A stretch of 63,853 nt of DNA, filler included. It is 8 parts of 8 records of this genome, joined end to end, with 100 filler letters (N's around TTAATTAATTAA, not from the genome) between each part and the next. Parts side by side here need not be neighbours in the genome. Positions count along the whole stretch, not along the records: positions 16,510 to 24,838 come from SRR31156797_12104; 7 more parts are not named here. The stretch is one strand, 5' to 3'. Under the pieces are notes generated by a model. That model was not told where the DNA came from, did not search any database, and saw nothing but the letters and a program-made list of their open reading frames with translations. Positions 1 through 63,853 of this stretch are shown in pieces. The stretch's first letter is position 1. Every line of letters starts with the position of its first letter. Both the position numbers and the translations under genes were made by a program.

Positions 1-444
1 TCTAAACCTCCGCGAGTCGTCCTGACTCGCTACGGAGCGGCAAAATGCCGGCTTTTCTGTCCTGAACGCCGCCATTTTGACGCCGCCGGTGATCCTTCCC
101 CGCCACGGCCTGGACACCCGGGTCTGCCAGGCTTGCCTCCCTTTTGGATCAGACATTCCAATTTGTTCAAGGCGGTTCGGGCGGCTGAGGATGGGTTCCA
201 GAAGATCAAGTCTTTTTACAACGATTCCCAGACAGTGGTAGGGGGGGATTTCGAAGCCAAGTAAGGGCTTAAATAAAACTGTCGACAGAAGGAAGAATAT
301 TTACAGGATAAAATCGGGAGAAAAACTGACAGCGAATACCATTGCGCACCTGGCAGAATTATGATTCGTTCAAAAACCAATGGCTTGTTGAATTTGAGAA
401 TGGATGGACTGTCAGATTTTATCTAAACTAATTCACTTCATCAT

Positions 445-465
445 ACCTCCTGCTATGCAGGAGGT
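445..465. repeat. Hairpin ACCTCCTGC-TAT-GCAGGAGGT resembling IS200/IS605-family terminal hairpins
   Basis: Perfect 9-bp inverted repeat; no transposase nearby. Confidence 0.35.
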
Positions 466-1045
466 CGGTGATTCATCTCAGCCTCCAAAAAACGAAGTCT
501 GGCGGACAGATAGTCCTCGCCTCAACCACCTCGGTTTAATCTGCCAGCTTTACGTATCAGGCCCCAAGAACAATCCAAAGTTAAAGGTTTCAAATTACCT
601 CCTTGCCATCCAGGTGAAAGTCAGGATATTCTCCAATACTCTTGATTATCGGTCATGAATTCAGAATCTGGCCACATACTACACATTGTAACCGAGGATC
701 AGAAAAAAAGCGACAGATCATAGCATAAATCCTTAGTCTATCATGTGATAATTTGAAGAAATTAATTTACAAGCCATTTCGGATGATGTTAATAATTTCA
801 TTATAGATTATTGAATCGTTATTTAAGAAATATTCGGGCTGAAATTAATATGATATTGACAATTTAATTTTCATTTGACCCATTTATTTTTACAATCTGA
901 AATAAAGGCTGATCTGATGATTGCGAGGATTTTCGTGACAACGCGAAGAAAATAGAGGCGATACCTTTTGCTGCAATTTAGGCGCAGATGACTCTTTCGC
1001 TTTAACATAACGATTAAGCATGATCTTTTTAAAAAAGGAGAGCGT

Positions 1046-2581
1046 ATGAGTTCTGAATCAACCGATAATACCGTCCAATATGAATCTGGGTTGATCAAAT
1101 GGTATAACTCCAAAAAGGGATTTGGGTTTATAGACCGAGAAGACGGATCGGAAGCTTTTTTCCATATTTCAGATTTGTCTGATGAAGAAGAAGCGCCGCC
1201 ATGCGACAAGGATCGGGTAAAATTTTATGTTCAGTCCTCCGAAGATCCAAATAAGATAAGCGCAAAAGATGTTAGACGAGAGTGGCATCACCGGGGAGTG
1301 ATAACGGGAGTTAAATATAAAAAAGGTTTTGGATTTATTCGCCATGGCGCGGGTGAAGAGGCCACTTTTTTTCATTTTAACCATATCAAAAATGCCAAAA
1401 CAATTCCCCCCCGGAAGGGGCAGTACGTGGCCTTTTCAAACAGAATCAAGAGTGACAAAGGTTTCAGTGCAACAAGCGTTAAGATCATAGAAAAAAATTT
1501 TGGCGTTGTCGCTAAATGGGAAAATGGAAATGGGCAGATCCTACCGCTTAACTCGGACAACCCGGTCTCTGTATACTGGAAAGACATCATTCGTTCCCAA
1601 AAAGATAGTTATAGATCCCTTGAAGTGGGCGAAAATGTTTCATTCCTGTGGGGCAGCCCGGCTAAGGACAAGGCCATATGTGTAAGATGGGATTATGAGA
1701 TTCGAGCATTCGCCGTAATTGGAAATGAAGAGAAAATGCTTGAGGACCTGGCAGAAAATAAGGCTCTAAAGGAAGACTGGAGTTATTCAAATTCCCCGAC
1801 AGGATCTTCCTATCGCATTCTGTGGAACTATCTGGCTCACACCTTCCACAAACTCAAGGAGGAAGATACCAGTCAGCCTTTAGAAAAAAAGAAAATCAAA
1901 ATTAGTGGATATGAAGAGCGTCCCGATATTGCTGTTTTTGACACCGGGCTTGTGGATAAGCAATATAAACCCCTGTATGCAGTTTTTACTGAAAATACGC
2001 CCGCAAATACCGGGAAGCCCAAATGGACATTGGTTGGGTTTTGTGCCAGAGGAGAAAAGCTCAACGGTGTCAGTTACCTGACCCATTTCAGGAAATTGCC
2101 CGAACGGGCTGAATATTTTGACGAGCCAAGTGACCTCCTATATAATTATAAACTCAGGCTGGATGCAGTGACTGATCATATAGTGGGGGACAGGGGCCAT
2201 AGGCTTCCCGAAAGCATTCGGAAACAGGTGCCTGAAGACATGGATGAAAATCAGATGGTTGAATTTCTGAGTCGATTTTTGATGATGGCAACTGATCGGG
2301 CCTTGGAAAGAATCAAATGGAACTATAAGGCAGCCATTCCCCAATACTACGAAAAGACAAAAAAGATCCAGCTCTTGCTACCACTTTGTATTGACGATCC
2401 CAGGAAAGTAGATTTAGCTCTTGCCGTGCAGCGAGAAAATAAAGCCTATGTCGGATATACAATTCTTGAGTTGGATTGGGCTTATAATAACGCACGGCTG
2501 ATTGCGCGTCCAGACAGTGACTGGCTGACCCCTACGAAAATTCAGGAAGAAGAATCAGAAGAAGAATCAGAAGAAAAATAG
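1046..2581 (+). CDS. Three tandem cold-shock (OB-fold) domains fused to a C-terminal DUF3825-like domain, acidic tail
   Basis: RNP motifs GLIKWYNSKKGFGFI..AFFHIS and KKGFGFI..FFHFN, plus a third degenerate GVVAKWENGNGQI; C-terminal AIPQYY..IQLLLPL..TILELDWAYNNARLIARPDSDWL typical of DUF3825; RBS AAGGAG. Confidence 0.85.
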   Translation: MSSESTDNTVQYESGLIKWYNSKKGFGFIDREDGSEAFFHISDLSDEEEAPPCDKDRVKFYVQSSEDPNKISAKDVRREWHHRGVITGVKYKKGFGFIRHGAGEEATFFHFNHIKNAKTIPPRKGQYVAFSNRIKSDKGFSATSVKIIEKNFGVVAKWENGNGQILPLNSDNPVSVYWKDIIRSQKDSYRSLEVGENVSFLWGSPAKDKAICVRWDYEIRAFAVIGNEEKMLEDLAENKALKEDWSYSNSPTGSSYRILWNYLAHTFHKLKEEDTSQPLEKKKIKISGYEERPDIAVFDTGLVDKQYKPLYAVFTENTPANTGKPKWTLVGFCARGEKLNGVSYLTHFRKLPERAEYFDEPSDLLYNYKLRLDAVTDHIVGDRGHRLPESIRKQVPEDMDENQMVEFLSRFLMMATDRALERIKWNYKAAIPQYYEKTKKIQLLLPLCIDDPRKVDLALAVQRENKAYVGYTILELDWAYNNARLIARPDSDWLTPTKIQEEESEEESEEK

Positions 2582-3146
2582 TAGCGATTGTGGGCAGAGT
2601 TACTTTTAGGGAGGTTCCACAAACTCATCTCCTGCAATGAGAACATCCTTGATATTCCGTTTGATTCAGTAAGCTGAAAGTCCATCGACCATGGGGAGCT
2701 CCCCACCTATGACCGCAGTACATCCCTTTCAGACTGTAGATAGTCCACTCATTTTATGTATCAGTGTCAGTCATGTCGACCCGCCCCTGTCCAGAGGCAG
2801 GCCTTGAGAATCAAGAGTCTCCGGATCACGCTAATTTTATTTTATCTGGTGGGCCATATAGCCCTAATTGTAATTTACGATTTTGGATGAAAAATGAGGG
2901 AAGAACATAACAATTTAAAGCCCGGATTATGTCTATGATTGGCCGCTTTCTTCAAAAATCTATGACCACAATATTTTGGGGTTCATGCCCCTTACCCTAC
3001 GGATAAGGATTATACATTATTTTCGTTACTCACAGAAAAACCGAAATAGGTCCAACTTTCAATGTCCTGATAATTTTTTAATGGAAAAGTTACAGGGAAA
3101 GTCCACAGTAGATTCCTTTTATTTCATTGAAAGTTTTTATATATAG

Positions 3147-3420
3147 TTAGCGGACAAATAAAATCATTATCACATCGTCTTCAGTGATAATCAAACAGAC
3201 GATCGGTTCATAATTCCTTACAAAGAGCAGCTTTTCATATGTCCGATTGTCCAATGGTGATGCTTTCCCGCCATACGGATGGCTGTGCCATGTACCAAGA
3301 TATGTCACTTGCCCATTAGTTCTCTTCTCAATATTATTGATGTTTTTTTCAATTCATCAACACCCAAAATAAATAGGTTTGGCCTTTCGATTCTATCTGC
3401 TGACGCTTTAATGATACCCG
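3147..3420 (-). pseudogene. C-terminal remnant of a JAB/MPN (Mov34) metallo-isopeptidase domain
   Basis: Manual minus-strand translation IKASADRIERPNLFILGVDELKK/(frameshift in A7 run ~3343-3349)/NINNIEKRTNGQVTYLGTWHSHPYGGKASPLDNRTY...FVR*; HSHP..S..D motif; no start codon, 5' truncated. Confidence 0.75.
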
Positions 3421-3432
3421 TTTGTCAAGGCT

Positions 3433-3840
3433 GTGAAAACCATATCTCAAATGTTTGGTGAACTAAATTCAGTAATCAAAAATTTGGAATTACAAAAGGG
3501 AATGGAACCTGCAAAAGAATTCTTGAATGAACTCTCACACTTTTGCGATTCAGAGTCAGAACGTATGTTTCAGGATATCCAGAAAATCGGCCAGGAGGTC
3601 TACAGGCAAACCCTCTATGATAGTGAAAAACTCTGGAGTGAACTGCAGGATCAGTGGGGCAGAGGGCTTATGTATAAAGTTCGTGTATCAGATGGGACGG
3701 AGAAATGGTTTGAAGATGAAAAAATTAAACGATTAAATGGAATTATCCATAAGCGTATTGCCGGTATGTGAAAAAAGCTGCTTGAGAAATTTGAGGAGTT
3801 GATTGTTGGTGTGTTTGCGGATGATATCGAATTGAATTGA
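3433..3840 (+). pseudogene. C-terminal helical fragment of a larger protein with an internal stop at 3769-3771
   Basis: Reading continues past the TGA in frame (KKLLEKFEELIVGVFADDIELN*); no RBS; abuts the JAB remnant back-to-back. Confidence 0.5.
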
Positions 3841-3963
3841 ACGAATTTGAATATATTTTAGTGATACTGCGTGAAATAGAGCGTATTTAAATGAGTGTAA
3901 AATACACCCAATGGATGCAAATCAGTGAGCGTTGGTGTGTGAAACATGTTAGTAAATCAAAAT

Positions 3964-3987
3964 ATGACATTTTGTCATAAAATGACA
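3964..3987. promoter_or_regulatory. Alternating operator-like array ATGACA-ttt-TGTCAT-aaa-ATGACA
   Basis: Two overlapping inverted repeats upstream of the 4056 promoter; same hexamer forms palindrome TGTCATATGACA at 4879-4890. Confidence 0.5.
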
Positions 3988-4055
3988 ACACGAAAAAAGT
4001 TCATTTAAGTGTATTTTTTTGTGCAAACAGAAACGCGCAAAAATGAACGAATTAC

Positions 4056-4083
4056 TTGACTTTTTCAATTATTAGTTTAGAAT
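4056..4083 (+). promoter_or_regulatory. Sigma70-like promoter TTGACT-N16-TAGAAT
   Basis: Consensus match upstream of RBS AAGGGGGTG and ATG 4118. Confidence 0.5.
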
Positions 4084-4117
4084 AGTATAAAGCCAAAATA
4101 GAAAGGGGGTGAACATC

Positions 4118-4576
4118 ATGTTAGAAGGTTTCGAGAAATTTACACAACAAGGGAGATCATTCAAACCGAAAATCTCGATTAGAAAACGAGGGCAGATCGG
4201 CTTCAATAATGGGTCTATCAATAAATTCAACCTGAAAGAATTTGATTTTGTCGTCCTTTATATGAATAAGGCTGATAATAAGATTGCATTCAAATTCACC
4301 AACAACGACAAAGAAGATGGTGCAATAAAACTCGTAAAACGGAAGAATAATTATTTTGTGTCCGGGAAATCATTTCTGGACTTCTACAGTATTGCTTATG
4401 ATGAAACCATTTCTATGGATGCTATGTGGGAGGATCGAGCACAGGTGGCAATCATCCAACTGGTGAATCCCGAATCAATTAGTGAGAATGAAAGACAGAG
4501 TGACCTTAACCAACAGGTTGAAGCTAATGTACCTAATAGGGACAATCCAATTGAAGATGAATTTAAAGATATTTAA
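4118..4576 (+). CDS. Hypothetical protein, possibly AbrB-like beta fold
   Basis: Clean ORF with RBS; N-terminal PKISIRKRGQIGFN resembles AbrB-type swapped hairpin; alternative GTG start at 4109. Confidence 0.7.
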   Translation: MLEGFEKFTQQGRSFKPKISIRKRGQIGFNNGSINKFNLKEFDFVVLYMNKADNKIAFKFTNNDKEDGAIKLVKRKNNYFVSGKSFLDFYSIAYDETISMDAMWEDRAQVAIIQLVNPESISENERQSDLNQQVEANVPNRDNPIEDEFKDI

Positions 4577-4637
4577 AAAAGCAGATATGTGGAACAATTT
4601 TGCACAAACAAAAGGACATAAACAGACGAAAACAAGC

Positions 4638-4666
4638 TTGCTTTTAAAGTAAATAAATGATATAAA
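4638..4666 (+). promoter_or_regulatory. Sigma70 promoter TTGCTT-N17-TATAAA with extended -10 TG
   Basis: Consensus spacing, directly before the structured leader. Confidence 0.6.
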
Positions 4667-4782
4667 GACTGTAGAAATGAGAAAACCCCAAACACTTCTG
4701 TGATTGTGAGGATCACAGGGTCGCCGGGGCTCTCAAAAAAACGCTACACAGCACGAAAGCTGGGTAGGTTATAGACACCTTC

Positions 4783-4810
4783 AACGTATCACACTTGCAC
4801 TCCGTGTCAA
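4783..4810 (-). promoter_or_regulatory. Antisense promoter TTGACA-N16-TACGTT (TG-extended)
   Basis: Points back across hairpins 2 and 1; on this strand hairpin 1 is followed by a U-rich tract. Confidence 0.45.
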
Positions 4811-4884
4811 GAAAAATGTGACCGACGAAGGAATCTCCCAAGCTTTCTTTGCTGTGTAAGAATACACAAAGGAGGGCTTGTCAT

Positions 4885-4914
4885 ATGACATTATACGTCC
4901 CACCACCAGCCTAA
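4885..4914 (+). CDS. Putative leader peptide MTLYVPPPA
   Basis: Strong RBS AAGGAGG at 4869-4875; three CCA Pro codons; stop immediately followed by a hairpin. Confidence 0.45.
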   Translation: MTLYVPPPA

Positions 4915-5033
4915 CCCCTGGCTCATAAACACGCGAGTTCAGGGGAACATCCCGGCGACCCTTTTTCCATATCGTCCATGCGGATAACCTGTACGGACAC
5001 CTGTTGTTCAATTTAAGAAAAAGGAAACTCAAA

Positions 5034-5321
5034 ATGATTTTGAGTATATCGTACGATCTGAATAAGGTTGGTCAGAATTACACTGATCTCTATGACACAA
5101 TCAAAACTGCTCCTGGATACATCCGGGCAATGGACAGCTACTGGTTCATCAGTACGTCTGAATCAGTTAAAACCTGGTCTGATAGACTGCTGCAGGTGAT
5201 AGATAAAAACGATAACATCTTTATCGTTGATATCACCGGGCAATCTCGGAAAGGATGGATGGGTAAAAATGTTTGGGAATGGCTCAAAAAGCATGATCCT
5301 GTGACAAGCTACACCTACTAA
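5034..5321 (+). CDS. Small Cas2/VapD-like ferredoxin-fold protein (often annotated 'SinR family')
   Basis: N-terminal ISYDL..GQNY..LYDTIK, C-terminal GWM..VWEWL; RBS AAGGA. Confidence 0.75.
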   Translation: MILSISYDLNKVGQNYTDLYDTIKTAPGYIRAMDSYWFISTSESVKTWSDRLLQVIDKNDNIFIVDITGQSRKGWMGKNVWEWLKKHDPVTSYTY

Positions 5322-5394
5322 CCTGATGACCTATCGGCGGGTCTTGACCGGCTCGCCACCACTTATGATAATTTGATTTATGAGGATATAGAGA

Positions 5395-5568
5395 ATGAAA
5401 AAAACGTATAAACCCGGTGAAAAAGCACCGAAATCAGGACAGTATGGGATTGTTGGACCCCGTGGTGGGAAAACTGGTAAAGAGAGAACCGTGGTCAAAG
5501 GTGAACCTCTGCCGCCGACCCCGAAGTCCGGCCAGAAATTCACACTGGATGATCCAACCAAACATTAA
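5395..5568 (+). CDS. YjzC family protein (57 aa, missed by ORF track)
   Basis: MKKTYKPGEKAPKSGQYGIVGPRGGKTGKERTVVKGEPLPPTPKSGQKFTLDDPTKH; RBS GAGG. Confidence 0.85.
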   Translation: MKKTYKPGEKAPKSGQYGIVGPRGGKTGKERTVVKGEPLPPTPKSGQKFTLDDPTKH

Positions 5569-5603
5569 TCCGGGAAATAAATCTCCCGAATAAAAATACA
5601 CCT

Positions 5604-5634
5604 AAAGGCGGAGTCTGTATGATCCGCCTTTTTT
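5604..5634 (+). terminator. Intrinsic terminator
   Basis: AAAGGCGGA-loop-TCCGCC-TTTTTT. Confidence 0.8.
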
Positions 5635-6037
5635 AATGCTCCAACCCCATCCGCACACCCGTGCATTCCACCTCACCCCGCTTGACTACTCACACTATTC
5701 ACACATCCTTACACATATACGCATCTCCATATTTGTATAAAATCATCTGATATCTTTAAATTAACCGAAACATTTATATATACCCTATACTATAGCATAT
5801 AAGGGGCTGCACCCGAGCGGCCCGAGGTGAACCAATGAACCTGAATCCAATAGAACCAAACCTATTCGATATATACAAATTAATAGAAGGAATCCAGCAT
5901 CAAAGATACCCTGGTACCAGGGATGAGCTCTAATCTGTATCTTTTAAATTCCCCACTGTGGACTATGTCAAAAAACAAATCTTTAAGGTGCAGGATTAAA
6001 AACCCCGGACTATTATTAATAGCCATGACCATTCTCA

Positions 6038-6137
6038 NNNNNNNNNNNNNNNNNNNNNNNNNNNNNNNNNNNNNNNNNNNNTTAATTAATTAANNNNNNN
6101 NNNNNNNNNNNNNNNNNNNNNNNNNNNNNNNNNNNNN
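6038..6137. other. Artificial contig-joining spacer; identical spacers at 16410-16509, 24839-24938, 30398-30497, 39742-39841, 49794-49893, 58615-58714
   Basis: 100 nt of N with central TTAATTAATTAA (stops in all frames); GC content and gene context change abruptly and ORFs are truncated at the spacers. Confidence 0.98.
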
Positions 6138-6744
6138 CCAGTATCAGGAGAAGATGGAGAAGGTCACCACCTTCCTGCGCTACAAGAACATCCCCCATGA
6201 CCTGAAGAACAAGATCAGCGATTACTACGACTACCTCTGGGAGAGCCGCCGGGGCTACGACGAGGCCACCATACTGGAGGACCTTCCCAAACCCCTGAAA
6301 ACCTCGGTATCCCTCTTTCTCAACCGGGGCATCATCCAGAAGGTTCCCATCTTCCAGGGAGCCAGCGAGGAGTTCATCAAGGAGATCATCCTGAACCTGA
6401 AGCCCGTCGTCTTCACACCGGGTGACTATGTGGTGATCAAAGGGGAGATCGGCTATGAGATGTACTTCATCAGCCGCGGCTCGGTCGACGTCGTTTCCGA
6501 AGACGAATCCATCGTTTACGCCACCCTGGGGGCCGGCTCCTTCTTCGGCGAGATAGCCCTTCTCCTGAGCGCCCCGCGAAACGCAACCATCAAGGCCAAG
6601 GAGTACTGCGACTGCTACTCCCTTGACAAGGACACCTTCGACCAGATCCTGGTCCGCTTTCCCAAATTTGCCGAACGCATCCGGGAGATGGCCGAGAAGA
6701 GACGGGCGGAGACCGAAGAGAAGCAGAAAAATACAAAGAATTGA
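6138..6744 (+). CDS. Cyclic nucleotide-gated ion channel, C-terminal part (5' truncated)
   Basis: C-linker plus cNMP-binding motif GSFFGEIALL...RNATIKA. Confidence 0.9.
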
Positions 6745-6788
6745 CCTTTCTTCCCGGGACTGTTAAGGTCCCAGAAGAGGAAAATGAA

Positions 6789-7061
6789 ATGAGTATATTC
6801 GAAGCCCTGATGCTGATCTGTTTCGGTGCCGCCTGGCCCGCGTCCATATCCAAATCCTACTATTCCCGCAGCAACAAGGGAAAGAGCTTTTTCTTTATCG
6901 CCATCGTCTGGATCGGCTACGTCAGCGGAATCCTGCACAAGGTATTGTTTGCTTATGACAAGGTGATCTTTCTTTATATCCTGAACCTGTGCATGGTCTC
7001 CGTGGATATCACGCTGTATTTCCGTAACAGCCGTCTGGAAAAAGCCGCGGAAGCGGCCTGA
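6789..7061 (+). CDS. Small 3-TM membrane protein (PQ-loop/SemiSWEET-like hypothetical)
   Basis: FEALMLICFGAAWP..KS..GKS; RBS GAGG. Confidence 0.75.
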   Translation: MSIFEALMLICFGAAWPASISKSYYSRSNKGKSFFFIAIVWIGYVSGILHKVLFAYDKVIFLYILNLCMVSVDITLYFRNSRLEKAAEAA

Positions 7062-7079
7062 TCCCTAAAAAACAGTCGG

Positions 7080-9971
7080 TTATTCCGGAGCCGGGCCGGT
7101 ATCCAGCATCTCACGCCCCGGCCGGTCGGGAATATGGACCACCTCCCTGGGCTTGGATCCGTTTTGCGGCCCCACGATTCCCTGAATCTCCATCTCTTCC
7201 ACCAGACGGGCCGCCCGGTTGTAGCCTATCTGAAGACGGCGCTGCAGATAGGAGGCGGAAGCCTTGCCCGCCGAGAGGACAATATCCAGGGCCTTCTCGT
7301 AGAGGGGATCGGAGTAGGAACTCTCTCCTCCACCGCTTCCGGATTCAAAATCATCCTCATCCAGGAAGATCTCATCATCAATGTATTCGGGCTCTCCCAG
7401 TGTTTTCACATAGGAGACAACCCGCTCCACCTCATCCTCCGAAAGGAAGGCGCCCTGCATCCTGGTGGGGAAGGGATCCCACGCGGAGGTGAAGAGCATG
7501 TCTCCCTTGCCCTGAAGGGATTCGGCGCCCATCATATCGATGATGATGCGGGAGTCGGTCTTACTGGCAACCATAAAGGCGATGCGGGAGGGGAAGTTGG
7601 CCTTGATCAGACCGGTGATCACATCGATGGAGGGCCTCTGGGTGGCCAGTACGAGATGGATGCCCACAGCGCGGCTCATGGCGGCCAGGCGGGCGACGAT
7701 CCCCTCCAGCTCCTTCCCAGAGGTGGCCATCAGGTCGGCGAACTCATCTATGACCACGACGATATAGGGAAGCCTGCTGGTAGCGATCTCCCTCTCTTTG
7801 ATCCTCTTGTTGTAGCTCTTGATATCCCTTACCCCCATGGCGTCCAACAGAGAGTAGCGCCGCTCCATCTCATAAAGGGCCCACTGCACGGCCTGAAAGG
7901 CCTTCTTGGGCTCGGTGATCACCGGGGTCAGCAGATGGGGGATGTCGTTGTAGAGCTTCAGCTCCACGATCTTGGGATCCACCATGATCAGCTTCACATC
8001 CCGGGGGCTCCTCTTGTAGAGGATGGAACAGATCAGGGAGTTGACGCAGACCGACTTACCCGATCCTGTGGAACCGGCGATCAGGAGATGGGGTGTCCGG
8101 GCCAGGTCGATCACCTGATTCCCCCCGCTGATATCCTTTCCCAGGATCACGGGGATCTCGTAGTCGCTTCCATCGAACTCGCCCGAGGAGACAAGATCGC
8201 TGTAGGAGACAATGGAACGCTTCCTGTTGGGGACCTCGATTCCGATAGCCTGTTTTCCGGGAATGGGCGCCACGATACGGATACGCGAAGCCGCCAGCCT
8301 GAGGGCCAGATTGTCCTGAAGATTGACAATGCGGGAAACCTTCACACCCGGAGAGGGCTGGATCTCGAACATGGTGATTACCGGCCCCCTGCGTATCCCC
8401 GTCACGGTGGCCTCGATCTTAAACTCCTTGAGAGTCTCCTCCAGAGCCCTGGCCTGGCGCTGGGTGTAATCGTCCTCGTCCGAACTCTCCTCCGCGGGAT
8501 ACTCCTTCAGGAGGCCGGCCACAGGAACGCTGTAGGGCTGGTTCTTGCGCTTATGCCGGGGTTTGAGGGCGCTGCTGTCCACCCCCATCTTCTCTGTCTC
8601 CCCTTCCGGAGAGAGCTTGTCCGAAACGCTTACGCTCTCCTCCCCATCCTCTGGGGACGCAGCGCTACGGATCTCGGGAAGGGGATCGTCTTCATAGCGT
8701 TCGCAGGGAGCCTCCCCAACAGCTATCTCCTCTACGGGCACACCCTCGGGGGAATTCACAGCCCCTGACGCGGACTCAGTCCCGGATCTCTGCCCGGAGG
8801 ATGACGTTCTGAAGGCGTCGAGATCGTCCATCCTGTCGGCCATATATCCCTGTGCCTCATAGAAATCATCCTCGGCGGAATCCGGCTCAGGAACGGGTTC
8901 TTCGCTTATCATCTCGACAGCCGCGTTTTCCTCTTCAGGATCTCCCATAAGGAATCCGATGCCCGGATCCTCTCCCTCCGGCTGAAGCATGCCTTCGGGA
9001 GAGTCGTTTAGCGGATCATCGGCCGCATCCCCCGGAAAACCGGACTCGCCGGGAATGAACGTCCCCTCCGGATCGGGTTCCGCCTCAGGTTCCTGGTAAA
9101 CAGAATCCACAAGCTCGTCTATCCCCATGGTCTTGTCCGGATTGAAGCGATTCGCATCGGGAGAGACGATATCCCCCCCGGCGACGGACGAAGGATGGGA
9201 GGAGTCGCCCTCCGGCGGGTTTTCCGGCTCTTCTTCCGCTGTCCGGTCGGCGCTGTCGGGTTCAAAGCGCACAGGCTTCGCCTTCTCAGGCCTGAGAACG
9301 GAGGCTATCAGAGACTGGATCTCGCTGTCGTCCGAGGCCTCTACGGGAGGGATGGGCTCAGGCATATCGGGAATGGGAAAGGAGGGGGAATCGGAATCCT
9401 CCTCTTCGAAGATTTCCCGGCGAAAGGGATCCCGGAAGCCCTTCCGCTCCTCTTCAGCCGTGTCCGGCGCCCTGCGAAACGTTCCGGAAAGATCGGAAAG
9501 GGCTGATTTCAGCCCCGAAAGCTCAGGCATCCAAGGCTCTGAGGCGAAGAGGTAGTTACAGAGTTTATAGATAAGGGCGCACTCCACCAGAATAAGAAGA
9601 AGGAGAAAAGGAAGGGAGACCCAGATCCCCAGTTCGCTTATCAGATAACGGGAGATGAAGATATCCTTATTCCCCGTCAGCACATGGAGGATCAGAGCCA
9701 GGGTGACAAAAGGCAGAAGCGAAAGATTCAATGCCAGAAGCAGTTTGCCCGACTTTCCCTCCAGGAGCAGGATCATGGAACAGATTCCCAGATAAAAGGG
9801 GATATAGAAGGAAGCCAGATGAAAGGTTCTGAACAGAAAACCGGGAAGCCCCCCGGAAACACCGAAGGCTCCTAATAAGGAAAAGAGAAAAAGCAGAACC
9901 CCACAGCCTGCCAGTGTGATAGCCAGTATCCGGGAAAATTTACTCAATGATTGACTCCTAGTACCATTCAT
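7080..9971 (-). CDS. ftsK: DNA translocase FtsK/SpoIIIE
   Basis: N-terminal TM helices, acidic linker, PHLLIAGSTGSGKS, IDEFADLM, gamma domain QRRLQIGYNRAARL. Confidence 0.97.
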   Translation of the reverse strand: MNGTRSQSLSKFSRILAITLAGCGVLLFLFSLLGAFGVSGGLPGFLFRTFHLASFYIPFYLGICSMILLLEGKSGKLLLALNLSLLPFVTLALILHVLTGNKDIFISRYLISELGIWVSLPFLLLLILVECALIYKLCNYLFASEPWMPELSGLKSALSDLSGTFRRAPDTAEEERKGFRDPFRREIFEEEDSDSPSFPIPDMPEPIPPVEASDDSEIQSLIASVLRPEKAKPVRFEPDSADRTAEEEPENPPEGDSSHPSSVAGGDIVSPDANRFNPDKTMGIDELVDSVYQEPEAEPDPEGTFIPGESGFPGDAADDPLNDSPEGMLQPEGEDPGIGFLMGDPEEENAAVEMISEEPVPEPDSAEDDFYEAQGYMADRMDDLDAFRTSSSGQRSGTESASGAVNSPEGVPVEEIAVGEAPCERYEDDPLPEIRSAASPEDGEESVSVSDKLSPEGETEKMGVDSSALKPRHKRKNQPYSVPVAGLLKEYPAEESSDEDDYTQRQARALEETLKEFKIEATVTGIRRGPVITMFEIQPSPGVKVSRIVNLQDNLALRLAASRIRIVAPIPGKQAIGIEVPNRKRSIVSYSDLVSSGEFDGSDYEIPVILGKDISGGNQVIDLARTPHLLIAGSTGSGKSVCVNSLICSILYKRSPRDVKLIMVDPKIVELKLYNDIPHLLTPVITEPKKAFQAVQWALYEMERRYSLLDAMGVRDIKSYNKRIKEREIATSRLPYIVVVIDEFADLMATSGKELEGIVARLAAMSRAVGIHLVLATQRPSIDVITGLIKANFPSRIAFMVASKTDSRIIIDMMGAESLQGKGDMLFTSAWDPFPTRMQGAFLSEDEVERVVSYVKTLGEPEYIDDEIFLDEDDFESGSGGGESSYSDPLYEKALDIVLSAGKASASYLQRRLQIGYNRAARLVEEMEIQGIVGPQNGSKPREVVHIPDRPGREMLDTGPAPE

Positions 9972-10080
9972 TATCGGCTTTTATCCGCCCCCCCTGTAGG
10001 GGATAGCTACCGATCCGAGGCGGCCGGGAGTCTGCGGGGCTTCGTCGGTTCAGCTCCGGAACGCAAAGCCCGACAGGCTC

Positions 10081-10875
10081 CTAGAAAAAGATCATCCCCA
10101 GAATCCCCAGGGGAACAAGGTAGAAGCTGAACAGATAGAATTTACCGCTGTTTATCAGTTTTACCAGGATCCACAAGGCCAGGAATCCTGAAATCAGGGT
10201 GGTCAGGAAGGCGATGGAGAGGACGGGCATGGAGATGGAAGTCATCAATTCGCCGGCATCCTTGAGATCAAGAAGGAGGGCGCCCACGATGGCGGGGATG
10301 GAGATGATGAAAGAGTACTCCGCAGCCACTTCACGGTTCATCTTCCTGTAAAGGCCGGTGGAGATGGTGATGCCCGAACGGGAGATACCGGGGAGGACTC
10401 CGATACCCTGGGCCACTCCGGTTATAACGCCGTCCATGATGCTCAGGTCTCTGTACTTCCGGCCGCCGGGCGCTTTGCGGGTGAACCAGAGCAGAACGGC
10501 GGTAACAAGGTAGAGGGGGAAGACGATCTTCGGGGTGCTGGAGACGTCCAGCCCCTTGATCACGACACCCAGGATTCCGGTGAGAAACGTGGCGACCAGG
10601 ATGATCCCGATCAGCTTCATATTCCTCTGGTCCCCGTCAACAGTCTTCCGCGCGATCCAGCGGAACAGGGAAACCAGCAGTTCGATGACCTTCTGACGGA
10701 ACATAACCAAAACCACCAGAAGCGTAGCCACATGGAGCAGTATATCGAAGAGAAGGGGAATGTCCCCCAGCCCCATAAGATGACGCATCATCAAGAGATG
10801 GCCTGAGCTGGATACGGGTAGGAATTCGGTGAGGCCCTGAATGAGCCCCAGAATGATGCCTTGCAAATATGTCAC
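10081..10875 (-). CDS. uppP: Undecaprenyl-diphosphate phosphatase
   Basis: QGLTEFLPVSSSGH and PGISRSG motifs. Confidence 0.96.
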   Translation of the reverse strand: MTYLQGIILGLIQGLTEFLPVSSSGHLLMMRHLMGLGDIPLLFDILLHVATLLVVLVMFRQKVIELLVSLFRWIARKTVDGDQRNMKLIGIILVATFLTGILGVVIKGLDVSSTPKIVFPLYLVTAVLLWFTRKAPGGRKYRDLSIMDGVITGVAQGIGVLPGISRSGITISTGLYRKMNREVAAEYSFIISIPAIVGALLLDLKDAGELMTSISMPVLSIAFLTTLISGFLALWILVKLINSGKFYLFSFYLVPLGILGMIFF

Positions 10876-10896
10876 ATTAACCTGCCTTGGAAATAT

Positions 10897-12672
10897 TTAT
10901 TGCCCCCGGAAGGGGCGATAGAACTGATCAAGCCACTCGCCGGGAGGGCTTCCCGTCTCAAGATACCTGTATGATGCCGCCGCGACAATCACCTTGCGTA
11001 TATAATCGCGCGTTTCCCTGAAGGGGATGCTCTGGATAAAGAGTTCCGGATCCTCTCCCGGCAGGGTTCTCTTCCAGATTCGGAGATTCCCTCCCCCTCC
11101 GTTATAGGCGGCCAGCACATCGATAAACGATGAGGACCAGGGCCGTTCCTTCAACCACTCCAGATAGAGGCTTCCCAGAAGGATATTATCATCCGGATTC
11201 CGGAGGTCCCACTCTTTTATCCTGTGCCGCCGGGCCACATCCTCCGCCGTCGAGGGCATGAGCTGCATCAGCCCGACGGCCCCGGCATGGGAAGAGATGG
11301 AGGCGTCGAAGGCGCTCTCTCTCCGGATAACCCCCAGAACCAGCTCAGAGGGTAGATCGGCTTCGGGCAGGGTATAGCGCCCGGCCCCCGGAAAAACCCG
11401 GGACATCAGAGCCACGACCTCATCCGAGGGATAGCGATAATACCAGTAACCGGCGAAGGTGATCAGATCGTATAGCCTGTCCTCCCCCTCCAGCCAGGAG
11501 CTGAACTCCTCTATCCGGGCCATGGAAAGGCCGTCCCGCCTCTCCTCCCAGAGGGCATAGGCCTCTTCGGTATATCCGGCAGCCGTGAGAATCCCATAGA
11601 ACTCATCACTCTCCGGATGGTTTTCGGCCGCTGACGGTTTTTCCTCGATCCGCGGCCAGAGGGAGGGATAGCTCCGCAGGGAGTAGTAGGTTCTGGGATC
11701 GGGACTGAAGTCTTCAAAGCTGCGGAAGAGGGCCTCGTCCGCCTTATAGACCTCCCCGGGAACGCGCATCAGAAGGAACATCCCCTGGGCCGCAGCCTCC
11801 TCCAGCCCGGCCTTCTGCAGAGCGGGGATCAGCATAGCCATATCGGACCAGCGGCGCCCCCGGACGAGGACGCTGAAATAGTCGTCGAATATATCATCAA
11901 AATAGCCGTCGCCGTTTCCGGGCTTCCCCGCCCTCTCCAGCCGGGGGATCAGCTGGGAGGGGTACTCCCGGATCACAAGACGAAGAGCGTACCAGAGGTA
12001 GCGCCGCCGGGCCTCTTCGGCGGGGGCCAGGCGTTCCGCCTTCTCATACCAGGCCAGCGCCTCGGCATGCCGGTCCTCCTGTTCCAGGCACCAGGCCATA
12101 AAGAAGGCCTCTTCGGCTCCCGGCGTTTCGGATCCCTGGGAACCCAGAAGGGAGATCCACTCCCCTGTCCTGCGGCTGCGGGCCACGGCCCTGCGGAGGC
12201 TGTAGGTATAGAGCTGTTCCCCCGAGAGCTCGTCCCGGCGACGCAGCCAGAACTCCCTGTACAGGGCCTCCGCCCCATTGTAATCCCCGCGACGGACAGC
12301 CTCGTCAGCTGCCTCGGCCAGGGGGTGCTCTCCCGCATCGGAGACGGAAGAAGGGCTGCCACCCTTCCCGTCGGCGCCGGAAACGTAGCCCTCCCACTCC
12401 AGCAGATAGCGGACGGCCTGCCTGCGGTAGGGAGTCCAGGCCTCCTCATACTCCCGAATGTCCCTCTCCCTGAGTCCCCGGTAAAAGCTGACTCTCTCGG
12501 GAGTCGCCTCCTCGCCGGCGAACAGGGCTGAGTAGAATTGATCCATCTCCCGGGTCATCTTTACGTACCGGGAACTGGAACAGCCGTGAAAGAGAAGAAC
12601 CGCCAGAAGGGGCAGGATAACAATAAGAGTGATATAAAAGGATTTACGCTTTGATTGCTCAGGAATATTCAT
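10897..12672 (-). CDS. Soluble lytic transglycosylase (SLT) with TPR-like N-terminus
   Basis: RRESAF..GAVGLMQLMP..AAYNGG..ETRDY. Confidence 0.9.
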   Translation of the reverse strand: MNIPEQSKRKSFYITLIVILPLLAVLLFHGCSSSRYVKMTREMDQFYSALFAGEEATPERVSFYRGLRERDIREYEEAWTPYRRQAVRYLLEWEGYVSGADGKGGSPSSVSDAGEHPLAEAADEAVRRGDYNGAEALYREFWLRRRDELSGEQLYTYSLRRAVARSRRTGEWISLLGSQGSETPGAEEAFFMAWCLEQEDRHAEALAWYEKAERLAPAEEARRRYLWYALRLVIREYPSQLIPRLERAGKPGNGDGYFDDIFDDYFSVLVRGRRWSDMAMLIPALQKAGLEEAAAQGMFLLMRVPGEVYKADEALFRSFEDFSPDPRTYYSLRSYPSLWPRIEEKPSAAENHPESDEFYGILTAAGYTEEAYALWEERRDGLSMARIEEFSSWLEGEDRLYDLITFAGYWYYRYPSDEVVALMSRVFPGAGRYTLPEADLPSELVLGVIRRESAFDASISSHAGAVGLMQLMPSTAEDVARRHRIKEWDLRNPDDNILLGSLYLEWLKERPWSSSFIDVLAAYNGGGGNLRIWKRTLPGEDPELFIQSIPFRETRDYIRKVIVAAASYRYLETGSPPGEWLDQFYRPFRGQ

Positions 12673-12749
12673 TAGGCCTCGACGGCTGGAATTATATCCC
12701 GTCGCAGGATTATAAGCCAATACCGTAGAGGCCGGGAAGAAGAAATCCC

Positions 12750-13592
12750 TCAGGCGGCGCGGGACGCGCGGGGACGCCTTCTCCTTTCCAGGGTGCCCAC
12801 GACCTTCGAGAGCTCCTGAAGCTTGTAGAAGTTCAGATTGGTATACTGGAAGCTGCGGAGGAGCTGGGGACCGGCCTCTTCGAGACAGGCCACGCCGCCC
12901 TCCTCGCCCAGTCCGGTAACCGTAAGGCTCACCGCATCGGCACCGCCGCGTATGGACCTGATCGTGTTCTCAAGCCCCTGGCCGCAGGCGTTGTGGCCGT
13001 GGAACTCGAGGCTCGCATTGGTTCTTGTCTTGACCGTTTCAAAGAAGCGCTGCACATCCTCCGGCAGGACCCTGTTCCGGCTGTCCGCCAGGCGGATTCT
13101 GTGGGCCCCGTAATGGGTGGCCCGGGAGATAAAGCGGTTCAGACGGACGAGGTCGGCGCTAAAGGGATTGGAGACCCCCACGCTCACATAGTCGAAGTGG
13201 GCGAAACAGGTTCTGACCATGGTCTTCATCTCCAGCATGGACTGCTCGAACTGAGTTCCCGAGGGATGGGGAGATACGGTCTCTTCGGGAAAGCAGATAT
13301 GAATGCTCTTCACGGAGCAGCGCTTCGCCAGCTCTATGGATTCCATGGAGGCCTTTACCCAGCAGGTGATCAGGGTATGGGGATTCTCAATCTTCATCTG
13401 ACGGATGGCCCTGCACTCACGGGCTCCCAGAGCGGGCATCCCGGCCTCGATCTCATCCACGCCCGCAAGGGCGAGAAGGCGGGCGATCTTCAGCTTGTCG
13501 GCTTCGGAGTACTCCTTTCCCTTCATCATGCATCTTTCTCTTAACGTGGAGTCCACAATCCACAGGGGTGTTGTTCTGCCGCTTAGTGCCAT
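12750..13592 (-). CDS. Homocitrate synthase/isopropylmalate synthase-like (DRE-TIM) protein with degenerate active-site motifs
   Basis: DSTLR, GVDEIEAG, RIRLADS, FHGHN, GLGE; RBS AGGAGG. Confidence 0.8.
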   Translation of the reverse strand: MALSGRTTPLWIVDSTLRERCMMKGKEYSEADKLKIARLLALAGVDEIEAGMPALGARECRAIRQMKIENPHTLITCWVKASMESIELAKRCSVKSIHICFPEETVSPHPSGTQFEQSMLEMKTMVRTCFAHFDYVSVGVSNPFSADLVRLNRFISRATHYGAHRIRLADSRNRVLPEDVQRFFETVKTRTNASLEFHGHNACGQGLENTIRSIRGGADAVSLTVTGLGEEGGVACLEEAGPQLLRSFQYTNLNFYKLQELSKVVGTLERRRRPRASRAA

Positions 13593-13648
13593 AATAAATC
13601 CTCCTGAACGAAACCGCATATCAAGATGCGGGGCTTTCCTAGTTCTTT

Positions 13649-13664
13649 TGCAATAGCTATGCCA
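13649..13664 (-). promoter_or_regulatory. Sigma54 (-24/-12) promoter TGGCATAGCTATTGCA
   Basis: GG-N10-GC consensus 57 nt upstream of ATG 13592. Confidence 0.75.
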
Positions 13665-13897
13665 TTTGCTGATTTAGAAATTCATGAGAGCACAGTTATT
13701 TTTATGATAAGAAATTAGCTGAAAGGCCGGGCTATGCCCTCCCCAAACCCGAGAAAGCAATATTCCGACATTTTCGTCTCTATTGGAGCCAAAAACCACA
13801 AATCCGTATCTTTCAAAAAAAAATGAGAGCAGAGAGCTGTGAGTTGACAGGGAGTGTCGCTGAGGCTAAATTCGAATTCTAGTTGAGGAGAAAAACA

Positions 13898-15841
13898 TTG
13901 AAAGACTTTGGCATAGCCCGGGTTTGCGCCGCCGTACCGGCCGTCAAACCGGCCGCAGTAGACGGCAACCTTGAACAAATCGTCTCTCTGCTGCGTGAGG
14001 CGGCATCACAGCGCCCCGACCTGGCGGTCCTTCCGGAGCTCTCCCTGAGCGGTTACAGCTGCGGCGACCTCTTCAGGCAGTCGACCCTGCTGGAGAAGAG
14101 CAGAGAGGCTCTCATCTCCCTGGCCGAGGAGACGAGCTCTCTCGGCTTCCCCGTCATTGCGGGACTGCCGGTCAGGCTCAACAGCGGCCTCTACAACTGC
14201 GCCGCCGTTCTTTTTAACGGAGCGATCCTGGGCATCATCCCCAAGACCTATCTTCCCAACAGCAACGAGTTCTACGAGCAGCGCTGGTTCAGTTCCGGAC
14301 GCTTCTGCAGCGAGAGGTCGATCATCCTGAGGGGAGGGGCCATTCCCTTCGGAACGGATCTCGTCTTCCAGGACGAAAACAATCCCCTCATGCGTTTCGC
14401 CGTCGAGATATGCGAGGACCTCTGGTCACCGCTCCCCCCCAGCACCGAACTCTCCCTGGCAGGCGCCCTGATCATAGCCAATCCCTCGGCCAGCAACGAG
14501 CTGGTCGGAAAAGCCGATTACCGCCGCCAGCTGATCGCCCAGCAGTCGGCACGCTGTATCCACAGCTACGTCTACGCCTCCGCCGGTCCCGGCGAGTCCA
14601 CGACCGATACGGTCTACGGCGGGCATGCCCTTGTCGCCGAATACGGCAGGATCCTGGGGGAAGGAGAGCGCTTCAACAGATCGAACAGCTTCGTCTGCTG
14701 CGATACGGACCTTGAGTTCCTGGAGCATCAGAGGATCAATTCGTCCACCTACGTCCAGGCCAGGGAGATGGAGAGCCCTGCGGCCCGGATCATCCCCTAC
14801 GACGGCGCATCTCCCGTCCGCGAGGAGAAGCTGCTGCGCTTTACCGATCCCCACCCCTTCGTCCCCTCCTCCGAGGACGACAGGACCCGACGCTGCCGGG
14901 AGATCTTCTCCATCCAGAGCGCCGGTCTGGCCGCCAGGCTCAGATATATCGGCTGCAGGAACGCTGTCCTCGGGCTCTCGGGAGGACTGGACTCCACACT
15001 GGCCCTTCTGGTCGCCCAGGAAGCCTTCAAACGGGCGGAACTCCCCCTGGAGGGGCTTCACTGCTATACCATGCCCGGCTTCGGCACCACAAAGCGGACG
15101 AGGAGCAACGCCGAGCTGCTCTGCGAGGAGCTGAACATCCCCATAGAGGTAATCGATATCAGGAAGGTCTGCACCCTGCAGCTGGAGGAGCTGGAGCACA
15201 GCGGCGCGCCCTCTGACACGGCCTACGAAAACGTCCAGGCCAGGCAGCGGACCGCATACCTTATGAACAAGGCCAATATGCTGGGAGGCATCGTCATCGG
15301 AACGGGAGACCTCTCCGAGCTGGCCCTGGGATGGTGCACCTACAACGGCGACCATATGTCCATGTACGCCGTCAACACGGGCGTTCCCAAAACCCTGGTG
15401 CGCTATCTGGTTCAGTATGTGGCCGATCATCAGGACAATAAGAAGGCGGCGGAGATTCTTTACGACATCATCGACACCCCCATCTCTCCCGAGCTTCTGC
15501 CACCCGACAAACAGGGTGACATAGCCCAGAAGACCGAGGATGTGATCGGTCCCTACGAACTCCACGACTTCTTCCTCTACCAGATCGTCCGCTGCGGCTT
15601 CGGACCCGCCAAGACCCTTGCCCTGGCCCGTCAGGCCTTCGCAGGCAGCTATGACGACGGGACTCTGCGCAAATGGCTGAAGAAGTTTATCTGGCGTTTC
15701 TGGACCCAGCAGTTCAAGCGCTCCTGCCTGCCCGACGGGCCCAAGGTGGGAACCATCGCCCTCTCCCCCAGGGGAGACTGGCGCATGCCCAGCGACAGCG
15801 ATCCGTCGATATGGCTGAAAGAACTGGACGAGACAGAATAA
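13898..15841 (+). CDS. nadE: Glutamine-dependent NAD+ synthetase
   Basis: Nitrilase-like domain (PEL, EICEDLW) plus SGGLDST synthetase domain; TTG start after GAGGAG. Confidence 0.96.
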   Translation: MKDFGIARVCAAVPAVKPAAVDGNLEQIVSLLREAASQRPDLAVLPELSLSGYSCGDLFRQSTLLEKSREALISLAEETSSLGFPVIAGLPVRLNSGLYNCAAVLFNGAILGIIPKTYLPNSNEFYEQRWFSSGRFCSERSIILRGGAIPFGTDLVFQDENNPLMRFAVEICEDLWSPLPPSTELSLAGALIIANPSASNELVGKADYRRQLIAQQSARCIHSYVYASAGPGESTTDTVYGGHALVAEYGRILGEGERFNRSNSFVCCDTDLEFLEHQRINSSTYVQAREMESPAARIIPYDGASPVREEKLLRFTDPHPFVPSSEDDRTRRCREIFSIQSAGLAARLRYIGCRNAVLGLSGGLDSTLALLVAQEAFKRAELPLEGLHCYTMPGFGTTKRTRSNAELLCEELNIPIEVIDIRKVCTLQLEELEHSGAPSDTAYENVQARQRTAYLMNKANMLGGIVIGTGDLSELALGWCTYNGDHMSMYAVNTGVPKTLVRYLVQYVADHQDNKKAAEILYDIIDTPISPELLPPDKQGDIAQKTEDVIGPYELHDFFLYQIVRCGFGPAKTLALARQAFAGSYDDGTLRKWLKKFIWRFWTQQFKRSCLPDGPKVGTIALSPRGDWRMPSDSDPSIWLKELDETE

Positions 15842-15906
15842 TTTTCGGATTTTTGTATTAGACTGATTCATAGACCGCCGGCTGACGGCGATCCAGGGAG
15901 GAAGGA

Positions 15907-16409
15907 ATGAAAGCGGATATCGGACTGATCGGTCTGGCGGTAATGGGCCAGAACCTGGTACTCAACATGAACGACCACGGTTTTACGGTGGCCGTCTACA
16001 ACCGTACGGAACAGGTGACGAAGGATTTCCTGTCGGGCAATGCGGCCGGACGGGATACGATCATCGGCTTTTCAAACATCGAAGAATTCGTCTCCTCCCT
16101 GAAAAGGCCCCGCAGGATCATGATCATGGTCAAAGCCGGAGCGGTGGTGGACAGGGTCATAGAGCAGATAACACCCTATCTCGAAGAGGGGGATATCGTC
16201 ATCGACGGAGGCAACTCCCACTACCCCGACTCCACCCGCCGCATGAAGGAGCTTAGGGAGAAGGGCCTTCTCTTTATGGGCTGCGGCGTTTCGGGCGGAG
16301 AAGAGGGCGCCCGGCGCGGCCCCTCCCTGATGCCCGGCGGCAATCCCGAGGCCTGGCCCCATGTGAAGGATATCCTTCAGTCCATCTCCGCCAAGGCCGA
16401 CGGCGATCC
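15907..16409 (+). CDS. gnd: 6-phosphogluconate dehydrogenase (3' truncated)
   Basis: IGLIGLAVMGQNL, IDGGNSHY, GVSGGEEGA. Confidence 0.96.
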
Positions 16410-16509
16410 NNNNNNNNNNNNNNNNNNNNNNNNNNNNNNNNNNNNNNNNNNNNTTAATTAATTAANNNNNNNNNNNNNNNNNNNNNNNNNNNNNNNNNNN
16501 NNNNNNNNN

Positions 16510-16710
16510 GGGCTGGAGCAGGTCCCAAGGGTTTGGCTGCTCGGCAATGCGGTGGTACGTGAGCAGGGTTACCCGATTTTATGTTTTGGCGTCGTGAGAC
16601 AGTTTGTGTCCCTGTCTTTCGTGGGCGCAGGCCAAAATATATAATCGGGCGAGGAGATCTGTTCCTAGTAGGAGAGGACTGGAATGGATCAATCAATGTT
16701 TCCAGTTGTT
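16510..16710 (+). ncRNA. Divergent 23S rRNA-derived segment (about E. coli 2525-2700: H91, A-loop H92, H93, sarcin-ricin loop) with two complementary insertions; 5' end lost at contig edge
   Basis: Colinear GGGCTGGAGCAGGTCCCAAGGGTTTGGCTG..GGTACGTGAGC.GGGTT..CGTCGTGAGACAGTT..GTGGGCGCAGG..GAGGAGATCTGTTCCTAGTA.GAGAGGAC.GGAATGGA; similarity stops at about 16710; no 23S 3' end or 5S follows. Confidence 0.8.
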
Positions 16711-16975
16711 CCTCTATCGTTCTTTTAATAAATTCCTTTTCGGGCTGGTTTTATTGTCATAAACGCGGATCTTACCGAACAAGCTCAGTATCTAGATCTA
16801 TTGTCGGCTCCTCAAACCATTATCTTTCCAGTGTTACACAGATTTGATGATTTCTACCATCGGGTTTCTTTATATTTTAGGCCACAATTTTTTTTCTTTC
16901 TTTTCATTTCCTTTTGTTATACTCCAACCTTAGTCAAATTCTTAAAATTAAAGCAAATCTGATTGGATCATCAAG

Positions 16976-19900
16976 ATGCAGATTCTGGATAATATTAGTG
17001 ATCTTTGGGGAGAGGATTTAAAAAAGGCAATCGAGCCCGGCGCAAGAATAAAAATAGCGGCTTCCTATTTTTCCATTTATGCCTTTGAGGCATTGAAAGA
17101 AGAGTTAGAGCAGGTTGAGTCGGTGGAGTTTTTATTTACCTCCCCCACCTTTATTCCCAATGAAGTCACCGATAAAATATCCCCGGAAAGAAGGGAATTT
17201 TATATCCCAAAACAATTAAGGGAGCAAAATCTTTACGGAAATGAGTTTGAAATTCAGCTTAAGAATAAATTGACTCAGCGTGCCATTGCCAGGGAATGTG
17301 CAGACTGGATAAGACGGAAAGCCATTTTTAAATCCAACTCAACCAATGCTGCCATGCAGGGATTTGCCTGCATTAACAGTCAAACCTCCGATACCGCGTA
17401 TATGCCGGTCAAAGGATTTACCGCTGTAGACCTCGGGTATCAAAAAGGCAATGCGGTTTCAAATTTCATCACTAAATTCAACGATGCCTCCTCCACAAAA
17501 ACCTGGCTGACCCTCTTTGACCAGATGTGGGAAAATAAGGAAAAGGTCCATACGGTTACGGACAGTATTTGTTCCCATATTGAATCCGTTTACCGGGAGA
17601 ATTCCCCGGAGAAAATTTATTTTCTGATGCTTTACAATATATTCAATGAATTTTTGGAAGATTTGAGCGAAGATGTGCTGCCCAATGATCTGACCGGATA
17701 TAAAAAATCCATAATATGGAACCAACTCTTTAATTTTCAGCGGGATGCTGCAACCGGTATTATAAATAAACTTGAAAGCTATAATGGATGCATTCTTGCG
17801 GACAGTGTGGGCCTGGGCAAAACATTTACAGCTTTGGCGGTGATCAAGTACTATGAACTTAGGAACCGTTCCGTTCTGGTGCTGTGTCCAAAAAAACTGG
17901 CAGATAACTGGCTTAATTATAACCGCCCCTTAAAGACGAATATCCTGGCCAAAGACCGGTTCAATTACGATGTTCTCTGTCATACAGATCTTCAGCGTAC
18001 CAAAGGTGAGTCATTTGGAACCCAGCTAAACCAGGTTAACTGGGGAAATTTCGATCTTGTGGTCATTGATGAATCCCACAATTTTAGAAATAACGAAGCG
18101 TTTAAAGAAAAAGAGACCCGGTATCAAAAGCTCATGCGGGCAGTCATCAAGGACGGTGTCAAAACCCGTGTGCTCATGCTTTCCGCCACACCGGTCAACA
18201 ACCGGTTTAACGATTTGAGAAATCAGTTGGCCCTGGCTTATGAAGGGAAGTCCGACACACTGGGGCAACGATTGAAACTAGAGTCAAGCATTGAAGAGAT
18301 ATTCAGACAGGCCCAGACGGCTTTTAACACCTGGTCTAAACTCCCTGCTGAGCAAAGAACCGCCCAAGCCATTCTTGATTCTCTGGATTTTGATTTTTTC
18401 GAGCTTCTGGACAGTGTCACCATTGCCAGATCACGACGGCATATTGAGACCTATTATGATACCAGCGACATCGGCACCTTTCCCACACGAAACAAGCCTT
18501 TGGCATTTCGCTGCCCATTGACCCACAGGGCGGATATCATCGGCTTCAATGACATTTTTTCACAGCTTTCCCTTTTAAAGTTGTCTGTTTATGCCCCTGT
18601 CAATTACATCCTGCCCAGCCGGATAAAAAAATATGAGGACCTTTATGATACGGCTGTGGAAGGGGGGACAGGCCGGCTGAGACAGGCGGACAGGGAAAAA
18701 AGCCTTCAAAGCCTGATGACCTGCAACCTGTTAAAGCGCCTTGAAAGCTCTGTTCAGTCCTTCCGCTTGACCCTGACAGCCCTGAAAGAAAATATAGATA
18801 ATACCCTTAACCAGATTGGAAAATTTAAAGATTCCGGAAACCAGGGGCTTTTTCAGGGGGACATGGCATCCTTGGAGGGGTTGGAAAATGAAGATGAAGA
18901 TCTCTTGGGCCTGGACAACTTCATGATCGGAAAAAAGGTGAGAATCAGTCTTGCCGATATGGATATTCAATCCTGGGAATACGATTTGAAATCCGATCTG
19001 GCGGGAATATCAGAACTTTTATTTGAGATGGGTAAGATCAGTCCCTTGGATGACGCCAAACTCCAGCATCTGAAACAGCAGGTTCAAGGTAAAATAGAAA
19101 ACCCCATAAATCCGGCCAACAAAAAGGTGATCGTTTTTACCGCCTTTGCCGATACAGCGGATTATCTGTATGAACATTTATCGGAATCCTTTCATGGCCA
19201 GGGCATTGAAGCAGCAAGGGTCACCGGCAGGGGAAATCCAAAAACAACTTTAAAAACAGGGATTGATTTTCAATCCATACTGACCCTGTTTTCTCCTGTT
19301 TCAAAGGAGAAGAAATTAATCATGCCCGACGAGCCCGGTGAAATAGACCTGCTCATTGCAACGGATTGTATATCGGAAGGGCAGAACCTTCAGGACTGTG
19401 ATTATCTGATCAACTATGACATTCACTGGAATCCGGTCCGTATTATCCAGCGGTTCGGCCGTATCGACCGCATCGGCTCCCCCAATGCCGCCATTCAGCT
19501 GGTCAATTACTGGCCGGATATATCCCTGGATGAATATATCAACCTCAAGGAGCGGGTGGAAAACCGTATGGTCATCGCCGATGTGACGGCCACCGGGGAT
19601 GATAATGTCCTGTCTGCCAAGGCCAATAATGTGGCATACAGAAAAGAGCAGCTCCGTCGGCTCAAGGATGAGGTCATTGAGCTGGAAGATGTTAAAACCG
19701 GGGTCAGTATCACAGACCTGGGACTGAATGATTTTCGTATGGATTTGCTCGACTATATGAAAGATAACGGTGATATAGGCGCCTATCCCAAAGGATTGCA
19801 CGCCGTGGTCCGGGCTGATCCTGAAAAAGGCCTGATTCCCGGGGTCGTATTCACCTTAAGAAACCGGAATCCGGGCCTTCATCATCATCTTCACAATAGG

Positions 19901-20251
19901 CTTCACCCCTATTACCTGATTTATATTGATCATGAAGGTCAGATCATAATGGATCATACCCGGGTAAAACCCCTTTTGGATCTGGCCCGCATGGCCTGCA
20001 AGGGGGTGTCAGATCCTGTGATGAACGTCTGCAGGGGATTCAACAGGGAAACCTTTGACGGCAGGAGTATGGACACCTATTCAGACTTGCTCAATCAGGC
20101 GATTTATTCCATGGTCCGTCTCAAAGAAGACAAAGAAGTGGATGCCCTGTTTGCCGATACCCGGGTATCATCAAAAACAACCGGATTTGACGGCCTGGAT
20201 GATTTTGAACTGGTTTCTTTTATTGTGGTACGGGAGGTGGATAATGGATAA
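16976..20251 (+). CDS. SNF2-family helicase with N-terminal PLD-like domain, associated with type III R-M
   Basis: LADSVGLGKT, VIDESHNFRN, LSATPVNN, ATDCISEGQNLQ, QRFGRIDRIGS. Confidence 0.92.
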   Translation: MQILDNISDLWGEDLKKAIEPGARIKIAASYFSIYAFEALKEELEQVESVEFLFTSPTFIPNEVTDKISPERREFYIPKQLREQNLYGNEFEIQLKNKLTQRAIARECADWIRRKAIFKSNSTNAAMQGFACINSQTSDTAYMPVKGFTAVDLGYQKGNAVSNFITKFNDASSTKTWLTLFDQMWENKEKVHTVTDSICSHIESVYRENSPEKIYFLMLYNIFNEFLEDLSEDVLPNDLTGYKKSIIWNQLFNFQRDAATGIINKLESYNGCILADSVGLGKTFTALAVIKYYELRNRSVLVLCPKKLADNWLNYNRPLKTNILAKDRFNYDVLCHTDLQRTKGESFGTQLNQVNWGNFDLVVIDESHNFRNNEAFKEKETRYQKLMRAVIKDGVKTRVLMLSATPVNNRFNDLRNQLALAYEGKSDTLGQRLKLESSIEEIFRQAQTAFNTWSKLPAEQRTAQAILDSLDFDFFELLDSVTIARSRRHIETYYDTSDIGTFPTRNKPLAFRCPLTHRADIIGFNDIFSQLSLLKLSVYAPVNYILPSRIKKYEDLYDTAVEGGTGRLRQADREKSLQSLMTCNLLKRLESSVQSFRLTLTALKENIDNTLNQIGKFKDSGNQGLFQGDMASLEGLENEDEDLLGLDNFMIGKKVRISLADMDIQSWEYDLKSDLAGISELLFEMGKISPLDDAKLQHLKQQVQGKIENPINPANKKVIVFTAFADTADYLYEHLSESFHGQGIEAARVTGRGNPKTTLKTGIDFQSILTLFSPVSKEKKLIMPDEPGEIDLLIATDCISEGQNLQDCDYLINYDIHWNPVRIIQRFGRIDRIGSPNAAIQLVNYWPDISLDEYINLKERVENRMVIADVTATGDDNVLSAKANNVAYRKEQLRRLKDEVIELEDVKTGVSITDLGLNDFRMDLLDYMKDNGDIGAYPKGLHAVVRADPEKGLIPGVVFTLRNRNPGLHHHLHNRLHPYYLIYIDHEGQIIMDHTRVKPLLDLARMACKGVSDPVMNVCRGFNRETFDGRSMDTYSDLLNQAIYSMVRLKEDKEVDALFADTRVSSKTTGFDGLDDFELVSFIVVREVDNG

Positions 20252-20927
20252 TCCCTCAACAGATCATAGACCCCGGCGCTGGAAATTTCCCGAAGCCACA
20301 CGGTTCGATAAAATCGTGGCCAAGGATAAAATACTCAGGCAGACCCCTGCCTCCCCTGCTGAAAAGAAATTGTTCAGGCAGCAGATCCGAAAAATTCGCT
20401 GCTCCCATGAAATCACCGCTGATTCAATGAATATCGACAGCAGTTTCCAGGTGCCTAAAATCCTGGTCATCCAGTTGACGTCGATTGTCCCTGAGCCGGA
20501 GGTAAAAGTTCTTTCCACCGTTGACAGGGCCTTTGGGGTTCCTGTGATTTTTGAAATCCATCACAAGGATCAATCAAGGTATGCTGCAAGCTGCCGCCGC
20601 CGCACCAAGGCGGATAAAGGTTCGTGGACCTTCAGCCCTTATTTTTGGGGCCCATGGATGGACAAGAATATTGAAACCTTTCCTGCGCCCCTTGCCTTGA
20701 GCCTGGATATCCTTTATGAAAAGCTTTTGACACGCCTCTTGCCTCTGCAGCAAAGAGAGCAGGAAGACTTTGTAGGTCTCATGGAGCGGTGGGAAAACAT
20801 ACAGATCCTGAACCGGGAAATGACAAGGCTGGAAGCCAGAATACAACGGGAAAAGCAGTTCAACCGCAAGGTGGCTTTGAACCGGTCTTTGAATCAATTG
20901 AAAAAACAGATGGAAAAGAGTTGCTGA
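20244..20927 (+). CDS. DUF4391 family protein
   Basis: C-terminal EKQFNRKVALN; standard position between helicase and Mod; RBS GGAGG. Confidence 0.88.
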   Translation: MDNPSTDHRPRRWKFPEATRFDKIVAKDKILRQTPASPAEKKLFRQQIRKIRCSHEITADSMNIDSSFQVPKILVIQLTSIVPEPEVKVLSTVDRAFGVPVIFEIHHKDQSRYAASCRRRTKADKGSWTFSPYFWGPWMDKNIETFPAPLALSLDILYEKLLTRLLPLQQREQEDFVGLMERWENIQILNREMTRLEARIQREKQFNRKVALNRSLNQLKKQMEKSC

Positions 20928-20949
20928 AAATTACCTGCCCTGGGCCTGA

Positions 20950-21056
20950 TTGTTTGACGGTTGTTTGATTGAAAACAGCTTTTTTTGTAAAAATATTTAA
21001 CGAACATAGATATATCAATGGTTATACACTTGTTTTTTGTTTGACCGTTGTTTGAT
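20950..21056. repeat. 20-bp direct repeat TTGTTTGAC(G/C)GTTGTTTGAT at 20950-20969 and 21037-21056
   Basis: 19/20 identity; each copy contains two TTGTTTGA units; intergenic, upstream of mod. Confidence 0.8.
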
Positions 21057-21067
21057 AAAGAATTGGA

Positions 21068-23038
21068 GTGATCGTGGAACCCTTAAAAATGCATACCCCG
21101 GATTTTACGGATGAAAATATTGAAAACCTGGCCAAACTCTTCCCCAATTGTGTCACGGAGTCGGAAGATGAAAAGGGCCGTTTAAAGCGATCCCTTGATT
21201 TTGACCTGCTCCGCCAGGAATTATCCCCCCATATCGTGGAAGGCCCCAAAGAGCGGTATCATCTGAATTGGCCGGGTAAAAGACAGGCGCTGCTGGCCGC
21301 CAACGCCCCCATTGCCAAAACCCTTCGCCCCTGCCGGGAGGAAAGTGTGGATTTTGATACCACGGAGAATATTTTCATTGAAGGGGATAATCTGGATGCC
21401 CTCAAGCTTCTCCAGGAAACCTATCTGGGCAAGGTCAAGATGATCTATATTGATCCCCCCTATAATACGGGAAAGGATTTTATTTATTCGGACCGGTTTG
21501 CCAGGTCCAGTCAGGATTATCTTCTGGATTCCGGGCAGAAGGATGAACAGGGCAATCGGCTTACGGCCAATACCGAGTCCAACGGCCGGTTTCATTCGGA
21601 CTGGCTTTCCATGATGTATTCCCGGTTGAAGCTTGCCAGAAATTTGCTCCGGGATGATGGGGTTATTTTTGTTAGTATTGATGAAAATGAATTTGATAAT
21701 CTACTAAAGATTTGTAACGAAGTTTTCGGTGAAGATAATTACGTGGGAGCTATTTCATGGAAAAATTGTACAGACAATAATCCTACCAATATTGCAATGG
21801 AGCATGAATATATTGTCTCTTTTTCAAAAACCAAGGATCATATTTCAAAGGTATGGAAAAGCTCTGTTTCGGACGTTAAAATGATATTAGTAGACAAGTT
21901 TAAAGAACTCTCGAATAGAATAGATGATACTGATTTAAAAGAAAAAGAGTATAAAAAATGGTTTAAGGAACATAAATCAGAATTATGGCCTCTCGATGGT
22001 TATAAACACATAGATTCAGGTGGTATCTATGCCGGTATTCGTGGAGTTCATAACCCGGGAAAAGACGGTTATCGATACGATGTTATTCATCCAAAAACGA
22101 ATAAGCCGTGTAAAGAGCCTCTTATGGGTTATCGTTTTCCTAAGGATACGATGATGAAGTTATTATCCGAAGGAAAAATAATTTTCGGTGAAGACGAGTC
22201 AAAAATAATCGAACTTAAGTCTTATGCTCAAGATTATCAGGAAAAATTGTCTAGTGTATTTGAACTCGATAATAGATCTGGAGCTTACGATGTAAGAAAG
22301 TTATTTCCAGGTACAAAATCATTATTTGGAAATCCTAAACCAATAAAATTATTAGAAAAATTTGTTTCTTTAGTTACTAAGAATGGAGAGATAGTTTTAG
22401 ATTTCTTTTCAGGTTCATCCACAACCGCCCACGCAGTAATGCAACTTAACGCAGAAGACAAAGGCAACCGCAAATTCATCATGGTTCAATTACCGGAAGC
22501 CTGCGATGAAAAATCAGAAGCCTTTAAAGCCGGATACAAAACCATTGCCGAAATCAGCAAAGAGAGAATCAGAAAGGCGGGAAAGAAAATCAGGGAAGAC
22601 AATCCCGAAACAGCCGAAAATCTTGATACCGGATTCAGGGTATTCAAAATCGACTCCAGCAATATGGCGGATGTGTTCTATACCCCGGATGAACTGGATC
22701 AGGGACTGCTGCCCCTGGCAATGGAAAACATCAAGGAGGGCAGAAGTTCCGAGGATCTTTTGTTCCAGGTGCTTCTGGACTGGGGGGTGGATCTGTCACT
22801 GCCCGTTGAAACGAAGACCCTCATGGGCCGGGAGGTCTTTTTTGTGGACAGTAATGCCCTGGCGGCCTGTTTTGAGAAAAAAGGAGGAATTACCGAGGAT
22901 CTGTGCAAGGAATTGGCTCAATTTAAGCCGTTGCGGGTGGTGTTCAGGGATTCGGGATTCAAGGACGACAGTGTGAAGATCAATGTGACCCAGATTTTCA
23001 AACTTATGTCTCCTGAGACAGAGGTGAAAACCATATGA
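21068..23038 (+). CDS. mod: Type III restriction-modification methyltransferase (Mod)
   Basis: IYIDPPYNTG and VLDFFSGSSTT; AT-rich central target-recognition region. Confidence 0.95.
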   Translation: MIVEPLKMHTPDFTDENIENLAKLFPNCVTESEDEKGRLKRSLDFDLLRQELSPHIVEGPKERYHLNWPGKRQALLAANAPIAKTLRPCREESVDFDTTENIFIEGDNLDALKLLQETYLGKVKMIYIDPPYNTGKDFIYSDRFARSSQDYLLDSGQKDEQGNRLTANTESNGRFHSDWLSMMYSRLKLARNLLRDDGVIFVSIDENEFDNLLKICNEVFGEDNYVGAISWKNCTDNNPTNIAMEHEYIVSFSKTKDHISKVWKSSVSDVKMILVDKFKELSNRIDDTDLKEKEYKKWFKEHKSELWPLDGYKHIDSGGIYAGIRGVHNPGKDGYRYDVIHPKTNKPCKEPLMGYRFPKDTMMKLLSEGKIIFGEDESKIIELKSYAQDYQEKLSSVFELDNRSGAYDVRKLFPGTKSLFGNPKPIKLLEKFVSLVTKNGEIVLDFFSGSSTTAHAVMQLNAEDKGNRKFIMVQLPEACDEKSEAFKAGYKTIAEISKERIRKAGKKIREDNPETAENLDTGFRVFKIDSSNMADVFYTPDELDQGLLPLAMENIKEGRSSEDLLFQVLLDWGVDLSLPVETKTLMGREVFFVDSNALAACFEKKGGITEDLCKELAQFKPLRVVFRDSGFKDDSVKINVTQIFKLMSPETEVKTI

Positions 23039-24153
23039 GCAGGCAACAAATAGAATCGGGAAAAGGAGAAATTCTTCTTTACCGGAGTGCTGACGGCCAG
23101 GTCCGGCTGGATGTCCGGCTGGAAAATGAAACGGTCTGGCTGACCCAGAACAACATGGCAGAGTTGTTCAGGACCACCCAACAGAATGTCAGCCAGCATA
23201 TTATCAGTATATATAAAGAGGGTGAGCTGGACCCTGAGGGAACTCACAAGAAATTCTTGTCAGTTCGGCAGGAGGGAAAAAGATCCGTGCGGCGGCACCT
23301 GGAATATTATAACCTTGATATGATTATTTCTGTTGGATACCGGGTAAAAAGCCAGGTCGCCACGCGGTTCCGGATCTGGGCCACCCAAAGGCTCAAGGAA
23401 TACATCATCAAAGGTTTTACCATGGATGATGAGCGTTTAAAAAATCCACCGGTAAAGGATTCTTTGGTTCCGGATTATTTTGATGAAATGCTGGAGCGGG
23501 TCCGGGATATCCGGGCCAGTGAGCGGAGGATGTATCTTCGGGTCAAAGATATTTTTGCCATGGCAGCCGATTATGAGCCCGGCTGGAAGCAGACCACCGT
23601 GTTTTTCAGTACCATCCAGAATAAACTTCATTTTGCTGCCACAGGCCAGACAGCCGCCGAGCTGATACAGGACCGGGCGGATCATTTTCTGCCCAATATG
23701 GGGCTGAAAAGCTGGAAAGGGGATGTGGTCCGGAAAACCGATGTGGTGACAGCCAAAAACTATCTTAGGGAAGAAGAGATAGACGGGCTGAACCGGATTG
23801 TGGTTATGTGGCTGGATTTTGCAGAGGATCAGGCAAGAAGACGCAAACAGATTTTTCTCAAGGACTGGGAGACAAAGCTGGATGATTTTCTGAGGTTCAA
23901 CGACAGGGAGGTTTTGACCCATTCAGGATCTGTGACCAGGAAAGCGGCCGTTGAATATGCCAGAGACGAGTATGATCAATTTGAAATCATCCGCCGCAAG
24001 CAGCAAGAAACACTGGGTGAAAAAGAATATGTCAGAGAGCTGGAACGTATGGCTGAAAAACTGCCCGCTCCATCCAAGGGGCAAAAGAAACCAGTTAAAC
24101 AAACACTTGCAAAGCCAGGTAAAAAGCCCGGTAAGAAGAAAGATCCCTCATGA
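23035..24153 (+). CDS. Virulence RhuM family protein
   Basis: [38 protein letters not shown]. Confidence 0.92.
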
Positions 24154-24838
24154 AGCTCAAATTTAAGAAACAGCCGTTCCAGACCCGTGCCGTGGAGGCG
24201 GTGGTTGACTGCTTTACCGGACAACCCATGGCCCAAAAAACTGATTATAGAATTGATCCGGGAGTCCGTAAAAAAGATGGCCATGGATATGTCCAGACAG
24301 AAATGGATGAAGAGAAAACCGGGTTTAGGAATGCTCAGATTCGATTGCTGGAACAAGATCTTTTGAAAAATATTCAGGAGGTCCAGCGCCGCCAGAACCT
24401 TCCTGTCTCCGAAGCACTTGTGAAAACACAAGTTTCTTCATTGAACCTGGACGTGGAGATGGAGACCGGTACCGGCAAGACCTATTGCTATATCAAAACC
24501 GTTTTTGAGCTGAACCGCAGGTTTGGCTGGACCAAATTCATTGTGGTGGTGCCGAGCATCGCCATCCGGGAAGGGGTATATAAAACCCTTGAGATTACGG
24601 CAGAGCACTTTCAGGAAACCTACGGTAAAAAGGCCAGGTTTTTCATTTATAATTCAAAACAACTCCATCATCTGGAGAGCTTTTCCTCGGATGCCGGGAT
24701 CAACCTCATGGTGATCAATGTCCAGGCCTTTAATTCCAGGGCAAAGGACAATAGAAGGATTTATGAGGCGCTGGATGCGTTTCAGAGCCGCAGACCCATT
24801 GATGTGATTATTAACCCGGCAAAAAAACAGGCGACAAA
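24150..24838 (+). CDS. res: Type III restriction endonuclease Res subunit (3' truncated)
   Basis: [35 protein letters not shown]. Confidence 0.93.
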
Positions 24839-24938
24839 NNNNNNNNNNNNNNNNNNNNNNNNNNNNNNNNNNNNNNNNNNNNTTAATTAATTAANNNNNN
24901 NNNNNNNNNNNNNNNNNNNNNNNNNNNNNNNNNNNNNN

Positions 24939-25670
24939 CGCCTTTTTCATCATGGGAATGGTGAACATGCCGGTTGACACGGTATTGGCGATGGCGCTTC
25001 CCGAGATGGACCCCATGAGCCCGGAGGCAATGACGGACACCTTGGCAGGTCCGCCGATCTTATGGCCCACGGCTGCCAGGGGCCAGTCGATAAAAAACTT
25101 CTGGGCCCCGCATTTTTCAAGAAAAGCGCCAAAGAGAACAAAGAGAATCACATAGGTGGCAAGCACGTTGGCCATGATGCCGAACACCCCGTCGCTCTTG
25201 TAGAAGATGCTGATGCAAAGTTCGGGAAACGGGGCCCCGGCATGGGAGACGAGATCCGGGGCCATGTAACCGTACACCCCGTAAACAAGCATGACCACCC
25301 CGATGATGACAAAGACGTTTCCCACCACCCTTCTGGCAAGCTCGATGCCGAGGAGAACGCCGACAATGGCGATCACCATATCGAGCCGGGTCTCGGCACC
25401 GGTACGATAGTTGATCGACTCGAAATTGAGGATCCAGTAACCGATGGAACCCACCGAGAGCACCATGAGACAATAGTCCACCACCCGCATGATACGGGAT
25501 TTGGACCGGTAGAGCAGGAACACGAGAAGATAGGTGATGATAACATAGACGCCCCGGTGGTACTGGGTTGCCATGGGCTGGATCACTGCGGCATAGGAGT
25601 AAAAAAGAACAAGAATCACCGCACATGCATCAAAGAGTATCTTCTCAAACCTGTTTAGTTGCTCATACAC
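24939..25670 (-). CDS. TRAP transporter fused permease (DctMQ, TAXI-type), 3' truncated
   Basis: GGPAKVSVIASGLMGSISGSAIAN; multi-TM. Confidence 0.9.
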
Positions 25671-25753
25671 GATTGACCTGCCTATATTGAATTAATATAG
25701 TTGAATATCACGGGGGGATCGCCCCCCCCATGGTTAAATTACAACAATTGCCC

Positions 25754-26728
25754 CTATTTCAGGACGCCCTTCTCTTTCCAGAACCGTTCCGCGCCGGGAT
25801 GGAAAGGCGTCACGATACCGTTCGTGCCGGTTGAAACACGCATCTCCTTGAAGGTCTTTTTCTGGCCGTGCATGTGCTTGAGCCCCTCGTCGGAGTAGAC
25901 CAGGGAGAGCATTTTATAGACAACGTCCTCCGGCACCTTTGCGTTGGCAACCCAGAGGGTGGAGTCCTGGAAGGAGGGAGTATCCTGGGTTACGCCCTTA
26001 TACGTGTCGGCGGGAATGGGGAGTTTCGCAAAATAGGGGTATTTATTGTAGAACCCGCCTTTCACGGCGTCCTGGTCCAGGTTCACAAGCTCGATGTCGT
26101 TGGTCTGGGCCGCCATGATGACGGCGCCGCTGGGAAATGCGGTGAAGAGCCAGAAGGCGTCAAGCTGGTTGTTACCAAAGGCCTGGGCCGCATCGTTGTA
26201 GCCCATTGCGTTTCGCTCGATCTTGTCCCACACCCCCATGTGGGTGAAGAAGAGTTCACAATTGGCAAAAGCGCCTGATCCGGCATTGCCCACGCCCACT
26301 TTCTTGCCCACAAGGTCGTTCACGCTGGTGATGCCCGAGCCCTTCCGGGTGACCAGCTGGGCGGGCGCCCCATAAAGGTAGGAAACCGCCAGGACATCCG
26401 TATACTTCCGGTTGTCGTTCTTCATCTTGCCGTTGCGCCCCAGCCACACATGGCCGGAATAGACCACGCTCATCTGCTGCCGGCCGGCATTGGTTTTCCG
26501 GAGATTTTCCACCGACCCGGCGGAAGACTGGGCCTGAACCTTGAACCCGGGAAGCTGCTTCAGGGGCTTAAAGACCTGAATCCCGTTGGCAACCACCTGA
26601 AAGGTTCCTCCGGCGGGCCCGCCGCCAAAGACGATCCGCTTCTTGGCAAAGGCCGAAGGAGAAACGAGCAGAGAGACACCTACGAATAAACCAAGGGCAA
26701 TACTTACCACAGACTGTTTACATCCCAT
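25754..26728 (-). CDS. TAXI family TRAP solute-binding protein
   Basis: Signal peptide, GGPAGGTF, SAGSVEN, PFHPGAERF; RBS AGGAGG. Confidence 0.92.
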   Translation of the reverse strand: MGCKQSVVSIALGLFVGVSLLVSPSAFAKKRIVFGGGPAGGTFQVVANGIQVFKPLKQLPGFKVQAQSSAGSVENLRKTNAGRQQMSVVYSGHVWLGRNGKMKNDNRKYTDVLAVSYLYGAPAQLVTRKGSGITSVNDLVGKKVGVGNAGSGAFANCELFFTHMGVWDKIERNAMGYNDAAQAFGNNQLDAFWLFTAFPSGAVIMAAQTNDIELVNLDQDAVKGGFYNKYPYFAKLPIPADTYKGVTQDTPSFQDSTLWVANAKVPEDVVYKMLSLVYSDEGLKHMHGQKKTFKEMRVSTGTNGIVTPFHPGAERFWKEKGVLK

Positions 26729-26964
26729 GAAATCCTCCTGTTTGTTGTCTATATTAAGGTGAACGCGGACGCCAGGCAGGCTTGTTTTATCATAAAGAAT
26801 ACAACAAGGAACGCCGGCCCCATTGAAGAACAGTAACAGCAAGGAACAATGGGGTCAATTGGGAGATTTCTGATTATGGTGTAGGAATTTTTCTTACATG
26901 GCGGGAAGGACGGGAGGAGGGAAAGGAGCCCTCCGGCGGGAAAAAGAAGGGTCCATGAAACATC

Positions 26965-27008
26965 AAAGCCCCTGAAAAACGCCCATAACAGGCTTTTCCA
27001 GGGGCTTT
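26965..27008 (-). terminator. Hairpin terminator downstream of ferredoxin
   Basis: AAAGCCCCTG...CAGGGGCTTT. Confidence 0.65.
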
Positions 27009-27036
27009 GATATTAAAACTCTACCATAAAGGAGGA

Positions 27037-27225
27037 CTAGTCCTCTTCTACGGTGATTGCATCTTCTTCACATACTTCAACGCAGCTCTCGCAGCCCATG
27101 CACTCCTCGGCGTTGACGGCAACGGATTTCTCGTTCTCCATCTCAAATACCTCTACAGGACATACATCAACGCACTCTTCACAGCCAACGCATTTTGCTT
27201 CATCAACAACAGGATTAAAAGCCAT
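27037..27225 (-). CDS. 2[4Fe-4S] ferredoxin (62 aa)
   Basis: CVGCEECVDVCP and CMGCESCVEVC; RBS GGAGG. Confidence 0.95.
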   Translation of the reverse strand: MAFNPVVDEAKCVGCEECVDVCPVEVFEMENEKSVAVNAEECMGCESCVEVCEEDAITVEED

Positions 27226-27313
27226 TTTTTTAAGCCTCCATAAAAAATTTAACGTAAAGTCTATTATAAAAACACTCAACAAGAGCGCCTATTATAACAG
27301 GTAACCTATCAAA

Positions 27314-28339
27314 TCAAGCATTTTTATTTCTCACACTCACCAGGCACACGGGAATTTCCATGTTTGAACCCCGGAGCAGTGCGTATTTTCTGGCCTCCCG
27401 GTCGGTCGGACAGAATATTTTGCTCACATCATCACCCGAAAAAAGATAGAGCTGGATATCGGCCAAAAGGCCACAGCCGTCATCGGCTTCCATCAGGTCA
27501 TTCTTTTCCGGCGGGTTGCCGGAGATGGCGTTTTCCAAGAGATCTTTCAACCGATCCTGCCACCCGGCATTGTGTTCACAACACCCTTCATGCACTTTAA
27601 AATTCTCAATGTCAAGAACCTTTATCGACTTTTTTGACTTTGAGCGAAAATAGTCCACTACGGCCGGGCTGGTGGTGACCGGAACAAGGGGGTCTCCCCC
27701 ACTGAAAAGATCGATTTTTTCACGGAAAAACCGCGCCCAGGCGAGGATTCGCTTTTCAGTCATCACCCTGCCCGGGTCCTGGTCCTGATCCGGGACACAG
27801 GAATCATCGCCCTGTTTCGCCAACTGCGCTCCATCCTTTAGAACCGAGAAAAGCGCGGCCTCATCCCTGGCAATGGAACAAAGCCTTGCGTTGACCTCCT
27901 CGGTATCGGCATCGGACTCCTGGGCGGTCCTCAGGAAAACAAGGGAGCTGAGAAACGCCGCTCCGGAATCCACCGGCGCCCCGGGCGCCGGGTTACCGGA
28001 ACCGGCGGCCCCCCCGGCCTCCTGCTCGATACGGGATTTCAATGTCGCAATCCCGGTGTCACTGGTAAAGTAGGGGGTTTCCCGGACCCGGGATTTCAAC
28101 TGCCCGGGGCGGCCATGGTTCACCCCTGCCCACAGCTTGTAATCCTCGACCTTTGCAAGGGCCGGCATCAGCTCGTCCGGTGCCGGCAGAACTACGTCTA
28201 TGTCGGAATTGCCGGCTTCAACCTCTTTTGCAGCGCTGACGCTCAAGTGGCAGAAGCCTTTAAAACAGGCGGAAAGCGCCCTGGCATCCTGTTTTCGTAC
28301 ATGGGTAAACGGAAAAAACAGAGGTTTCATTTTTCTCAC
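27314..28339 (-). CDS. Hypothetical protein
   Basis: Long ORF overlapping the upstream stop; no recognised motif. Confidence 0.75.
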   Translation of the reverse strand: MRKMKPLFFPFTHVRKQDARALSACFKGFCHLSVSAAKEVEAGNSDIDVVLPAPDELMPALAKVEDYKLWAGVNHGRPGQLKSRVRETPYFTSDTGIATLKSRIEQEAGGAAGSGNPAPGAPVDSGAAFLSSLVFLRTAQESDADTEEVNARLCSIARDEAALFSVLKDGAQLAKQGDDSCVPDQDQDPGRVMTEKRILAWARFFREKIDLFSGGDPLVPVTTSPAVVDYFRSKSKKSIKVLDIENFKVHEGCCEHNAGWQDRLKDLLENAISGNPPEKNDLMEADDGCGLLADIQLYLFSGDDVSKIFCPTDREARKYALLRGSNMEIPVCLVSVRNKNA

Positions 28340-30397
28340 ACCTTTTTATCATTAATCTCAACACCCATGGCCACAAGTTCCTCCCTGAGCCGGTCGGAAA
28401 GCTCCCAATCCCTGTTCAGCCGTGCGGTTTCCCGCTCTTCCAGGAGTCTTGCGACCTTGGCCGAAGGAACCTTGCCGGGATGAAAATCGAATATTTTGAG
28501 TACGCTGTCCAACTCCCTGAAAAGATCGATAACCGCCCGGGCGCCGGAAGGATCGATCCCCTTGTTGTCCATGAGCCGGTTCAGCTCCTTCACGCCCTTG
28601 AACAGGGCCGCCATCACCCCCGGAATTTTCAGGTCATCATCCATGGAGGATACAAACCCCTGCTTCATGTCATAGAGCAGCTGGTCAAGCTCTTCATACC
28701 GCTCTCCCGCCTGCACCTCTGCAAGGGCGCCAAGGCATCGGTCCAGCTTGGAAAGGGAGCGCCTTGCGTCGTCAAGGGAATGGCTCGAGAGGGCAAGGGG
28801 TTTGCGGTAGTGGCCGGAGAGCAGCCAGAACCGGATCACCCGCGGCTCCCACCCCTGTTTTTCCAGGAGACCGAGGTCGATATCCGAAAGCGCGTCTACC
28901 CCCAGGCTGCCGTCGTAGTTGACCGTATCACAGTGCATCCACACCCTGGCAAGGGGCTCTCCCGACAGTGCCCGGCACATGGCGTTCTCGTTCTCATGGT
29001 GGGGGAACAACAGCTCCCGTGAGCCGGTATGGATATCAAACCCCTCTCCATGGGAGTTCATGGCCAGGGCCGCACACTGGAGATGAAGGGAAGGACGGAC
29101 GTTTCCCCACTTGGTTTTCACGCACACCCCCCGTTTGAGCTCGGAAAGCCCCACACGCTTCAACAGGGTGAAATCCTTGGGATTGTCCTTTTCATAGTCG
29201 TCCAGGTCCACGGTGGCGCCGACCCTGATCTTGTCAAGGTCCACCCCTGAAAGGGAGCCGTACCCGGGAAGGCTCGAGATGTCAAAATACAGGGACCTGA
29301 GTTTTTCATAGGCAAAACCGTTCTCACTGAGCCGTTCGGCCAGGGCCACCATCTCGTCCACATGATCCGAGACAAGGGGGTAGGACTGGGCGGGCCGGAC
29401 CCCGAGGGCCTCGAGATCCCCCTTGAACGCCTCGACAAAGGGCTGTGTATACTCGGAGACGGAAACGCCCGCCTGCTCGGATCCCTGGATGGTCTTGTCA
29501 TCGAGATCGGTGATGTTGACCACATGGTTGACCGAAAGCCGCCGGTACTCCAGGTACCGCACAAGCAGATCGGTGGCGACAAACCGCCTGAACCTTGTGG
29601 GATCCATCCGCTTGTGAACCGTGGGACCGCAGGTGTAGACGGACACCTTGCCCTGGGTTCCCGGTTCAAACCGCGCCTGGCTCCGGGTCAGGGTGTTGTA
29701 GATATCGAGGCTGATGTTGTCCTTGACCGTGAACAGGGAGGTGGAAAGATACCGCTCGCCACTGTCGGGGAAGATGACCACCACCGTGCCGGTCTTGATC
29801 TTCTTTGCCTCCTCGATGGCCACGGCCATGGCGGCGCCGCTGCTCATCCCCACAAAGAGGCCCTCGCTCCGGGCAAGTTCCCGGGCCGCCTCAAAGGCGA
29901 TTTCATCATCGATATTTACCTTTTCATCCAGCCGTTTCTTATCGAAAAGATCGGGGATATAGGACTCCTTCATGTTCTTGAGTCCCTGGATCCCGTGGCC
30001 CAGGTAGGGCTCGGCACCGATGATCCGGATGTCGGGGTTGAGTTCCTTGAGTTTCCGGGACAATCCCATGAGGGTGCCGCTGGTGCCGAGGGTGGCCACC
30101 ACGCTGGTCACCTTCCCCCCGGTCTGCTCCCAGATCTCGGGGGCCGTGGTCCTGTAGTGGGCCAGCCAGTTGGCATCGTTGTTGTACTGGTCCGTCATGA
30201 AGTAGCGATCGGGATTTTCCCGGGCCAGGCGGTACACCTCTTCGATGGCACCGTCCGACCCCAGGTGCCCGGGGGTAAGCCGGATCTCGGCGCCCCTGGC
30301 CCTGAGGATACTCTTCCGCTCTTCGCTTGCGGATTCGGACATGGCCAGAAGCAGGTCATACCCCTTTACCGAACAGATCATGGCAAGGCCGATTCCC
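28336..30397 (-). CDS. Cysteine synthase (PLP) - cysteinyl-tRNA synthetase-like fusion (5' truncated)
   Basis: GTSGT, GMSSGAA, FPDSGERYLST followed by YTCGPTV, NITDLDDK, FPHHENE, DALR-like tail. Confidence 0.92.
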
Positions 30398-30664
30398 NNN
30401 NNNNNNNNNNNNNNNNNNNNNNNNNNNNNNNNNNNNNNNNNTTAATTAATTAANNNNNNNNNNNNNNNNNNNNNNNNNNNNNNNNNNNNNNNNNNNNTTT
30501 GTGGTCGTTTCGCAGGGATGATTTCATTCAGATCGAGTTAAAGCTGTTTTTTTGAATTCTGCCCCAGGCAATCCAATGCCGGGTTTTATACCTAGAAATC
30601 CGGCATTGGCGTTTGCTTCTTGACGTGTTCCTACACCGATTTTCGTATGGGTTTCAACGCTTCG

Positions 30665-30973
30665 TCATGGAGAGATCTCAAGCCCGGTCATTTCGAGCTC
30701 GTTCATTTCAGGCGGTACGGTTTCCGCGTATGCCATGGTTTTTCCGTATGAAGGCTCCCCCATCACATTGACGACAAACTCTTTTGTGTCACGGATATTT
30801 CTCAGGGTGTCACGGGGGAGGGCGGAAGCAATGGTGATAAGATCCAGGGGGTTCAAGATGGGCATCACGCAGCTGTACGGAGCGGCATTGACGATGCCAT
30901 TCCCATCGACGGTTGTGATGAGTGTAACCGGTAACGGAAGCATTTTTTTGAACATGGCGGGTTTGAGTTCCAT
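30665..30973 (-). pseudogene. Flavin reductase-like protein, apparently truncated (102 aa)
   Basis: PVTLITT..NAAPYS..DTLRNI..EFVVN; stops before the expected C-terminal half. Confidence 0.65.
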
Positions 30974-31066
30974 TGTATTCTCCTTAATTATACTCTCCGG
31001 TTTAAACTGTCCTTCATGCTTGTCTGCCTGTCGTCTCGATTCATATTCGATATTGGGAAAAAAAAT

Positions 31067-31086
31067 AACCGTACGAAAGAACAGGT
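31067..31086. promoter_or_regulatory. lux-box-like site AACCGTACGAAAGAACAGGT
   Basis: 14/20 match to ACCTGTAGGATCGTACAGGT; in the divergent intergenic region upstream of luxR. Confidence 0.4.
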
Positions 31087-31407
31087 TACATTTTGAGTAC
31101 GGATGGCATATTGCAAATAAACATATTGACATTCCTTACCAATAGTCATAAGGGTAATATCGATAAACGGAGATTGTCAGGTAGGTACAGGCAAATAACG
31201 TTTTATGCTGACAGGTTACACAATGTTTTGAATAAATTATTGGCTGTTGCCGGTTGTTAATCACGGATTAGAAAATTCGTTTTATTTATATAAAATACCG
31301 AGCAATTTGCCATATATATCAGAGAACTGTTTTCTTGTTGTGGCAGGCGGTACCGCCCCGGGGATATATTAATTACGAAACAACTCTGATTTAAGAATAA
31401 TTCAATT

Positions 31408-31469
31408 AAGGCCATGAATGCTTTCATGATTCCGTCAGAAGACGGGGATAAAGCGTCATGGCCTTTTTT
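31408..31469 (+). terminator. Long hairpin plus U-tract directly before the luxR RBS
   Basis: AAGGCCATGA...TTCCGTC-AGAA-GACGGGG...TCATGGCCTT-TTTT. Confidence 0.55.
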
Positions 31470-31479
31470 CATTTGAGAG

Positions 31480-32241
31480 GTGATTCAAATGTTATCGGAA
31501 TTATCAAAACATGAGCTCGAGGTCATTCTGGATATCAGTTACAAATGCTTGGCGGTTGAAAGGCGTGGGGACGTTGCTCCCGTGTTTGACAGGCTGAACG
31601 ACCTTATCATGTTCAGGTCGGCCGCAATCGCCAGACAGGAAAAAAAGCAAGACCGCAAAAATGTTTTAGAATGGATAAATCACAGTTTCAACCCGGAATG
31701 GACCGCGTTTTACAGGGATAATAATTTTGGAGAGGCAGACCCGGTTTTGTTGCGTGCAAACGCGTCTGAGTATCCGTTTACATGGGAAGAGGCCCGGTCA
31801 TATGCCGGAAAAGGAAATAAAAAAACAATGAATTTCCTTCATAATGCAAAAGAAGCCGGGGTATACAACGGAATTGCCGTTTCCAGTCATTTCAAGGACG
31901 GGACATATCCCGAAACGATCATAGCGCTAAATACAGGAGACGAGAAAATCCCGGATACCTGGTCGCATATTTTGCATTTGGTCCTGCCACATATCCATGA
32001 AGCCCTGAAGCGTATCAAAACCCGTAAAAAAGAAACCGGGGATCTCCTGTGTGACTTATCCGAAAGGGAGGTTGAAACATTGAAATGGGCAACAGAAGGA
32101 AAAAGTTCCTGGGAAATCGGGCAGATCATGGGAATCTCGGAACGTACTATTAAGTTTCATTTTAGTAATATTTTTAGAAAGTTGAATGTGGTTAACCGTG
32201 CCCAGGCAGTCGCAATAGGGCTGTCCAGCGGTGTGATCTGA
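31480..32241 (+). CDS. LuxR-family regulator with autoinducer-binding domain
   Basis: EW..FY..N..DPV..PFTW..G; HTH LSERE..LKW..EGKSSWEIG..ISERTIKFH. Confidence 0.93.
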   Translation: MIQMLSELSKHELEVILDISYKCLAVERRGDVAPVFDRLNDLIMFRSAAIARQEKKQDRKNVLEWINHSFNPEWTAFYRDNNFGEADPVLLRANASEYPFTWEEARSYAGKGNKKTMNFLHNAKEAGVYNGIAVSSHFKDGTYPETIIALNTGDEKIPDTWSHILHLVLPHIHEALKRIKTRKKETGDLLCDLSEREVETLKWATEGKSSWEIGQIMGISERTIKFHFSNIFRKLNVVNRAQAVAIGLSSGVI

Positions 32242-32279
32242 ATATTGACCAATATATTTACTGAAAGGACGGTGGTGAA

Positions 32280-33878
32280 ATGGCGCTCAATAGAGGCAAT
32301 GTGCTTAAAACATGCGTGGCGGTTTTTGTATCATTTTTCCTGCTGACACTGTCGAATGTCCATGCTGAAAAACAGATCGAAGAAGTTCGAATCGCCGACG
32401 GCAAGGGAGACTGGGGGTATCCCAATCCTTACCGGCATTATCCGAGGGGGCCCGGATATATTCGGATGAGCTGGGTTTTTGATACCCTTGTCTGGAAAGA
32501 TGACAAAGGGTATATTCCTGCATTGGCGACTGCCTGGACGTTTAACGAAGAATCAATGACCTATGTTTTTGATTTGAATCCCCGGGCGAAATGGCATGAT
32601 GGAAAAGCGGTTACGGCAGAAGACGTTGTTTTTACGATCAATTATATGAAACGCCATCCCTACGGCTGGATAGATATCAACCGTATTGCCGACGCAAGGA
32701 TTCTTAACCGGCATAAACTGGCCATTTCCCTTAAAAAACCCTATGCACCGTTCCTTGCCGAGATCGGGGGGACAATGCCGATCCTGCCCGAGCATATCTG
32801 GAAGAATATTGAAAAACCGAAAGCATTCGACCGACCGGCAGCCTATATCGGTTCCGGGCCGTACGTCTTCAGGGATTATAACCGGGTAAAGAAAACATAT
32901 CTTTATGAATCATTTGACGCGTATTATCTTGGGAAAACCAAGGTTCATAAACTGATCTATGTGAAATCCGGCAATCCGCTCATGAGTCTTTCAACCAATA
33001 AGGCTTCCCTTGCCAATATCCAGCCGGATATGGTGAAATACCTCCGTCCAAAGGGATTTACAATCCTGTATGATAAATCCGCATTTGCTAAAAAACTGAT
33101 GATCAATCATCAAAAAGCGCCTTTTAACGATGTCAGGTTCAGAAGGGCCCTTGCCTGTTTCATCGATCGCCGGGAATTAATCGATAAAGCCCATAGGGGG
33201 TATGGAAAAATAGCCTCCTGCGGTCTTCTGTCCGTTGATCACAGCATGTACAACCCCGACACGCCGTCATATCCCTTTAATCCGAAAAAGGGAAAAAAGC
33301 TGATGGAATCACTGGGTTATAAAAAGAACGGGCAGGGGTATTACGCAAAAGAGGGCGCCCTTTTAAAAATAGAACTTCTGGCCGCCCGGATTTCTGTTGC
33401 GGGAAACAGTCTGGATGACCGTGACGGCGAGATACTGAAAAAACAGCTCGATGCCGCGGGAATAAAAACTGAGCTTTATCACCTGGAACTGGCGACGGTG
33501 GATGCCAAAGTGAAAAACTGGGACTTCCAGCTGGTTGTTTCCGGCCATGGCGGGCTGATGGGGGATCCCAAGGTCTTGAATGAAATGATTTCATCAAAAT
33601 ACGGTGCCGCTTCAGCCAACTGTGCAAGATTCGATACGGATGACCGGTTGAACCGGCTCCTTGATCAGCAAATGGCGATCATGGATCATGAAAAAAGGAA
33701 AAAGGCGGTGTTTGAAATACAGGCCATGCATGCCAGTCTTTTACCGGCATTGCCCTTGTATTATCCTGAAGTCATCAGCGCCTATAATCCGTCAGCGGGC
33801 GTTCACTGGTATTATACGAAAGACGGGGTCTCAAAAGGGATTCCCATTGTTGAAAATAAAATGGCCCTTGTGAAATAG
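32280..33878 (+). CDS. ABC transporter substrate-binding protein, family 5 (Ni/peptide)
   Basis: Signal peptide; LAT.W, KWHDG..VTAEDV.FT, IGSGPY. Confidence 0.92.
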   Translation: MALNRGNVLKTCVAVFVSFFLLTLSNVHAEKQIEEVRIADGKGDWGYPNPYRHYPRGPGYIRMSWVFDTLVWKDDKGYIPALATAWTFNEESMTYVFDLNPRAKWHDGKAVTAEDVVFTINYMKRHPYGWIDINRIADARILNRHKLAISLKKPYAPFLAEIGGTMPILPEHIWKNIEKPKAFDRPAAYIGSGPYVFRDYNRVKKTYLYESFDAYYLGKTKVHKLIYVKSGNPLMSLSTNKASLANIQPDMVKYLRPKGFTILYDKSAFAKKLMINHQKAPFNDVRFRRALACFIDRRELIDKAHRGYGKIASCGLLSVDHSMYNPDTPSYPFNPKKGKKLMESLGYKKNGQGYYAKEGALLKIELLAARISVAGNSLDDRDGEILKKQLDAAGIKTELYHLELATVDAKVKNWDFQLVVSGHGGLMGDPKVLNEMISSKYGAASANCARFDTDDRLNRLLDQQMAIMDHEKRKKAVFEIQAMHASLLPALPLYYPEVISAYNPSAGVHWYYTKDGVSKGIPIVENKMALVK

Positions 33879-34847
33879 ATGAAAAATCTTGTATCAACGA
33901 TGATCGCCTATGGAACCGCGCTGATGATGCTGGTTTATTTGAGCTACGCGCTTCCGAAACTGCTGCCCGGGGATTTTGTGACCGCACAGTATTCCAGTGC
34001 CCAGGTGATTTTAACGGAACAGCAGGAGGCCGAGCTGAGGGCGTTCTATTCCCACAGCGAAGATTTCAGTTCCTACCTGTTACGGGTCATGACCCTTGAT
34101 TTTGGTTATTCCTATGTCTTTTTGTCGCCCATACGGCGTTTGATCAGCGAATCCCTTGCCTGGACTTTTTTTCTCCTGGGAACCGCCAATGTGATTTCTT
34201 TTGTTGCCGGTTTTCTCATCGGCGTTGAAACCGCCTGGCGAAAGGGCGGCGGTTTTGAGAAAAAAACAATCGGAATACTGACCGTCTTCGAGGGCTTTCC
34301 TGAAATTGCAACCGGGGTGATCCTGCTTGCCGTTTTTGCCCTTCATCTCCAGTGGTTTCCGTCATCGGGTGCGGAAACCGCTTATTCCGAATTTGCCGGC
34401 GGAGCAAAAATTGTCGATATTCTTCACCATATGGCATTGCCCCTTATCACGCTGGTGATTGCCTATATTCCGGGTAATGCATTGCTTGTCCGCAATACCA
34501 TGGTCATGGTGACTGGCGAACAATATATCCTCACCGCCAGATCAAAAGGGCTGTCCGATATCCGGGTCCGGTACAGGCATGCCGCGAGGAATGCCATTCT
34601 TCCCCTGGTAACCGGCATTGGCCTCAGGATCGCTTTCATGATTACGGGAGCCCTTGTGGTGGAAACCCTGCATTCCTATCCGGGCATCGGCACTCTTCTT
34701 TTTAACGCCATCGGTTCAAGGGATATTCCCCTGATCCAGGCGATAGTGCTTTATTCCTCCCTGGCCGTTCTGATGGTCAATATGGGGCTGGAGTTTGTTT
34801 ACGGAATGATCGATCCGAGGATAAAAGATGCACGAAACCGGTTTTAG
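33879..34847 (+). CDS. ABC permease (DppB/NikB-like)
   Basis: LPGD, TARSKGL..HAARNA, DPRI. Confidence 0.92.
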   Translation: MKNLVSTMIAYGTALMMLVYLSYALPKLLPGDFVTAQYSSAQVILTEQQEAELRAFYSHSEDFSSYLLRVMTLDFGYSYVFLSPIRRLISESLAWTFFLLGTANVISFVAGFLIGVETAWRKGGGFEKKTIGILTVFEGFPEIATGVILLAVFALHLQWFPSSGAETAYSEFAGGAKIVDILHHMALPLITLVIAYIPGNALLVRNTMVMVTGEQYILTARSKGLSDIRVRYRHAARNAILPLVTGIGLRIAFMITGALVVETLHSYPGIGTLLFNAIGSRDIPLIQAIVLYSSLAVLMVNMGLEFVYGMIDPRIKDARNRF

Positions 34848-35691
34848 AGCCACAGCCCATGATCCTTTGTTCAGGACCGGAGTTTTACTTTGCAGCTTTG
34901 TTTTGCTTTCAGTAATCTTCGGCCGTTGTTTTGTCCCTTATGATCCCGGGGATATTTCATTTATTCCGTTTTCTCCCCCGACGTTTGAACATCTCCTGGG
35001 TGTTAATGACGGCGGCCAGGACATTTTTTCGGAACTTGTCTTTGCGGTCGGGAATTCACTTGTCTTCAGCCTTGCATGCGCGGGGGCGACCCTTCTCATC
35101 GGTATTGTGGCCGGGCTTGCTTCGGCCTGGTACGGGGGGATCATCGATAAAGTAATCATGCGGGTTTCAGATATCCTGCTTTCAATTCCTTTTGCCATGA
35201 TTTTGATTTTTGTCGCGGCATTGTTCAGGCCGTCCGCCATTGAACTTGCGCTTATCCTGTCATTAATGGCTTGGCCGACCCTGGCAAAAACCTATCAGGC
35301 CCAGGCGTTATCCCTTAAAAACAGTCTTCATGTGAGGGCCGCCTCCCAGATGGGGGGTGGGGCGTTTTATATCATTGGCAGGCATCTTATCCCGGAATTG
35401 TTTCCCCTGTATCTTATCGGTTTTGCGGCTAAAATGAGGATGGCGGTGTTCATGGAAGCGACACTGGCCTTTCTGGGACTGTTTGATCCCGCCAGAAAAT
35501 CCCTGGGCATGATGATAAGCTACGCATTGAAATACTATTATATGGATATCTGGTGGAACTGGTTTGCACCGCCGGTTGCGTTTTTGTCAATCATGATCAT
35601 GTCGGTCACTTTTCTATCCGTGTCCATGGAAAAGACCTTTGACCCGCGTATCAGGCTTGCCGGGCATAAATACAACGGGAGAAAACCATGA
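34828..35691 (+). CDS. ABC permease (DppC/NikC-like)
   Basis: HLLGVND.GQDIFSEL, EAA-like loop. Confidence 0.92.
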   Translation: MHETGFRATAHDPLFRTGVLLCSFVLLSVIFGRCFVPYDPGDISFIPFSPPTFEHLLGVNDGGQDIFSELVFAVGNSLVFSLACAGATLLIGIVAGLASAWYGGIIDKVIMRVSDILLSIPFAMILIFVAALFRPSAIELALILSLMAWPTLAKTYQAQALSLKNSLHVRAASQMGGGAFYIIGRHLIPELFPLYLIGFAAKMRMAVFMEATLAFLGLFDPARKSLGMMISYALKYYYMDIWWNWFAPPVAFLSIMIMSVTFLSVSMEKTFDPRIRLAGHKYNGRKP

Positions 35692-37469
35692 ATTTACTGA
35701 TCAATGACCTTTCTGTTGACTACCATGACAGCTGCCATGTCCTTTCCGCCCTGGACGGGGTCGGGTTTGAAGTGGAAAGGGGAAAAATCACCGCCCTGGT
35801 GGGGGAATCCGGGTCCGGCAAAACCACTCTTGCCAATGCCTGTATGGGCCTTTTACCCGGCAATGCGGAGCAAAGAGGGCAGATCCGGATCGGCAAACTT
35901 CTGCTTGGCACCCTCAGCCGGGAGTGCATGAATGCAATACGCTGGGATAAAATAGCAATGGTTTCCCAGAACGGTGCCGCAAATTTCAATCCGGTGATCC
36001 CGATAATCGCCCAGGTTGCGGAACCCCTTGTGAGCCGGGGAACGGGGAAAAAGAAGGCGGTGGGCAAAGCTTCACGCATATTAAACCGAATGGGGCTTGA
36101 AAAAGAGGCATATGACAAATATGCCCATCAGTTGAGCGGCGGCCAGATTCAACGGGCATTGATTGCAATGGCCCTGATTCTTGATCCTGAAATTTTAATT
36201 CTGGATGAACCCACCGCTTCCCTTGACGCCATAACCGGACAATTCATCAAACAGATCATAAAGGAGGAAGCGGATACCGGCACAGGCGTTTTGCTTATCA
36301 CCCATGATCTCGGCTTTGCCGATGAACTGGCGGATATTACGATTGTCCTGTATCTGGGACAGGTGATGGAGATACTGAAGGGCGGCCGTCTGGTGGACAA
36401 CCCGGCACACCCCTATACCAGGGCCCTTGCCAGATCCTTTCCTGCCATGGATGCAACCCGGGATCTGGGCGGTATCAGGGGGGATGCCTTTTACCGGTAT
36501 ACCCACGGACATGGCGGCGATGATTACAACCATGCCCATACGGAAGGTGAAGGGGACAGCCACGCGCCGGTTTCCGGCTGCATCTTCCGGCCCCGGTGCA
36601 CCCAGGCCGTTCAGGCATGTTCCCGGGCGACGGTCTTAACCCGGAAGAACGGCGGGAAAATCAGGTGTGTCCGGGGAGGCATTACCAATCTTGTTGAATT
36701 CTCCGGCGTTTCCAAAAAATATGGCGGGAAGACCGCCCTTGCGCCCCTTGACCTCAAGCTATGTTCAGGAGAGCTGTTCTGTTTTGTGGGTGAAACCGGG
36801 TCCGGCAAAACCACCCTGGCAATGATCGCATCCGGCGGACTGAAACCCGACAGCGGAACCGTTGTTTTCAACCGTGAGGACATAAAGGACAAATCCGTTT
36901 CGGAAATTACGGGCGTGGTTTACCAGGTTCCCATGGAATCGGTAAGTCATCGATTGACGGTGTTTGATATTGTTGCCGAGCCCTTGAGAATTTTAAAGAC
37001 AGATAAGAAACAGATGAATGAAAAAGTGATCAGGGCCTTGAAAAGGGCCCAGCTGCCGACCGGGTCCGGTTTCCTTTCCCGATATCCCCATGAATTGAAT
37101 ATGGGCGCTGTTCAAAGGGTCTGCATTGCCAGGGCCATTGTTAACGAGCCTCTTTTTCTTATTGCGGATGAGCCCACAAGCGCCCTTGACCCAAGTGTCC
37201 AGGCCAAGGTGCTTAAAATGCTCCTTGATTTGCAGACGGAACTGGGCCTGACCATGCTTTTTATTACCCATAATCTCGGTCTTGCCAGGAAAATAGGGGA
37301 CAGGATGGGGGTCATGCGGTCGGGACATATGGTGGAATCCGGCCCCGCCAAAGACATCTTTAATTCCCCCCTTCATCCCTATACGGCCATGCTGCTTAAA
37401 GGCACCCCGGAAAGCTCCCGGCCTGAAGGGGATGCCTATGTGATTCCTCACGCTTCCGGATTCGTTTGA
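35688..37469 (+). CDS. ABC ATP-binding protein with two ATPase domains and a His-rich linker
   Basis: GESGSGKT and GETGSGKT; LSGGQ; HGHGGDDYNHAH..SH. Confidence 0.93.
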   Translation: MNLLINDLSVDYHDSCHVLSALDGVGFEVERGKITALVGESGSGKTTLANACMGLLPGNAEQRGQIRIGKLLLGTLSRECMNAIRWDKIAMVSQNGAANFNPVIPIIAQVAEPLVSRGTGKKKAVGKASRILNRMGLEKEAYDKYAHQLSGGQIQRALIAMALILDPEILILDEPTASLDAITGQFIKQIIKEEADTGTGVLLITHDLGFADELADITIVLYLGQVMEILKGGRLVDNPAHPYTRALARSFPAMDATRDLGGIRGDAFYRYTHGHGGDDYNHAHTEGEGDSHAPVSGCIFRPRCTQAVQACSRATVLTRKNGGKIRCVRGGITNLVEFSGVSKKYGGKTALAPLDLKLCSGELFCFVGETGSGKTTLAMIASGGLKPDSGTVVFNREDIKDKSVSEITGVVYQVPMESVSHRLTVFDIVAEPLRILKTDKKQMNEKVIRALKRAQLPTGSGFLSRYPHELNMGAVQRVCIARAIVNEPLFLIADEPTSALDPSVQAKVLKMLLDLQTELGLTMLFITHNLGLARKIGDRMGVMRSGHMVESGPAKDIFNSPLHPYTAMLLKGTPESSRPEGDAYVIPHASGFV

Positions 37470-37483
37470 TAAAATCCTGCATC

Positions 37484-37975
37484 TCAGGAAACCTTCGGGG
37501 TCCAGGCCCATACCATGGCACATTTGACCGGCTCCGCCCCGGTTTCATCGGTCACCTTTATGGGTACCGTTACATCTCCTTTTTCCTGATTTGCGATGGC
37601 GGTTCTCTGGTCCGGGCTGAGGCTTGCCTCGGCCCTCAGGTTCCCCGATGCCCGTCTCACATATTGGATGTCCATGGATTTGATTACCAGGAGCCGGGAA
37701 TCCGGCACGTTCATTCCCACGATGAATCCCGTGGCCGATTCCGCAAGGAGCGCCATGGCGGCCGCATGGATGGAGCCGATATGGTTCCTGACCCGTCTGC
37801 GGTTCCTTACGGTGAGCACGGACCGGGCGTCCGTGAGCTGTTCCACCCGGATTTTTCCGGTGCCGGCAAAGGGGATTGCCCTGCCGAAGACAAAGCTCAA
37901 GGCCAGGGGCCGCAGGGCCCCCGGCAGGGCATTCACCCTTGTGATAATTCGGTTCAACCTGTTCTTTGAAACCAT
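37484..37975 (-). CDS. Hot-dog fold thioesterase (DUF4442/PaaI-like)
   Basis: NHIGSIHAAAMALLAESATG. Confidence 0.85.
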   Translation of the reverse strand: MVSKNRLNRIITRVNALPGALRPLALSFVFGRAIPFAGTGKIRVEQLTDARSVLTVRNRRRVRNHIGSIHAAAMALLAESATGFIVGMNVPDSRLLVIKSMDIQYVRRASGNLRAEASLSPDQRTAIANQEKGDVTVPIKVTDETGAEPVKCAMVWAWTPKVS

Positions 37976-38009
37976 GATTCCCTATGGGCTCCTTTGGGCG
38001 GACCTGGGG

Positions 38010-39741
38010 TTAATTTTCAACCGGTGACGGTGCGAACTCGGTTTCAGCCATTTCCCTTATCTTTTTCTTGTCAAGCTTGTGCACACCGGTCAGGGGCATC
38101 TCGTCCACAAATTTGATCGCCTTGGGCACGGCGTATTTCGCCACCTGGCCGGTCAGGAAAGTTTTTATTTCATTTTTGTCAAGGTTTCCTTCGTGTTCCT
38201 TCTGGGGCTCGATATAGACCACCACCCGTTCGCTTCCCTCCCGGCGGGGATCTTTTATGCCCACGGTGGCGGCGTGCTCCACCCCGGGGTACCCGTACAG
38301 GATGTCATCGATCTCCCTGGAGTAGACCTTGTACCCGGACACATTGATCATATCCTTGGTGCGGTCAACGATGTAGAAATATCCGGCTTTGTCCACACTG
38401 ACCACATCTCCGGTGTGGATAAATCCTGCTTTATCCATGCCCGAGCCTTTCTCCGGCCAGTAGCCGAGCATTCGCTGGGGGCCGTTGATGCACATCTCGC
38501 CGGTTTTGCCCGCCAGGACCTCTTTCCAGGGAATGGGCGCCCCCGTGCCAGTGTCAATGATTCTGATCCGGGTATCGGGCAGGGGGATGCCGGAGGTGCC
38601 GCGTTTTTCAACGCTTTTGGGGGTGGTTTCCTTTTTCCCGGTCCGGTTGACCAGGAAGGACACGAGCCGTGTTCCCATTAAACCGATATACTGGGGGGGA
38701 ATCCGTCTCAGGAAAAAATTGATGCAGGGGGATACCCCTGGAATGCCCATGCCGAACACCATCATCCGGTGGACGAACCGGCCACCGAAGATTCTCAGGA
38801 GAAGGGAGGTGTTCATATGGGTGGCCGGGGACATCTCGGACAGGCCGTATCCTTCCATGATGGCGCCCCCGGATTGCTTCTCATACTTTTTTTGCACGCT
38901 TTGGGGCAGGGGCGCCGAGGCGGAGATGCCGAGCATGCCGATGCCCTTGAGTTCTTCTTTTGACAGGTTCATGAACTGGGTGGGCACCCCGATCTGGAGG
39001 AGGGGGTAGTGGGTTTTGATCATGGCCACCATGGAGGCCGTATCCCTTGAATCGGGAATCAGGATCTGGTTGTATCCCATCCGTACCATGGTGTGCATGA
39101 TGATATGGCCGTAGGAGTGGAAAAAGGGAAGCCCCAGAAGTACCGTGAGGCACCCCCTTACAAGTTTGTGGGCCGCGCCGGTGGCCCATTCGTTCTGGAG
39201 CAGGTTGGCGTAGATGTTCCGGTGGGTCAGCATGCATCCCTTGGGAAGCCCGGTGGTTCCCCCGGTGAACAGGATCAGCTCGAGGTCTTCCGCCACGTTG
39301 AAATCATGGTCCGAGGGGTGGGGCCCATGGGTTTTGATGAGGTCCTTGAACCAATGGCCGTTTTTGATGGCCGGTTTTTCCTTGTGAATCGGCGGACCCA
39401 GGGAGTAGTCCGTAAGGCGGGTCACGATGGTCTGGATCGGGCCGAACCTGTCCGTGAGTTCCTTTGCCACGGTAAGGGAGTCGTCCAGGCAGATCAGGGC
39501 CTTGGGCGTTGCTTTCTTAAATTTGTGGGAAAGGGTGGCAACGGGTTCCAGGGAACTTGCCGGCACATGGACGAGGCCGGCCCGTGAAATGGCGAAATCG
39601 GCAATGACAAACTGGATGGAGGTGGGCAGCAGGGTGGCCACCCGGTCCCCTTTTTTCAGGCCCAGTGATTCCAGGGCGTTTGCCAGGCAAAGGGCGTGAT
39701 GCCGGACCTTTGGGTAGGTCATCTTGTAATTGAACTGGATC
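38010..39741 (-). CDS. Long-chain fatty acid-CoA ligase / AMP-binding protein (5' truncated)
   Basis: FTGGTTGLPKG, EGYGLSE, HTGD, DRTKDMINVSG. Confidence 0.92.
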
Positions 39742-39948
39742 NNNNNNNNNNNNNNNNNNNNNNNNNNNNNNNNNNNNNNNNNNNNTTAATTAATTAANNN
39801 NNNNNNNNNNNNNNNNNNNNNNNNNNNNNNNNNNNNNNNNNTTCCGCAATGCTTTTTCAAGAAATATTACCTGCCTGCATTTCGCATCAAAGAAATTTCT
39901 TTTATCCCGATCGTACTTTTGAATGTCCAAAATAAGTGGAAGCGTTTT

Positions 39949-40800
39949 TTATCTGAACCGGCGTTTTATATCCGGATAGAATCCCAGCCGGTTCAACACA
40001 TTGATATCTTTTTTAAGTTGTTTTTCGGACCGGAAAATCAGGGCTACATGGGTTTCCCCAAAGGATGTTCGGAACCAGTCGATTTCAAGTTCCGGCGATC
40101 TTTTTCTGAAATAGGCCATGAATTTTACAGCACGTGCCGGGTTGTGGAACATGTTGACGGGAACCTTGTTGCCGGGGCTGTATTTTTCTCTTTTCTTGCC
40201 TGAATGCTCCGGCAGAGTTGATACACTTAATACATATTGAAGGTGATGAAAAATGTAGCCACTGTACCAATTGGCGCCATCGGGGATGGCCGGATTCGTA
40301 TCCGAACTCTTTTTGATCCTGCCGGGGCCGTAATTATACGCTGCAGCCGCCAGGTGAAGGTTCCCGCCATAACGATCAATCATCATCCGCAGATACCGGG
40401 CCCCTGCCATGATATTTTTACAGGGATCATAAAGGTCACTTAACTTTGTAAAGCCCAGGTCCTTTGCCGTTCCCGGCCATTGGATCTGCATAATGCCGTG
40501 ACAGTTTGCCGTGGATTTTGCATCCGGGTTAAAATCCGATTCGCCCCTGGCAAAGGCCATGATTAAACTAAGCGGAACCCTGTGTGTCTTGGCAGCCTTT
40601 TTAAAACAGGCTTCAAATGGGAATTGTTTTGCCGGCAAAAGATCCGTTTTCATGGCAGCATAGTTTTTCCATGCCCGGTTATAATTCATATCCGGGATTT
40701 GTTTTTTAAACCCTTCGGCTCTTTGGGTCATACTTGTAGCGATACATAGCCACAAAGCAATGTGCATAAATACTTTAGTTTTCAAAACCAACCTCTCCAT
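39949..40800 (-). CDS. Secreted lytic transglycosylase (SLT domain)
   Basis: GESDFNP..GIMQI..AAAAYNYGPG. Confidence 0.9.
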   Translation of the reverse strand: MERLVLKTKVFMHIALWLCIATSMTQRAEGFKKQIPDMNYNRAWKNYAAMKTDLLPAKQFPFEACFKKAAKTHRVPLSLIMAFARGESDFNPDAKSTANCHGIMQIQWPGTAKDLGFTKLSDLYDPCKNIMAGARYLRMMIDRYGGNLHLAAAAYNYGPGRIKKSSDTNPAIPDGANWYSGYIFHHLQYVLSVSTLPEHSGKKREKYSPGNKVPVNMFHNPARAVKFMAYFRKRSPELEIDWFRTSFGETHVALIFRSEKQLKKDINVLNRLGFYPDIKRRFR

Positions 40801-41707
40801 TGCTTTGAATGATGATATTTCCGCCCTTGCTGACTTTCATCAGAGCGCTGATTTGCCTGGTGATCTGTTGGGACAGGGAGACCCCAAAAAGGATTTCTCT
40901 GTCTCCCGAAACAGACACCGCCCTTGCAGACGCCCGGATCACTTTATCCGGAACAGTCTGCCGGTCCATGTAATAAATCCGGCCGGAAAATAAAACCGGT
41001 ACAAAGGTCCAGGGCGATGAGGCGGTATTAAGTTGCCAGAATCGGTCCTTGATACGCATGTAGAGCGTGGCCTGATTTTTTGTTTTAAGTGTACTGAAAA
41101 GTGCATCGTCGGATGAAAAACCAAGGGAAAAACCTGTTTTTTCTTTTTCCGGGGATAGTTTTGCACCTGATTTTGTTTTTGCCGGTACAGGTTTTGTTGA
41201 AACGTCGCCGGCCATTTTTTGTTTTAAATTTTTTGCTTTGGACTCAAGAGGCTGGATTCCTCGCTTCATCCGATGGATCTCATCTGCGATAAATCCAAGG
41301 GCTTGCCGTTTTTCAATATAGGCTTGTTTTATCTTTTCAAGTTGAGTTAAAATCTTTTGTCTTTCTTTTCGAAGAGCGGTGATCTGTTCCAGGAAAGCCG
41401 TATGCTGCTCTTTAATCTGTTGCTGCTCATTTCTGGCTTTTTTTAGTGCTTGTTCCATCGCAGCCAGGGATTTGCCAACGTCCTGAATCCTTTGTTCAAG
41501 ACGGCTGATTTTATCTTTGACAATCTCCTGGGTATTGATCAGAGGCTGGGCTGCCTTCCGGGTCACGGGCATGGATTTGACCAAGGAGAAAATGATCATC
41601 AGACACATGCAGATCACCGCAAAAAAGCGCATGGTGTCTGTCTGCAGACTTTCCGTTTCATCAGGGTGGGGCCGGGTAGAAAATCCCGGTTGTCTGTACC
41701 GGATCAT
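40775..41707 (-). CDS. Single-TM coiled-coil hypothetical protein
   Basis: LQTDTMRFFAVICMCLMIIFSLV anchor followed by a long heptad region; translationally coupled on both sides. Confidence 0.8.
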   Translation of the reverse strand: MIRYRQPGFSTRPHPDETESLQTDTMRFFAVICMCLMIIFSLVKSMPVTRKAAQPLINTQEIVKDKISRLEQRIQDVGKSLAAMEQALKKARNEQQQIKEQHTAFLEQITALRKERQKILTQLEKIKQAYIEKRQALGFIADEIHRMKRGIQPLESKAKNLKQKMAGDVSTKPVPAKTKSGAKLSPEKEKTGFSLGFSSDDALFSTLKTKNQATLYMRIKDRFWQLNTASSPWTFVPVLFSGRIYYMDRQTVPDKVIRASARAVSVSGDREILFGVSLSQQITRQISALMKVSKGGNIIIQSNGEVGFEN

Positions 41708-42357
41708 GCTGACTCCTTTGCGTTTTCGTCTGTAATTTTGTCTTCTTGCTTCTTTTCTGTATTCTGTTCCATGAGCCGGACCATATGGTCCAGCCTGGAA
41801 TGGATTTCCCGGGTTTCCTTGCTGTATTGGTATTCAAAACAGGCGTTCAGCCTGGGCCCGAGTATCCATGCCTTTAACACCCTCATGATATAACCGCCGA
41901 TTCCCCCGGCAATGGTGGTGGACAAGGAGAGAAGAATCCCCCCGTCAACCAGCCGCGTCAGGATGAAAAAAGCGCCTTGGTCTGAGGCCGTTTCAGCGTC
42001 AAGTGATCCGATTGATAAAACAAGTGCGTTTCTCATGCCGATGGCCGTCCAGACCACACCGATACCGAAAAAAAGATTGATCAACAGATCCAGTTTCTCC
42101 TGCATGGCCGCAACCTGAGTCATGTCAGCCCGGTCGTGGGGGCCAAGCAGCACGAAAAGCCGCCGCAGATAATAAAGAAAAAACAGGAGGACAATGATAA
42201 AGGGGATGATTGAGAACCCCAGGTTTTTCATGGTCCAGATTAAAACCGGAACCAGGGAAATTCCTTTTTCGGAACTGATGATGATCAGGCCTGAAAGATT
42301 GAAAAGATAGATTCCCAGTACCGTAACCATCATTCCTGATATTATACCTTTTATCAT
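41704..42357 (-). CDS. Multi-TM protein, MotA/TolQ/ExbB-like
   Basis: FFGIGVVWTAIGM...GGILLSLSTTIAGG; start reassigned to ATG 42357 after AAGGAG. Confidence 0.65.
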   Translation of the reverse strand: MIKGIISGMMVTVLGIYLFNLSGLIIISSEKGISLVPVLIWTMKNLGFSIIPFIIVLLFFLYYLRRLFVLLGPHDRADMTQVAAMQEKLDLLINLFFGIGVVWTAIGMRNALVLSIGSLDAETASDQGAFFILTRLVDGGILLSLSTTIAGGIGGYIMRVLKAWILGPRLNACFEYQYSKETREIHSRLDHMVRLMEQNTEKKQEDKITDENAKESA

Positions 42358-42373
42358 GTCCGCGCTCCTTGGC

Positions 42374-42434
42374 GTAGTGAGTGGTGAGTGATGAGTAGTG
42401 AGAAAAACAGCTTCCATTCTCACTACTCACCACT
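42374..42434. repeat. Heptamer tandem repeat (GTAGTGA-like x4) with inverted copy forming a hairpin
   Basis: GTAGTGA GTGGTGA GTGATGA GTAGTGA GA ... TCTCACTACTCACCACT. Confidence 0.8.
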
Positions 42435-42491
42435 TTCATATAAAAAATTTAAAGTTCACCTGTTTTGAGCTTTCCCTGAACCTGCCGCTGT

Positions 42492-43061
42492 TTATTTGCT
42501 GTCACAAGCCAGGCAGGCGGCCTCAAGAATGACGCCGATTTTATCCCATTCCATACCTGCCTTTGCATAGGTCTTTTGATCCCCACAGACCTTGACCAAT
42601 CCCAGGTATTTATCTCGCAGCTCAGCTTTTCCGTCCTCCAGGATTTTGGACAGGCTCAGACAATAACTGCATGTCTGGTATTCGGAAGGAAGACAGATAA
42701 ATTTTTCTTTAAAATACCGGTTGTAGGTATGTTTTGCTTCAAGGGTGGTGATTATGCCCTGATTCTTGGCCCAGACCAGAAATGCTTCAAATCGTTTTTT
42801 GTTTTTAAGGGACGGTGCGCCCTTACAGACGGTCAGCAATGCCTTAAAAATTTCATCAAACCGTCCGGAACAGTCCGGGTGGGATAGCGTTTTTTGGGCT
42901 GTTTCAAAAGCGTCGGGAACCAGGTTGCCGGATGGCAGGGGGCAACTTGCCACCTGGGGATTGTTCCTTTCAACGGGTTGAGGGGACAGGGTGTTACACC
43001 CTGTCAGCAGGCAGCAGGCAACCAGTACGGATATGGTCAGTTTCAAATAGTTGGTTTTCAT
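42492..43061 (-). CDS. Cysteine-rich lipoprotein
   Basis: Lipobox LLTGC; multiple Cys in the mature part; RBS AAGGAG. Confidence 0.85.
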   Translation of the reverse strand: MKTNYLKLTISVLVACCLLTGCNTLSPQPVERNNPQVASCPLPSGNLVPDAFETAQKTLSHPDCSGRFDEIFKALLTVCKGAPSLKNKKRFEAFLVWAKNQGIITTLEAKHTYNRYFKEKFICLPSEYQTCSYCLSLSKILEDGKAELRDKYLGLVKVCGDQKTYAKAGMEWDKIGVILEAACLACDSK

Positions 43062-43082
43062 TTTATTTCTCCTTTTATGAAA

Positions 43083-43112
43083 GTATTGAGTAGTGAGTTT
43101 TGAGTAGTGAGA
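43083..43112. repeat. Second heptamer tandem repeat (GTAGTGA-like x4)
   Basis: GTATTGA GTAGTGA GTTTTGA GTAGTGA GA. Confidence 0.75.
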
Positions 43113-43126
43113 TTTAAAACAGGCCC

Positions 43127-43906
43127 TTAGTCCATGTCCAGCTCACTTCCGAATGTGCCTTCCGATTCCGGGTCAACGGCCATGGCGGGCAAAACAGTCG
43201 TGTCGTCAAACTCGCCGAACACGATTTCTTTAACGGTGTTGACCATGGCGGCCATTTCCGGCGTAACCGTTCCCCACTGCCCCTCAACGACGAGCACCAT
43301 CTTCTGCCGCTGGATTTCCTGTTCCATCAGATCAATGGTCTCCATAACGGCACGGCTGTCGAGATAGATCTCCGATGCCAGGGAAACAATGCTTGTGCCG
43401 CCGCCGGATTTGATCATCTCATAGTACTTTGCAAACCGGCCGGACAGTGAGACCCGGCTTTTCACAACTTTTGGCCGTGCACTGCCCGACAGCAGTTTCT
43501 GGATTCCGGACGGGCTGGTTTTTTGCCCCAGCTCCTTTTTGATCCGTTTTTCTATCCCTTTGCCCGTGGCCGCCATGGTCTGTTTCATTTCCGGAAGACT
43601 GGATTCCATGATCTCAAGCATCTCTTTATAATGGTTGCCGATCTGCTTTTTGATTTCCAGGCATCCGGGATCATCGGAATTGTCACATCCGATTTCCCGG
43701 TAAAGTTTGCTCTGTGTATCCAGCTTTTCAATGACGCCTTTCAGCGCCGTTTCCATGTCCTTGGCCATGGTTCCGGTATGGCTGATATGCTCCTGCACAT
43801 CACTGGGAAACAGATTGATGACCGGTGCCCCGGCTGCATATCCCGCCATGGCCAGCAGGCTGATCAGGATAACTGGGTAAATGAGTGTTCTTTTGAATTG
43901 ATGCAT
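43127..43906 (-). CDS. Secreted helical hypothetical protein
   Basis: Signal peptide ending AYAAGA; RBS AAGGAG. Confidence 0.85.
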   Translation of the reverse strand: MHQFKRTLIYPVILISLLAMAGYAAGAPVINLFPSDVQEHISHTGTMAKDMETALKGVIEKLDTQSKLYREIGCDNSDDPGCLEIKKQIGNHYKEMLEIMESSLPEMKQTMAATGKGIEKRIKKELGQKTSPSGIQKLLSGSARPKVVKSRVSLSGRFAKYYEMIKSGGGTSIVSLASEIYLDSRAVMETIDLMEQEIQRQKMVLVVEGQWGTVTPEMAAMVNTVKEIVFGEFDDTTVLPAMAVDPESEGTFGSELDMD

Positions 43907-43963
43907 GGTTGTTTTCTCCTTTTATAAATTTTGGCTTTCTTGTTTTATGCCTTTAGAGAAGAC

Positions 43964-43989
43964 TACGGACATGCAATGAGTTTGGTTCA
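43964..43989 (-). promoter_or_regulatory. ECF-type promoter TGAA-N14-TGTCCGTA (copy 1)
   Basis: Identical motif and spacing at three gene starts. Confidence 0.75.
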
Positions 43990-44033
43990 AAAAAAATGGT
44001 TAAAGGTATGATTTTGATTGGGTGTGACAAATT

Positions 44034-44239
44034 GCTCAAGGACTTGAACAGGGGATGGAAAAAGGTCTTTAGGGGGTATTGAGCCGGCAGTAACTATTAA
44101 GTTCGGCGACAGCGATGACTGTAAGACGGTTATAACAAAAATTAAAACCATACAGGACATCAACCGCCTGAAAGCGTTGAAGGGGACAATTTTGTCTGCA
44201 AAATCAGTTTCAGAATTGATCAGGTCAATTGAAAATTAG
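44034..44239 (+). pseudogene. C-terminal remnant of an Rpn/PD-(D/E)XK transposase-like protein
   Basis: AQGLEQGMEKGL*/frameshift/GIEPAVTIKFGD..KIKTIQDINRLKALKGTILSAKSVSEL. Confidence 0.6.
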
Positions 44240-44300
44240 CTGTCCCCCCCCCCTTTTTTTCCTCTACTGCTCCGGACACTTCTGTTTCCGCCAGACCGGC

Positions 44301-46124
44301 TTACCGGATCCGGGGGGCGCAGACACGGAACCCATAGAAAGGGTGTTCATAGTCAGTCGAACCCAGGCTGCGATCAGCAGTCTGCGCGCTCGACATCGGA
44401 TGGCCCCAGTTCCCGCCCCGGATCACCCGGGACGACAAATCACCGGATGAAACAACTGGATTTCTTGAGGTATGTTTTGCGTAGGCGTCGCTATCGTAGA
44501 CATCTTCACACCACTCCGAGACATTGCCGGACATGTCATAAAGACCAAGGCCGTTTGGTGATTTCGTGGCGACCGTGTGAGTTCTGTCTTCGCTGTTATC
44601 ATCGTACCATGCCAACTGCTCCGGATGATCACCACCGGCATATGTTTCATCTTTTCCCCCGCTCCTGGCCGCATACTCCCACTGGGCTTCCGAAGGCAGG
44701 TTAAATTCCTGTCCTGATTTAGCATTTAGTTTGGATATAAATTTTTTTGCATTATGCCAGGATACCTGTTCCACGGGATGACTGTCCTCGAATTTAAACC
44801 GTGACGGATTATTCCCCATGATCTGTTTCCATTGCCCCTGTGTCACTTCGGTTTTTCCCATCCAGAACCCGTCCAGGCAGACATAGTGGACCTTGCTTCT
44901 TCCGAAAAGACTAGGTGAATCACTCCCCATATTAAAGCATCCTTTCGGCACCCAGACAAACACCATGCCCGTGACCGGCTCGATCCAGGTATCGCCGGGT
45001 GATGGGGATTCTGCCTGGACGGCCGGTTTGCTTTCCTGGAGAGGCTTAAGTTTTCGAAGTTTATACCGGGCCGTGGCCGAATATTTCCCGTTTGGAAATT
45101 CAGACAGAAAAAAGTTGAAATCTGCCGGGTCTTTGCTTGGTTTAACTTCCTGCCAAAGTTCATATTCCGGATCAGGGCAGCCTGCCGTCAATACCGGCCC
45201 GGCAGGTGTTGAACCGCCGTTGCCTGAATCCGGCTCGGATGTACGGGTTTCCGGCAGGATAAAGACAAAATCCCCTTTATCCAGTTTCGGATGCCGGATG
45301 GTGCCGTACTGGGGGTGCTGGCTTCCCTTTGAATATTTTATCACCTTTTTTTGCAGGAAGTTGCCCAGCTCGGTACCGGTGACATAGCCGTCCTTGTTGA
45401 GATCTCCCTCTCCCTCCAGGGCCGCCACAAACTGGGCTTTGAAAATGCTTTTATCCGGCACCTTTTCCGTTTCATCACCCGAGGTGAAAAACTGGCGGAT
45501 GGGACTGGCTGTCTTTGAATTGATCTCCTCGGGCACGGCCCGCACCATGGACAACAGGGAACCGGAAAAGCACGCATCAAAGATAAACACCGCATGTTTG
45601 GCATCAATGTCATAGGCATATTCCTCAATCCGTTGAAAGGACAATACCTTGGACTTGAAACCGGCAGGATCATCATAGGGGTTTGGCGCGCCCCTGGGGA
45701 CCAGGTAGCCCCGTTTTTCATCCCCCCATTGGGGTGTCAGGGTATGGCCATGGCCGGCAAAATAGATCAACAGTCGGTTGTTTTCCCCCTTGCCATGAAG
45801 GGAGATGAAGTTGCCGATGGCCCGGTCAAGGGCATCTTTATCCGGGTCCATCACCGTGGTGATTCCAAACCCGTGTTTCTCCAAAACGCTTTTGACATCC
45901 TGTATATCTTTTTCCACGCCGGGAAGATCCGACCAGCCCCGGGTATAATGACTCACCCCGATAACCAGGGCATGGCTTTCTTTGTACAGCATCACCTGTT
46001 TGCCGTCTTTGACCACCCGTTTGATCCCCCGGTGCGGGGATGCCGGACATATGGCAAGCGGCCAGGCACACATCACCAGCAGTATCGGCACGATCAAGGT
46101 GATCCAATGCATTCTCGGTTTCAA
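44301..46124 (-). CDS. Secreted caspase-like (peptidase C14) protein fused to a C-terminal FGE-sulfatase/SUMF1 domain
   Basis: Signal peptide; YFAGHG and IFDACFSG catalytic dyad; LPSEAQWEYAAR, GLYDMSGNVSEW, RVIRGG..GFRV. Confidence 0.92.
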   Translation of the reverse strand: MKPRMHWITLIVPILLVMCAWPLAICPASPHRGIKRVVKDGKQVMLYKESHALVIGVSHYTRGWSDLPGVEKDIQDVKSVLEKHGFGITTVMDPDKDALDRAIGNFISLHGKGENNRLLIYFAGHGHTLTPQWGDEKRGYLVPRGAPNPYDDPAGFKSKVLSFQRIEEYAYDIDAKHAVFIFDACFSGSLLSMVRAVPEEINSKTASPIRQFFTSGDETEKVPDKSIFKAQFVAALEGEGDLNKDGYVTGTELGNFLQKKVIKYSKGSQHPQYGTIRHPKLDKGDFVFILPETRTSEPDSGNGGSTPAGPVLTAGCPDPEYELWQEVKPSKDPADFNFFLSEFPNGKYSATARYKLRKLKPLQESKPAVQAESPSPGDTWIEPVTGMVFVWVPKGCFNMGSDSPSLFGRSKVHYVCLDGFWMGKTEVTQGQWKQIMGNNPSRFKFEDSHPVEQVSWHNAKKFISKLNAKSGQEFNLPSEAQWEYAARSGGKDETYAGGDHPEQLAWYDDNSEDRTHTVATKSPNGLGLYDMSGNVSEWCEDVYDSDAYAKHTSRNPVVSSGDLSSRVIRGGNWGHPMSSAQTADRSLGSTDYEHPFYGFRVCAPRIR

Positions 46125-46142
46125 CGTTCCCTCCCTTGGGTA

Positions 46143-46709
46143 CTATTTAAGAAATCCTGCTTTTTTTAGCAACGCCATTTTCCTGTCTTGGTCGGCCGGA
46201 TCGGAATACCGGAAAAAGACCTGGTATCCTTGTTCTGTTTTTTCCACCTCACAGGGCACTTTCAGGGCGGAACTGACATACCGGGCGAATTTCAGGGCCT
46301 TGGGGCGGCTTGAAAATCCCGGCCGGAAAACGGCTTTTTCCGGATTATCCGGACTCCGGATCGAATCGTCAGCCGCCGCGCCTTTCGCCAGGCTTTGCGC
46401 CTGTGCGTCAGAGCCGGATTCCTCAAGCACTCTTTCTGCTTCAGGTGCTTTTGGGGGGCCAGGTCTTTCATCCAAAATCGGGAACGTGATTTCCGGTTTA
46501 CTTCCATCCGCAGTGTCATCGTGTAAATCACTTACCATATCTGCCGTGTCAGCTTCAAGTGCCGCTTTTTCCTCAGCATCCACGGATATGGGGTGCGGAT
46601 TCAGGGGATCTTTTGGTTTGTTGTCGTCCGGCCCGTTAAAAAAAATAAACCAGACGGCAAGAACCAGGGCCCCACCCGCCAAAAATCCGGTCAAACTTGT
46701 TTTATTCAT
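46143..46709 (-). CDS. N-anchored periplasmic protein with possible SPOR-like C-terminus
   Basis: TM, Pro/acidic linker, small alpha/beta domain; start reassigned to 46709 after GGGAGG. Confidence 0.7.
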   Translation of the reverse strand: MNKTSLTGFLAGGALVLAVWFIFFNGPDDNKPKDPLNPHPISVDAEEKAALEADTADMVSDLHDDTADGSKPEITFPILDERPGPPKAPEAERVLEESGSDAQAQSLAKGAAADDSIRSPDNPEKAVFRPGFSSRPKALKFARYVSSALKVPCEVEKTEQGYQVFFRYSDPADQDRKMALLKKAGFLK

Positions 46710-46711
46710 AA

Positions 46712-48076
46712 TTACCTCCCTGTCCGAAAAGGCAGAACTGCCCAGGAAATTTGTGCACCACAGTTCCCGGCTGCAGCGTTTGCCCATTTTTTGATTTCAG
46801 GAAAATCCGCATCTATAATCCTGACCCCGAAATACCCGGTTCGGGTGTAAGCCGGAAAATCCGGCAAAGGTGAGTCGGAAGCCAGGGCAACAATCAATTC
46901 TTCCCCCAGGGGCTCGGTCACTTCGATCTCAAAATCCGCATCGTAATGATCTGCCGGTATGGTATTGACCTGTCCGGGAATCAGTACAGGCGCGGTGGCG
47001 GTAAAGGCGTTGGGGTAGATTCTGGCCACTGTGCCGTCCGCAGCCACGTTGAAGATCCTGACATAAGCGCGTCTGTCGGTTCTGGCATGGATGGTGACGG
47101 CCTCCCCTTTTTTGTAAAACAATCGGGTTCTGCCTTTCCCGGTGAACAGATCCAGTTTTAACGGGTCCGGCTCCGGCATGGGTGGGCGGACTTTCGATAG
47201 GGGCCGGCCAGTTTCATCCGGGGCATCTGATTCAAACCATTCTGATTTGACAAAGGCCTCCTGAATGATCCCGTTGAACGAAGAAAAAACCCGTCCAAAA
47301 GTCTTGGTCTCCTTCAGACAAGTATGAATCATCACCCCCTTGTCGTTTCGGATGATCTCCCCGGTCAGGGTTAGAGATGCCTTTTCCCGCGTGGCGACCA
47401 GGCTGATGCCGGGGACACCGTCGGACAGGGCCGTGTTGAACCCCATGGCCAGTCGTCTGCTTAAAGACGGGTTCAAAGGGCATGAATGGGCCTTGAAATC
47501 CCGGGGATCAATGAACAGGGTGAAGTGGATATCGTCTCCGGCTGATCCCGGATTAAATCCCTCTATCATAATTTTTCCGGCAATACGGGCCAGATCCTCG
47601 GGCGAACGGATGGCCGGTTGAAATAATTCCGGCGGAAGACTGTGGTTGCCAACAGTCATTTGGGAAGCGGCGGCTACGCTTCGGTTTTGCTTATGCATCA
47701 GCGTGAGGTGGACAATGGTTGTGTCTTTTCCGGCCTTGTATTCCGGTTTCAGGAAAAATTCGGCGTTTCCGCCATTTTGGGTCCGGAAAGCCACGGATCT
47801 TCCCAGGGCTTCGTTGATCTGCCGATCCAGCGTTTCCCCCAGCAACAGATAAGTTTCCCCGTCTTCGGGTTTGGGGGTTCTGGTTTCCACCTCAATCCGG
47901 TAGGGACTGTTGTAATCAAGTTCAAGTTGTTCAACAAGGTGAGCGCCCAGCCTGTCAAAACCGGGTTTCGGGTCGGCCGAAACAGGCAGAGACCCGTTAT
48001 GTCCGACCTGTGAATGGGTGCAGGACAACAGGCATAGGCAGATAAGAGATGCAAGTGGTGTTAACAATGATTTCAT
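46712..48076 (-). CDS. Lipoprotein with C-terminal DUF4384 domain
   Basis: Lipobox LLSC; YKKGEAVTI..AYVRIF..DGTV.RIYPN..EPLGEELIVALAS. Confidence 0.85.
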   Translation of the reverse strand: MKSLLTPLASLICLCLLSCTHSQVGHNGSLPVSADPKPGFDRLGAHLVEQLELDYNSPYRIEVETRTPKPEDGETYLLLGETLDRQINEALGRSVAFRTQNGGNAEFFLKPEYKAGKDTTIVHLTLMHKQNRSVAAASQMTVGNHSLPPELFQPAIRSPEDLARIAGKIMIEGFNPGSAGDDIHFTLFIDPRDFKAHSCPLNPSLSRRLAMGFNTALSDGVPGISLVATREKASLTLTGEIIRNDKGVMIHTCLKETKTFGRVFSSFNGIIQEAFVKSEWFESDAPDETGRPLSKVRPPMPEPDPLKLDLFTGKGRTRLFYKKGEAVTIHARTDRRAYVRIFNVAADGTVARIYPNAFTATAPVLIPGQVNTIPADHYDADFEIEVTEPLGEELIVALASDSPLPDFPAYTRTGYFGVRIIDADFPEIKKWANAAAGNCGAQISWAVLPFRTGR

Positions 48077-48148
48077 CGGTTCAACTCCTTTGACCGTAAA
48101 ATGATTCGGTCAGTTCTGTCATTCAGGTTTCTATCCATACATTATTGA

Positions 48149-48174
48149 TACGGACAGATGATGAAAATCATTCA
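48149..48174 (-). promoter_or_regulatory. ECF-type promoter TGAA-N14-TGTCCGTA (copy 2)
   Basis: Upstream of the DUF4384 gene. Confidence 0.75.
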
Positions 48175-48253
48175 TTTTCTGGTGCATTTTTTTAACCGGC
48201 TCTGAGAATTAGCCGTCTTGCGAAAAAATAATGATGCATTTTGTTCGCGGTCC

Positions 48254-48883
48254 TTATTTAATCTGCGCTCCTAATCCATGGTTCTCCTTTTCTATAATTT
48301 CAATATGAGCGGTTTGGTCTTTGATGGTGATTTTGATGATCAGTTCCGGCTTGATAAAACTCTTGGTCTGAACATAAGTTGTTTTCATCACCACCTTTTC
48401 AAACCCTTTGATATCTGATTTTCCGGACTGCAGCAGGGTTTTAAATCGTTGGATGCGCCCCGCATCCGTCCAAATCAGGTTCCCATTTTCAAGCAGCACC
48501 GTTTCAAAGGAGGGATCTAAGGCAAAGGCCATGGTGAAGGCCCTGGGCCGGTTCATGTAGATGCCGGTCCCGGCAATGGCAAACAGCAGGACGGAGGCGG
48601 CAAGGGCTTGAATTTTCTTAGTAAAAAAACCGCTTTTTTTCCGGGTGTCATCCCGGGCTGTTTCCTCTTCGGCTGCCATATCGTGAAGATACCGGTCCAC
48701 CAGTTCATAGCATTGGTCGCAATGATCGATATGACGGATGCATTTGGTCCTTTCCTCGGTGCTCAGCGTACCCTCCCACATTCCAGCCATCTGGCCTGCA
48801 GTGATATGGAGATCTTTTTCCCGGATCTCTTCAGGATGATCGGGGGCCCTGTCAAAATATATTTTTTTTATCCATCTGGTCAT
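48254..48883 (-). CDS. Zinc-finger (ZAS) transmembrane anti-sigma factor
   Basis: HIDHCDQC = HxxxCxxC, single TM, directly downstream of sigma. Confidence 0.8.
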   Translation of the reverse strand: MTRWIKKIYFDRAPDHPEEIREKDLHITAGQMAGMWEGTLSTEERTKCIRHIDHCDQCYELVDRYLHDMAAEEETARDDTRKKSGFFTKKIQALAASVLLFAIAGTGIYMNRPRAFTMAFALDPSFETVLLENGNLIWTDAGRIQRFKTLLQSGKSDIKGFEKVVMKTTYVQTKSFIKPELIIKITIKDQTAHIEIIEKENHGLGAQIK

Positions 48884-48899
48884 AATTCCTCCGGTCCCG

Positions 48900-49637
48900 T
48901 TACCGAATCCCTTGGGTTAATAATTCTTTTTTAATATCCAACTCAATTTTCTTTAACCGCCGCCCTGCCTTCTGCCGTGATATGCCGATGATCCGTGCTG
49001 CTGCAGCAATTTTGTGGTTTGATGCATAAACCAGTTTTACCAGTAGCCGGTCTTCATTCTGGAGCTGTTCAATATGGGCTGTGATCAATTCCAGGACAGG
49101 GGCCTTTTTATCCCTGTCCTGTTTATCAATGAGCATATCGAGGGAATTGGATTCATCGGCTTGCATTTTTTCGATCATATCTTCTCCAGATTCAGTATAA
49201 CTGGATACAAATACAGGGTTGCTGGGACAGGGAATCTCTGTGACAGGCTTGATTTTCTTTACAAACGTTTCCCATGGCCCCTTGAATAATTTTTCCACTG
49301 TTAAAAATTCATAGGCATCTTCATAGGAAAATTTTTTCCAACAGACATAATCGTATACGGCCTTTGCCAACTCCCCTAACTTTTCTACGGCTTTGGGAAA
49401 TCTTTGCCTGCCGAATTTTTTGCGGTTGAAATCAATGACGAGACGATCAATTACGGCATAAAACCAATTATAAAACTGCTTTTCGGTTTCCCCGGTAAAT
49501 GTTGAGAATCGCTTGTAATTATCTTTCTCCAGGGCTTTAAAAATGAAATCGCGGCACTCTTCCCCGTGCTTATGGAAACATTTTTTATCGATGATCTTTC
49601 TGCTTTTTTCTGAATAAATCATTGAACGAATATCCAT
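48900..49637 (-). CDS. ECF-type sigma-70 factor with an insertion between regions 2 and 4
   Basis: FYNWFYAVIDRLVIDFNRKK (region 2); L..EDRLLVKLVY..IAAAARIIG (region 4). Confidence 0.8.
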   Translation of the reverse strand: MDIRSMIYSEKSRKIIDKKCFHKHGEECRDFIFKALEKDNYKRFSTFTGETEKQFYNWFYAVIDRLVIDFNRKKFGRQRFPKAVEKLGELAKAVYDYVCWKKFSYEDAYEFLTVEKLFKGPWETFVKKIKPVTEIPCPSNPVFVSSYTESGEDMIEKMQADESNSLDMLIDKQDRDKKAPVLELITAHIEQLQNEDRLLVKLVYASNHKIAAAARIIGISRQKAGRRLKKIELDIKKELLTQGIR

Positions 49638-49688
49638 TGCCTGTTCCCTGCTTTTGTCATCAGTTTTTATATGTTATTGAAATTATCA

Positions 49689-49714
49689 TACGGACATATA
49701 GTCATTTTGGGTCA
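49689..49714 (-). promoter_or_regulatory. ECF-type promoter TGAC-N14-TGTCCGTA (copy 3, autoregulatory position)
   Basis: 52 nt upstream of the sigma ATG. Confidence 0.75.
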
Positions 49715-49967
49715 TTTCATGCCCATGGTCAAAATAAAAATTAGATAAAGCCAATACCTTCGTCAAACTAAAATTTAGTTGGGGATGAAAAATNNNNNNN
49801 NNNNNNNNNNNNNNNNNNNNNNNNNNNNNNNNNNNNNTTAATTAATTAANNNNNNNNNNNNNNNNNNNNNNNNNNNNNNNNNNNNNNNNNNNNTTTTAAC
49901 GGGAATGGGGATATCTTTTTAAATTCAAAATTGACCTTAGTTGTCGAAAAAAAGAGGGGTGTTTTTA

Positions 49968-51011
49968 ATGGGTGAATCCTTGACATATGCTGATGCCGGC
50001 GTTGATATCAACAAGGCAAACGATCTTGTGGATACAATTAAGAAGCTTGCAAAGAGTACGCCTCGATCCGGGGTGATGGGAGAGATAGGCGGGTTCGGAG
50101 GGCTGTTTTCCCTGAACCTGGCTAACATTTCCAATCCCGTGCTCGTAAGTTCCACCGATGGCGTCGGCACCAAGTTGAAGATCGCTTTCATGATGAACAA
50201 GCACGATACCATCGGCATCGACCTTGTCGGGATGGTGGTCAACGATATCGCTGTCCAGGGGGCCCGTCCTCTCTTTTTCCTTGATTATTTCTCCATCGGC
50301 CGCCTTGATAACGAGGTCGCAGCCCAGGTCATCAAGGGCATTGCCGACGGGTGCAAAGAGGCCCAGTGTGCCCTCATCGGCGGCGAGACTGCCGAAATGC
50401 CCGGCATGTACGCGGACGGCGAGTACGATCTCGCCGGTTTTTCCGTGGGAATTGTGGACAACTCCAGGATCATTGACGGATCTGAGATAAGGAACGGTCA
50501 CAAGCTCATCGGTATCGCCTCGAGCGGTGTCCACAGCAACGGCTTCTCCCTTGTCCGGAAAATCTGCTTTGACAAGTGCGGTTACGACGTGTCAACCCAC
50601 ATTCCCGAGCTCGGTAAAACCCTTGGTGAGGAGTTGATCACTCCCACTCGAATTTACAGCGCTTCCCTGCTCAGCCTTGTGCGGGACCTGCCCATTCACG
50701 GGTTGGCCCATATCACCGGCGGCGGCATCGATGAAAACATCATCCGGGTGATCCCGGACGCCTGCAAGGTCGTGGTGGAAAAAGGCAGCTGGGAGATTCC
50801 CCCGGTGTTTCGTTTCCTCCAGGAAGCGGGATCCGTCTCAGACCATGAGATGCACAGGACCTTTAACAACGGAATCGGCATGATTGCCGTGGTTCCGGAA
50901 GCATCAACCCAGGATGTCCTTGACCGCCTTGCGGCCATGGACGAAAAAGCCTATCTCATGGGTGAAATCTCCGCACGCGAAGGTTCAGAATCCCAGGTAG
51001 AGTGGAAATAG
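49968..51011 (+). CDS. purM: Phosphoribosylformylglycinamidine cyclo-ligase
   Basis: YADAGVDI, TDGVGTK, GGETAEMPG, HITGGG. Confidence 0.97.
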   Translation: MGESLTYADAGVDINKANDLVDTIKKLAKSTPRSGVMGEIGGFGGLFSLNLANISNPVLVSSTDGVGTKLKIAFMMNKHDTIGIDLVGMVVNDIAVQGARPLFFLDYFSIGRLDNEVAAQVIKGIADGCKEAQCALIGGETAEMPGMYADGEYDLAGFSVGIVDNSRIIDGSEIRNGHKLIGIASSGVHSNGFSLVRKICFDKCGYDVSTHIPELGKTLGEELITPTRIYSASLLSLVRDLPIHGLAHITGGGIDENIIRVIPDACKVVVEKGSWEIPPVFRFLQEAGSVSDHEMHRTFNNGIGMIAVVPEASTQDVLDRLAAMDEKAYLMGEISAREGSESQVEWK

Positions 51012-51028
51012 CCGAGTAGAACAAAATC

Positions 51029-52030
51029 ATGATAATTTTGGGGATAGAATCGTCCTGCGACGAGACTGCGGCCGCAGTCCTTGCGGACCAGCACACCATT
51101 TTGTCATCTGTGGTATCATCCCAGGTGGCGGTTCATCATAAATACGGAGGCGTGGTGCCTGAACTGGCGTCGCGCATGCATATCGAAGCCATTGCCCCGG
51201 TCGTTTCAGAGGCCGTGGAGCAGGCGGGCATCACCCTCGATGAGATAGAGGGGGTCGCCGTCACCCGGGGGCCCGGCCTTGTGGGTGCCCTGCTTGTGGG
51301 TTTCAGCTTTGCCAAGGCCTTTGCCTGGGCAAGAAATCTTCCATGGACCGGGGTCAACCACCTGGAGGGGCACATCTATTCCATCCTCCTGTCGGAAGAT
51401 CCGCCGGAATTTCCCTTTGCAGCCCTTGTTGCCTCGGGCGGCCACACCAACATCTACCATGTGGCGTCCCAGGATGATTTCGAGCTCATGGGACAGACCC
51501 GGGACGACGCGGCGGGCGAGGCCTTTGACAAGGTCGCCAAGATGCTGGGGCTGGGATACCCCGGGGGGGCTGTGATCGAGAAGCTTGCGGCCGAGGGCGA
51601 CCCGACCCGTGTAAAATTTCCAAGAACCTATCTTGACAAGGATGGGTTTGACTTTAGCTTTTCCGGCCTGAAATCGGCCGTGGCCCGGTTCATCCACCTG
51701 AACAAGGATAATCTTGAAGAGATGATTCCCCACATTGCCGCCGGTTTCCAGGCGTCTGTCATGGATGTGCTCTCCTTCAAGCTGATCCATGCCGCCAAAG
51801 CAAGGGGATGCAAAAGCATTGCCATGGCAGGCGGGGTGTCTGCCAATTCCGCCCTTGCCGTAAGGGTGGGTGCCGATGCCTCAAAGAAGGGGATTCGTCT
51901 CTATTTGCCGCCCAAGCATTTGTGTGGCGACAACGCCGCCATGATCGCGGCAAGGGGACACCGGCTCATCCAGGAGGGCAACCTCTGCCAGCTGGACCAG
52001 GACGTCTTTTCCCGTACCCGCTTCCTTTAG
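51029..52030 (+). CDS. tsaD: tRNA t6A37 threonylcarbamoyltransferase
   Basis: ILGIESSCDET, NHLEGH, DDAAGEAFDK, DNAAMI. Confidence 0.97.
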   Translation: MIILGIESSCDETAAAVLADQHTILSSVVSSQVAVHHKYGGVVPELASRMHIEAIAPVVSEAVEQAGITLDEIEGVAVTRGPGLVGALLVGFSFAKAFAWARNLPWTGVNHLEGHIYSILLSEDPPEFPFAALVASGGHTNIYHVASQDDFELMGQTRDDAAGEAFDKVAKMLGLGYPGGAVIEKLAAEGDPTRVKFPRTYLDKDGFDFSFSGLKSAVARFIHLNKDNLEEMIPHIAAGFQASVMDVLSFKLIHAAKARGCKSIAMAGGVSANSALAVRVGADASKKGIRLYLPPKHLCGDNAAMIAARGHRLIQEGNLCQLDQDVFSRTRFL

Positions 52031-52143
52031 GCCCCTTGACGTCTACAATTTCCCTTGTATCGCCGTAACGCAGCTGATATGAAATTACTTATGTAAGAAT
52101 AGGTGCTTCGGTCATTTGTCTGCTTCAGCTGGGCAAAAATACA

Positions 52144-53328
52144 ATGGAAAAAAGCGAAAAAGTGGCCCTCCTGGCGATCGGGGTCAATCTGGCCCTGTTT
52201 GCAATCAAATTTACCTTTGCCGGGTTCTCGGGCAGCATTGCGTTAAAGGCCGATGCGTTTCATTCCCTTTCGGATGTCGTGGCATCTTCCACCGTTTTTG
52301 TGGGGTTGATTATTGCCAGGCGCAAGACAAAGGCATTTCCGTACGGACTTTACAAGGTGGAAAACCTGGTCTCGGTCATCGTGGCCCTTGCCATCCTCTT
52401 TGCGGCTTATGAAATTTTTTTGGAAGCTGTAAAAGGCCGGGGTGCGGACCTGAAAAACGTATGGCCGGCCATCATCAGCATGATCTGCGTCATCGGCATC
52501 ACCTACGGATACTCCCGATATGCCGCCAAGGTGGGCAAAGAGATGAATTCACCGAGTTTGCTCGCAGATGCAAAACATATCAGCGTCGATATGTTCGCCG
52601 CTATGGTGGTATTGGCAGGACTGGTGTCAAGTTTTGCCGGTTTTGACCTGGATCGAATCTGCGCGTTTATTATTGTGGTCATCATCGTCTGGTCCGGCGG
52701 GAAAATCCTGATCGACGGCATTCGGGTGCTGCTGGATGCGTCTTTGGATTATCAGACCCTGAGTCTTGCGCAAAAATTGATTCTCTCCGAACCGCAAGTC
52801 ATGGAAATTGAACATCTCATGGGAAGAAATTCGGGACGGTACAAGTTTATCGAAGCCAACATCGTATTAAAAACCCATGATCTGGACAAAGCCTGCTTTA
52901 TCGCCAATCAAATTGAGAAGAATATCAGGAAACAAATAAAACACGTGGATCGGGTGCTTATATACTGCGAACCGACCCAAAAAGAATACCTCATATACGC
53001 CGTTCCCATGGAGAATTCCGACCATCAGTGCATCTCCCGGCATTTCGGGGAGGCCCCTTATTTTGAACTCATCACGGTCCGTATAAAGGATATGACCGTT
53101 ATCGGGCAAAAAACCATCGACAATCCCTTTATCAACGTCGAGCATGGCAAGGGGATTCTGGTCGCGGAACTTTTAAGCAGGCATTCCATTGATGCGGTTT
53201 TGTCGAAGGAATCTTTTGACGGCAGGGGCCCCTACTATGTATTCTCCAATGCCGCAGTGGATATTTTACTCACCCAGGAAAAAACGGTTAAACTTGCGAT
53301 GGAGCACCTTGGGGTTTCGTTTCCATAA
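52144..53328 (+). CDS. Cation diffusion facilitator with C-terminal NifB/NifX-like domain
   Basis: ADAFHSLSD, FPYG..KVE, ADAKH; HFGEAPYF. Confidence 0.9.
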   Translation: MEKSEKVALLAIGVNLALFAIKFTFAGFSGSIALKADAFHSLSDVVASSTVFVGLIIARRKTKAFPYGLYKVENLVSVIVALAILFAAYEIFLEAVKGRGADLKNVWPAIISMICVIGITYGYSRYAAKVGKEMNSPSLLADAKHISVDMFAAMVVLAGLVSSFAGFDLDRICAFIIVVIIVWSGGKILIDGIRVLLDASLDYQTLSLAQKLILSEPQVMEIEHLMGRNSGRYKFIEANIVLKTHDLDKACFIANQIEKNIRKQIKHVDRVLIYCEPTQKEYLIYAVPMENSDHQCISRHFGEAPYFELITVRIKDMTVIGQKTIDNPFINVEHGKGILVAELLSRHSIDAVLSKESFDGRGPYYVFSNAAVDILLTQEKTVKLAMEHLGVSFP

Positions 53329-53407
53329 TGCTGACTCTTAAAAGCTGTCCTCAACAAGGCTGATTTGATTGTCGGACAGTGAGGGACTGACTTTTTAAGA
53401 AACTCGC

Positions 53408-53456
53408 TTGACAAAAGACAGGGCCGGATTACGTTGAGGTTGTGAGCATATGTTTA
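53408..53456 (+). promoter_or_regulatory. Sigma70-like promoter (TTGACA-N16-TACGTT) followed by imperfect palindrome TGAGCATATGTTTA
   Basis: Upstream of the Mrp operon. Confidence 0.4.
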
Positions 53457-53488
53457 AAATGTGCTGGTGAAAATCCGTTAAAGAAGGG

Positions 53489-54337
53489 GTGATTGATATG
53501 TCAGCATTCCAAGGCTCCGGTTCCTCCGGACAAAAGACGGCTGATGACAGAACTCGTCTGGATGAGAGATTGGGTCACATCCGTCACAGGATAATGGTCA
53601 TCAGTGGCAAGGGCGGTGTCGGCAAAACCACCGTGACCTGCAATCTGGCGGCAGCGCTGGTGCTCCGCGGCTATCGCGTGGGAATTCTCGACGCCGATAT
53701 TCACGGTCCCAATGTGCCCAAAATGCTGGGCATAGACAACCTGCGCCTTACCGGCGGTGAAGGTGGGTTTAACCCGGTTGAGGTTAACCCGAATTTAAAA
53801 GCCGTATCCATGGGGAGTCTTGCAAAGGATCCGAATGGAGCCATTGCCTGGCGGGGGCCGCGCAAACATGCTGTCATCCGGCAGTTCCTTTCGGATGTAA
53901 ACTGGGGTGACCTGGACTTTCTTATCGTTGATCTGCCTCCCGGTACGGGTGACGAAGCGATCAGTGTGGCGCAGCTGATCAAAAACGTGGATGGCGCCCT
54001 CATCGTGACAACTCCCCAGGATGTTGCCCTGTTGGATTCCCGCAAGGCGGTGGATTTCAGCAACCTGATGGAAATCCCGGTGCTGGGGATTGTTGAGAAT
54101 ATGAGCGGTATGGCCTGTCCTTATTGTGGCCGTATGATCGAACTGTTCAAGGTCGGTGGCGGCGAAAAAGCCGCAAGCCAATTGGGTGTGCCTTTCATGG
54201 GACGTATTCCCATTGATCCGCTGGTGGTGGACAAGTGTGACTCCGGAAAATCGCTGATGGCCGATTCCGTCGTATCAGCGGCGAAAGAGGCTTTTCTCCA
54301 CCTCATCGAGGAATTGCTCGAGAGCTTGGAGGCATGA
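53489..54337 (+). CDS. Mrp/NBP35 (ApbC) Fe-S carrier ATPase
   Basis: [33 protein letters not shown]. Confidence 0.93.
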
Positions 54338-54455
54338 TCTCCCTTCCGGTGCTGTTTGTGCACCAATCCGGGCGGCTTGGTTTGAAACGCTTGTCGGATT
54401 AATTTTAACCCCCATGTAACAAGGCGTTTAACGGAGGAACGTCAGAGGAGGTATT

Positions 54456-55043
54456 ATGAAAATTGCAATTTCATCAAAAGGTCCCGATCTGGATGCACAG
54501 GTTGATCCGCGCTTTGGACGATGCCAGTGCTTTATCGTCGTAGATCCTGCCACTATGGCGTTTGATGTCTTGGATAATCCGGCTGCCACGATAACCGGTG
54601 GTGCGGGAATTCAGGCCGCTCAATTGATAGGTAATGGGGGAATTGACGCTGTGATGACCGGAAGCCTGGGGCCCAACGCCATGGAGGTTCTGTCGGCTGG
54701 CGGGCTCAAGGTCTATCTCGGTGTATCTGGAACAGTGCGTGAAGCCCTGGTGCAATATGAGAATGGTCAGTTGCAAACGGAATCCGGGAATGCGGCGGAT
54801 GCGCCTTCCGGCCCCGGCCGTTTCGGCGGGGAGGCTGCACCGGAATCGATTCGAGGCATTGGAAGAGGCACTGGAAGAGGAACAGGCGGCCGTCGGGGCG
54901 GTGGCGGCCGTCGGGGGTGGGCCGGTCCGGCCGGACATTGCATCTGTCCCAGCTGCGGGGTCTGTGTCCCTCATCAAGCCGGCGTTCCCTGTTTGGGGCA
55001 AAAATGTCCCAAATGCGGAGCGGCTATGAGAGGAGAGGCATAA
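54456..55043 (+). CDS. NifB/NifX-family protein with Gly/Arg-rich linker and C-terminal Cys-rich finger
   Basis: DPRFGRC, GGAGIQAAQ, CICPSCG..PC..KCPKCG. Confidence 0.88.
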   Translation: MKIAISSKGPDLDAQVDPRFGRCQCFIVVDPATMAFDVLDNPAATITGGAGIQAAQLIGNGGIDAVMTGSLGPNAMEVLSAGGLKVYLGVSGTVREALVQYENGQLQTESGNAADAPSGPGRFGGEAAPESIRGIGRGTGRGTGGRRGGGGRRGWAGPAGHCICPSCGVCVPHQAGVPCLGQKCPKCGAAMRGEA

Positions 55044-55091
55044 GGACAGCTGCAGGAATAGCGCCGACCTGTTGGATCAGGGGGGGAGAAA

Positions 55092-56141
55092 ATGGAACTC
55101 CTGTCTATCTGCAAACATGCATTGATGATCAGCTATTTCGTCTTTGTGATGATGCTGTTGGTCGATCTTGTAGACACGGTCAGCCAAAGACGGATGTCGG
55201 GCCTGATCCAAGGCGGCCGCTGGCGGCAATATACCTTGGCTGCTTTTCTTGGTGCTACACCGGGTTGTCTGGGGGCTTTCATGAACGTGGGGCTCTACGT
55301 TCACGGCATGATCAGTTTCGGTGCCATTGTTGGGGGAATGATCGCCACCTCCGGCGATGAGGCTTTTGTGATGCTGACCCAATTTCCTGTTAGGGCGTTG
55401 TTGCTTTTTGTTTTGTTGTTTGTTGCGGGAATTTTCTGTGCCTGGATCAGCGATAAATTCATCAAGATTCTTGGGATTGTCACTTGCGAGTCCTGCATGC
55501 GGGCCAAGTGTGAAAATTGCATGCCCGGCGGGGGTGATGCCATTTCTCCGGGGGATATTTTTCGATCCTCGAATCTTTTTGATAACTTTCGTACGCTTTC
55601 TTTTACCCGGTTTATCCTGCTTGCGCTGATTCTCTTTTTTATGGCCCTGTTGATTTTGGGCTTTCTCGGGCCACCTGTCTGGAACTGTAAACGGATTGCG
55701 TTTATCAGCCTATGCTTGATTCCTCTCTATATCGGTATGATTGTATCCGAGCACTATCTGCATGACCATATATGGGAGCACATCATTAAGCGGCATATTC
55801 TTAGGGTCTTTTTATGGAGTTTTGGCGCTTTGCTTTTTTTGCATGTGGGCCTGGCCTTTTGGAAATTGGATACCATTATTCTTGAGCATAGGTTGTGGGT
55901 GCTGCTTGTTGCCGGACTGCTTGGCATGGTACCGGAATCCGGGCCACATATGATTTTTGTGATGCTGTATGCCAATGGGCTGGTTCCGTTTTCCGTGCTG
56001 TTTACCGCTTCTTTTGTACAGGATGGCCATGGCATGTTGCCGCTACTTTCTTACAGTCTTAAAGATTCTTTGTTGATCAAGGCATTTAATCTCGTGTTTG
56101 GGCTTGGTATTGGCGGTATTCTTTTTTTTCTGGGTCTGTGA
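55092..56141 (+). CDS. Putative manganese/metal transporter membrane protein
   Basis: LGATPGCLG, IATSGDEAFV, PESGPH, QDGHG. Confidence 0.8.
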   Translation: MELLSICKHALMISYFVFVMMLLVDLVDTVSQRRMSGLIQGGRWRQYTLAAFLGATPGCLGAFMNVGLYVHGMISFGAIVGGMIATSGDEAFVMLTQFPVRALLLFVLLFVAGIFCAWISDKFIKILGIVTCESCMRAKCENCMPGGGDAISPGDIFRSSNLFDNFRTLSFTRFILLALILFFMALLILGFLGPPVWNCKRIAFISLCLIPLYIGMIVSEHYLHDHIWEHIIKRHILRVFLWSFGALLFLHVGLAFWKLDTIILEHRLWVLLVAGLLGMVPESGPHMIFVMLYANGLVPFSVLFTASFVQDGHGMLPLLSYSLKDSLLIKAFNLVFGLGIGGILFFLGL

Positions 56142-56352
56142 TACGTATGGCATTCCATTGCCTCCCAAAACAGACTTCAGCAAATTGTACGGAAAGGTTT
56201 TTGCGGTCGGCAAAAAAGAGATACTGCCGGTGCGGCATCCCGCAGCTGTTTTTTATAATGCGTCGATTAAAGAAATTATGGTCAGAAATTACCGGAAAAT
56301 CTGACTGCTGCTGGATAAGGCCGCCCCCGAGCCAAGGCCTGTTCTTTGAGGA

Positions 56353-57357
56353 TTAGTCGTTACTTAGATATTTTGTTTTAAGGGCCTGGATGCGCTCCAT
56401 GGATTCAAGGGTCATGCGGTGGAAGGTTTCGTCCCCGGAGATCAGTCTTTCGATCTCACGGACAGCTGTTTCTATGTCCGGTCCCTTGTGGCAGATGAGG
56501 GTGATGTCGATCTGGGAGCGAAGAATCTGGGTGACGCAGGTCTTGATATCGTGCTTGATGGCCTTCATGTCCAGGTCGTCCGTCATTACCACCCCTTGAA
56601 ATCCCACATGGTTCCTGAGCAGGTTTCCGCCTATTTTCGGGGACAGGCTGGCCGGCCAGTCCGGGTCAAGCTGGGGGTAGAGGATGTGAGAGAGCATCAT
56701 TGCCGATACCTCGGACTTTGCCGCGGCGACAAAGGGAACAAGGTCGCTGGATTCCAGGATCGCCGGATCTTCGTCCAGCACGGGAAGCTCAAAATGGGAG
56801 TCGAGCCGGGTTCTTCCGATGCCGGGAAAGTGCTTTGCGCAGGCCATGATGCCATTGTCCTGGAGGGTTTCGATCACACAGGTCCCAAGCTTTGCCACCC
56901 GGTCGGGCCCGCCCGGAAACGCCCTGGACGCCATGATGCTGTCAAACCCCTCCGGGGCGATATCCATCACCGGGGCCAGGTTCATGTTGATGCCCACGTC
57001 CTTGAGTTCCGTAGCCGTGGTCCTGGCAAAGGTTTCGGCTTCCTTTCTGCTGTTGATGGCGGGGTTGCCCGGAAAGGCGGTAAACCAGGGGTCCTTCAGC
57101 CGGGCCACCACGCCGCCCTCCTGGTCCACGGCGATGAACAGGGGCGGAAGGCCTTCGGCCCTGGCACAGGCCTGGGCCTGGTCGCACAGTTCCCTTACCT
57201 GGTCGGGAGTGTCGATGTTGCCGGCAAAGAGAATCAAGCCCCCGATCTTAAGCTCGCAAATAAGATGTTCCACATCCTTGTTAAAGGTCTTTCCCTCGAA
57301 ACCTGCCATTACCCGCTGGCCCGAGAGCTCCCTGTAACCGGGGTTTTGCTTTTTCAT
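56353..57357 (-). CDS. nagZ: Beta-N-acetylhexosaminidase (GH3)
   Basis: AVDQEGG, KHFPGIG..DSH, TDDLDM. Confidence 0.93.
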   Translation of the reverse strand: MKKQNPGYRELSGQRVMAGFEGKTFNKDVEHLICELKIGGLILFAGNIDTPDQVRELCDQAQACARAEGLPPLFIAVDQEGGVVARLKDPWFTAFPGNPAINSRKEAETFARTTATELKDVGINMNLAPVMDIAPEGFDSIMASRAFPGGPDRVAKLGTCVIETLQDNGIMACAKHFPGIGRTRLDSHFELPVLDEDPAILESSDLVPFVAAAKSEVSAMMLSHILYPQLDPDWPASLSPKIGGNLLRNHVGFQGVVMTDDLDMKAIKHDIKTCVTQILRSQIDITLICHKGPDIETAVREIERLISGDETFHRMTLESMERIQALKTKYLSND

Positions 57358-57458
57358 GTCTCCTCCTTGAAATCTCCGTGCTTCATAAATCCCTTGACTT
57401 GGCGGGGCGCTGATATTAGAAAATTCAATTTGCCCTGAACCTTCAAGCGATAGATATC

Positions 57459-58370
57459 ATGGAAATGAAAACATTTAAATCAGATTTTGTTCTCCTGGTG
57501 GCCGCATCCATCTGGGGACTTGCCTTTGTCGCCCAGAGAATGGGCATGGACCATGTGGGGCCGTTTACCTACAACGGGCTCAGGTTCTGCCTGGGCGGTC
57601 TCTCCCTTCTTCCCTTTCTCCTTGTTTCCCGAAAAAAACGGAATAACCGGGTTCGGGCCCTGGACGATCCCCGTCCGAGGGAGGTTGTGCAGGGCGGTAT
57701 TCTTGCCGGGCTGATTCTCTTTGCCGGTTCCTCGCTCCAGCAGGTGGGACTGCTTTATACAACGGCCGGAAAAGCCGGGTTCATCACCGGGCTCTATGTG
57801 GTCATCGTGCCGGTTATCGGGCTGTTATGGCGCCAGAAGGCCGGAACCGGCACCTGGATCGGCGCCGTGATGGCAGCCGCGGGACTCTATTTCCTGAGTG
57901 TCACCGAGGAGATGACCATCAGCTTTGGCGATCTGCTCGAACTTGCGGGCGCGGTATTTTTCGCCATGCATGTGATGGTCATCGGAAAGCTCTCCCAGCG
58001 GATCGACACGGTGAGGCTCTCCTTTGTCCAGTGCATGCTCTGTTCCGTGGTGAGCATGCTCGTGGCCGTAAGCATGGAGGAGATCACCCTTTCCGGCATC
58101 CGGATGGCGGCGCTTCCGATCTTTTACGGCGGTGTTTTTTCCGTGGGGATCGCCTACTCGCTCCAGATCTACGGCCAAAAAGGCAGTCATCCGGCCCATG
58201 CCGCCATTCTTCTGAGCCTGGAATCGGTGGTTGCCGCAGTCGGCGGGTGCCTGATCCTCAACGAGGTCCTTTCCGGCCGCTCCCTTTCAGGGTGCGTGCT
58301 TATGATGGCGGGAATGCTGGTTTCCCAGCTCTATCCCTACATTGTTCCGAAAAAGGCGGTTCTCAACTAA
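57459..58370 (+). CDS. DMT/EamA family transporter
   Basis: About ten TM helices, two EamA repeats. Confidence 0.9.
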   Translation: MEMKTFKSDFVLLVAASIWGLAFVAQRMGMDHVGPFTYNGLRFCLGGLSLLPFLLVSRKKRNNRVRALDDPRPREVVQGGILAGLILFAGSSLQQVGLLYTTAGKAGFITGLYVVIVPVIGLLWRQKAGTGTWIGAVMAAAGLYFLSVTEEMTISFGDLLELAGAVFFAMHVMVIGKLSQRIDTVRLSFVQCMLCSVVSMLVAVSMEEITLSGIRMAALPIFYGGVFSVGIAYSLQIYGQKGSHPAHAAILLSLESVVAAVGGCLILNEVLSGRSLSGCVLMMAGMLVSQLYPYIVPKKAVLN

Positions 58371-58494
58371 ATATCCTGCATGCTTTCCCCGGTTGTGCTA
58401 TGGTTTGTCTTATAGCTTTTTGCATATGAACGAATCCCGTTTCGAGTGCAAAAAGCCATAGGCTTTCAACCCTTTAGCTTGAAAGGATCGAACC

Positions 58495-58614
58495 ATGGAT
58501 ACAAAAGAGATCATCGCCCTTGAGAACAGGTTCGGCGCAAGGAATTACAACCCGCTGGATGTGGTCCTTGAAAGGGGGGAGGGAGTGTGGGTCTGGGATG
58601 TGGAGGGCAACCGG
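58495..58614 (+). CDS. rocD: Ornithine aminotransferase N-terminus (3' truncated)
   Basis: [40 protein letters not shown]. Confidence 0.8.
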
Positions 58615-58714
58615 NNNNNNNNNNNNNNNNNNNNNNNNNNNNNNNNNNNNNNNNNNNNTTAATTAATTAANNNNNNNNNNNNNNNNNNNNNNNNNNNNNN
58701 NNNNNNNNNNNNNN

Positions 58715-59553
58715 CAAGGTGCAGTTTTAATTGTAAGCCAAGCTCTCGCACTTTTTGTGTAACTTGCAATTGCTAAGAAAATCAATCCACCACCTAAAGC
58801 AAATACAGAAACTGGTAAATCGTAGTTATCTCCAACAAAATATCCAACTAAAAGTAAGGCTAGAAAAACCCAAGAAAATTTAAATAGAGTTTTGTTTTTT
58901 AATACTTCATCTGGATTTTTTAGTAAACTCACATCTATTTCTCTTGGAATATCTTTTCGTAAAAATACCCATAAAAAAGAGATAGTAACTACTGTACTTA
59001 CTACATAAGGAACAAACATTTTTGATAAATACTCTAAGAATCCTATATCAAAATAGTTAGCTGTAACTATATTTGTAAGGTTTGAAAATACAAAAGGTAA
59101 AGAAGCAGAATCACTAATAAAACCACCTGCAAGTAAAAAGGCTAAAATTGTTTTTGCATTTAGTTTTAGTATTCTCATTTTTGCTAATAAAATTGGCGTT
59201 AAGATTAGTGCTGCTCCATCATTTGCAAAAAGTGCAGAAACAAAACTTCCAAGAAGTAGTGCATATACAAACATTAGATGTCCGTTTCCACGTGAGAGTT
59301 TTGCCATTTTAATTGCACACCATTCAAAGAAACCAATCTCATCTAAAACCATTGAAAGAATGATAATTCCAATAAATGCTAACGTTGCATCCCAAACAAT
59401 ATCACTTACAACTAATACATCCTCAAAACTAACAACCCCTGCTATTAGTGCAACTATTGCGCCTATAACAGCCGTTGTTCCTATTTGTAAACCTTTAGGT
59501 TGCCAAATAACAAATATTAAAGTAATCAAAAAAATTGAACTTGCTAATATCAT
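58715..59553 (-). CDS. arsB: Arsenite efflux pump ArsB (3' truncated)
   Basis: VIWQPKGL.IG, ALFANDGAALILTP, SNLTNIV. Confidence 0.93.
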
Positions 59554-59574
59554 AAATTTTCCTATTTTAAAATC

Positions 59575-59600
59575 AATACATCAAGATATCTTGATGTATT
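59575..59600. promoter_or_regulatory. ArsR-type operator, perfect 26-bp palindrome AATACATCAAGATATCTTGATGTATT
   Basis: Immediately upstream of arsB; near-identical to the site at 60344. Confidence 0.8.
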
Positions 59601-59619
59601 TTAGTAAAAAAAAGAACTC

Positions 59620-59976
59620 CTAAGAGTCCTCTTCCATATCTAATACTTCTTGTTTAAGAGTATAAATAAAAGTATCCACTTCTAACTCATCATATCTCTC
59701 AACGGCTACAGGAGTTCTTTGAAACTCTTGTCCTTCAAACTCATCTAAATAATCCCAGTTATCTATCAAATTTGATGAATAAAATAAATACCCATGAATT
59801 GTATCATCACCTGCATCTAATCTTATTCCTGGATATCCCATTGAAGCTGACCATCCAGCATCAATTAATCTTCCTTTTACTGTTGCAGGTACAAATTTCC
59901 CTACAATATTTTCCAAAACATGTCCATTTGGGCAGTTTGGCATAAGTGTTCCATAAACAAATAGTGTTTCTGTCAT
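59620..59976 (-). CDS. Gamma-glutamylcyclotransferase (AIG2-like) family protein
   Basis: LFVYGTLM, GYPG, LDEFEG. Confidence 0.9.
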   Translation of the reverse strand: MTETLFVYGTLMPNCPNGHVLENIVGKFVPATVKGRLIDAGWSASMGYPGIRLDAGDDTIHGYLFYSSNLIDNWDYLDEFEGQEFQRTPVAVERYDELEVDTFIYTLKQEVLDMEEDS

Positions 59977-60284
59977 TATAAATTACAAGCCTTTGTTAAA
60001 ATTGGAAGCTCAATATCTAAAGTCATAATCTCTTTTATTGAAGCTTGTCTAAACTCATCAAGGGGAGTTCTAACTGAATAATAAGCCCATCGCCCTTCTC
60101 TATCTACTCTTAAAAATCCTGCTTCTTTTAGTATCTTTAAGTGCCTTGATAGTCTTGATTGAATCATATCAAAAGAGTTTTCTAAGTCACATACGCAACA
60201 TTTTCCATGGATATTTAAAAATTTTAATAATTTTACTCTTGTCTCATCATTTAATGCTGATGCAGACTTTAAAAAAATATCCAT
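59976..60284 (-). CDS. arsR: ArsR/SmtB metalloregulator
   Basis: ALNDETR, CCVCDL, QSRLSRHLKILKEAG. Confidence 0.92.
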   Translation of the reverse strand: MDIFLKSASALNDETRVKLLKFLNIHGKCCVCDLENSFDMIQSRLSRHLKILKEAGFLRVDREGRWAYYSVRTPLDEFRQASIKEIMTLDIELPILTKACNL

Positions 60285-60343
60285 AAAAAATGTTCCTTTT
60301 AGTATTTTACTTCTTCGATTTTAAAACTATAGCAAAAAAAACT

Positions 60344-60371
60344 TAATATATCAATATATCTTGATATATTA
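60344..60371. promoter_or_regulatory. ArsR-type operator, near-perfect palindrome TAATATATCAATATATCTTGATATATTA
   Basis: Upstream of arsR; one mismatch from perfect dyad. Confidence 0.75.
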
Positions 60372-61046
60372 GATTACATCTTTTTGAAACTCCTCAATAC
60401 CTACAATTCTTCTTTCTAATCTACTTTTTAAACTATCTTTATAATCTTGTGCTAAAGAGTCTAATTTTAAAAGTTCTAATACTTCTTTTTCATATTTTAT
60501 AGGATTTAGATAACAATTAGATATAAACTCTATTGAATACTTTGTATTAACTCTTTTTTCTAAATTGAAGCTATCACTTTTTGAAATCTTGCCCTCTTTT
60601 ATAGTTCGTAGTAAAAATCCTGTTTTACACTCTTGAACTAAAGTTTTTGTTAGATTTTTTATTCCTGTAACTTTTGAAATAACAAAACAAGGAACCCTTG
60701 GCTGAGAAACTTCCAATAATGTTTCACCACAAGAAAAGATATCTCCAATATAAATATCATTGTCTGAACAATTTTCCAATGTAATATTTTCACCAAAAGA
60801 GCACTCTTTTAATTTAATATCAAATTTCTCTTCTAAAAAGTCGTATGAACCTTGGGAATAAATACAAACAGCTCTATCTACTCCTCCATGATTTTTCTTA
60901 TCAACTTGCTCATCATTTTTTATACCAAGTTTAGAAACATGAATTTCATTTTGTGCTTCTTTTTTATAAGCACTATTTAGTATTCTATTACTTAATTTGT
61001 ACTCTTTTGATTTTCCTACAAAAAGATTTTTTATTTCAAAATGCAT
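60369..61046 (-). CDS. MOSC domain protein (YiiM-like)
   Basis: HGGVDRAV, FGENIT, VSQPRVPC. Confidence 0.9.
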   Translation of the reverse strand: MHFEIKNLFVGKSKEYKLSNRILNSAYKKEAQNEIHVSKLGIKNDEQVDKKNHGGVDRAVCIYSQGSYDFLEEKFDIKLKECSFGENITLENCSDNDIYIGDIFSCGETLLEVSQPRVPCFVISKVTGIKNLTKTLVQECKTGFLLRTIKEGKISKSDSFNLEKRVNTKYSIEFISNCYLNPIKYEKEVLELLKLDSLAQDYKDSLKSRLERRIVGIEEFQKDVI

Positions 61047-61152
61047 CTATTTCCTTTAAAAATGAAATATTACAGTTTAATTTCTTACTATTAATTTACA
61101 TCTATTTAAACTTATTGTATACTTCAATAATAACTTAGCTAGGAACCAATAT

Positions 61153-63594
61153 ATGGCATTAAATGCAATAAAAATAATTTTTACTTTTATAATACTATTA
61201 ACTTGCTCCTATGCAAACAACTCTTTAAGACTATCTAATAACTTAAAATCTAATATTGATATTTTAGCAAATCAAGTTGAATTATACTTTCAAACAAATA
61301 CAGGGAAAAGAGAAGTCTATATTGCTAACTTATTTAAAGTATATTATGAAAACTATGACAAGATAGCTGCTTTTGAAATAAAAAATGACTTTAAGACAAT
61401 ATATAGCTCATTTAGAGATGATGAATCAATGAGCCTTTTTAAAGATGTTGAATTATCTCTAAATTTTGACAAGACTGATGAGTATTATGAAAAAGAGATA
61501 CTAAATTTAAAGGGACAAAAAATAGCTACTTTAGTAGTATATTTTAAAAAGACAATCAACTTTTCAAAGCAAGAGCTTGAATACTTACAAAATAAAAAAG
61601 TATTAAGAGTTCAAAATGATGCAAGTTTACCTCCATATAACTTCAACGAAAATGGAATCCCTACAGGTTATGCAATAGACTATTTAGAACTAATTGCAAA
61701 TGAATTAGCACTAGAACTAGAGTTTGTCCAAGGGAAATGGGACGACTTTATGAATATGCTAGAAGACGAAGAACTTGATTTAATGATTAATGTTTTAAAG
61801 TCAAAACAAAGAGAAGAGAGATTCCTTTTTTCAAATAAAGCTTTTGTAACTTCACCTCTAGCTATGCTAACTAGAATTGAGCACAAAAATGTTCACACTT
61901 TCAAAGAGATGGAAGGTGAGACTATGGCTCTTGTTGAGGGATACCACAGTTATGATAGAGTAAAAAGAGATTATCCTAAAATTGATGTTTATCCAACACC
62001 TGACACAATTACTATGATGAAAGCAGTTTCACAAGGAAAAGCAGATGGAGCATATGGTTTAAAATCAGTTTTAGATTACAACATAAACAAACACTATTTA
62101 TCAAACCTAAAAACAATGAGAAATACAGATGATGATGAGTTTGGCTTCTATTTTGCATACAACAAAGAAAACCTTATTTTAAAAAGTATTATACAAAAAG
62201 CAGAAAAACTAATCTCAAAAAAAGATATCGAAGAGTTAAATAACAAATGGTTCCAAAAATTTAAAGAGACAAAAAAAAGAAGTAAAAACTACCTTTTTAC
62301 TCAATCAGAAATATTCTATTTAAATAAAAAAGGTGCAATAACAATGTGTATTGACCCAGATTCTGCACCTTTTGAATTCCTTACTAGAAAAGGAGAATAC
62401 TCTGGAATTATTGCAAACTTTATGGAGACTATGTCAAAAAACTCTGGTATAAAGTTTGAAATACTTGGTAAAGAATCATGGAGTTCATCTTTAGATGCGG
62501 TTAAAAATCAATTGTGTGATATCTCACCTTTTACTGTTCAAACTGCTGAGAGAACTGAGTACCTTAACTTTACAAAAAAATACTTCACTTTTTCAAATGT
62601 AATTGCAACAAAAGATTCAGAGATTTTTATTGACTCTTTAGATGATATAAAAGATAAGAAAATAGCTGTTGTGAAAGATTATGCTACAAAAGATTTTATA
62701 AAAAGAAAATACCCTAATATAAAAATTGTAGAAGTTGACAATACTTTAGAAGGATTAAAAAAAGTAAGCAAATCAGAAGTATTTGCACATGTAGGACTTT
62801 TTCCTGCAGTAGCTCAAACACTTCAAAAGAACAATATTCAGAATGTAAAGATTACAGGAAAAACTTCTATTGATATTGAAGCTAAGATTGCTATTAGAAA
62901 TGATGAACCTATTTTACAAAGTATTTTAAACAAAGCAATTAATTCTGTAAAAGAAGAAGAGAAGGAACAAGTACTTGATAAATGGCTTACAATCATTAAA
63001 GAAGAAGGATTAAATACAAAACTATTTATACAGATAATTACGGCTATAGTAGTCATCTCTGCACTTATTATCTTCTTTGTTATTTACAATTCAAATAAGA
63101 AATTAAGAAGATTGTCTCAAACAGATAAATTAACTAATGTGTACAACCGATTTAAGCTTGATTCTTTAATTGAAGAAGAGATGAATAGAAGAAAAAGATA
63201 TGGACAAGAATTAAGTATTGTTCTTATTGATATAGATTTCTTTAAAAAGATAAATGATATTCACGGCCACTTATCAGGGGATAAAATACTTCAAGAGTTT
63301 TCTAAAACTATAAAAAGAAATCTTAGAGAAACAGATCATTTTGGAAGATGGGGAGGAGAAGAATTCCTTGTTATTTTACCTAATACAAATAGCGAAGAGG
63401 CATATATTCTTGCTGAAAAACTAAGACAAACTATTGAAACTGCTAAGTTTTATAAAGATATAAAAGTAACTGCTAGTTTTGGTATCGCACAATGCGAAGA
63501 TATAGATAGTAATAAATGTTTAAATAATGTAGATAAAGCTTTATATGAAGCTAAAAATAGTAATAGAAATTGTGTGAAGATTTATAAAAAGTAG
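61153..63594 (+). CDS. Diguanylate cyclase with two periplasmic substrate-binding domains
   Basis: Two PBP repeats (PPYNF, APFEF), TM, DIDFFKKIND, RETD I-site, RWGGEEF. Confidence 0.93.
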   Translation: MALNAIKIIFTFIILLTCSYANNSLRLSNNLKSNIDILANQVELYFQTNTGKREVYIANLFKVYYENYDKIAAFEIKNDFKTIYSSFRDDESMSLFKDVELSLNFDKTDEYYEKEILNLKGQKIATLVVYFKKTINFSKQELEYLQNKKVLRVQNDASLPPYNFNENGIPTGYAIDYLELIANELALELEFVQGKWDDFMNMLEDEELDLMINVLKSKQREERFLFSNKAFVTSPLAMLTRIEHKNVHTFKEMEGETMALVEGYHSYDRVKRDYPKIDVYPTPDTITMMKAVSQGKADGAYGLKSVLDYNINKHYLSNLKTMRNTDDDEFGFYFAYNKENLILKSIIQKAEKLISKKDIEELNNKWFQKFKETKKRSKNYLFTQSEIFYLNKKGAITMCIDPDSAPFEFLTRKGEYSGIIANFMETMSKNSGIKFEILGKESWSSSLDAVKNQLCDISPFTVQTAERTEYLNFTKKYFTFSNVIATKDSEIFIDSLDDIKDKKIAVVKDYATKDFIKRKYPNIKIVEVDNTLEGLKKVSKSEVFAHVGLFPAVAQTLQKNNIQNVKITGKTSIDIEAKIAIRNDEPILQSILNKAINSVKEEEKEQVLDKWLTIIKEEGLNTKLFIQIITAIVVISALIIFFVIYNSNKKLRRLSQTDKLTNVYNRFKLDSLIEEEMNRRKRYGQELSIVLIDIDFFKKINDIHGHLSGDKILQEFSKTIKRNLRETDHFGRWGGEEFLVILPNTNSEEAYILAEKLRQTIETAKFYKDIKVTASFGIAQCEDIDSNKCLNNVDKALYEAKNSNRNCVKIYKK

Positions 63595-63613
63595 GAATTT
63601 TTCCCTACCTTTT
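63587..63613. terminator. Bidirectional terminator between convergent genes
   Basis: AAAA-GTAGG-loop-CCTAC-CTTTT. Confidence 0.55.
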
Positions 63614-63621
63614 ATTATTTA

Positions 63622-63853
63622 TTATAATTCGTTTTTAATTCTTTCAACTAAAGACTCAACTGTAAATCCAAACTCTTTAAATAGTTCACCAGCTGGTCCA
63701 GAAGCACCGAATGTATCCATTCCAAATACTTCGTCAGCAAATTTATAATACTCTAAACCTCTTGCAGCTTCAACAGCAAATACTTTTGTAGAAGGCTTGA
63801 TGATTTTTGAGATATACTCTTTGTCTTGCTCAACTAAAAGGTCAAAACAAGGA
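63622..63853 (-). CDS. tkt: Transketolase C-terminus (runs off the window)
   Basis: PCFDL..AVEAA..GMDTFGASGPAGELFKEFGFT. Confidence 0.88.
   Translation of the reverse strand, partial: PCFDLLVEQDKEYISKIIKPSTKVFAVEAARGLEYYKFADEVFGMDTFGASGPAGELFKEFGFTVESLVERIKNEL

Follow-up and report, generated by a model that had tools for sequence, protein, structure and literature searches.

A 23S rRNA-like fragment with two complementary inserts beside defense genes: a probable decaying duplicate of an rRNA operon end

What does a fragment of 23S rRNA sequence with two mutually complementary inserts represent at the edge of a set of defense genes? The fragment lies in a stretch of 63,853 nt (hereafter the window) that consists of eight small contigs joined by seven linkers, each a run of N, TTAATTAATTAA and another run of N. 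GC content across the window (1-63853) ranges from ~0.27 (58715-63853) to ~0.63, and the bin may mix organisms; the contig under study (16510/16511-24838) stands at ~0.42-0.49, and the contig to its left at ~0.6 compared with ~0.45 for the studied one. The 5′ end of the contig falls inside the 23S-like sequence, and the 5′ part of the fragment is lost at the artificial join, as the preliminary description had stated. That description had seen in the inserts a matched pair, and had proposed either an rRNA-derived decoy, sensor or guide RNA, or the scar of an element that targets 23S genes.

A decayed 23S fragment with two copies of one motif

We aligned the fragment to the Rfam model LSU_rRNA_bacteria with Infernal, which gave a 5′-truncated match of 35.2 bits (E = 3.6e-9) over model positions 2551-2925 (16511-16876). 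The gathering score of this model is 50, and at that level Rfam returned no match anywhere in the 63,853-nt window. With blastn, an intact 23S gene from a related genome (G049) covered 16510-16709 at 75.9% over 203 columns. Past 16709 the blastn similarity ends, close to the limit of about 16710 set initially; the Infernal alignment is weak there, and nothing convincing follows after ~16718. The changes at normally invariant positions that had been listed hold against both the intact G049 23S and the Rfam consensus: GGCTGCTCGGC vs. GGCTGTTCGCC and GAGCAGGG vs. GAGCTGGG in the A-loop and other conserved positions, and TAGTAGGAGAGGACT vs. TAGTACGAGAGGACC in the sarcin-ricin loop, neither of which keeps its conserved bases. 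A continuous 3′ end followed by 5S is also missing, the window having no 5S or tRNA, and a tRNA and tmRNA search of the window found none. Its score below the gathering level and the changed loop bases agree with the earlier opinion that this is not a working rRNA; it is most likely an old copy of the long-left, two-motif type described below. A distant blastn search of a plasmid collection with 16511-16975 returned 177 records, all ordinary 23S genes with at most 38% query cover and none at 80% or more.

The two inserts form the sole inverted repeat detected in 16511-16980. Infernal, blastn and the inverted-repeat search together uphold the first account of a 23S-derived stretch with two complementary 19-nt inserts. 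The arms are 89% complementary, spaced 40 nt apart around what is presumably the helix 93 hairpin, and a recount of their pairing gave the same 17 Watson-Crick pairs, one G.U and one mismatch as before. RNA folding of 16560-16660 yielded -37.6 kcal/mol (z = -3.34), and none of 200 shuffled sequences folded as well. Arms 1 and 2 are copies, in opposite orientations, of one 18-nt quasi-palindromic motif, CCYGATTWTATRWTTTGG, which also recurs elsewhere; they are thus not a matched pair made for each other. Both copies fit the degenerate consensus at 18/18 positions while the flanking rRNA-like DNA is ~12% diverged, which, in a weak, post hoc test, may hint at constraint or at recent insertion.

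Two simple classifications were rejected. A MITE would account for the inverted repeats, but the 40-nt core runs parallel to 23S throughout, the 18-nt motif alone recurs elsewhere, and no direct repeats flanking the arms, as a target-site duplication would leave, were found. An inverton does not fit either: the enclosed segment is in the forward direction in all five aligned two-motif units, and no recombinase is present among the genes of the window contig.

To learn whether reads support the fragment we used Logan contigs from one DNA run of one sample, which is probably the source of the window and hence does not provide independent evidence. Among the sequencing runs listed, this DNA run was the sole match, and no RNA run contained the stretch. 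A 180-nt contig matches 16577-16756 exactly and spans arm 2 with both of its junctions, which shows arm 2, the sarcin-ricin-loop-like part and the transition into unique DNA to be real. Support is poorer on the left: 16552-16606 is matched only by a low-depth contig (5.7) with two differences, which represents a rare third form with non-rRNA DNA to the left of 16552. A second haplotype in the same sample (depth 50.4, against 43.8 for the window form and 86 downstream) has neither arm 2 nor the sarcin-ricin-loop-like part (Table 1). The population is thus polymorphic at this locus, where the contig ends on meeting rRNA repeats. It could still be asked whether the contig end is a chimera threaded through rRNA reads of several organisms. 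Indeed, the contig begins in rRNA-like sequence, its first 33 nt are nearly those of a true rRNA contig of high abundance (depth 1162), no Logan contig of this sample covers 16544-16551, and the contig graph branches at 16577 and 16606. Yet the exact 180-nt contig, made by an independent assembler, crosses arm 2 into unique DNA, the decayed bases at 16540-16553 cannot derive from true rRNA reads, and unrelated genomes are built alike at this kind of locus, among them G049 with three two-arm units on closed-looking contigs. We give an assembly artefact almost no credence, and for the core of the feature the exact contig and the relatives exclude it.

The genes that follow the fragment (Table 1) are not tied to it. 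The closest relatives of the SNF2 protein (73-80% identity) come from Desulfobacter, Desulfopila, Desulforhopalus, Desulfobacula and Desulfospira records, and none of 80 loci with SNF2 relatives carries rRNA-like DNA or the hairpin repeat described below, so that an origin of the fragment linked to SNF2, and with it a tie to the SNF2/type III restriction-modification (R-M) genes, was rejected.

Table 1. Positions of the features in the window and of the related loci discussed in the text
Feature	Position or size	Strand	Basis or content
Artificial contig join	16410-16509	.	N, TTAATTAATTAA, N
Decayed partial 23S 3′ copy (rrn-3′ unit of the long-left, two-motif type); contig edge cuts left end	16511-16718	+	Infernal, blastn, alignment with 14 related units
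Motif copy 1 (arm 1), core CCCGATTTTATGTTTTGG	16572-16590	+	Replaces ~5 nt after GGGTT, Rfam model ~2612-2617
23S-colinear 40 nt: helix 93 hairpin (presumed) and next strand	16591-16630	+	38/39 aligned positions identical to intact G049 23S
Stretch absent from second haplotype (120 nt), 8 other letters instead	16607-16726	.	Contigs of the same sample
Motif copy 2 (arm 2), reverse complement CCCGATTATATATTTTGG	16631-16649	-	Replaces ~6 nt at Rfam model ~2654-2663
Sarcin-ricin-loop-like stretch, 2 changes at otherwise conserved positions	16666-16680	+	Rfam consensus, G049 23S
HKD nuclease + SNF2 helicase; neighbor, outside the unit	16976-20251	+	Pfam; PADLOC HKD+Snf2, 6e-125
DUF4391 protein; true start uncertain, listed ORF overlaps SNF2 end	20055-20927	+	Pfam
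Type III R-M methyltransferase	21068-23038	+	Pfam, PADLOC
RhuM family protein (PADLOC PDC-S05), between type III mod and res	23035-24153	+	Pfam, PADLOC
Type III restriction enzyme, N-terminal part; contig end cuts gene	24150-24838	+	Pfam, PADLOC
Hairpin repeat copies	L107:2595-2844 (G001); also L105, L109-L115, L116-L120, L126, L133, L134		
G055 island	about 10 kb		Type I R-M, HTH genes, MqsA/SocA antitoxin
G069 island	9.7 kb		Type I R-M, YgjP, MqsA/SocA
G078 island	10 kb		IS3 transposase, Schlafen/AlbA, type I R-M, RadC
G097 island	2.3 kb		MqsA/SocA
G113 island	6.2 kb		CheB/CheR fusion + histidine kinase
G153 island	1.6 kb		Carbonic anhydrase
G049	two loci		Island absent between operon and unit

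One motif at fixed rRNA-derived sites

The motif is built of two ~7-nt imperfectly inverted ends that flank an AT-rich center. We searched 161 genomes of the GTDB family that includes Desulfobacter, Desulfobacula and Desulfospira MAGs for the motif alone, allowing at most one mismatch, and obtained 132 matches in 54 genomes, against 17 for a reversed-pattern control. Among 20 sampled sites (19 genomes), 8 lie in a hairpin repeat, 6 in 5S copies and 4 in 23S copies, one closes an island that is not followed by rRNA DNA, and one is isolated. Within dead partial duplicates of the 3′ end of rRNA (rrn) operons, the motif replaces 4-7 nt at two places in 23S and at one place in 5S.

An exact 24-mer over the joint of arm 1 and helix 93 led to four metagenome contigs (L001-L004), each of which contains a 23S 3′ fragment with the insert at the arm-1 place, ordinary rRNA at the arm-2 place and an intact sarcin-ricin loop; their upstream non-rRNA sequences differ, and two of the four are linked to 5S genes. 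The pattern of insert plus helix 93 was present in 4/161 family genomes and in 5/401 genomes of a class sample, all five from the same family, adding G040 and G123, while the motif-only search added G078, G097, G113 and G153. In total, the first 23S site is occupied in L001-L004, G005, G040, G055, G069, G078, G097, G123 and three times in G049. At the second site the motif is in reverse orientation in the window and in the three G049 units (four units from two sources), and in forward orientation in G113, G078 and G153; half of the 14 units that reach this site have the motif there and the other half ordinary rRNA sequence. In 5S copies the motif is found at two offsets 6 nt apart, and in the first G049 unit it replaces 7 nt of the 5S copy. 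The 23S copy of G153 runs from the site-2 motif directly into the 5S copy, as if two direct copies of the motif had recombined and the DNA between them had been lost.

The intact 23S gene of G049 (2963 bits) has plain sequence at both sites, and the 5S of G001 is also ordinary; the prospect that the same inserts belong to an intact 23S gene is not borne out in G049. Likewise, the doubt whether any homolog keeps the paired inserts is answered by the three G049 units. Because homologs keep them, the feature is inherited, which does not by itself show an RNA function. As suspected from the beginning, the inserts did not arise by random decay, being copies of one family-wide motif at fixed sites. 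The "scar of an element targeting 23S genes" is the nearest of the options offered at the outset.

The hairpin repeat is an imperfect hairpin of ~150 nt, multicopy in several family genomes, with inverted ends (GTGTTTGGACG ... CGTTCAAACAC), no ORF, no Rfam family, and the motif at its tip. One genome, G001, has 18 motif copies, of which we examined 14: 10 are at the hairpin tip and 4 in 5S-type copies, the latter being tandem copies of a 5S 3′ part plus terminator downstream of rrn operons. G011 has 18 matches (2 copies examined) and G009 has 12 (1 examined). Across genera, a small stem beside the motif in the hairpin repeat varies in a paired fashion. No Y1 transposase adjoins the motif copies checked, those listed for G001, and viral contigs gave 0 matches for the motif plus helix 93 pattern and 0 for the 5S plus motif pattern.

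Does the pairing of the two arms matter as such? Counting G.U, 18/19 cells pair in the window, 16/19 and 16/18 in G049, and, with the two motifs in direct orientation, 16/19 in G078 and 11/16 in G113. Direct orientation does not abolish the helix, since these direct copies still pair once G.U is counted. In the alignment of five units (19 pairs) the arms do not covary, since 225 of 500 shuffles equaled the observed pairing, and two pairs were changed on both sides compared with 1.3 in shuffles. A near-palindromic motif implies that any two copies can pair, whatever their orientation, and the complementarity of the inserts follows from the presence of two opposite copies; it is a by-product rather than a purpose-built helix. 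On this alignment, there is no conservation of the pairing as a helix, and covariation does not back it.

Units and islands at the ends of rRNA operons

The partial 3′ copies, referred to here as units, share a layout in six genomes (G055, G069, G078, G097, G113 and G153), in which an intact rrn operon is followed by a variable island, the unit and then host genes, such that, as at att-type loci, a partial 3′ copy sits on the far side of the island. The islands carry mostly R-M and toxin-antitoxin genes: type I R-M genes are present in G055, G069, G078 and G029, other cargo including MqsA/SocA antitoxin, RadC, Schlafen and Vsr genes; a Vsr gene lies immediately to the left of the unit in both G040 and L001. 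In G029 (L140:1-2200) a module of type I R-M, RadC and motif lies away from any rRNA DNA. In G049 the 3′ end of an intact operon is partially repeated twice in tandem directly behind it, and a second operon, on another contig, is followed by one more unit; all three units have both arms in a window-like arrangement. In one of them (L090:10217-11600) arm 2 is split by an rve-type IS with an 8-nt duplication (AAATTACA). Units stand behind full 5S genes in 2/4 cases in G049 and, for 5S-type units, in 3/4 cases in G001, one locus of which has IS21 and another transposon between two units.

Scanning of the island ORFs with Pfam revealed no recombinase other than IS transposases. A genome-wide check for tyrosine recombinases (PF00589, the family to which this check extends) gave 44 matches in 5 genomes, with 0 on unit contigs and 0 within 200 kb of a unit.

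In G069, 79 nt of the 5S 3′ part recur as a direct repeat at both ends of the island. Between G055 and G069 the operon end with its terminator is 95.5% identical and the island right end with the motif 89%, with nothing in common beyond the unit, as expected if the element supplies the new 3′ end of the operon. Short-left units have their left edge 27 nt before the motif whatever adjoins them, with at least five different left neighbors. Identity among L001, L003, G005 and G055 breaks sharply at the motif, from 91/104 positions over the 26 nt on its left side to 160/160 over the 40 nt on its right. The homology between the G078 and G029 islands halts at the last base of the motif, the G029 module having no adjacent rRNA DNA, which favors a precise, motif-centered joint over plain homologous recombination. 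Units end at many different truncation points. The G055 unit differs from the 23S of the same genome by paired, stem-preserving changes, indicating that the source of its right part was a working 23S from a different lineage or copy. Several units keep an intact sarcin-ricin-loop sequence, which a recent origin from working rRNA explains.

Some long units may add working 5S genes. Full-score 5S sequences (104.9 and 101.9 bits) are found behind a dead 23S 3′ copy in G113 (L136:12798-13533 and G113:C2:319389-319787). A ~60-nt sequence (… GAATTCAAAA … CCCTGTTAGT …) common to G113 and G153 sits directly upstream of their long units (L121:100-157 and, on the reverse strand, L127:120-175).

How the units may have arisen

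We consider it probable, at about 0.6, that the window fragment is a nonfunctional, decaying duplicate of an rrn 3′ end which bounds a recombination hot spot and has been invaded by a family-specific mini-repeat. In this model, an island bearing an rrn 3′ stretch would recombine with an rrn operon, the conserved rRNA DNA serving as homology arms, by a Campbell-type single crossover or by a double crossover of incoming DNA. The product would be an intact operon followed by the island and a displaced or duplicated 3′ fragment, with the operon gaining a new 3′ end and terminator. The displaced 3′ part would constitute a direct repeat, open to decay, to truncation as further elements arrive and to insertions, and the 18-nt motif would have entered such dead rRNA copies at three preferred places. 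While the unit family, its common motif and sites, the succession of operon, island and unit, and the absence of both recombinases and covariation are direct observations, we infer the recombination route as well as the insertion of the motif, now or formerly, by a process of its own, and we are less sure that the route is homologous rather than site-specific. Several facts count against this model. The defense genes of the window lie to the right of the unit while in the six relatives the island lies to its left, and the left contig edge hides any rrn operon upstream; pairing potential is kept in all five two-motif units (11 to 18 of 16 to 19 cells); and neither decay nor homologous recombination explains why the motif recurs at three fixed sites, one of which takes it in either orientation, while 5S copies have it at two offsets.

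Those observations that point to the motif itself bring up another possibility, namely that the unit is a cis-acting attachment module whose motif is the core site of a putative recombinase encoded elsewhere in the genome, which would dock and swap integrase-less islands at rrn operons, the rRNA-like flanks being remains of the target. Such a mechanism would account for the end of the G078/G029 homology at the final motif base, for the break of identity exactly at the motif in the four short-left units, for the one left edge common to units with at least five different neighbors, for the site-2/motif/5S fusion of G153 as the expected deletion product of direct copies, for both orientations at site 2, as a symmetric core allows, and for islands without a recombinase of their own. 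However, ordinary recombination would also be expected to delete DNA between 18-nt direct repeats and to leave a break of identity at heterology, no candidate recombinase was found and no tyrosine recombinase lies near any unit, the intact rRNA genes have no motif-like target that could serve as attB, and up to three motif copies per unit, together with multicopy hairpin tips, are unlike att sites. We therefore regard the attachment module as possible but doubtful. The 18-nt hairpin might also stand alone as a module, be it a minimal mobile palindrome or a core site for a putative trans-acting recombinase, that prefers three rRNA sites and shows up just in dead rRNA copies because it is lethal in live ones. 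Together with the rrn-3′ duplicate it would enable integrase-less defense islands to dock at rRNA operons and to move between them, with the cell's best-conserved DNA as a general landing pad; this combination seems to us improbable.

It has also to be considered that the unit is transcribed into an RNA mimicking rRNA, acting as a decoy, sponge or sensor, for instance one that counters rRNA-cutting toxins or serves rRNA-binding proteins, with motif hairpins that would disable ribosome assembly or bind a partner protein. The better-than-shuffled folding of the arms (z = -3.34) would be in line with this, as would the persistence of units across genera beside defense and toxin-antitoxin genes, the intact sarcin-ricin loop of several units, the G.U pairs tolerated by the motif on the sense strand, and the pairwise changes between genera in the stem near the motif of the hairpin repeat. 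But the intact loops are accounted for by recent origin from working rRNA, the arms do not covary, the second arm is missing from 7 of the 14 units that reach its site, and truncation points are many and different. Moreover, the window copy itself has lost the conserved loop bases and coexists with a haplotype devoid of 16607-16726, including arm 2 and the sarcin-ricin-loop-like part, and no promoter-like or terminator-like site was detected in 16511-17100 by a consensus scan, the only method applied. An rRNA mimic is thus very unlikely, and the decoy, sensor or guide RNA of the preliminary description is not supported, in view of the absent covariation, the relatives without arm 2 and the second haplotype.

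A decaying duplicate at a hot spot has partial parallels among known systems. Genomic islands at tRNA and tmRNA genes leave displaced 3′ gene fragments and attL/attR direct repeats, and resemble our loci in the order of intact gene, island, partial 3′ copy and host DNA, and in that the element seemingly brings a new 3′ end with its own terminator. In contrast, the target here is the end of an rRNA operon, the repeats extend from ~80 to 750 nt, no integrase is present, and an unrelated 18-nt motif marks the inner edge of the repeat. Cassettes at hot spots, which homologous recombination exchanges by way of conserved flanks, such as the "minimal mobile elements" of Neisseria and the immigration control region of E. 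coli, likewise hold varied, R-M-rich cargo between the same flanks with no recombinase of their own; here, however, one flank duplicates the other, from which we infer that a naive rrn operon could be the landing site, insertion creating the duplication.

The motif, for its part, recalls the small palindromic repeats of REP/REPIN and MITE-type elements, being a short, imperfect, family-specific palindrome present in multiple copies and both orientations, with a ~150-nt hairpin carrier that has inverted ends. It differs from them in that only 18-20 nt are inserted, 4-7 nt of target are replaced with no duplication seen, the sites are fixed and rRNA-derived, and no Y1 transposase stands beside the listed G001 copies. 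Intervening sequences (IVS), group I introns with homing endonucleases and R2 also insert at defined places in rRNA genes, whereas our motif turned up in truncated, dead copies alone and was absent from those intact 23S and 5S genes that we examined, is too short for an intron, and occupies sites at which a working ribosome should not tolerate it. As for orphan or partial rRNA genes, the units are similarly truncated, mutated and below the family threshold, but form a conserved, positioned family with a common inserted motif. Among the papers listed by full-text literature searching, none dealt with such islands or repeats at rRNA operon ends.

If the model of a decaying duplicate at a hot spot is correct, rRNA operon ends in this Desulfobacter/Desulfobacula family would be docking points for integrase-less R-M and toxin-antitoxin islands, flanked by a degenerate duplicate of that same 3′ end. 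No DNA is more conserved than that of rRNA, so these islands could cross species by recombination alone, a simple and overlooked route for the spread of defense genes; and because contigs break at rRNA, draft assemblies would lose them. For annotation, the lesson would be that rRNA-like fragments with paired inserts of "designed" appearance can be relics with copies of a local repeat.

A separate small puzzle is why one mini-insert should turn up both in a multicopy hairpin repeat and at three fixed places derived from rRNA. The motif may be a tiny mobile palindrome that only dead rRNA copies tolerate, a recombinase core site, or a templated insertion produced by template switching; part of it resembles, at the level of a half-site, the arm of a Xer site. 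Finally, in G044 two tandem rrn operons lie ~2 kb apart.
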